Shown: piece by piece, positions 1-45,226 of the stretch
How the letters are laid out: every line of letters starts with the position of its first letter
Numbering within the stretch: the first letter of the stretch is position 1
Assembly: GCF_001194135.2 (NCBI RefSeq)
Contig: NC_068981.1
Span: forward strand, 155,254,367 to 155,299,592
Length of the DNA: 45,226 nt
Source of the DNA: Octopus bimaculoides
Lineage: Eukaryota
Direction of reading: 5' to 3'
Notes under the pieces: generated by a model
Told to the model about the DNA's origin: nothing
The model's database searches: none
The model's input: only the letters and a program-made list of their open reading frames with translations
Made by a program: the position numbers and the translations under genes

Positions 1-330
1 TTTCATCATCATCATCATCATCATCGTTTAACGTCTGCTTTCCATGCTAGCATGGGTTGGACGATTTGACTGAGGACTGGTGGACCAGGAGGCGACACCA
101 GGCTCCAATCTGATTTGGCAGAGTTTCTACAGCTGGATGTCCTTCCTAATGCCAACCACTCCAAAAGTGCAATGGGTGTTTTACATGCCACCGGCACGAG
201 GGCCAGTCAGGCGGTACTGGCGACGGCCATGCTCGAAATGGTGTATTTTACATGCCACCTGCACAGGAGCCAGTCCATCGGCACTGGCAACAATCTCGCT
301 CGAATGTCTTTTCACATGCCACTGGCACAA
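1..330 (-). mobile_element. SINE family C (non-autonomous retroelement ending in ...CATGCTAGCATGGAAAGC(G/A)GACGTTAAA(C/T)GATGATGAT tail)
   Basis: Reverse complement of the plus-strand copy at 16302-16570 and near-identical to 4884-5120; ends in an (ATG)n tail; internal GGCAC/GTGCC-rich repeats. Confidence 0.8.
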
Positions 331-344
331 GTGCCAGGGAGGCA

Positions 345-540
345 ATTATTTCAGTCATTAGACTGCAGCCATGCAGAGACACCATCTTGAAGGATTCACA
401 TGAATTAATTGATTTCAGCACTTAATTTTTAAGTTTAGTACCTACTCTGTAAGTCGCTTTTGCCAACCTGCTAAGTTATAGGGATGTAAACAAACCAACA
501 CCAGTTGTCAAGCAATGATTGGGGTACAAACACTAACATG
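345..540 (-). mobile_element. SINE family A (tRNA/CORE-type), degenerate 3' half
   Basis: Aligns by eye to 2230-2400 (gctaagtta..gggatgtaaac..accagttgtcaagc). Confidence 0.7.
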
Positions 541-600
541 ATGACACACATATACACAAAGTGGAGTAGAAATGGGAAGTGATGGAAATAAGGGGGTAAA

Positions 601-1100
601 GGAGTAGCTCAAGTTGGGACACACTGTGAATATTTGCTGAGACATGGGTGCTGAAATTTTGAAGAAAATAAGGGTAAGATGGAAGGCATTTATCTCAAGG
701 AAGGATGTGTACAAAGCAAAGCAGAAGACCATACATACCAGACCCTTCAATAGCACTGTCCTACATGTGTTCTTATACAAAAGTGAGATGTGGGCTTTTA
801 TGAAGAGGAAACAACATCAAGTGACTGTGATGCAAAAGCTCATGGAAGGATCCAGGCTTGGAATATCATTATGAGAGTTTATTCAAAATGGGATCATTTG
901 AGAATGGAAAGGAGTGAATGGTGTGATCACAGAATATTGAAAGCACAAGTTCTGCCAGGTCAAGCATGTTGTAAGGTTCACAGACAACCTGTAGATTTGT
1001 ACAGTACAGTTGCTGAGTGGTATCGGCAACTGACCAGAAAAGGCCATTTGGAAAGACTCCATGACAATGGGAAGATAGTTTGGTTTAGTGATTTGGGACA
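601..1100 (+). mobile_element. Decayed RTE-clade LINE ORF2 C-terminal fragment
   Basis: Translation LGHTVN..EILKKIRVRWKAF..FNSTVLHVFLYKSEMWA..MEGSRLGISL, and further on VAEWY, resembles the post-RT region of RTE elements; stops and frameshifts present. Confidence 0.7.
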
Positions 1101-1227
1101 CAATGAAAATGTATGGTTCAATCAAGAAAGAACTAGAAGCACTTTGTGACCAGCAATGTATAACAGCATCTGATAATCTGATTGACACAGTGAAGTAAGT
1201 ATGTATGTATGTATGTATGCATGTATA

Positions 1228-1507
1228 TTGTTGGCACTCTGTCGCTTACGACGTCGAGGGTTCCAGTTGATCTGATCAACGGAACCTGCTTGTGAAATTA
1301 ACGTGCAAGTGGATGAGCACTCCACAGACACGTGTACCCTTAACGCAGTTCTTGGTAATATTCAGCGTGACACAGTGTGACAAAGCTGACCCTTTGAATT
1401 ACAGGCACAACAGAAACAGGAAGTAAGAGTGAGAGAATGTTATGGTGAAAGAATACGGCAGGGTTCGCCACCATCCCCTGCCGGAGCCTCTTGGAGCTTT
1501 TAGGTGT
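1228..1507 (-). mobile_element. tRNA-derived SINE, 3' portion (head missing)
   Basis: GC-richer block flanked by (TATG)n tracts, recognised from memory as the body of an octopus SINE. Confidence 0.55.
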
Positions 1508-2214
1508 ATGTATGTATGTATGTATGACTTAACTTGTATAATTTTTAAATATAGTGTTGAGGATTTTATTAGTTATAGCAGTATTCCCATGATCAATTGA
1601 AAGAGACGGGAGGAGATGGAACTGTATTTTAGGAGGGTCATACTATCAATAAACATAAGCACTGGTTGTAGTTCTCTTCAGTTTTATGTTATTGTTACTC
1701 ATTGTTTTAATGGTTCAGTGTACTATACTGCCTGTGTAACTACAGATTGCAATAAACTTGTCCAAGTCAGCCAACACACATTTACATTGACTCTCTCTTC
1801 TGTCAGCTGTACCATGCCATATGTGTAGCAAGCGATGCACCAGATTGCACAGTACATCTTATTTCAGTTTCTCCTTTGTGCTCATTTATGCTCTGTCTTT
1901 TGTGCACACTAACATTACATACCTAATGGCACATGTTTACCTCATTCCTTTCCAGCCCTTCCACTGTCCCTATATTCAGTCTTAAAGCTTTATTACTATT
2001 ACAACCCCCCACTTTGTACATAAGCATCATACAGTCCCCCTTTCACCAGAATAGAGAATCTCTTTGTTGATAACTGAAGCAATAACTTCAAGATCATTTT
2101 TTTCCACTTAATTCGTACTCTGGTTATATAATTATGAAATACCCTCCTCCATTGCTAATTATCTCATCTATGTAGAAAACCCTGAAAGCATTTCAAAAAA
2201 ACTTTTTTGTATAT

Positions 2215-2622
2215 ACTCTTTTACTCTTTTACTTGTTTCAGTCATTTGACTGCGGCCATGCTGGAGCACCACCTTTAGTCGAGCAAATCGACTCCAGGAC
2301 TTATTCTTTGTAAGTCTAGTACTTATTCTATTGATCTCTTTTGCCGAACCGCTAAGTTACAGGGACGTAAACACACCAGCATCGGTTGTCAAGCGATGTT
2401 GGGGAGGACAAACACAGACACACAAACATACACACACACACACACATATATATATACATATATACGACGGGCTTCTTTCAGTTTCCGTCTACCAAATCCA
2501 CTCACAAGGCTTTGGTCGGCCCGAGGCTATAGTAGAAGACACTTGCCCAAGGTGCCACACAGTGGGACTGAACCTGGAACCATGTGGTTGGTAAGCAAGC
2601 TACTTGCCACACAGCCACTCCT
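2215..2622 (-). mobile_element. SINE family A, full-length and young (tRNA head + CORE-like domain + central microsatellite + AAAAGAGT tail)
   Basis: Minus strand reads GAGTGGCTGTGTGG..GGTTCCAGGTTCAGTCCCAC (A/B-box-like), then CACCTTGGGCAAGTGTC (CORE-like), a central (TA/TG)n and TAAAAGAG tail repeats. Confidence 0.9.
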
Positions 2623-4883
2623 CATCATTATCATTATTGTTTTTACATACACTTTTCTAGGTTGGCATGAAACCTTCTGGAGCAGTATTTCATAGCCAGA
2701 TATTCTTTCTAGTGCCAAGCCTTTTAATCACTACTTATAAAATGCATGGATAAGGTGTACCTATTTTAAGTATTAGGATATGCATTACCTATTTCTATGT
2801 GTATGTGTGTGTGTGTGTGTGTGTACACACCAAAATTATTTATTTTCAACAATACTAACTTAATGCATTAACTATATGGTCTTAATGATTGAGTTGAGAA
2901 AGATGAACTCATTATGGAGCAATGTTCTTTATCACTCAACTATGACTGCATCTATTATTTTGATGCTGGCCATGTCAAATGTCTTCTAACAATAATACTC
3001 AAACTTGACAACTTGCACAAGAGATGGTTTTATCTTAGAAGCATGTGTTTTTAAAGACAGTTTCTTTTGACTCTATTGTTAAACCTTCATAAGTGTCAAT
3101 CTAACTAATGCAGGTCTTCACTGAGTTTTTACCCTCACCACAACCAGAAAAAAGTGAAACGTAATGAATACCATTTGTGCCTCATATGTTTGCTATTAAT
3201 TGTTCTGTCTTCTGTTTACATTCAATAAACGTGAGTAGTTAGTAGCCATGCTTTGCTCATGTAATTGAAAATTTAATCAAAATATTTTATGGATCCGACT
3301 TGAGAATTGGAAAAAATGATACTATTGTAAATATTTTTTTAAATACAGGTTTTGCTTAAAAAAAACCAAAAAATCTGTAGAAGTGTGAGCCCTTTGTAGG
3401 ACTGGTTTCACTCTCTGAATGCCCTGCTACTGACACTGATGGCAATCGACCAGAAAAATTCAACCTAAATACAATCTGCATTGAACCTACAAGACTGAGG
3501 CTAACTTCAAAGCAATGGACACCATCCCTTCACACTATGGCAATGCCATGTTGGGTGCTTCATAGTATTTAGCTGGTACTCTATGATCATTGTTTTCTTT
3601 GATAGTCTAATTTTGTTGGAAAAGACTACCTCCTTGGCTTGGAAACCATCTATTTTAGAGACTTTCACTTTCATGGGGACCAGGAAACAAAGTATTGGTG
3701 AAATGAGCCTGAAACTAAGTAGCTATGAAACAATGTCCTTCACCATATCAAGCTATATATATATATTTTATGTGAATTATGTATGTAGAGAGAGTCCAGG
3801 GCTATACTACATTATATGAGTGAGAACAGGTAGGTGTGAGGAAGGGAACATGAAAGAGAGAAAATAGTTGAGAGTGATGAAGAACCAGAGAAAGTCATTG
3901 AAAGAGAGGTGTGGGTGTCATGAGAAGGGGTAGGTCAGTGAGAGAGATGAAGAGATATATGTAGCCTATGTAGAAGATATTTAAGCAGGGTAAATTTAAC
4001 TATTTCTCCAAAAACTGAAAAAAAATGAACATCCTTAATCGATTTTCAAACCTTATTGGGGTCACATCAAAGATGTCTACATCACTTTGACCAATCCCAC
4101 AGAAACAAGCAGTCCATCTGTTTATATACTCCACAAATCCAGTAGTTATAGAAACCTGGAGCTATTACTGAATACTGACATACATTTTATACACATTGTA
4201 TATAATACATATTGAATGGATTGTCACAGCTGGAATGGTATCGTGTTCTTTACTTTTACTGTAGATTATTGAAGCATAAGTAATATTTGCATTGTGTTCA
4301 AAATTATAAATTTATATAGAATTACGATGACTTTTATTCAACAAATAGGTCACCAATTGCATGCTTTTTATTTCCAAGGTATTTGACTAATATGTCCATG
4401 TGTGTATGCATGTGTGTACATTCCAGTTACTGTCCATAAAGTGTTGGTACATCAACTCCATTATTTATATCTTTGCTACCCAACAAGCTCCTCAATATTT
4501 TGTAACTCTTAAATGAAGACTGTATAAAGACCATTTCAATTTTAATTTTTAATTATCATTTACAAGTTTCCATCTCTAAAATTTTCAACAATTCTAATTT
4601 TACTGGAGTATATCTGTATATTAATGTTAGAAATATATGAAAAGTAAAATGGTTAAGATTTTGATTATTAATCAAATTAAATTGAACTCTTTGTGTGTGC
4701 TTATATTCATAAACACACTCACACATATATGTAGTACATGCAACTGAGGTAGTATTTAATAAAAATAGCTGTCTATGTATTATACCTAATGTATATACAC
4801 TGTTGTTAGGCCAGTTATTGTGGTATTTGTTCCAAGCTAACATCTCTTATGGATGTGTGTGTGCATGTGTGTGTATATATATA

Positions 4884-5280
4884 TCATCATCGTTTAACGT
4901 CCGCTTTCCATGCTAGCATGGGTTGGACGATTTGACTGAGGACTGGTGAAACCAGATGGCAACACCAGGCCCCAATCTAATTTGGCAGAGTTTCTACAGC
5001 TGGATGCCCTTCCTAACGCCAACCACTCAGAGAGTGTAGTGGGTGCTTTTACGTGTCACCTGCACGAAGGCCAGTCAGGCGGTACTGGCAACGGCCATGC
5101 TCGAAATGGTGTCTTTTATGTGCCACCCGCACAAGAGCCAGTCCAGGGGCACTGGCAACGATCTCCCTCGAAAACCCTACGAAGGCCAGTCAGGCGGTAC
5201 TGGCAACGGTCACGCTCAAAATGGTGCATCTTATGTGCCACCTGCACAAGAGCCAGTCCAGGGGCACTGGCAACGATCTC
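4884..5280 (-). mobile_element. SINE family C with internal 115-bp-period tandem duplication
   Basis: Matches 1-330 and 16302-16570; repeat units start at 5064 and 5179. Confidence 0.85.
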
Positions 5281-6273
5281 AAGCTTTATAGTAATATAGT
5301 CTATCTCATTGAAGGTCTGAGACTCAAGTTGCCTGCCTTTTCAATGAATACATACATACATACATACAAACATACATACATACATACACAAACAAATATA
5401 TCCCCACACACATGCACAAACACGCATAAAAGCACACACACATATACAATGCATGTTGGTCATCTCCCAATCACTTTTAACTCTTCTCACTCTCCTTGTA
5501 CTATGTTTCTCATGAGACTGTAGTCGACAATGAATCTCCTCTACTCACCATATATTGCCTCCTGTGTAACTAATGATGACATTTATTCCTATCCTCTCAC
5601 AAGCATTCTTGTGTGCTGCTCGCTGATACAGACTCTCTTATCTTCCATTCTAGCTATCACTTTCATTGCTTGACCTCTCTAGCCCATCTCAAATCCTATG
5701 CATAGATGGCTGCATTGGGCCAATTATGCTCAGTACACTCTACCTTCACCCTCTCCTCCTCAACGGAGTGTTCCCATTCACTCTGTCTACTGCCATACTT
5801 TTGCTCCTTTCCACTTCTAAATATTCTGGGTCTCAGCCTTTGATCTAGCTCCTGGATTACACAGCCTTCTGCCATTGTCTTGCCATCTTAGTCACATTGC
5901 ATTGAATAGACATCCCTATTGTGTACTGCTATCATTCAACTCTCTATCACTATGATTCATGTTGCTATAGTTTCATGTTTCTCTCACAAATACCTCTTAC
6001 TCTGTAACATGGCTGGTGAGCAAGCGTGGGGTTGGGAGATCCTTTTAGTCTGTCACAAATGTAGCTACCTCTCTAGTGCTGCTGTTAATGAAAAAGCACT
6101 AAGTATACTCTGTAAAGTAGTTGGTTGTAGGAAGGGCATCAAGCTGTAGAAACCAAACCATAAGTGAAATGTGAGAAAGATGAAGCCTCTAACCTGTCTA
6201 TAGGAGTAGTACCCTCAAACATGTGCAAAATGAGTGCTTATTGTTCTTGCACCCCCCCTCACACACACATATA

Positions 6274-7221
6274 TGGGGTCATCCCATAAATAACGTGGGT
6301 TTTTTTATACTTCTTTGCTTTTTCAAAATTAAGATAAAATTCTTTTCTAATCTAAAATATGCCTTCCTCCATTTTCTAAAATGCTCTTCAATCTATCTGG
6401 AACTCCTCCAGTACTGTTCTGACTTTGTCTACAGAATTCATATTTTTTCAGTCCAAATGATTTTGAAGACTGCAGACTAAATGATAATCACAAGGGGCAA
6501 TGCCCGGCGAATATGGTGGGTGGGGCATTGTTTTCCATTCAAACTACTCCAGCCTTTTGAATGTCATCCTCACTGTATGTGCCCGAGCATTATCCTGATG
6601 GAAGAACACCTTTTGTCTTGAAAGCAAAGATGATTGTTTTCCTTCTGGTACTGATTTAAGCCACTCAAGCTGCTTGCAGTAGATCTCCTTTGTTATCGTT
6701 TGGTTTGGGTTTAAAAGTTCAAAGTTCACTAAAGCTTTCATATCCCACCAAATAGATAACAACACCTTACGTAGGTGAAGACCTTCTTTAGCCTTGGGTG
6801 CCAGTGTTTCTCCTTTCCCTAGCCAATGTCTTCAGTGATTGACATTTTTATAGAGAACCCATTTCTTGTTACCAGTCACTAACCAATCATAAAAAAGGTT
6901 CATTCGTGAGACATGACTGCAAAGAAGAGCACACATTCACTCTCTGCACACGATTAAACTCAAAAAGTTTGTGAGGAACCCATTGATCCAATTTGCTGAC
7001 TTTTCCGATGGCATGCAGGTGTCGATGAATAGTTGATGACCAAATCCAAGCTTCTCTGCTAATTCTTCAACAGTTATGATATTTTGCTCCACCAGGGTTT
7101 GCATGATGTTGTGGTTGAGCTCTAGATCTTTCAGGATGAGGCTCATCTTCTAGGCTGTAGTTTCCGACTTGGAATTTCTGGAACCACTGTTGACACTGGC
7201 TTACGCTTATTGTCTGACCCC
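6274..7221 (-). mobile_element. Decayed mariner (DD34D) transposon; transposase pseudogene, 5' end lost in the gap
   Basis: Motifs WVPHKL, VTGNKKW (first catalytic Asp changed to Asn), LSIWWD, HQDNARAH and PPYSPGIAPCDYHL; TA followed by TIR-like TGGGGTCATCCCATAAAT at about 6272-6291; frameshifts. Confidence 0.92.
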
Positions 7222-7696
7222 NNNNNNNNNNNNNNNNNNNNNNNNNNNNNNNNNNNNNNNNNNNNNNNNNNNNNNNNNNNNNNNNNNNNNNNNNNNNNNN
7301 NNNNNNNNNNNNNNNNNNNNNNNNNNNNNNNNNNNNNNNNNNNNNNNNNNNNNNNNNNNNNNNNNNNNNNNNNNNNNNNNNNNNNNNNNNNNNNNNNNNN
7401 NNNNNNNNNNNNNNNNNNNNNNNNNNNNNNNNNNNNNNNNNNNNNNNNNNNNNNNNNNNNNNNNNNNNNNNNNNNNNNNNNNNNNNNNNNNNNNNNNNNN
7501 NNNNNNNNNNNNNNNNNNNNNNNNNNNNNNNNNNNNNNNNNNNNNNNNNNNNNNNNNNNNNNNNNNNNNNNNNNNNNNNNNNNNNNNNNNNNNNNNNNNN
7601 NNNNNNNNNNNNNNNNNNNNNNNNNNNNNNNNNNNNNNNNNNNNNNNNNNNNNNNNNNNNNNNNNNNNNNNNNNNNNNNNNNNNNNNTATATATAT

Positions 7697-7925
7697 TAAT
7701 AGGAAGGACAACAAAAGAAAGAAAGAGACCTCGATATTATATGCAAATAGAGAAATTTATCTGTAAAAATATGTGACACTTATTCAGTAGCCATGATAAA
7801 ACTCCGAGTTTTGGATGCCAGGGTGGAAGCCCACGCCAACATCTCTTCAGTTATCCGGCCATTGAAAATTGCTGTGAAAAATGACCATTAAAAACAAAGG
7901 GAAATTACTGTGTAGTGACAAGGTC
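7697..7925 (-). mobile_element. Probable Penelope-like element pseudo-LTR fragment
   Basis: Contains a type I hammerhead fold with a near-palindromic stem III, the form known from Penelope-like pLTRs; no RT or GIY-YIG ORF is visible. Confidence 0.45.
7788..7861 (-). ncRNA. Type I hammerhead ribozyme-like fold (G12 position reads A)
   Basis: Minus strand: TGGCC-G-GATAA CTGAAGA [GATGTTGG CGTGG GCTT CCAC CCTGGCATC C] AAAA CTCGGAG T T TTATC-AT-GGCTA. Stem I, the CUGANGA box, stem II and a near-palindromic stem III are all present. Confidence 0.65.
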
Positions 7926-8116
7926 AAAACACGTCTAAAACTGTGCATATATATATATATATCCATATATATCCAACTCATGCCAGTATAGAACATGCAC
8001 ATTAATTGATAATGGTACATACATATGTTTACATACAACCCTCTCCCCCACTTGACACATGTATATGCCTGTGTATCTAATCAATTGAGGTTAAGATGAT
8101 GAACTGTGGTTGATAG

Positions 8117-8265
8117 CAGGGCCGGCTCAAGGTACCGACAACTCGGGCAGTCAGTTGGGCCGCCAAGGGAGGTGTGACAAAAACAAGGAAATTTCCGAGA
8201 CTGTCAGCTTGTACGTGCCGAAGTTCAGCTTGCCCAGGGTGCCAGCGACCCTAGGGCTGGCCCTG
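8117..8265. mobile_element. hAT-type MITE
   Basis: TIRs CAGGGCCGGC / GCTGGCCCTG (9/10); 8-bp TSD GTTGATAG (8109-8116) and GTTAATAG (8266-8273), 7/8 match. Confidence 0.8.
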
Positions 8266-8316
8266 GTTAATAGTGCTCATAGATGAGTGAATCGTTGTGT
8301 GTGTAAGTGTGTGTGT

Positions 8317-8356
<40 letters not shown>

Positions 8357-8774
8357 ATGTGTGTGTGTGAGTGTTTGCATGCTCAAACTAAATGTGTTCT
8401 TGTGTATCTATTTATCATTAGTCACATAATTTAATTCTGTCAAAATATTTTTATAACTATGTAATTTACAGTTCATTTGCCTTGTCTAGTTGTGTCAATG
8501 TCCTACCTCTGATGCATTAATCTAAACTGAATTTAATACATTGCATATTCTTATTGCTTTAATATTCAAAGAAACTAAAAAAAAAAATAAAAGGAAAAAA
8601 AGAAACCACAATATGGGATTAAGAGAATCTTATATTTTCAGGCTGTTTTACATTTACTTACATAGTTATGCTTATTATCTGTTTAACATTTTATATCCAT
8701 ATTTATGTGAAGTATGCTATTAAGCTTCTGGAGAATTGAGTTTCTGATAAGGTTTCAATTCTCAATAGTGTCAT

Positions 8775-9120
8775 GTCATTTCATTTATGCTTTGTGTTTG
8801 TAAGTGCCAGTGTCACAAAAAGCACCCATCCTGGCGCCACATAAAAGCACCTGTGCCAGTGCTACATAAAAAGCATCCATGCTGGTGCCATGTATAAGGC
8901 ACTCATGCCGGTTCCATATAATAGCACTGGTGTTAGTGTCATATATAAAGTATCTGGTACACACTGTAAAGCGGTTGGCATCAGGAAGAGCATCCAGCTG
9001 TAGAAACCATGCCAAACAGACAATTAAAGTCTAGTGCAGTGCTCAGGCTGGCTAACCCTCTGAAACTGCCCAACACATGCTAGCCTGGAAAATGGACATT
9101 AGATAATGATGATGATGACG
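8775..9120 (+). mobile_element. SINE family C, degenerate
   Basis: AAAAGCACC repeats, then catccagctgtagaaaccatgcc and an (ATG)n tail. Confidence 0.7.
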
Positions 9121-10874
9121 AAGAAGAAGTTCTATTCATTGTCAAAAGGCTGAATAGAGATGTGTTGATCTTTTCTTGATATGATCTGGAAATGGAGGCT
9201 AATGGAATGGAGAGGTGGGTTATGACTTAGAGGAGTAAGAGGTACCACTCAAAACCTTTTGGTAGGACATCAGAGATAGGGTAAGTATAGAGAAGTGAAA
9301 GTAAAAAACCACAGCCATAGGAAGCAGTGCAACTTGATACTGTTATCCTTAGACAGGAAGAAACCAGGTCTCAATGTTTGCAACAGAGTAGTGTATGCTA
9401 AAGACATCCAAGGCCTAAATGCTAGTGTTCAACTGAATAACAGATTAAGTTTCCAGTTGATCTGAAGGAATACAGATTTTGCCTTGGTTGATCTGAGCTT
9501 ATAATACAAGGTAAGAGCCTGGATATCATACAATAAATTGAACCAAGAACTATGTGATTGAAGTAAACTCCTTAACCATATGACCCTGCCTGTATCTATT
9601 CTTATGTTCAGTTACAAAGACATTATGCTGTACTGACCATCCCTTCATTTTGTATATAAGGAGCTATGTTATCTAATGTATCCTATACTATTTAAGTTGG
9701 TGGCTTATTATTTGTGAGATTTGGTTGGTATTTCTAGCAGGTTTGGTGACTACAAAAAGGCTCCCTAGTCGAACTGTTTAAGGCTAGGTGAGCTAGGCCA
9801 TTTAAGAATTAAGGGTTGTGGTCAATCTGCTGTAGGCAATATCTATTTTCTTTCATATAGTCAATAAAACAACATAGCATTATTTTGTACAATGAAAGAG
9901 TGGAGAATAGTAGAATAGAGAGAATGTTAGAATGAGGGATAACAGGATGGGTAGGATGCCAGGGTGGGGATGGCAGAATCAGTAAAGCATCAGGGTTTCA
10001 GGGTGCAAGCCTGAAAAAAAACTGCTTTGTTGCCTTTTGTTGCATCCCATTCTAAGTTCAGATCCTGCCCATGTAAACTGCAGCTTTTCTTCAATTGGTC
10101 TCAATAAACAAAGTACATATTTAAGTACTTAGGTTTGTGAGCTTGTGTCTATATTAGAAGGTAATATCTTTCAAAAATTAAGTTCAATTTGTTTTTCATT
10201 ATAATATTCATCTCATCATGTTTCAAAACCAAGAGACTAAAGAAGTAGCCTCTATATAGACGTTTGCATGCTAGAAATAACAGCCAAAATTTTCTTCCAA
10301 CCATACCCCACCACCTTAAAAAATTTTTTAAAAACTGGATAATGTGGTCCAGGGTCCCTTGCACAAGAGAAAAAAATGATGCTCATAGTTAGAATGCTTA
10401 CGATAATAGGTTAGCTCAGTTAGGCTGACCTACGGTTAAACAACAGCATACAAACTGTATGAAGTAAAGCTGAACTATTCATATCTAACCAATAGTCAAC
10501 AAACATGTTTTCTTTAAGCCACATATCCTAGGAAAATATTACTTACATATGAAAGAAACTATGTAAAATATTTAAAAAATTAATTCTGCATTGTAAAACC
10601 TACTCGTACCTAAAAATAAATTGTTGAGTCACTCTCTAGAATATTTCGAAGGGAGAGCCATTGCTAGCTACAAATCATTGCAACGTTGAAGCATTTTTTT
10701 TTTTTGTGTGGTAACCATGGTGACATATACTACTAACAAGTTTTATTTATATTGTTTTACTTTTCTTTGGAACACTGTTCTTTAGACACTTTATGTGATA
10801 TATGTGTGTACATAATATATATATTATACGTACATATATATATATATATATCTACATGCATATATATATTTATA

Positions 10875-11001
10875 AGAGTGGGTGTAGTAAGAAGTTTGTT
10901 TCTCAATCACATGGTTCCAGATTCAAGCTTCTACTATAGCCTTGGGCAGACTGAAACCTTGTAAGTGGATTTTATAGATGGAAACCAAAAGAAGCTTGCT
11001 G

Positions 11002-11050
<49 letters not shown>

Positions 11051-11313
11051 GCCTTATGCTCCTTACAGAGTAATATGAACTAACCTAACCATATGTATGT
11101 GTGTGCATGTGTGCATTTGTGTGTTTGTGTCTGTGTTTGTCCTCCACCACTGCTTGACAACTGGTGTTGGTGTGTTTATGTTCCTGTAATTTAGTGGTTC
11201 GTCAAAAGGGACTGATAGAATAGTACTGCAGTCAGTTCATTCAACTAAAATTGTTCAAGGTTGTGCTTCAGCATGGCCGCAATCAAATGACTGAAACAAG
11301 TAAAAGATAAAGA
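10875..11313 (+). mobile_element. SINE family A
   Basis: Head, CORE-like ccttgggcag, central (TA)n/(TG)n and 3' cagcatggccgcaatcaaatgactgaaacaagtaaaaga. Confidence 0.85.
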
Positions 11314-11879
11314 TCTAATATAATAATGAGTGTAGTGTTTTTATATATTTGTATATATTTGTATATATGTATATATATATATATATATATNNNNNNNNNN
11401 NNNNNNNNNNNNNNNNNNNNNNNNNNNNNNNNNNNNNNNNNNNNNNNNNNNNNNNNNNNNNNNNNNNNNNNNNNNNNNNNNNNNNNNNNNNNNNNNNNNN
11501 NNNNNNNNNNNNNNNNNNNNNNNNNNNNNNNNTATATATTTATATTTATCCAGAATCATGCCGGACACAGAGGAGAAGAGAAAATAATAATTCAGTGAAG
11601 GAGAAGTAGTGAAAGTAATTGCCCTGACTGAGAGAGAGTGAGAGAAAGTAATAGTAATGAGAGAGAGGAAGGGGTGATAGATGAATAAGGAAGGAAGGGG
11701 TGAGAAAAAATCAGCATTTCAACTCTGTGTGTGTATGTGTGTGGAAGTATGAATGTTTGTATGTGTGATTATTATGTACCTTATTCATATATAAAATACT
11801 ACAATTAGCCATCGTTATCGACAGCACGTGGTCAGCAAGTAAAAAAATAAAAGATACATACATGGGCCACTTTAAGGCC

Positions 11880-12080
11880 TTTGCCTTGCGAGTTACAAAG
11901 CAATACTCGGTAGTGCTAGCATCATAAAAAAAAATAGGACCCAATACATTCTGTAAAGTGGTTGGTGTTAGGTGTAGCAACCAGCTATGGAAACCATGCC
12001 AAAGCAGACATTAATGCATGAATTATCAAACCCTGTCAAACTATTCAACCCATGCCAGCATGGACGCTGGATGTTAAACT
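11880..12080 (+). mobile_element. SINE family C, degenerate 3' part
   Basis: ctgtaaagtggttggtgttagg..ccagctatggaaaccatgcc..caacccatgccagcatgga. Confidence 0.65.
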
Positions 12081-12496
12081 ATTCCAAGTACCAGTCATAT
12101 TTGGAAGCAAGCATGTGAGTTTATATCAGAGTATAAAACCGTTGTGAGTATCAGAATAATATTTTCAAAAACCATGTCTATAAAGAAGAGATATTTTATG
12201 GAAAATTTACATTTCTTTTTAATCATTTGATCCTCTGCAAGGTAACTGAGGAATAAAATATTAGGAGTCATGTATTAAACATGAGTTAACTATACTGCTA
12301 TCTCTTTACAAAAATGAGGTAATGTGGCAAACCAAGAAGAAATAAAAAAGGAAGAATGAAATCGTTTTCACACATAATGCTGTATAAGCATATATTTATA
12401 AGCTGGTTTTTATCACAAAATGTAATTTAATTCTAGATGATTAAAGCCCTGGGAGCGAATTTGATGGATAGAAACTGAAAGAAGACCATTATATAT

Positions 12497-12720
12497 ATTC
12501 TTTTACGTTAAATTGCGACCATGCTGGTGCAACACGTTGAAGAATTTTAGTCGAATAAATCAACACTAGTGCTTAGTTTTTTTTTAAACCAGGTAATTAT
12601 TCAGTGAGTCTCTTTTGCCAAGCCATAGGATGTAAAGTTATGGGGATGTAAACAAAGCAACACTGGTTGTCAAGCAATGGCGGGTGACAAACAGACAAAA
12701 AGACACATATACATACACAT

Positions 12721-12762
<42 letters not shown>

Positions 12763-12783
12763 ATACATATATATATGTATATA

Positions 12784-12828
<45 letters not shown>

Positions 12829-12837
12829 ATATATATA

Positions 12838-12909
<72 letters not shown>

Positions 12910-12924
12910 CGTGTGTGTGTGTGT

Positions 12925-12955
<31 letters not shown>

Positions 12956-13062
12956 CCTGAGACCATAGTAGAAGACACTTGCCCAAGGTGCCATGCAGTG
13001 GAACTGAACCCAGAACCATCTGGTTTGGAAGCAAACTTCTTACCACACAACCAGACATGCAC
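12497..13062 (-). mobile_element. SINE family A with expanded (about 250 bp) central TA/TG microsatellite
   Basis: 3' half at 12497-12700 and 5' half at 12955-13062 flank the (TA)n/(TG)n tract. Confidence 0.85.
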
Positions 13063-13082
13063 ATTCAGTCACACACACATGC

Positions 13083-13300
13083 ATCATCATCATCATCATC
13101 ACCATTTAATGTCCTTTTTGCCATGCTGGCATGGGTTGAACGGTTTAACAAGAACAGACAAGCTCAAAGGTTCTGCTAGGTTCTATGTCTACTTTGGCAT
13201 GGTTTCTACAGCTGGATGCCCTTCCTATCACCAACCACTTAACAGAGCACACTGGATGGTTTTTACATGGCACTAGCACTGATGGGGGTCACCAAGTACC
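13083..13300 (-). mobile_element. SINE family C, degenerate
   Basis: (CAT)n followed by tttaatgtcc..ccatgctggcatgggttg..ggtttctacagctggatgcccttcc. Confidence 0.7.
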
Positions 13301-13611
13301 CACAGGATAAGACTCCTCAACTGAATGGAGTACTGAATGGCGGAATAAGAAACTATGTTAGAAGAAGAGGAACAGGTGTCTTACTGAAGAGGTAAATACA
13401 TAGCTCACCCACCTGGAAAGTGAGAGAGAAAGAGAGACAGAAAGAGATGGGATCCATCTGGATATCATTTGCTGACTCTTTTGATAGATCTGTCTAGGTT
13501 AAGTGTCTCTGCACTTGTATACTATCAATGGTATTGATGTTCCCTCTGTCTCATGCATGGTTGAATGCACCAGTACATATCTAAGAATATATATAAATGT
13601 ATGTATATATG

Positions 13612-14346
13612 TCTTTTATCTTTTACTTGTTTCAGTCATTATACTGTGGCCATACTGGAGCATTGCCTTAAAGAATTTTAGTTGACCTTGTTGACTTCAG
13701 TACTTATTATATTTTTGTAAAGCCTAGTACTGATTCCATCAATCTCTTTTCCTGAACAGCTAAGTTACAGGTACATAAACACACCAACACCTGTTGTCAA
13801 GCAGTGATGGAGGAGAAACACATACACAAACACACACACACACATTTATATCTCTTTTACTTGTTTCAGTCATTTGATTGTAGCCATGCTGGAGCACCGC
13901 CTTTAGTCGAGCAAATCGACCCTAGGACTTATTCTTTGTAAGCCTAGTACTTATTCTATCGGTCTCTTTTGCCGAACCGCTAAGTTACAGGGACCTAAAC
14001 ACACCAGCATCAGTTGTCAAGCGATGTTGGTGGGGACAAACACAGACACAAAAACATATACACACACATACATACATATATATATNNNNNNNNNNNNNNN
14101 NNNNNNNNNNNNNNNNNNNNNNNNNNNNNNNNNNNNNNNNNNNNNNNNNNNNNNNNNNNNNNNNNNNNNNNTATACATATATACGACGGGCTTCTTATAG
14201 TTTCCATCTACCAAATCCACTCACAAGGCTTTGGTCGGCCCGAGGCTATAGTAGAAGACACTTGCCTAAGGTGCCACGCAGTGGGACTGAACCCAGAACC
14301 ATGTGGTTCGTAAGCAAGCTACTTACCACACAGCCACTCCTATGCC
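13612..14346 (-). mobile_element. Two tandem SINE family A copies (partial 13612-13845; full-length 13851-14346 with a gap in its microsatellite)
   Basis: 13851-14346 is nearly identical to 2215-2622. Confidence 0.9.
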
Positions 14347-14593
14347 TATTATATTTATTTATGTCGAGCTTCTTTTAGTTTGGGTCTTCTTGTTTTGACA
14401 TCATACAAGCAGAGGCATTCATTTCTGACATACTGCAAGAATATGTCTGGACATGGGGAAATACTATCTTGCTTGGAAACAGATGAGGGTTGGTGACAGG
14501 TAGGGCGTCCAACTGTAGAAAATCTGCTTCAATAAACTCCATCTAACCTATGCAAGCATAGCAAAGTGGATGTTAAAATGAAACACACACATA

Positions 14594-14625
<32 letters not shown>

Positions 14626-15499
14626 GATAGCACTATTACTACAGTAAGTAGGTGGTTCTGTTGATTTGTTGAAACTGATGCAAGACTCATTCAATTTATT
14701 TCTGCATGCTACTGAAGCAAGAAATTAAACTCAATTTCAACAGATGATTTCCAACAATTAATGGTCTATTTAACTATAACAGAATCACGCCAATAGTTGA
14801 ATCTTCCAATGTTACTGCATACCTCCAACAGAGGCTATATAACATCTAACAATATATGAGTTACTATAATTTCTATCTCAATATGAATTTCAATAACATT
14901 TATATATAATCATAACTGTTTATGCCTGTATCTATTCACTGCCTATATTACTGTTTGCAATTTCATTTGCACACATTTAAAAAGAATTTATTTACTTTTT
15001 ACCTTATATTGAAAATTTTCCTTATCTGATAAATTCAAGGGGAAAAAAAAAAGGACCCTTCCTATTTCCGATATTTTGAAAAATTCCTGTGTGTGATCTT
15101 TTTACTTCTATAATTCCCATTTCACTTTAAATTCATTTCATTTTAAAAACCCTGTGATAATATGTTTAAACTGAAAGTGGAAGCTAAATTTGATATCATT
15201 TATACTACAACAAAGCTTTGCATAACACATGGTATAAATGGACTTCTCAGTGTGTGTGTGTATGTGTGTGTGCGTGTGTGTGCGTGTGTGTGTGTGTGTG
15301 TGTGTGCATGTATGCATGTGTGTATGCATGTTTATGCATGTGTGTATCATGTGTATGCATGAGTGTGCATACACACATGCATTTGTGAGCATGTGTGTTT
15401 GAGAGAGAGAGAGGGGGGAGAGAGAGAGTGGGAGAGAGAGAATGGGAGAGAGAGGGTGAGGAGAGAGAGCATGTGCACAAATTCTTTATTTTTTAATTT

Positions 15500-16230
15500 T
15501 TTACTTATCTTAGACATTGAACTGCAACCATGGCGGGAACTGCCTTGAAGGGTTTTAGTCAAACAAATTTATCCCAGTACTTATATTTTTGAAGTCTGGT
15601 ACTTATTCTATTAGTCTTTTTTTTTTTTTTTTTGCCAAACCACTAAGTTATAGAGGACATAAACAAACCAATACCGGTTGTCAAGTAGTAGAGAACAATT
15701 ACAAATAGAGACCCTAGGATACACACACACACATAATGAAAGAGCATGGCTCACTGGTTAGAGCATTGGGCTCACAATCATGAGGTAGTGAGTTCAATTC
15801 CCAGAATGAGCTGTATGTTGTGTTCTTGAGTAAGACATTTTATTTCATGTTGCTCCAGTTCACTCATCTGTAGAAATGAGTTGCGACATTACTGGTGCCA
15901 AGCCATATTGGCATTTACCTTTCCCTTGGGTAACATCAGTGACACAGAGAAGGGAAGCTGATATGCATGGGTGACTGCTGGTTTTCCATAAAACAACCTT
16001 GCCTGGACTTGCGCCTAGGAGGGTAACTTTCTAGGTGCAGACCCATGATCATTCATGACTGAAGGGGTTCTTTACCCTTTACCCTTTGCCCTATTTATAC
16101 AATAGGCTTTCATATAGTTTTCACTTACCAAATTCATTCATAAAGCATTGATCATCCTAGGGCTATAATAGAAGACACTTATCCAAGGTGCTACACAGTG
16201 GAAACCTAAAACCATGTGGTTGCAATAAGC
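15500..16230 (-). mobile_element. SINE family A split by a nested SINE insertion
   Basis: 3' half at 15500-15735 and 5' half at 16100-16230 lie in the same orientation on either side of 15740-16090. Confidence 0.65.
15740..16090 (+). mobile_element. tRNA-derived CORE-type SINE (family E) with (TTTACCC)n-like tail
   Basis: GCATGGCTCACTGGTTAGAGC (A box), GAGTTCAATTCC (B box), CORE-like gtgttcttgagtaagac..gctccagttcactcatctgtagaaatgag. Confidence 0.75.
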
Positions 16231-16301
16231 ACCATTTTAGTTAATCCTTTCAAATCCAGCAGTTCTTTATTTCAATTTGGTATTTATTTTGTCATAATTT
16301 T

Positions 16302-16539
16302 GTGCAGGTGGCACATAAAATACACCATTTCGAGCATGGCCGTTGCCAGTACCTCCTGACTGGTCTTCGTGCTGGTGGCACGTAAAAGCACCCACTACAC
16401 TCTTGGAGTGGTTGGCGTTAGGAAGGGCATCCAGCTGTAGAAACTCTGCCAAATCAGATTGGAGCCTGGTGTAGCCATCTGGTTCACCAGTCCTCAGTCA
16501 AATCATCCAACCCATGCTAGCATGGAAAGCGGACGTTAA

Positions 16540-16570
<31 letters not shown>
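16302..16570 (+). mobile_element. SINE family C, young 3' portion
   Basis: Near-exact reverse complement of 4884-5120; (GAT)n tail. Confidence 0.85.
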
Positions 16571-16574
<4 letters not shown>

Positions 16575-16977
16575 ATAGTTTACCAATTGACTAAGTTACC
16601 AGTCTAACACATTATACATGAAACACAATAAACACAAGCATGAACATAGAAAACACACATGCACACCCACACACATTGGACTTTTGAATCATCTATATTT
16701 ACAAAATTCCACTCAAGTAAAACTTTAGGCTACTGCAAACAGCACTTTCCTGCAGTAGCATGCCATGACGTTAAACTAGGGACTTTCTTAACTACACAGC
16801 TATGGCATGCATATAGAGAAACAACTTCTAGCTACCTTCGATAGGCAGTCTCAACACTACATTTTTTAGTTGCTGATCAAGTTGGAGTTTTAGTGGTAAA
16901 CCAAACTGAGCACTCATAGTACATATCTATTACATTACATCAGTTGATGATAACTCCTTGTATCTCTCTCTCTATAT

Positions 16978-17024
<47 letters not shown>

Positions 17025-17034
17025 CGCGTGTATT

Positions 17035-17277
17035 CTTTTATTTTTACATTTTGTAGTCGCCATGCTGGAGCACCACCTTAAAGCGTTTTAGTTGAAGAAA
17101 CTGACCCCAGGACTTATTCTTTTAAAGCCTAGTACTTATTCTATCGGTTTCTTTTGCCACACTGCTAATTTATGGGAGCATAAACACCTTACCATTGGTT
17201 GTCAAGCAATGGTTGGAGGTGGCAAACACAGACACAAAGACACACACATAAATAAACACACACACACATATATATAC

Positions 17278-17308
<31 letters not shown>

Positions 17309-17468
17309 CATGCACAATGGGCTTCTTTCAGTTTCCTTCTACCTAATCCACTCAAAAAGCTTTGGTCGGCCCAAGCCTATAGTAGAAGGCACTTACTCAA
17401 GGTGCCACACAGTGAGACTGAACCTGGAACCATGTAGTTGGGAAGCAAGCTCCTTACCACACAGCCAC

Positions 17469-17470
<2 letters not shown>
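17035..17470 (-). mobile_element. SINE family A
   Basis: Colinear with 2215-2622. Confidence 0.85.
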
Positions 17471-17502
<32 letters not shown>

Positions 17503-18149
17503 CATCATAAATATACAGGGATTAGCAATTGAGTTGCTTCTCCAACATACTGAAAATTTAGAAATAGCAGTCAAGGAACTACTGATTCTAAACTACAAAT
17601 TTTTCTCTAAAACGGATGGCGATATTTATGGCACACATAGAACAAAAAACCGGAGGGAAAAGCGTAAACAAAACAAGTCTTTAGTTAATTGGATACAAAT
17701 CGTTTCATGGTTAAGTGAATGAAAATTTCACTATTCCAATCTTCAGCCCAAATATTCTGATAAATTTGAAAGTGCCGCTAAAAAAATTCACGGTAATCTT
17801 TGGCCATGCGACACCAAAAATCAACGATAAGAAAGGCACTTACGAATTCATCGGCTAGTGAGTGCAGGCATCTCACCTCAAAGAAATCTATTCCATGTGC
17901 GTCACAAATAGTCCCGTATGAAAAGAAGTCCCGTGTGGAGGGATTACGGTTTAACCATCTAACTTAGAGATATCAAATATAAAATATACAAGAATAATTC
18001 CTGCCCTTATTCTTGTATATTATATATATATATATATATATAATGGTCCTGAAAAGGAAGAAAATTGGAGTATTTCCAGTGAGACACTCAATCCAAGTGC
18101 TCGAGACTACACTTTTGAAAGAAATGGAGTCACAAAGAAGATCAAAATT

Positions 18150-20860
18150 CTGATGGTGTAGACAATCCACACTGGCAAATCCAGTGTGTGGATCTAGAGA
18201 AGTGTAAAATATATATATAATGAAGAAAATTGTTGTATACAGTTCTCAGGTGCACTACAACTAGAAAGAAAAAAAAAAGGCCATCAGGTGTAATGCTGGC
18301 GATTTCAAGAAGCATGGCAGTTTTGAAGGATGTAGTGTCTCGACAGCTAACAACTGATGCGGGTAGTTTATTCCATTCTTCAGCAATTCTGAGCGTGAAA
18401 AAATGCTTCCGAAAGTCATGGGTGCTGTGTTGCTTTTTAATTTTATTAGCATGTCTGCGAGTGTTTGTCATATGGAATTCAAAAAGGTGCCCAAGGTTGT
18501 TGTTGGAAAGATGGTGGATAATCTTGTGGGTGTCTACCAAATCAGTTGCCAGACATCTGAGCTTCAATGTACCCATGCCCAGGTAAGCAAGACGTTCAGG
18601 GTATGGTAGATGTCTGATGGCAGGTATTCGTTTTGTTGCACATTTCTGAACAGTTTCCAGGAGATTTATATGCTGAGCAAGATAGAGGTTCCAGACTGGT
18701 GAGGCAAATTCCAAGTATGGACGTACCATTGTCGTATACAATTTTAAATAGAAAACTGGAGAGCAGCTGACAAAGGTCTTACTGAGTGATGTTAGCACCC
18801 TTCAGCTTTCTTGACAATCTTAGAGATGTGGTTTGTCCAATGCAGATCGTTGTTTACAATGATACCCAGATCACATCCTCTAGGAGACTTCTTGAGATTG
18901 GTAGTATTGAGGAAGTATGTAAAGGCTGGATTTTTCCTCCCAAAATGCATGTTGATGTACTTATCCACAGCTAGCTTGAGTTGCCAGTCAGAGATCCATT
19001 GCTACATTGTATCCAGATCTGATTGCAGGAAAGATCTATAGCACATTGGATCTGTTCTTTTTATTTCGAGGTACAACTTGATGTCATCTGCATATTTCAG
19101 CACTGTACCATTCCTCAAGTTGGCACCTATATCATTAATGTATGCAACAAACAGTAGGGGTCCAAGAATGGATCCCTGTGGTACACCTGAAGTCATCTCG
19201 TAGGGTGAAGAATGATGTCCTAGAACTGTAACTACTTCTTTCTGACCAAGAATGAAGGACTTCAGCCAGTTATAGAGATCATCCTTCACACCCATTGCAG
19301 AGAGTTTTACCATGAGTCGTTTGTGTGGTACAGAGTTGAAGGCTTTAGCAAAATCACGATAGACAGCATCTCCCCATGAGCCGCCATCAAGAAACTTGAT
19401 GAATTGACTACAGCAGTTGGAGTTAGAGATAAAACCAAATTGTAAGGGTCGAATAAAGCTGTGAGAGCTCCAAAAGTTCCAGTGTGTTTCTTTGACACAG
19501 AACTCCATCAGTTTATCAATGTAGCTATTAAGGCTGACTGGATGGTAGTTGACAGGTGATGTACGATCACCTCTTTTGAACAGGGGAACAACACTGGTAA
19601 TTTTCCAGTGCTTTGGAGTGACACAGTTGTTAAAGCAGAATTGAAAAAAGAAGAAAGCTGGTGCAACAGAAAGAACCCACCACATTTGAGAAGCAAATAA
19701 GTAACACCATCAAGACCAGGAGAGGCATAGTTGCACTTATTTTTGAGGTGGCATTGCAGCATTGAGGGTGTGAATTTCACAGATGTTACAGCATTTGATG
19801 TCAAAGTTCATGAAGAAGGTACATTGGGATTTTCAGCTGTAAAAATGCCAGCATAGCATTCAGCAATAAGCTCAACACATCTTTGGGGTCATCAGTGATC
19901 TGACCTGTGTGGGAATTGCGAAGAGAGCCAACTGGGGAGTGAGGTCTCTGTTTTGAATGCATATATTTCCAGAACACTTTGCTGTCGGGGCTAGTTGCTA
20001 TATGTCATTCAAACTTAAGCACTGCCTTTTTTGTCACTTGCTTGAGATGGTTGGATGATCTGTTGTGTCTTCTGTTTTCATCTGTCCCAAACTGTCTGTA
20101 TTTCTGTTCAGCATCACAACAATCTTTCCTGGCAAGTCGAACTGCTGCAGTTTCCCAAATTGCACTGCTCTTATTTCTAGAGCATTTGCGCAGTACTGAT
20201 GCTTCATATGTAGCCCAGATTGACTGAGGATATTTTGAAAAACAGTATTGACATCCCCAGAATAGTAAAATTCAAACCAGTTTTGGTGTTGTAACTCCTT
20301 ATGGTAACAGTTCCACTCTGCTTTGTTCCAGTCAAGGCGAGTGGTTTGAAGGTGGTGGTGCTTCTTGTTTCTGCCTATAAGAGACAGATTAGCAATGATC
20401 ATAGCATGATTGGTGTCACCTAGAGGTTCCTTCGTCGTAACACTGATAACAGTTTCAAGAGTGGTGGTAAAGAGCAGGTCCAAAGTGTTATTACCTTATG
20501 TGGGAGAGGTAACTACTTGGGACCAGTTTGCATCCAGCACACTACATCAAGGAAGTTGCCTGTGCTTTGTGGCCAATGAAAAGTTTCCCATTCAATTTCC
20601 GGGTAGTTGAAGTCACCAGCAATGAAAAAATAAGTGGCTGTTTTCTTAGATGCAGCCCTGGGGATTTCAAAAAGTTGTGTGTCTTGATAGTAATTTGGTA
20701 GGCGATAGACGACTCCAAGTATTAGTGTTGACATGTTTATGCGTAATTTGCAAAAGAGTGCCCCATGTTGTGATTTGTCCAGATCATCACAAGGAATAGC
20801 TGGAAAGTTTGACCGATATCATCAATTTATCATGTATCCAAAAAAGAAGCACACTCTAAA
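18150..20860 (-). mobile_element. 5'-truncated CR1-clade LINE (endonuclease + reverse transcriptase ORF2 pseudogene)
   Basis: EN motifs LILGVVYR and AGDFNYPEI; RT motifs DFAKAF, SGVPQGSILGPLLF and YADD; C-terminus VRPYLEFASPVW..ERL..RKHFFTLRIAEEWNKLP; several frameshifts. The 3' boundary is approximate. Confidence 0.95.
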
Positions 20861-20884
20861 GCATAGAGCAGTAATGTATTTATA

Positions 20885-21176
20885 AGTAGTTAAGTTTATG
20901 CCCGATCATAGAGTGACCAATCGTTTCACATCCATGAAGGGCTTAGACCTGTGAATGTCATGTCAGACTCTAAAGCTGTTGACAAATGGAACTCTTCATC
21001 TCTGAGAGGCAAGAATCCATAACCTGGCCAAATGACCGTAACAAATTCCTGCCTCCCAGTGGTGAAGAGTTACATTTGTTTTTGGCTTTAGAATATGACG
21101 AAATGTTCATGGGGTTAAGCCCTTCGTGGATGCGAAACCATTGGTCACTCTATGACCAGACATAGACTTAACTACT
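20885..21176. mobile_element. Tc1/mariner-type MITE with about 61-bp TIRs
   Basis: Arms 20883-20945 and 21116-21178 are inverted with 7 mismatches in 63 bp, counting the flanking TA dinucleotides. Confidence 0.8.
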
Positions 21177-21569
21177 TATGTATGTATGTATGTACGTACG
21201 TATGTATGTATGTATATGTGTGTTTGTATGTTTGTGTGTGTAAATTATCACCAGAAACATTAATTAGTATGCTAATAAATGCGAACGAGAAGTATGTGTT
21301 GAATGTTGATTGTAAGGTTACGGATTTTCTTTCCTGGTTTGTTAGACAACAGCTATTTATTGTCGTCGTCAAGGAAACTGGGAGAAAGTTGGGACCATCT
21401 GTGAAACAGCAGCGCTGTCAAGAAAGAAAGACAACTACTACTACTACTACTTGCAAAAACGGAGGAAAAGTGCAGAGTAAACAATTTATTGAAGGAATAG
21501 GTGCAGATTCTTGAAACTGACGGTGTAAGTGAAATGGTGTTGGCCCATACCTCTGCCAATAGAAAACAA

Positions 21570-21790
21570 TATATTCTCCGAATGCTTACTCGAACCCACT
21601 AGAAATAGTAATTAAATTTCTTTCACATAACACCATATCGTGGACACGTTGGATGATGTAATTATAGATACACTGACACTGTGTCAGAAAAGTGAAAAAT
21701 TAAATAAGATGGTCATGGCTAGAACGTCTTTTGATCAAAGACTAGCTTGATCACAGCTAACCTAAGACAAGGTTACAACAACAATAACAA
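21570..21790 (+). mobile_element. Interspersed repeat family D ((CAA)n-tailed); related copies near 9640 (-), 10250, 29100, 32990, 34450 and 34790 (+)
   Basis: Shared motifs ctagaaatagcagccaaatct, ggataatgtagtc and atggtcatg..gaatgcctttgatca. Confidence 0.55.
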
Positions 21791-22303
21791 TAGTATCAAT
21801 ACGAACGATTAAAAGAAGTAACTGAGTAGAATAACAGAGATAGTAAGAAGAAAGGAGTGGGAAAAAAGCACATATATAAGAAGAGCTAGAATAATAGAAG
21901 ATCGTTAGGGCAACAATCAACAGTTAGTAGCAGACTGGATTTTTACAGGACCTTCAACAGCAAATAACATGAGCAGTAGTTTAGTACTACTTCAATTACT
22001 CCCCGCCAAAGACAAAACGCATACATACAACAGGCATAAGGCATACACACGCACAAACAAACACACAAACATACACTCCTTCTGCACACTCAATCACATA
22101 TTTTGAACCACTCCTCAAAAGATGTTTTATTTTTCTAGAGCAGCTGTATTTCATTCTGCTGAAATTGCACACTTAACGTGTTCTGTTGAGAGACAATTGT
22201 TGCTGAGCTTCGTATATGCAGCTAATACAGTTGATTGTTATACTACATATATTATTAATATTATTATATTAATTATACATCTAATACGGCTTTTATTAAA
22301 CTA

Positions 22304-22338
<35 letters not shown>

Positions 22339-22520
22339 ACTGCTGTCGCTGCTACTGCTACAATTGTTTCTTAGCAATAATTTGGAAAGCTGAAACCATT
22401 TCTCTTATTGCCTTTCATATTTTTTTTCCTTGTGCATATACATTTGCTTGATTTTTTTCGTTAGTGACCTTTCTATGTAAATGAACGTTAATGTTAATGT
22501 ATGTATGTATGTATGTTTGT

Positions 22521-22590
22521 GTGGATGTATGTGTGCATGTATATACAACACATGCATCTGTGTGTGCATAAATAAATATCTACATACACC

Positions 22591-22639
<49 letters not shown>

Positions 22640-22751
22640 ACACACACACATATGTATGTATATATGTATGTATGTATGTATGGGTGGATGTATGTGTGCA
22701 TGTATATGCAACACATGCATCTGTGTGTGTATAAATAAATATCTACATACA

Positions 22752-22827
<76 letters not shown>

Positions 22828-22880
22828 AGATAGATAGATAGATAGATACACACACACATATGTATGTATGTGTGTATGTA
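22521..22880. repeat. Tandem duplication of a composite microsatellite unit
   Basis: A 71-bp core at 22521 and 22684 differs at 2 positions. Confidence 0.85.
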
Positions 22881-22939
22881 TGCTTGCATTAATATAATAA
22901 CATACGCATTATGTTTTTAGTATAAAGCAGTGAAAGACT

Positions 22940-23130
22940 GGTAAGCTGGCAGACTCGTTAGTACATTGGTCAAAATGCTTTGCAGCATTTCTTCTAACTT
23001 TGTACATTCTGAGTTCAATTTCCACCAAAGTCGACTTTACCTGTCAACCTTTCAGGGTCGATAAAATAAGTGGGGTCAGTGTAATTGACTAGCATCCCAC
23101 CCCTGCCATAATTTTAGGTCATGTGCCTAC
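22940..23130 (+). mobile_element. SINE family B (tRNA-derived)
   Basis: ggtaagctggcagactcgttag..ttctgagttcaattt..ggggtcagtgtaattgact..gtgcct; matches 43641-43852. Confidence 0.75.
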
Positions 23131-23394
23131 CATCATCATCATTGTTATAACATCCACTTTTCTATGCTTGCATGGGTTAGAATAAATTTTGTTGATGCAG
23201 ATTTTCTATGGCTAGATGCTCTTTCTGTCACCAACCCCCACCTGTTTCCAACTAAGATAATATTTTCCCAAGATCAGATGTTTTCACAAAATATTGTAAA
23301 TAAAGGATTCTACTTGCATTTCAGTGACATTCATTTCCAACTGTTTGGCAATGTCAAACCAATGAGACAGCAACACATTCATACATACACATGT

Positions 23395-23437
<43 letters not shown>

Positions 23438-24124
23438 TGTTCACACACAGGCACATGCATATGCATGTACTAGAAAGAATTATTGAGCTGTAAAGCTACA
23501 TAAGTGACTCACAGGCCAAGACAGTTGTGTATTGCACCTATCAAACTCCAGTATAAATTATTAATCTTTTTGTTATATAGAAGTTATTATTGGTCTATAT
23601 ACTTCTATCAAAATAGTATCGATAAAGCAATATTTTGCAAAATCTGACTGTTAAGCAAAGAGAAAGAATAGAATAACAAAGTAAAATAGAATAATTCTTA
23701 GAACATGCACATGTGTGCACGCACGCACACACACACACAGATAGATAGTCAGAGAGGTTAGCTGCCCTACAGATGTGAACACCTCTTTCAAAATCAGGAA
23801 GCAGTAGAAGTTTCATAGACAACTGCTTTGAAACTTGCAGTTCCACCACTGCTTGTAAATTTACATTTATATAATCAATGGTGCACTTAGCTATGTTAGA
23901 AAATGCTTAGAAAAGCTATGATTTTCAGGTAAAGACATCAGCTAACATGCACTTTACATGCTATGTAAGTGAAAGAGTAAAAATATGTAAAATTTTTCTA
24001 AAATTTGATATGTAACAGTTAGCATTGCTGTAATCCATATTTCCAGCAATAGGGCTTTTATTTCTTTGTTAGAAACCTGGTCCCCTTTGCCAGAAAGAAT
24101 TCTAATAAAGAAAGTACATACATA

Positions 24125-24500
24125 CATGTGGGCGTGGCTGTGTGGGAAGAAGTTTGTTTCCTAACTATATGGTTCTGGGTTCAGTCCCACTATATGACAC
24201 CTTAGGTGAATGTCTTCTAGTCAGGTTGATCAAAGCTTTGTGAGTGGATTTGGTAGATGGAAACTAAAAGAAGCTTGTCATGTGTGTATGTATGTATGTG
24301 TCTGTCCCCACCACTGCTTGACAACTGGTGTTGGTGTGTTTACAGCCCTGTACCTTGATGGTTTCATTAAAAGAGACTGATGATATAAGTACCAGGCTTA
24401 AAAAAACAAGTACTGGGGTTGATTTGTTCAACTAAAATTCTTCGAGGTAGTGCCCCAGCATGGCCACAGTCTAAACACTGAAGCAAAAGATAAAAGAAAG
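24125..24500 (+). mobile_element. SINE family A
   Basis: ggcgtggctgtgtgg head through cagcatggccacagtc..gaagcaaaagataaaaga tail. Confidence 0.85.
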
Positions 24501-25475
24501 ATATGTATGTATATACATACATACATGGACACATACATATATAGGTATGACTGTGTGGTTATTAATATACATCTCCACACACATATATCTATACAGTTTC
24601 CTGTATATACACACACACATGCATGTAGAGATGTACACAAAAAAGATAATATATCCATCCTCCTGTCTGATGAACATTCTATCTTTCTAATATTTTATTT
24701 CAAATTTACAATCCTTTCAAGTAAAAATATACAGAAACATAAGTTCCTTTATGTCTATAAATATTCTAATATGAGTAAGTGTTCTTTCAAGTATGTATGA
24801 GGATGTTTACAAACAGAAAGGAAATACAATTGAAAAATTAAAAAAAGACAAAATAAGATAAAAACAAAATAAAAAAAATTAGACAAAGCAGATGTAGAAA
24901 ATGAATATAATGTAATTGTGAGCATGCACAGTAATGATACTACACTGCAACATGCAAGCACATGCATACTCTCCAACTGCTAGAGATTGAAATGTGAGTA
25001 TACCATCAACATTATCAGCATTTTACATCTACTGTCTATGCAGGTACGTGTTGAATGGTTTGAAAGGGTCTGGTGCCTTGCACCAGCATCTCAGTTTTAG
25101 CTTAGTTTCTATGGCTGGATGCTGTTCCAAACCCCAACCACTTCATAGTGTACATGCAGCATTTTTGTCTGCAGCACCAACACTAATAGAAGTTGTCTTG
25201 CCCTCAACAAGGCTAGAGTCTGTGTGTGTGTGTGTGTGTGTGTGTATCATCATCATCATCATTTTTACAGCTGCTTTTTCCATACTGGCATGGGTTAGAT
25301 GAAACTCATTCAGGAAGTGTTTTATGGCTGGATATCCTTACTATTGCCAACTCTTAGTTATTTTTCAAGTATTTATTGTTATTCTATTGATCCTTACACT
25401 TTAAAACCATGGAAACTGTCTAGCTACTGGATGTATACTTTACAGGAGACACAAACAAACCAAAAATTAGGTTAA

Positions 25476-25693
25476 CCCTTTATCATTCAAATTACTCTGT
25501 CATGTAATGCTTATTCATTGAAATTTTTAAAAATTAAGCATGCATTATCTTGTAGCTTGAAGATTTCAATAATGTGATTATTTATTTTTAGAAAGACATT
25601 TTAGGGAAGGTGTGAAAGGCCAGACCAGGCTAGTTTGAACATAAACCAAGTAGAATATTTGGGCCAGATATAGTCAGTTTAAATGCCAAAGGA
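25476..25693. mobile_element. piggyBac-type MITE
   Basis: TTAA at 25472-25475 and 25694-25697; ends CCCTTTATCATTCAAA / TTTAAATGCCAAAGGA (16/20 inverted match including TTAA). Confidence 0.6.
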
Positions 25694-26843
25694 TTAAAGA
25701 GAAGCAATAGTTGTCACTGTGTGATCTCAGAACAAGTAAATCTCTGGCACACAGTCCAGTAAAGGATTAGATGTTATCTCTAGATCCAGTACTCAGATAT
25801 ACCACATATTCACCAAGAAGAGTTCACGCAATTTTTTAATGCCACATTCAACAGAAAACACAACATCAAGCGATGATAAGAAGAAATAACTGAGAAAATG
25901 CACAAAAAATAAGCAGGAAACTAGTAAACTAACATGAGTCACAAAACTAACATGTTGTGACTAACATGAGTCACAAAACAAACCATAAAAACACTGTACA
26001 AAATAATCAGTAAAATAAAGATAACTTCCATAAAAACAGTTAAGAGCTTTTTATTTTAATAGTCAAATATTAAACTGGTTCTACCCTAATTCCTTTCATG
26101 CGTAGCTTCTGTTTCCTTGGCTGTGTAGCATTTCTAATGCTTGTTTTTTGAAAAGAAAGGTTGAGCACAACTGAGGTGAGAAAGTCACACAGAACCAACG
26201 ACAGTGAATGCAGATAACATAACTATGTTTCATGGCTTGATTGTAAGGTGTTATTTATGGCAGAGCTAGATGAAGGAAAATTTAGACTGATCTCTATTTA
26301 TTTATTTATTTTGTATTTTTATATGTCAATTTGCAAAAGTAGTATCTTCAGTTAAAGCTTTTCAGTGGGGACATTGCTTTACCACATTTCTGTTGGCAAG
26401 AATGACTAAGTAGTGCCATCATTTCTTTAGGTTTCTCACTAATATATAAGTCCTTCATTGATATAGGTTGGTAAAAGATGCGCACGCTCGCGCACACACA
26501 ATTTACATCCACATGATAATTATTTTGTTTCACTTCTATACATATTATGTTTTCTAATACAGCACATCTATAAGAGATTTTATCTCAGACAAAAAGCAAT
26601 GTACCTTGCCTGTCAGTAGTTTATGTATGTTCTGTAGGCTACATTGATAGCTAGTTTAATTTAATACTACCTCAATTGTATACACCTGATATATATATAT
26701 ATATATATATATGTACATACACACACATACACAAACATATACATATATATATATATACATATACATATACAGGGTGCGGTGAATAAACTTGTCTAAATTA
26801 TGCAAAAATGAAAATAACACTGACATCTCATTTTAACAGACGT

Positions 26844-27057
26844 TCTTTTGTTCTTTTACTTGTTTCGGTCATTTGACTGTAGCCATTCTGGAGCGTGGCA
26901 TTTAGTTGGGCAAATCGATCCCAGGACTTATTCTTTGTAAGCCTAGTACTTATTCTATCGGTCTCTTTTTGCCAAACTGCTATGTTACGGGGACGTAAAC
27001 ACACCAGCATCGGTTGTCAAGTGATGGTGGGGAGACAAATACATACACACATACATA

Positions 27058-27115
<58 letters not shown>

Positions 27116-27116
27116 N
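26844..27116 (-). mobile_element. SINE family A, 3' half running into a gap
   Basis: Near-identical to 13851-14085. Confidence 0.85.
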
Positions 27117-27570
27117 NNNNNNNNNNNNNNNNNNNNNNNNNNNNNNNNNNNNNNNNNNNNNNNNNNNNNNNNNNNNNNNNNNNNNNNNNNNNNNNNNNNN
27201 NNNNNNNNNNNNNNNNNNNNNNNNNNNNNNNNNNNNNNNNNNNNNNNNNNNNNNNNNNNNNNNNNNNNNNNNNNNNNNNNNNNNNNNNNNNNNNNNNNNN
27301 NNNNNNNNNNNNNNNNNNNNNNNNNNNNNNNNNNNNNNNNNNNNNNNNNNNNNNNNNNNNNNNNNNNNNNNNNNNNNNNNNNNNNNNNNNNNNNNNNNNN
27401 NNNNNNNNNNNNNNNNNNNNNNNNNNNNNNNNNNNNNNNNNNNNNNNNNNNNNNNNNNNNNNNNNNNNNNNNNNNNNNNNNNNNNNNNNNNNNNNNNNNN
27501 NNNNNNNNNNNNNNNNNNNNNNNNNNNNNNNNNNNNNNNNNNNNNNNNNNNNNNNNNNNNNNNNNNNNNT

Positions 27571-28031
27571 CAAATGCTCTAATTGCTGACAGTAGACTTG
27601 AGCATTGATTGTTGCATTAGGTGGTAACAATTCAAAGTGAATTACTCCTTTGCAATCCCACCAGATAGAGAGAAAAACCTTTTTCCCATGAAGTTCCCTT
27701 CTTGGTTGTGGTTGAGCTTTTTCCCTTTTACCAAGCCACTGTTTACGACATTTAACATTTCAATAGAAGATCCATTTTTCGTCACCAGTCACAAGTCTAT
27801 CCAAAAAGGGTGAAATGAGTTCGCGAGAATGGAGAGAAGAGCAGATACCAATTCGAGATTTGCGGTTGCTTTCGGACAATTCATGAGGCACCCATTAGGA
27901 ACCTTTCCAAGTTGTTAAAGACGACGATGAACAGTTGTATGGTCTTAAACTAAGTTTTATTGCCAATTCTTCAACTGATAATGCAGAATTTTCTTCAAGT
28001 AATGCCTCAAGGAGCTTATCATCAAACTCAG
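27571..28031 (-). mobile_element. Decayed mariner transposase fragment (second family)
   Basis: Motifs WVPHEL, VTGDEKW and LSIWWDCKGVIHFELLPPNATINAQVYCQQL; clearly diverged from the 6274-7221 copy. Confidence 0.9.
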
Positions 28032-28642
28032 CTGGATGTTAAGAAGGTGCATCCCTCCCGGCTTGCCAGCTCTGGTCACAGTGTCCAACCCATGGCAGCA
28101 TAGACAATGGACGTTAAATGATGATGATATTAGTACGATCACACTATCTTTAAGATGACAATGATTTGATATCATTGTGTCATATTTTCCTATAGTTTAT
28201 ATGAATAAGTATACATATGGCATGCATGAAGAAGAACACTGGCACGAAGGAAGCTTGAATGTCATTAGTATTCCTTACTAAACACAGTATCATTGTAAAT
28301 ACTGTTATACCATTATATCCTATCTATATTTATGTGTAGTGAAAATCTGAGCTCACCTCATTCATATTATTGGCATCCTTTTGATGCAAACTGAATGAAA
28401 GAAGTGTATTGTTTTTTTATATATAACATGCAGTTGTTATATAATTAAATATTGTTACATATAAAATGAAAGTGAAGTGAAGCAAACCAATGTGTTGATA
28501 TTTAATAACAATATAATCTTAATATCACTCACGTTGAAAAGGAAAATAATTAGAAACAATATAATTGTATATACGAATAATATATTTACTGTTAAAGCAA
28601 TAAGCACACCTATACTATTGTGCCACCTGACTTTTTCTCATA

Positions 28643-29037
28643 GAATTTCAGTAAATTCACATGAGTCAGCTTTGTTTTCTCATAAGTTTCTGAAAAATGG
28701 GGGTTTTTGAATGAAATTTTCCACAAATACCATTATGAGTGCGTAAATTGCGATTATATAAGAACTTGACATGAAAAGAAAAATAGTAAGCACCTATATA
28801 TGCATACTTACACACATCACAATTTTTTTCAGAAATTTCAAGTTTCATTTTGTAGATATATATGATCTGTGTCAATATGCATGTGTGTGAGACCACCAAT
28901 TTTTTTTTTTCATATTAGATTGTGATGTAATCATAATCTACACACTCTGAAAGTTGTATCAAATTTCATCAAAAAATATTCATTTTTCTGAAAGCTTTGT
29001 CGAAGCAAATCAAACTCATGCGAATTTTCTGAAACTC
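28643..29037. repeat. Degenerate long inverted repeat (about 140-bp arms), probably an old MITE or foldback element
   Basis: Arms 28643-28783 and 28900-29037 align in reverse complement at roughly 70% by eye. Confidence 0.6.
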
Positions 29038-30290
29038 ATCTCTTTAGCATGGGCTGGAGGGGACAGATTTGCAATACAGCATCTCTATATATTTTCACTA
29101 TAATCCAATGAGGGAGCCTCTGTGTAGTTACTTGACCGGCTTGGAATAGTGGCCAACACTTCTCCAACTTTCCTATTACAGCAATTTTCAAGAATCTTAG
29201 ATCCATGGTTTACTTAATAACATCCTAAAAATGTTATGGAACACCATCAACCTTTTTAAAGTTACTCATATACATAGATATAGTAAACACATTGCCAGAC
29301 AATTGATAAAGAAATAAGTATTTCTTTATTGATTGTCTGATGATGTTTGCTCCATGTTTGCCCAATAAGCTGCACCTAGTGGTTGCACCTGTCTCTTGAC
29401 ATCATGTGCTACCAAATACTGAAGCATATGTAACAATTGGAATAAAAGAATACCAAATTATACCCATGTTTCTTTCTCTTATCACCGTATTTGCATTATG
29501 TCATAGCTTACCAATGGATACAGACAGCCTGTGTGTACAAGTGATGGTGAGAATCTAATGTGATTAACATTAGAGCTGAAACCTATGCGGTTTAATTATT
29601 GCATATCATGTGTCTAATTGTATCTATATACATACATTTAAGTACAAAAATTGTTTCAAAGCATAAGTCTATATATGCATTTACTTTTTGCTGCAAAGAA
29701 ATACATATGCATATGCACTGGTGCAGTGTATGAAAAACACTCAAGTTACCTAAATATCTTGTCATTTGCTAACTTACTTAAAAAAGCTTGCAGCACATCT
29801 ATATTACTGCTACATAAAACACACTTGTGCACTGTGTTACAAGAACTAAAGATGCCTGGAGTATTACTTTTATAAAAAATTAAAAAAATGAGGCATGTGT
29901 TCAATAATGTAGTCCTATGTCTACTATATCTGAGAAAAACCAGAACTGATGATCGAAGCTAGAATGTCTCTCATTAGGTTTACTCATTCAGGGTTAACCT
30001 TGGGTTACAAACATCATCATCAGCAACAACAACATCTATAGCAACAGCAACAATAAAAACAACTTGACTACACATCGTTTCATTTACCAAAATTCAGTGT
30101 TCTCGAATCTGACCTACTTCTTCCTAAATCAACACTCAGCAGTTCTCTATAATAACAATTTATGCTAGATGAAAAAATATCTGCATGATATATAAATGAA
30201 ATTATCTCTGCATATAAAAAGTAGACTATACATATATATAAATGAATGAATGAATGAATGAATGAATGAATGTATGTATGTATGTATGTA

Positions 30291-30321
<31 letters not shown>

Positions 30322-30669
30322 ATGTATGTATGTTAGGTCCATGCATTAATTGTGTAAATACAGGATTAAAAACTAGTGGAATGACTTCTATAACTCTGGG
30401 AATAAACTACATGGGTGTATGAACTGCTGAAAATATAAAATAAGTATATAGTATGTAATATTACTATGTAAAGTATTGAGTTGGTTTGAAATGCAGCAAT
30501 CAGAAGACGAAGGTAAACTGAAAGCATCTGCGCTATTGAACTATAGTTGAGAGAGAATGGTAGGATTTGGGTGAGAGAATGTCACAGTTTTATAATGGTT
30601 TATAATGGAAATTAAGTAGAGAGATGAAAGAAATGCTGAAATAAGGTGGTTTTGTTGGCATACAAAAAC

Positions 30670-31420
30670 TATGGTCAGATGAAAAATTGATGAATGCATC
30701 GAGGAAAATGTTTAGCAGTATTTCTTCCAGTTTTTTGTTCTGTTGAGCAGTGGGGTCAATGTAATTGACTTGCTCCCTCCTCTGATATTACTGGCATTGT
30801 GCCAAAAGTTGAAATCATCGTTGTTGTTGTCATCAACATCATCATCATCATTGGCGGTCATCATCATAATCATCAGCAACAACAACAGCAAGGTGGTGAG
30901 CTGGCAGAATTGTTAGCAAGCAGAAAAAAGTGCTTACTGGCACTTCTTTTAGCTCTACATTCTGAGTCTAAATGCTGCCAATGTCAAATTTACGATTCAT
31001 CCTTTTGGGGGTCAATAAAATTAAGTGCTTTTCAAGTACATGGGTCAATGTAATCAACTTACTCCTCTCCTAAAGTTTCTGGCTTTGTGCCAAAATCAGA
31101 AAGAGTTATCATTATATTATTATTACTTGGGTTGATAGTATCAACTAGCGACCTACACCTAATAATTTTTGATTGTAACTAAATTATAAACAATTATTTA
31201 AGAGTGGTAGATTAGCAGAATCATGAGATTTTTCAGATAACATGCTTTGTAGAATTTCTTCTGGCTTTTTATATTTTAAGTTCAAATCCTGCCTAAGTCA
31301 GCCTTGTTTCTATACTTTTAGAATTCACAAAATAAAGCACCCATCAAATATTGAAATCAATGTAACTGACATAGCTCCCCACCTATCAACATTGGTGGCC
31401 TTTTGCCTGAATTAGAAACA
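30670..31420 (+). mobile_element. Three head-to-tail SINE family B copies (30670-30815, 30892-31105, 31203-31420)
   Basis: Repeated gcagaat..ttag / ttctgagt / caatgtaa..gact / gtgcc motifs separated by trinucleotide tails. Confidence 0.7.
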
Positions 31421-32224
31421 ATTATCATTATTATGATGATGATGAATCTTAAAATAAATAAGAGGAAAGATAATTGTAAAAGAAAAAACAAAAATTGCTT
31501 ATATTAAATAGCAATCATGAATTGTCTGTAATTTGATCTAAGACATTACTAATAAACAGTAAAATGTTAAAAACATAAGTTTCCTTTAAATTAAGTAGTA
31601 AAGTAAATTGTTCATTAATGAAGCAAACAAAAATAAGGAAAACATTAGCGTAGCAAACAAAATAACTACAAGATAATAAACTATGATGGAAATGCAATTT
31701 CACAACTAATTAAATATTAAAATATAATTTCAGGCGTTATGAAAAAAATGATGCTGTTTAAAAGTACCTCATGACCTAGATTTTTATACTTTGGAGTACA
31801 ACAGTATATAACCAAGCACAAAAATTTTGTGTTTCACATTGGGAACAAATTGTCTTCTAACAGCAGATTGCTTGGTTCATTTGAGTGACAGACAAGATGT
31901 TTGCCTTCTGAGATTAAGTTGAGCCATTTTCCAGGCTTTTTAAAGTAAAGCACCAGTCAAGGTGGTGAACTGGCAGAATCATTAGAGCACTAAACAAGAT
32001 TCCCTGTGGTATTTGTGTGAGTTCTTTGCATTCTGAGTTCAAATCCCAACATGGCCTGTTTAAGTGACAGAATTAATTGATCACTTGGTTCAAACCCTCA
32101 CTTTTGCAAGAATTCAGTCCAGATCTTCAGTCTGAGGATATCTTGCTTCCACCAGAAGCATAAGGACATGGGCACAGTCTTTCTGCCACAGTGTTATTTT
32201 TTTTATTAAATCTGACACTTATTG

Positions 32225-32410
32225 TCATCATCATCATTTAACGTCCGTTTTCCATGCTGGCATGGGTGGGATTGTTTGACACGGTTTGGCCAGCTGGAGA
32301 GCTGTCTAGACTCCAATTGTCTATTGTGACATGGTTTCTATGGCCAGAAGCCCTTCCTAATGCTAACCGTTTTACAGAGTGAGCTGGGTACTTTTTACAT
32401 GCCAACAGCA
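32225..32410 (-). mobile_element. SINE family C, 3' part
   Basis: catcatcatcatttaacgtccgttttccatgctggcatggg. Confidence 0.7.
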
Positions 32411-32449
32411 CATTATTTAATGTAGTAAAGTATACCAGAAAAATAAAAT

Positions 32450-32842
32450 TATTCTATCAGTTTCTTTTGTTGAACTGCTAAGCTACAAGGATGTAATGTG
32501 ACCAACAAAATTCATTGTGCAGTGGGGTCAGACACAAACACAAAAACACTTACACATAGATGCACATAAACACACATAAATACACACAAACACACAACAA
32601 ACATAAGCACATAACACACAACAAACATAAGCACATAACACACACAGGCACACACACACACTCGCGCGCACACACACACACACACTCGCGCGCGCACACA
32701 CACACACACACACTCGCGCGCACACACACACACAGAATGGGATTCATTTAGTTTTCATCTACCAAATCTACTCACAAGTCTTTGGTTATCCTGGGTCTAC
32801 AGTAGAAGACACTTGCCCAAGATGATTCACAATGGGACTGAA
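32450..32842 (-). mobile_element. SINE family A with higher-order central repeats
   Basis: Family A halves flank 32540-32735. Confidence 0.75.
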
Positions 32843-33204
32843 TCTACTTACAGCTATAAAGATAGTAAAAAGAATTACTTTGAATATTATTTGTTAGTGT
32901 TACGTAACCTTCTTCAGTTCTAGTGGAAATAGTTATCAAAGTACTTTGGAGCTATCCATATATCAAACATGCAAGGAAAGAAGAGGTCCCCATTATTACC
33001 TAGAGAACCAACAAAGAAGCTTCTTTGTGGTTGATCAATTCTCTAGAAATAGTTATCATATCTCCTTCAAAGCACTGTCTGCTGCCTGAGAAGTAAGGGA
33101 AAAGACACATTAGATAATGTAGTCTGGGGTAAACTATACTAGAAAAATAAAATTACAGAAAGGCTAAGACGGAATGCTTTTAGTCACAGGTTTGCTGAGA
33201 TGGT

Positions 33205-33260
33205 GGTGAAGAAGAAGAAGAAGAAGAAGAAGAAGAAGAAGAAGATGAAGATGAAGAAGA
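33205..33260. repeat. (GAA)n microsatellite
   Basis: Seen directly. Confidence 0.95.
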
Positions 33261-33837
33261 CAATAACATCCACAACAGAGCTATTCCCTCTATTTCTCTT
33301 TATATATTGATTATTTTTGTCTTGTCAATCAAGTAGAATAACTTTGCTGAAGAGGTCTAACAAGACAGAAATCTGCCTATTACTTTTTAATAGTTAGCTT
33401 TGGAGTTAATCCCCTTTCTTGTTGCTTTTAGATTCTAAAATCTGTGAAGGAGTGTTTGGTCCTAATTGCTCAGATGATCGAAATTTTTTAACTCATTATG
33501 TTACATATGTGTGACCTTTTCATAATCAACAATTTATTAATCTTTAAGACAAAAAAGAAAACAATAAATGATATGTAGTATATTAACTGGAATTTCTATT
33601 TCTATTTCGAGTTGTTTAAATAATAGAAGGAAATGGAAAATAGTAAGAAATTCAACTAAATAATGACATAATGAACATGAGATTCCAGATATAAATTTAG
33701 AGGCTTCTTTCCCAAGAAAATGTCAAATATGTCGAGGAGGAATAAATGTTAAACAATTGCTAATACAGTAAATAATTAACAAATTAGATACATTCATATA
33801 ACAGCAGATAAGAAATAGAATGATATGTTTTGCGAAC

Positions 33838-33920
33838 ACTTACAAAGATCTTCAAATCATTTGTATGAAATTGTCTAGTTTCTTACCTGGAAAATAATAA
33901 AAAAAGAAATTACTCATAAA
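33838..33920 (-). other. Candidate recursive splice site with a 43-nt cryptic RS-exon
   Basis: Minus strand: gagtaat-ttctttttttattattttcCAG|GTAAGA..(43 nt)..ttt|GTAAGT. Confidence 0.5.
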
Positions 33921-36444
33921 AATCAAGATTTATATATATATATATATATATACATATATAAAGAATTGTTTAATATTTGTTTAAAGTAAACATTTTTGTA
34001 TTTGGTTGTTAAATCTAAAAACCAATATTTGTTATTATAAAAGATATATATTATCGAAAAAAAAAATGAATATTTGTTTTGAAAAAATATTTATTACTGA
34101 AAAAAAAAACATACTAAAATTGTTGTAATCAGCTACTGCATCTGCCATCTTTTAACAAGAAATACTTCTCATCTTTTTTTGCATAGATTTTCTTTTTCTA
34201 GTAATATTTTTCTCTTTTTCAGAATTCAAAGAATTGTGAAAATAGAAAATACTACTGGATTTTCAGATTTTCCTTTTCTTACTTTACATTACTTACAAGA
34301 TAAAATGGTTGAAATTTTTAAATATAATTTCTTAGAGGGTAATTATGGAGATTCTAAACAAATCTGCAATTTTCTGAGTCATCAAAATGCCAGCTTGCCA
34401 GTAAAAAAGGTTAGCTGTTCATTTCAGATCACTGGCAATTTACTATGCATGAGGGAGTCTTTATGTGGTCGCTTGACTTGTGCTAGAAATAGCAGCCAAA
34501 TCTCTCCCAAAGCACACTCCATTGTCTTAAATACACACACACACACACACAAACACAAGATTACATTATCTAGTGTGTCTTTCTTTAGATATATGTGTGT
34601 GTAGTTTTTGGTTTTTGTTCTTTCATCATCTACATATAAAACTGACTTGGAGCTAACAACTTTGATTCTCAATGCTCTACTTTAATATGTTGGAAACAAG
34701 TACCAAGGAAGGGTGAAGCATAATGTTTAATTCAGTGCAAATAAATATGTATGAATTAGATAACGAGATCCTAAATACAATATATCTGGAAACCAAATGG
34801 AATGGTCATGAGTGGAATGCCTTTGATCATAGGTCTACTTGATCAGGAGTAGGTTGGAGGTTTGCAATAGCAACATGTCTAATCTATTTACTCTATGAAT
34901 AAACCTCTGACATTTTTCAAACACCTTATTTACTACTTGTGGAATGGATTAAGAAGAAATGCATGAATATATCTAGAAACAGTGATAAAGCATTTTATGC
35001 ATAGTTTTACAGCAGAAATTATGGGGATGACAGAGATGAGGTGAACTGGAAGTATAAGGTCAGTGACATCCTTAAATGGCTGAGGGGGCTTGCCAGAAGG
35101 AGAGGACTGAGGAATTTCATGTGCACAGAAACAAGACTAGAGTGGGTCCCTTTTCACCTTGGGGTTGTCATATGAGATGAATATGTGTGTAGCTGCATTG
35201 AGTATAGGGAGTTTGCTGCTAGGTTCTAACCAGAGGTTAGGCAGGTAGGGCACCTTTGGATATAACTTGGCTGGAAAAGATTGATGCTCTTTTCTTCCCC
35301 ATACAACAGAAAGGAAGACAGCAAATTGGACAGAATTATTAGAGTGTCTACTAGAACATCATGTATGACTTGTTCCTGGCTCTCTACAATCTGAGTATGA
35401 ATCCTGCCACAGTCAAACTTTATTGTTTGTCCTTTTGGGGGTTGGAATGAAACAGCTTGGGATAGCTAACTGGACATTCAACCTGTTTTGGTGACAGTAT
35501 ATTCTAGCACTGGAAGCAAACACACTCACACACACACACACACATGCAAAAATATACATGTCCAGATGGCAAGAAGGAGAGCAAGAAACATTAAAACAAG
35601 AGAAAGATATTAAAATATGTTGATGTCAAATAAGTCAGCATCAAATTAGTGACAACAAATAGGTGATGCCAAAATGGTTGTGGCAGAACATCTTATACTC
35701 TATTGGAGTTGATGAATAAAAGAGCAGTAGATTCATCTCTATTTTTTTCTTTTCCCCAACTTTTTCTTTATGGACTGTACCAGTAATTAAATCATCATTA
35801 TCTGGTTGTGCTGCTAGCATGGATTCCTGTGACTCTGTTACCATCCAATCCTGTTATTCACATGAATTTGAATTCAGAGCTTCAGTCTTTCATTACCTGA
35901 TTACACGACCATGGATGCCACTCCTATGGATGCACTGCAGTTACTCTCTTGATAGAGCTTGATCTTCTAGGATTCCTCTGCTCAGCATCAATGTAAGAAG
36001 CACTGTTGGCTCATCTGAGCTCTTCTGTTGCCTCTTCACAATCTGCTATGCTGCAGCCCCATGACTTTGCCGTAACCCTGGCAGAGTGGCCAAACAGGTG
36101 CTATGCTTTGCCAAAGGGCAACTCATAACAAAGCAGAACACAGTCATCAAACTGTGAGGTATTTTCAAAATACCTACATTCCCAATATTCAATATTCCAC
36201 AGACATATTATACCCTAAACACAATTCTCAGGTTGAATTGGTGTGATAAGGGTGCACATTTTAATTGCAACTCAGTATATAATGTCTGAGGAGCATTATA
36301 AGCTGCTTTCACAAACAAGAGTTCAGTCACTCAGACAACTGAATGCTTGTTTATTGTCAAGACTAATGGAGAATCCACTTCAGCAGAAGTAGATGTTTCA
36401 GTGTTTGAGCCATTACAGTTACAAGAAGTACTTTAATCCTTTCT

Positions 36445-36586
36445 GTTATAGGCACAAGGCCCGAAATTTTGGGGGAGGAGACTAGCCAATTACATTGACC
36501 CCAGAATTTCACTGGTATTTAATTCATTGATCTCGAAAGGACGAAAGGCAAAGTTGACTTTGGCAGAATTTGAACTCAGAACGTAC
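36445..36586 (-). mobile_element. SINE family B, head missing
   Basis: Reverse complement of 43705-43845. Confidence 0.75.
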
Positions 36587-36602
36587 TTTGATCAAGCTAA
36601 GA

Positions 36603-37044
36603 TCTTTTATCTTTTGCTTGTTTTAGTCTTTGGAATGCGACCATGCTGAGGCACCACATCTTTTACTTGTTTTAGTCTTCATAAAGTGACCATGCTGGGG
36701 CACCACCCTGAAGGGTTTAGTCAAATAAATCAACCCCAAGACTTATTTTGAAGCCTGGTACTTATTCTATCTGTCTTATTTGTTGAACCACTAAGTTAAG
36801 GGAAGTAATCAAAGTAATACTGGTTGTCAGGCATTAGTGGGGGACAGACAGACAGACACATACACACATGCATGCACGCATACACACATGCATGCACGCA
36901 CACACACAATGGGCTTCTTCCAATTTCTGTTTATCAAATCTACTCACAAAGTTTTGGTTGCCCCAAGGTTAGAGTAGAAGACATTCGTCCAAGGTACAGT
37001 TACATGGGACTGAACTTAAGAGTACATAGTTGAGAAGCAACTTC
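36603..37044 (-). mobile_element. SINE family A with duplicated 3' end
   Basis: The tcttttRcttgttttagtc..gaccatgctg..gcaccac segment occurs twice (36603-36657 and 36659-36710). Confidence 0.8.
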
Positions 37045-37469
37045 AAAAAAATTTCAAAGATTCTATTCATTTTCATAAAGAATTAATATTATTTTAACCT
37101 TTTTAAGATTACATTTCTTATAAAATACTCTTCTTGTGTTTCAGTTAATTTAAGAAATGATAAATAATTTGTTGGAAATTTCATAAAATTACTGAATTTT
37201 GCATTGATTAAGCTGCTGTTATGAACATTTTCAAGACAATGCCCAAACATGGCTGCAATCTGATGACTGAAATCAGTCAAAAATATTTTAACAGATGATT
37301 CTTAAGAGAATTATTATGAGGAAGGCTTTAAATTATATATAAATATTTTAAACCAGGTGGTTTTGTATCAAAGTACCTGATGCTGTCTAAAGTAGGTTGG
37401 TATCAGAAAGATTAAAATAGAATCCAATAAGCTTGTAGGAATTTTGTTTTCACAGCAAGTTTAAAAAAA

Positions 37470-37586
37470 TGAGAAGAGAAAACATAGAATGAGTGAGATG
37501 GGGTAGACAGAGAAGGTAAAAAGAGAGTAGTGGAGAGGGAGAGAGAATGTATAAGGTTAAGATAAATAGATGGATAAAGAGAGAAG

Positions 37587-37677
<91 letters not shown>

Positions 37678-37815
37678 TGGAAGATTAGTCAAAGACAGAG
37701 AGAGAGATGGAGGGAGATAAAGTAAATGAGAAAAAGAAAAAGATGAAGGAAAATTAAAAGAGGGAAAGAATGAGCGTGTGAAAAGAGGGAGTTGAAGCAA
37801 AAGAGGAAAAGCAAA
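37470..37815. repeat. Polypurine tract containing (GA)n of about 40 units
   Basis: Seen directly; (GA)n at about 37592-37675. Confidence 0.95.
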
Positions 37816-38605
37816 TATAATAGTTTTGTTTAGGTTATAAGAAAAATATGTCTATGTTGTGTTTAGTAATTTATTCCATTTCAATAACCTTTAGGATTTG
37901 CTCTTCATCTCAACTGTGGTTCTATGATTCTTAAACATTACTAAATCATGTCATCATACTTTAACAATAACAGAGAAACCTGTTTTGTTGTCACCTTCAT
38001 AATATGTGAACAATACTGAATGAAATAGCTAAATCACTGTCCATTTCACAACCTTTGGTCAAATGTCTTGTTTGTTTAGAACACTTTACACATCTCACAA
38101 TAATGAGAGTTATAGTACCAGAGAAGCATGATGGAATTTCATTTGAGATCAAACAGACAGCAAAGATTTAAAGTTAATTAATGTGGAACTTTCACTAAGA
38201 AGCTCTCAATCTTTGCTGTCTTATGAATGGAATAGACAAATTTCTAGACTTCTCTATTTGTGTTTTCGTATCACAACTGTAAAACCTGTTCCATGTTTGA
38301 AAATGAGATTTTGATTACGTAGAACATACAAGAAGAAGTCCCTCACCTATTTAGTAGGGCAATAACCTCAAAGAGGAACTATCCCAGATTTTGATGATCA
38401 AGAGGATGGATGGATGGGTGATGATGATGGTGATGACAAGGATGATGATAATGATGTTAACAATGATGATAATGATGTTAACAATGATGATCTTGATGAC
38501 TGATTTTCAATGTCCAGTAAAAGTTATGTCTGTAAAAATAAGATCATTTGATGTCAAGACAAGACATCAAATTCTTGCACACACAAACATCCACAGCACA
38601 CATAT

Positions 38606-38742
38606 GCAATGGGTTTCTTTCAGTTTCTATCTTCCATATTCACTCACAAGATTTTGGTTAGCCTGAGGCTATAGTAGAAGACATTTTGCCTAAGGTTGCC
38701 ATGTATTTAGGAACTAAACTTCTGAACCATGCAGCCATGCCT
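38606..38742 (-). mobile_element. SINE family A, 5' half
   Basis: gggtttctttcagtttc..ctatagtagaagac. Confidence 0.7.
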
Positions 38743-38884
38743 ATAGTGATAACTATTTATCGAATATTGAAATAACTAAACGGTCTGGAAGTGGTTGGTG
38801 TTACACAAAGAACTCTCCAAGAAATCATAGTCTTTAGTTAATTCTTCATTTTCAAATCTCTGTTTCTTAAGAAAATATTTCCTA

Positions 38885-39130
38885 TTTCTGAAGCATCTTA
38901 AAACCTAATTATATTTAATGGCAACTGTATAATCCTTATATAGAGGTTACCAGATACCTTGCAGTTAAAATACATATGTAGTCACACACTGTCACTAACA
39001 CATATGCATACAACGTGCTACAATAAGCTACCATAGTATCCACAAAAATACTTTTCAGAAATATCTGTCATTGAAATTAGAAATGCACTTTAGCCCTTAA
39101 GCATAATTTAGTTTTAAGATGCTTCAGAAA
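38885..39130. repeat. Inverted repeat pair (38-bp arms), MITE-like
   Basis: 38885-38922 vs 39093-39130 match at 33/38, with the outer 20 bp perfect. Confidence 0.65.
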
Positions 39131-39271
39131 GGACATAATACAATCATTGTTGTTTGCAAATGTACAGGAAACATGTTGTAAGGACTTAAGAACAGAAAAC
39201 AAAACATGTTTCAACAGTTTACTTCAGGTAGCTTATCTATAAAAGAGAAGACAAGAAAGGTTACAGGCATC

Positions 39272-39314
<43 letters not shown>

Positions 39315-39732
39315 GTTACTGGAGACATAGGAATAATCCTTTTGAGCAGTAGTCATGGTAACAATAACCACATTATTAGTGGTAAAAGTTAAGCTAGCTA
39401 ACTTATTCTAGCAACACATTTGCATGTCAGTGAAATAAATCTCAAGAAAAAGCTTATCTTACAACAAAAAAGAAAAGAAATAAATAAATTAAAAAAAAAA
39501 ACATAAATAAAATGAAGAAAAAATTTAAAAGTACTGCTAGACCTACTTTGAAATTGAAGTCTAATTTTTACTGAAGAGCATTGCTGGAGTATGCATGCAC
39601 ACACACACATAGAGAGACAGATAGACATATACATACACATGTATATGTATACATACATGTACATGCACATACACATATATACATACACACACAAATATAT
39701 ATATTTTTACATATATATACACACACATACAC

Positions 39733-39779
<47 letters not shown>

Positions 39780-40567
39780 CACGCACTCACTCACACACAG
39801 ACATATATTCGAGAAGTTAGTGGTGTAAAAGTTACCCTGCTGAGTCAATTGGTGAATGTTTGAGATATTTAGCATAGTATTGCACTCTGAATACTGCTTT
39901 CCAGGCAATTTCTTATGAATAGAAATAAAAAAAAATCTACACAATAAATAATAAAGAAATACTAACTACACACATACACACACACACACACACAAACACA
40001 AACACATGTACATGTATGCACAGAAAATACAAACAAGCATTCATGAGTTACTACTATGCGTTAACCATCTCACCCAGCCACCTATAATTTCTTCTAGTAC
40101 AGAAATGGCCTTATGTTGCTAGCTTTTTACCTTTTACTCCTTCCATTTACAAATCCATAAATAGATATATAAGTAAATAGATAAATGAAAAGGCAAATAA
40201 GCATCCCCATTATGATATTACTTAAAGAAATCACCGACTTCCTCTTGTAGTTTTAGTTTTCTTAGGTATTCAATTGTCTGCAACAGTCTAGATTGTATTT
40301 ATGATGTGTAATCAAATTACATGAGCATCCTCTCAGTCATGTTATTTGAGGATACACATACAATTTAAGCTGAAGAATGTTCTCTGGTCTTCATAATTAT
40401 CATATATCTTACAAAGTGAATGCTTATTAAGTATTTATAAATATATTACATAATATATATATTTATGTGTGCATATATATATATTTATGAGTGTGTACGT
40501 ATATTTGTGAGTGTGCATGTACATTTGTGAATATCTATGTATATTTGTGAGTGTGTATGTATGTATA

Positions 40568-40619
<52 letters not shown>

Positions 40620-40914
40620 CACACACACAAGAAAAATGTTGGTAGTGACTTTGAAGTTTCGACCTGCTCACCTTCATCAAATTGTGAGGCTGAAACTTTG
40701 AAGTTACTGTTGCCACTTATCTTGTAAAAGTATAATAGATATATACTCTTCAACGTGTATTGAGTAATCCTTCAGTTCAAAGATCCATTTCTGCCAAATT
40801 TATCAATTGGTTTCATGCTAGATATTAGATAACAGGGTGGTTATCTAAATACACATGTTCAGAGATGGCACGTATGGAAAAAATTCTATCCTATTCTGCT
40901 TATTCTTACTATTT

Positions 40915-41053
40915 TTATTATTATTATTGTTGCCTTTGTACAACTTCTAACGCTGGAGATGTACTACAGTGTCAGCTGTTCACTACCAGTGAACTAAGGT
41001 AACACTTCTTATTTTTCGAGCACCTTCTGGAGTATTCAAGCAGTTCCAAGCAG
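40915..41053 (-). mobile_element. 3' end of an R4/Dong-like (REL-endonuclease) non-LTR retrotransposon
   Basis: Translates LLGTA*ILQKVLEK-stop (compare LLGTARILRKVL), followed by a short 3' UTR and an (AAT)n tail. Confidence 0.55.
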
Positions 41054-41269
41054 TGGAACAACAATATACGCAGTGGTAATATGGCTCTGATAAGAATAGG
41101 ATGGTACTGAATCCTTCTCTCCCTATAGCATTTTAATCAATCATAGGATCAATTAAATATGCATAATTCATGCATTGCAGCATTTTGAGGTATGCCATTG
41201 AATTTGAAACGTATGTTGCTGATTAAAACATGATTAAATCTCCATTCTTTTCTCTCACTATCTTTCTCA

Positions 41270-41314
<45 letters not shown>

Positions 41315-41387
41315 NNNNNNNNNNNNNNNNNNNNNNNNNNNNNNNNNNNNNNNNNNNNNNNNNNNNNNNNNNNNNNNNNNNNNNNNN

Positions 41388-41450
<63 letters not shown>

Positions 41451-41794
41451 CGTGTATGAGTGTCCATGTTTATGTTTACACTGATGTAAAAACCAGTGTA
41501 GTTATTGTTGTTGATATTGTCTCCAGTAAATATAAATACCAGATTAGAAATCATTTCTCAAGTTCAGATGAATAATTAAAAAGGTGGTGCTCCAGCATGG
41601 CTGCAGTTCAATGACTGAAACCATTAAAAGAATAAAAAAGTATATATCACACATATTTTGTGTGTCTATATATATATATATATATAAGGTTTAGATTTAG
41701 ATTCAAAAATTGAATATGGTACTTATGTTTAGGCACCAGAATATAGTATGGTATGGTATTATATAAAAACCATTCCAAAAACTAGGTGATCAAA

Positions 41795-42122
41795 AAATCA
41801 AAATAAGCAACACGGATTTTAAAGATGGTTGCAGTACGCGCGTTTCATGCTACTCCATTTATTTAAGTAATGCGAGCATGATAGACTTGGCTATGTCAAG
41901 ATGGATTTTTATGTATTCTTCCTCCCACTTGGATTTGAAATGCTGCCACAATTATGATATGTCTATTCTACTGTAATTTTCTGCATTTGCGTGCAGCTGA
42001 AGATTGCTCTACATATTGCATTTAATGTAATGCTCGCATTACTTAAATAAATGGATAAATGGAGTAGCATGAAACGTGCGTACTGCAACCATCTTTAAAA
42101 TCCGTGTTGCTTATTTTGATTT
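41795..42122. mobile_element. Young foldback element or MITE with about 85-bp near-perfect TIRs
   Basis: Arms 41795-41879 and 42030-42122 differ by 1 substitution plus an 8-bp duplication (ATAAATGG). Confidence 0.8.
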
Positions 42123-42156
42123 ATATANNNNNNNNNNNNNNNNNNNNNNNNNNNNN

Positions 42157-42193
<37 letters not shown>

Positions 42194-43134
42194 TATACTT
42201 CATTTTTACTTATATCCTGTGACTTATTATTACTTAGAGACATTTAATATCTCTATTTAGGCTAAAGGCCAGTAGCTAATTGAGAGGGTGAAATGAACTG
42301 TGGATATAGTGATCACAATGTGTTGTGTATTTTTGATGTATAATCAAGTAGATTATAAGATTTCACTTTAATATATGGTAACATTTGTAAAAGAGATATC
42401 AGAGACAATAGTGAAATAGAGTAGTTATTTGGCAGTTTCCTGTTTCTAAATTCAAAAGCTATTGTAGTTATCTCATATTCACTCTGTGCCTATTTATCCG
42501 TCTATCTATCTTTTCATGTGGTGCCTATTTATCTATCTATCTTTCCATGTGAGAGAGAGAGAGAGAGATATGAAATAGAGGTGTTAGCGCTTGAAGTTAA
42601 GAAAGAGTTTCCAAACTCCAGCTATTCTGACAGTGCTGTATCATATAACTCAAAAGGTTAAGATATTTGTATATTGACAACCTCAGAACATAAAATAGGT
42701 GTCTGAAATGAAGTCATATCATTTTGCCTGATACAGATCTGTGATCAATGCCTTTCCAGCCATGAACACTCCTTCCTTCACTTGGACATTGAACATCCAA
42801 GATTACATTATCTACTGTGTGTTACCCTTTCAAGACACTAGGTGGATTTTAGTCAGCTTTAACATTTGTGGAAACCGCCACAATTTCATATTCCCTTATA
42901 AAATTAAGTCATTTTTCTCTTATCTCTAAAAACAAAAAAAAAAAACCCCTCAATATTTATTTTAATTTCTTTCAGTTGTTGTTGTTGTTGTTTAACTCCA
43001 GGTCAGTCCTGATTAAGCATATCTATTACCAAATGGATTCCAATTATGTGCTTTATTATTCAGTATATGACAAAGAAACACAAACGCTCTCTCTCACACA
43101 CACACAAACACATATTTCCTACACACATACATGA

Positions 43135-43290
43135 TGGTTTCTGTCAGCTTCCATCTACTAAATTTACTTACAAGGCTTTTGTTGGCCCAGGGTTATAGCA
43201 GAAGACATTTAGCCTTGGGGCCATGCCACGCAGCAGGACTGAACTCAAAACCATGGTGTTAGGAAGCAAATTCATAACTGCCCAAACATG
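43135..43290 (-). mobile_element. SINE family A, 5' half
   Basis: ggtttctgtcagcttccatctac..caggactgaactc. Confidence 0.7.
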
Positions 43291-43640
43291 CCCATGTGCA
43301 TGTATTTGCATGTGTCTGTATGAATGCATCCATGCATGTGTGTGTATGGGTAGGTAGGTGTTTGTAGATTATCCATGTGTATCTCAGTAATAGAACAAGT
43401 ACACCTTGATGAATTGTATACCAAGGAAGTACACCTGAACAAATAGTCTAAATTCACCACTGCATGCAGACATAATACATTCAAGACCTACCTGAAAAAA
43501 CCATATTTGACCCTGGAGGTAAGCAGCATTTAAACCTCAAATATGAGCCTAACATTAACAGACACTACTACACTAAAGTACACAGGGTCATGAATACAAC
43601 ATTAGATTATTATTACTATTATTACAATGATAGTCTTTTA

Positions 43641-43852
43641 AGGTGGCAAGTTGGTAGAATCATTAGCATGCTGGGTGAAATGTTTCGTGGTTTTTTGTCT
43701 GCCGCTACATTCTGAGTTCAAATTCTGCCAAGGCCGACTTTACTTTTCATCCTTTCAGGGTCGATAAGTTAAGTACCAGTAAAACACTGGGATGAATGTA
43801 AACGACTTATTCCCTCCCCAAAATTTCAGGCCTTGTGCCTTTATTAGAAAGA
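43641..43852 (+). mobile_element. SINE family B, well preserved
   Basis: aggtggcaagttggtagaatcattagc (A-box-like), ttctgagttcaaattctgcc (B-box-like), 3' ggccttgtgcct. Confidence 0.8.
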
Positions 43853-43899
43853 TTCTGGTAGTCTTTTGAGTCTGAGAAAGAATATTCCCACAATTGTAC

Positions 43900-44105
43900 A
43901 GATAATTTGTTTACAATGATCAAATGTTTGTGCTTGTTGTACATAAGCTCACTCCCTGCTTCAAATCAACATTGTCTGCACATCAGAACAATGTGAAATA
44001 AAGTGTTTTGCTCAAGAACACAACAAACTCCCTGGTCTGGGAATTAAAACCACAGTCTTGCCATCATGACTACGACACCCTAACCACAAGGCCATGAGCC
44101 TTCAA
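43900..44105 (-). mobile_element. tRNA/CORE-type SINE, degenerate
   Basis: Minus strand reads ggctcatggccttgtggttagggtg..ggttttaattcccagacc..gttgtgttcttgagcaaaacac. Confidence 0.6.
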
Positions 44106-44539
44106 CAATAACACCCCTTATAAAACAATGACACACCTAAACCCTATTGAGCAACAATACAATTATAATATCCTACTAATGCTACAACTAGCTCCTCATG
44201 CACCAAGAAGTGAAACACACTGGCCCAGACCTGTTTTCTTGTAAGAAACATCTACACAATATATACCCACATGAACGACCACAAAACACACAAAAAACTT
44301 AATCTAAATTCACACCCTAACAAATGTATACAAATGAAACTCATTCGCCTACGGACATGTGCATAAAAAGTATATTAAAACACACAACAATACTTATATA
44401 CATACCACATCAATATGCTTCATGCTCTTATATACAATGCAATATATATATATGTTTATTTCTCCTATAGCAGAACTTTGTTATGATCGGGTATTAAGGT
44501 CTGAGTTTTAGTATTTTTAGTTCTGCTATTGCTCTATTT

Positions 44540-45077
44540 ACTTATTCGTACATCTGTTCATATACATGTGCAAGTGTATATACATATATATGTATGTGTG
44601 TGTGTATATATATATGTGTGTGTGGGTAATGTTTTGTATGTGTATATATGTATGTGTATATGTGTGTATATATATATATGCGAGTAAAAATAAATACAAA
44701 ATAAGGGGTTTTGTATGATTGTGTATAGAGGAATATATTATTTTGTTTAAAAGAGTTCCAACACTGTCTGTTTTTTATGTTTTATTTATATTCCTGCAAA
44801 ACCAATGTGGGATATAGAATATGGAATATACAATATATAATATAATATACAATATATAATATAAAATAAAAATGGATGGTACAATGAAATAAAGTATTGA
44901 ATGTCTTATTGAATATATGGAATATGTCTTATTGAATAGATGAAATATTGAGTGTTCAATATAAAGGATTAAATATATAAAGGCGAATACATATTTTCTA
45001 TACCTTGTGGTATTTCATCATAGCCGGTATGACAGACTTTAACAGACTGTGTGTGTGTATGTATATACATATGTATG

Positions 45078-45122
<45 letters not shown>

Positions 45123-45226
45123 GTATGTATATGTACATATATGTATGTTTATGTATGTATATGTGTATATATATATATATATATGTGTGTATATGTGTGT
45201 GGGTGATGTTTTGTATGTGTGTGTAT
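44540..45226. repeat. TA/TG-rich low-complexity region with a direct repeat (tatgtgtgtgggtRatgttttgtatgtgt at about 44612 and 45191)
   Basis: Seen directly. Confidence 0.7.

Follow-up and report, generated by a model that had tools for sequence, protein, structure and literature searches.

On the minus strand of a 45,226-nt stretch of Octopus bimaculoides DNA (hereafter, the window), we find a well-defined candidate for a recursive splice site, in which a pyrimidine tract ends in an acceptor that directly abuts a donor (33887/33886) and a second donor follows 43 nt downstream. The motif is present, is rare for a single window, and lies in unique non-coding sequence. It is put forward as a candidate and not as a discovery.

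Read along the minus strand, the site runs ...GAGTAATTTCTTTTTTTATTATTTTCCAG|GTAAGAAACTAGACAATTTCATACAAATGATTTGAAGATCTTT|GTAAGTGTTCG, and the whole segment from 33920 down to 33838 is TTTATGAGTAATTTCTTTTTTTATTATTTTCCAG|GTAAGAAACTAGACAATTTCATACAAATGATTTGAAGATCTTT|GTAAGT. A branch-point-like GTAAT occupies 33909 to 33913, with its branch A (33910) lying 23 nt before the AG, and the zone between this motif and the acceptor contains no AG at all. GTAAT is a low-information motif in AT-rich DNA, and TTGAT and TTTAT are available as alternatives further upstream. The polypyrimidine tract TTTCTTTTTTTATTATTTTCC (33889 to 33909) consists of 19/21 pyrimidines, has TT at −5/−6, and leads into the acceptor CAG (33887 to 33889), such that the last intron base would be 33887. 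The first donor, GTAAGA (33881 to 33886), abuts this acceptor directly and forms the putative ratchet point. From there, a putative cryptic recursive-splice exon extends across 33844 to 33886 (43 nt, not a multiple of 3), with zero internal GT dinucleotides and a stop codon in each frame (TAG in frame 1, TAA in frame 2, and TGA in frame 3). It is closed by the second donor, GTAAGT (33838 to 33843), whose exonic flank is weak (TTT|GTAAGT). A (TA)15 microsatellite (33931 to 33960) directly adjoins the branch and tract region on its upstream side, as read along the minus strand; it is a low-complexity context that is outside the signal itself. An earlier note on this DNA had described the CAG ending at 33887, the GTAAGA from 33886, the GTAAGT from 33843, and the interval of 43 nt between the donors, and all of these coordinates are correct. 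Its branch-like GTAAT, its T-rich tract of about 20 nt, and its stops in all three frames were likewise recovered, the first two at 33913 to 33909 and 33909 to 33889.

To place the motif among the other splice-like sequences of the window, we scored them with a simple and rough position matrix, which is valid only for ordering sites within the window. By this matrix, the acceptor ranked 3rd of 5,133 AGs, the first donor (CAG|GTAAGA) ranked 7th of 5,290 GTs, and the composite junction ranked 2nd among the 277 AG|GT sites in the window. The tract at 33889 to 33909 was also among the 11 best pyrimidine-tract-plus-YAG sites of the 5,133 AGs. Taken as a full 9-mer, the second donor was mid-ranking on account of the TTT on its exonic side, and 568 GTs reach its score. 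In genomic context, the matrix score was 11.1 for the first donor versus 3.9 for the second, although a donor rebuilt by splicing would owe its strength in part to the final bases of the upstream exon. The junction ranked first by the matrix is a second strong AG|GT on the minus strand at 13412, with its tract at 13414 to 13452 (TCTCTTTCTCTCTCACTTTCCAG|GTGGGTGAGC). Here the tract is made up of CT-rich tandem repeats and adjoins a SINE-like copy, and the donor, GTGGGT, departs from the consensus and overlaps a GTGAGC that lies 4 nt further along; despite its rank, we find this junction less convincing than the one at 33886/33887.

The frequency expected by chance was estimated in two ways. Simulation of 40 Mb of Markov sequence (orders 1, 3, and 5; both strands counted) predicted 0.004 to 0.035 equally strong AG|GT junctions per window and ∼0.002 per window when accompanied by GTRAGT 15 to 150 nt downstream. 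An empirical estimate, which draws on the real sequence's own low-complexity content, agreed with the simulation: the number of acceptor tracts as good as this one (11), multiplied by the rate at which GTRAG was seen to follow AG, gave 0.021 per window, and a second-donor factor of 0.07 lowered this to ∼0.0015 per window. GTAAGT occurs 25 to 100 nt downstream of 2.2% of random positions, and such a donor is found nearby by chance at 2 to 7% of positions. All-frame stops occur in 15 to 20% of random 43-mers and are therefore weak evidence. Neither the plus strand nor a further 70 kb of octopus DNA contained an AG|GT composite of equal strength. On these figures, the composite exceeds the chance expectation for one window, a result tempered by thresholds and features that were fixed after the site had been seen. 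For the core CAGGTAAG alone, the earlier note had reckoned about one occurrence per window at roughly 66% AT, which agrees with the single occurrence per strand counted here in a window of 64.5% AT. The O. bimaculoides genome is ∼2.7 Gb in size, and the measured rate scaled to this size predicts ∼100 fortuitous composites with the second donor and ∼1,000 without it. With ∼100 to 1,000 chance copies genome-wide, the motif alone therefore cannot carry the inference of recursive splicing.

The sequence around the site appears only once in the material searched. The site segment (33838 to 33927) had no other copy in the window (self-BLAST of 33000 to 35000 returned microsatellite matches only) and no BLAST match in 70 kb of O. 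bimaculoides DNA from three loci. Transposon domains were absent between 26 and 44.5 kb of the window. With neither a second copy nor a transposon domain in this region, the earlier statement that the site has no recognizable transposon nearby holds at the sensitivity used. Elsewhere, the window contains six N gaps, many TA, TG, and GA microsatellites, and several families of interspersed repeats. A degraded jockey-like non-LTR retrotransposon on the minus strand (∼18142 to 20495) retains RVT_1 and endonuclease domains with several frame breaks; its reverse transcriptase segment (19005 to 19709, minus strand) shares 82 to 89% identity along part of its length with O. bimaculoides "jockey-like" proteins, and the DNA of the element is 85% identical to a copy in O. 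bimaculoides locus L001. An exact look-up of the reverse transcriptase open reading frame gave no recorded entry. Two minus-strand mariner fragments were found, one at 6547 to 7149 (Transposase_1 match at 6547 to 6831, E = 4 × 10−16; interrupted by the N gap at 7222 to 7687) and the other at ∼27570 to 28040 (interrupted by the N gap at 27116 to 27569; 88% identical to a copy in locus L003). On the plus strand, open frames at 641 to 1146 resemble the C-terminal region of a LINE ORF2 (for example, ...GHLERLHDNGKIV...) by eye only and gave no Pfam match. Self-comparison revealed at least two SINE-like families that make up ∼19% of the window, with copies at 2 to 560, 2208 to 2622, 4725 to 5280, 13587 to 14085, 16300 to 16564, 17047 to 17502, 24131 to 24522, 26795 to 27115, and 36658 to 37040, among others. 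One of these families has a 67-nt internal tandem duplication (175 to 337 and 5042 to 5280). SINE-like families were present in all three O. bimaculoides loci, and the SINE-like, mariner, and reverse transcriptase repeats common to the window and these loci were 72 to 90% identical. The window is eukaryotic in character, and these shared repeats, together with the reverse transcriptase match, support its derivation from octopus.

A host gene was sought across the full 45 kb. Pfam scans of all 314 stop-free segments of at least 40 amino acids detected transposon domains only. A chimeric query of 2,265 amino acids, assembled from the 45 most protein-like non-repeat segments, had zero matches among 5.8 billion proteins, including the O. 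bimaculoides proteome, and when the whole window was scanned for open frames with a good acceptor on one side and a good donor on the other, each strand gave a single weak candidate and nothing convincing. Neither Rfam (at gathering thresholds) nor ARAGORN detected an RNA gene in the window, and a 24-mer spanning the junction was absent from metagenome contigs. Because no host exon was recognized anywhere in the window by Pfam, protein search, or the splice-flanked open-frame scan, the window is either intergenic or deep intronic. About 200 nt from the site, the plus strand contains a stop-free stretch of 167 codons (34101 to 34601) that is unusually long for DNA of 31% GC. It had no homologue among the 5.8 billion proteins and no Pfam match, it terminates in an HTHTHT run encoded by a CA repeat, and it is probably a product of chance.

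Pyrimidine tracts were unequally distributed between the two strands of the window. The minus strand held 10/11 of the best pyrimidine-tract-plus-YAG sites and 36 separate regions of pyrimidine-rich 20-mers, versus 12 regions on the plus strand, across the whole window (minus-strand examples run from 584 to 42575). Runs of at least six T showed a minus:plus ratio of 59:27 (P = 7 × 10−4), and the minus strand remained favored (44:16; P = 4 × 10−4) after masking of every recognized interspersed repeat with a 60-nt margin on each side. As an intron control, we used the opening 10 kb of a kinesin gene annotated on the plus strand (L001, 10661 to 20600; O. bimaculoides CM046601.1), which is essentially intron, since it contains no recognizable coding exon. 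The sense strand was favored in this control (T-runs, 19:7; pyrimidine regions, 12:0), and two O. bimaculoides loci without a spanning gene were symmetrical (T-runs, 25:23 and 14:14; pyrimidine regions, 17:15 and 7:7). The calibration thus comprises one genic and two intergenic loci, and microsatellite-driven counts in the control loci reveal over-dispersion in statistics of this kind. Single-base AT skew was +0.02 to +0.03 in the window versus −0.10 in the kinesin control (T over A on the sense strand). AT and GC skews in the window were small and partly contradictory, leaving the tract-level asymmetry alone as informative, and polyadenylation and 5′ splice site hexamers showed no strand bias in the window. 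In the introns of 222/222 vertebrates and 96/96 invertebrates, TT and poly-T have been reported to be more abundant on the sense (non-transcribed) strand, with a stronger bias for longer tracts (Heilbrun et al. 2021, PMC8002178). The asymmetry observed here suggests, as circumstantial and not strong support, that the window is transcribed from the minus strand, which we put at about even odds.

Well-documented recursive sites in flies and vertebrates allow a feature-by-feature comparison with the octopus motif. The intronic ratchet points of Drosophila (Hatton 1998; Burnette 2005; Duff 2015; Joseph, Kondo and Lai 2018; Joseph and Lai 2021) are juxtaposed acceptor|donor pairs with an exaggerated pyrimidine tract and highly conserved flanks, and 196/197 of them (99.5%) have TT at −5/−6. 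The associated cryptic exon is ∼50 nt long, out of frame, poorly conserved, and equipped with its own donor, which is usually beaten by the stronger regenerated donor. The octopus motif resembles these sites in its TTTCTTTTTTTATTATTTTCCAG|GTAAGA juxtaposition with a prominent pyrimidine tract and a GTAAG donor, in the TT at −5/−6 (TTCCAG), and, at the sequence level, in a short out-of-frame exon closed by its own donor (43 nt here versus ∼50 nt). The first donor also looks stronger than the second in genomic context and may, as in flies, prevail once rebuilt, depending on how the upstream exon ends. The motif differs in its donor, which is GTAAGA and not GTAAGT, and in its occurrence in a mollusc; moreover, the fly sites were defined by junction reads, lariats, saw-tooth coverage, and ultraconservation, whereas the octopus site is known from sequence.

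Vertebrate recursive sites and exons have been described in long neuronal genes (Sibley 2015; Blazquez 2018) and in a survey of mouse brain (PMC8797253). Sites in the mouse have an AGGT core enriched for AGGTAAGT / AGGTAAG and strong acceptors, and they lie in introns of >51 kb within genes of >294 kb, for the most part in intron 1 or 2 of genes expressed in the brain (PMC8797253). The octopus motif shares the AGGTAAG core, a strong 3′ splice site score, and pyrimidine richness in the upstream 20 nt. It also has a downstream 5′ splice site that could serve exon definition, and inclusion of the interval would bring a premature stop, which is weak evidence. The 45-kb exon-free window is compatible with the vertebrate host-intron features, taken as an intron of more than ∼50 kb in a gene of more than ∼150 to 300 kb, but not sufficient to establish them. 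Like pseudoexons and decoy sites, the motif is a good acceptor/donor pair in deep non-coding sequence without coding potential; unlike them, the pair is unusually strong (2nd/277 AG|GT) and forms a zero-length acceptor|donor junction. Judged by sequence, the octopus site shows each of the features by which a recursive site would be recognized at that level.

We weighed the readings of this motif from three inputs, namely the chance rate, uncertainty over whether recursive splicing in octopus is as frequent as in flies or as rare as in mammals, and the probability of about one half that the minus strand is transcribed. In combination, these inputs give a fortuitous site an even chance, make a true ratchet point a lesser and tentative possibility, and leave an ordinary exon unlikely. 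The most likely single reading is accordingly that of a fortuitous pseudo-splice site, neither selected nor appreciably used. On this account, a T-rich tract beside a TA microsatellite, in AT-rich and exon-free DNA, would end by chance in CAG|GTAAGA with a GTAAGT 43 nt on, and the site would be one of the ∼100 to 1,000 composites predicted by chance for a genome of this size. The richness of the minus strand in pyrimidine tracts would provide a larger local supply of acceptor-like sites, and strong pseudo-acceptors are indeed locally common, as the strand distribution of the best tracts indicates. Post hoc thresholds, an ordinary second donor, uninformative all-frame stops, and a tract that adjoins a microsatellite all point in the same direction, as does the failure to find a coding exon or host gene in 45 kb. 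In mouse, 4.77 million sense-strand AGGT sites yielded 84 with junction reads, of which 19 were recursive and 46 were unannotated exons (PMC8797253), a background against which a chance origin gains weight. Nevertheless, the expected frequency of the composite falls 50- to 500-fold short of one per window, and its equal was found neither on the plus strand nor in the 70 kb of other octopus DNA. Features on which the site was not obviously picked, namely the TT at −5/−6, the AG-free zone, the cryptic exon of ∼50 nt without an internal GT, and the seemingly stronger first donor, also match functional sites, and the tract asymmetry suggests that transcripts of the window carry the motif in the sense orientation. 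Should the minus strand be transcribed, as the tract asymmetry makes plausible, signals this strong would be expected to be recognized at least occasionally, and the site would then act as a ratchet.

On the second reading, which we hold only tentatively, a gene on the minus strand would have a very long intron here, and the motif would be a genuine ratchet point for its recursive removal. The strong acceptor (33887) would first pair with the GTAAGT (33843) to define the 43-nt cryptic exon. The upstream exon would then join at 33886, rebuilding a 5′ splice site (exon end|GTAAGA) that would compete with the weaker TTT|GTAAGT and usually win, such that the 43 nt would be removed with the remaining intron and the mRNA would bear no scar. 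Were the rebuilt donor to lose, the frameshifting, stop-rich 43 nt would be included and the transcript degraded. All four steps (exon definition, ligation, donor competition, and removal) are carried over by analogy from other animals. Consistent with this reading, every sequence-level feature of fly ratchet points and their cryptic exons appears to be present, the composite is rare by chance, and the window is exon-free over 45 kb, as expected in a giant intron. The poly-T and pyrimidine bias toward the minus strand also agrees with a ratchet point, since it matches that of the kinesin sense strand, is absent at two intergenic loci, and has a counterpart in the sense-strand poly-T bias in introns of 96 invertebrates (Heilbrun et al. 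2021, PMC8002178). However, the AT skew is weak, the polyadenylation and 5′ splice site hexamers are unbiased, and the strand calibration draws on a single gene and two intergenic loci. Among mammalian AGGT sites, in addition, constitutive recursive sites are very rare.

An ordinary expressed exon that happens to start with GT would use the same splice signals, and the 43-nt interval could then be an unannotated micro-exon (alternative, poison, or untranslated-region) or belong to a minus-strand non-coding RNA, and would be retained in some transcripts and not skipped by recursion. Experience in mammals gives this reading some weight: unannotated exons made up 46/84 of the AGGT sites with junction reads in mouse brain versus 19 recursive sites (PMC8797253), and expressed recursive-type exons far outnumber silent ratchet points in mammals. 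We nevertheless consider an ordinary exon unlikely. At 43 nt the interval is short, the exonic context of its donor is poor (TTT), and the first donor appears to be stronger than the second, which favors skipping. In addition, no nearby frame was matched among 5.8 billion proteins, and no RNA family matched in the window.

A further reading, for which we see little likelihood, attributes the motif to a degraded plus-strand retroposon, whose old 3′ tail would be represented by the A-rich GGAAAATAATAAAAAAAGAAAT and the TA microsatellite and would supply the pyrimidine tract in antisense. Antisense Alu elements supply pyrimidine tracts on becoming exons in primates, and an A-rich run followed by (TA)n is a common layout at retroposon 3′ ends. 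The plus strand shows this order at the site, and SINE-like, mariner, and jockey-like copies abound in the window. In contrast, comparison with the rest of the window and with 70 kb of O. bimaculoides DNA revealed no further copy of the 600 nt on the body side, no transposon protein domain lies nearby, and the plus-strand poly-A excess survives repeat masking with 60-nt margins. A retroposon tail would bear on the origin of the motif and not on its use, and it is compatible with either chance or function; we regard it as possible but unsupported. A U1 snRNA pseudogene was rejected by eye, as the similarity of the plus strand, which reads CTTACCTGG, ends after 9 nt.

The literature searched contained no report of recursive splicing in molluscs; co-mention with "cephalopod" was incidental only, and there was none with octopus, in agreement with the view that recursive splicing is undescribed in cephalopods. 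Octopus genes have very long introns, and the octopus is therefore a natural place to look for this mechanism. Given cephalopod intron sizes, confirmation would be useful but unsurprising, and specialists would expect such sites. A single motif cannot by itself extend the mechanism to a third major animal branch, and the present value of the site is that of a well-specified candidate. The strand bias of poly-T and pyrimidine tracts may, for its part, mark the direction of transcription in unannotated octopus sequence. If the candidate is a true recursive site, it would be the first in a cephalopod or in any lophotrochozoan. It would extend a known mechanism to a third major branch of animals and would date stepwise intron removal by exon definition to the bilaterian ancestor. 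Recursive splicing would then help cephalopods to process their very long neural genes, and the site described here would offer a concrete locus at which the splicing of giant introns in these animals may be tested.
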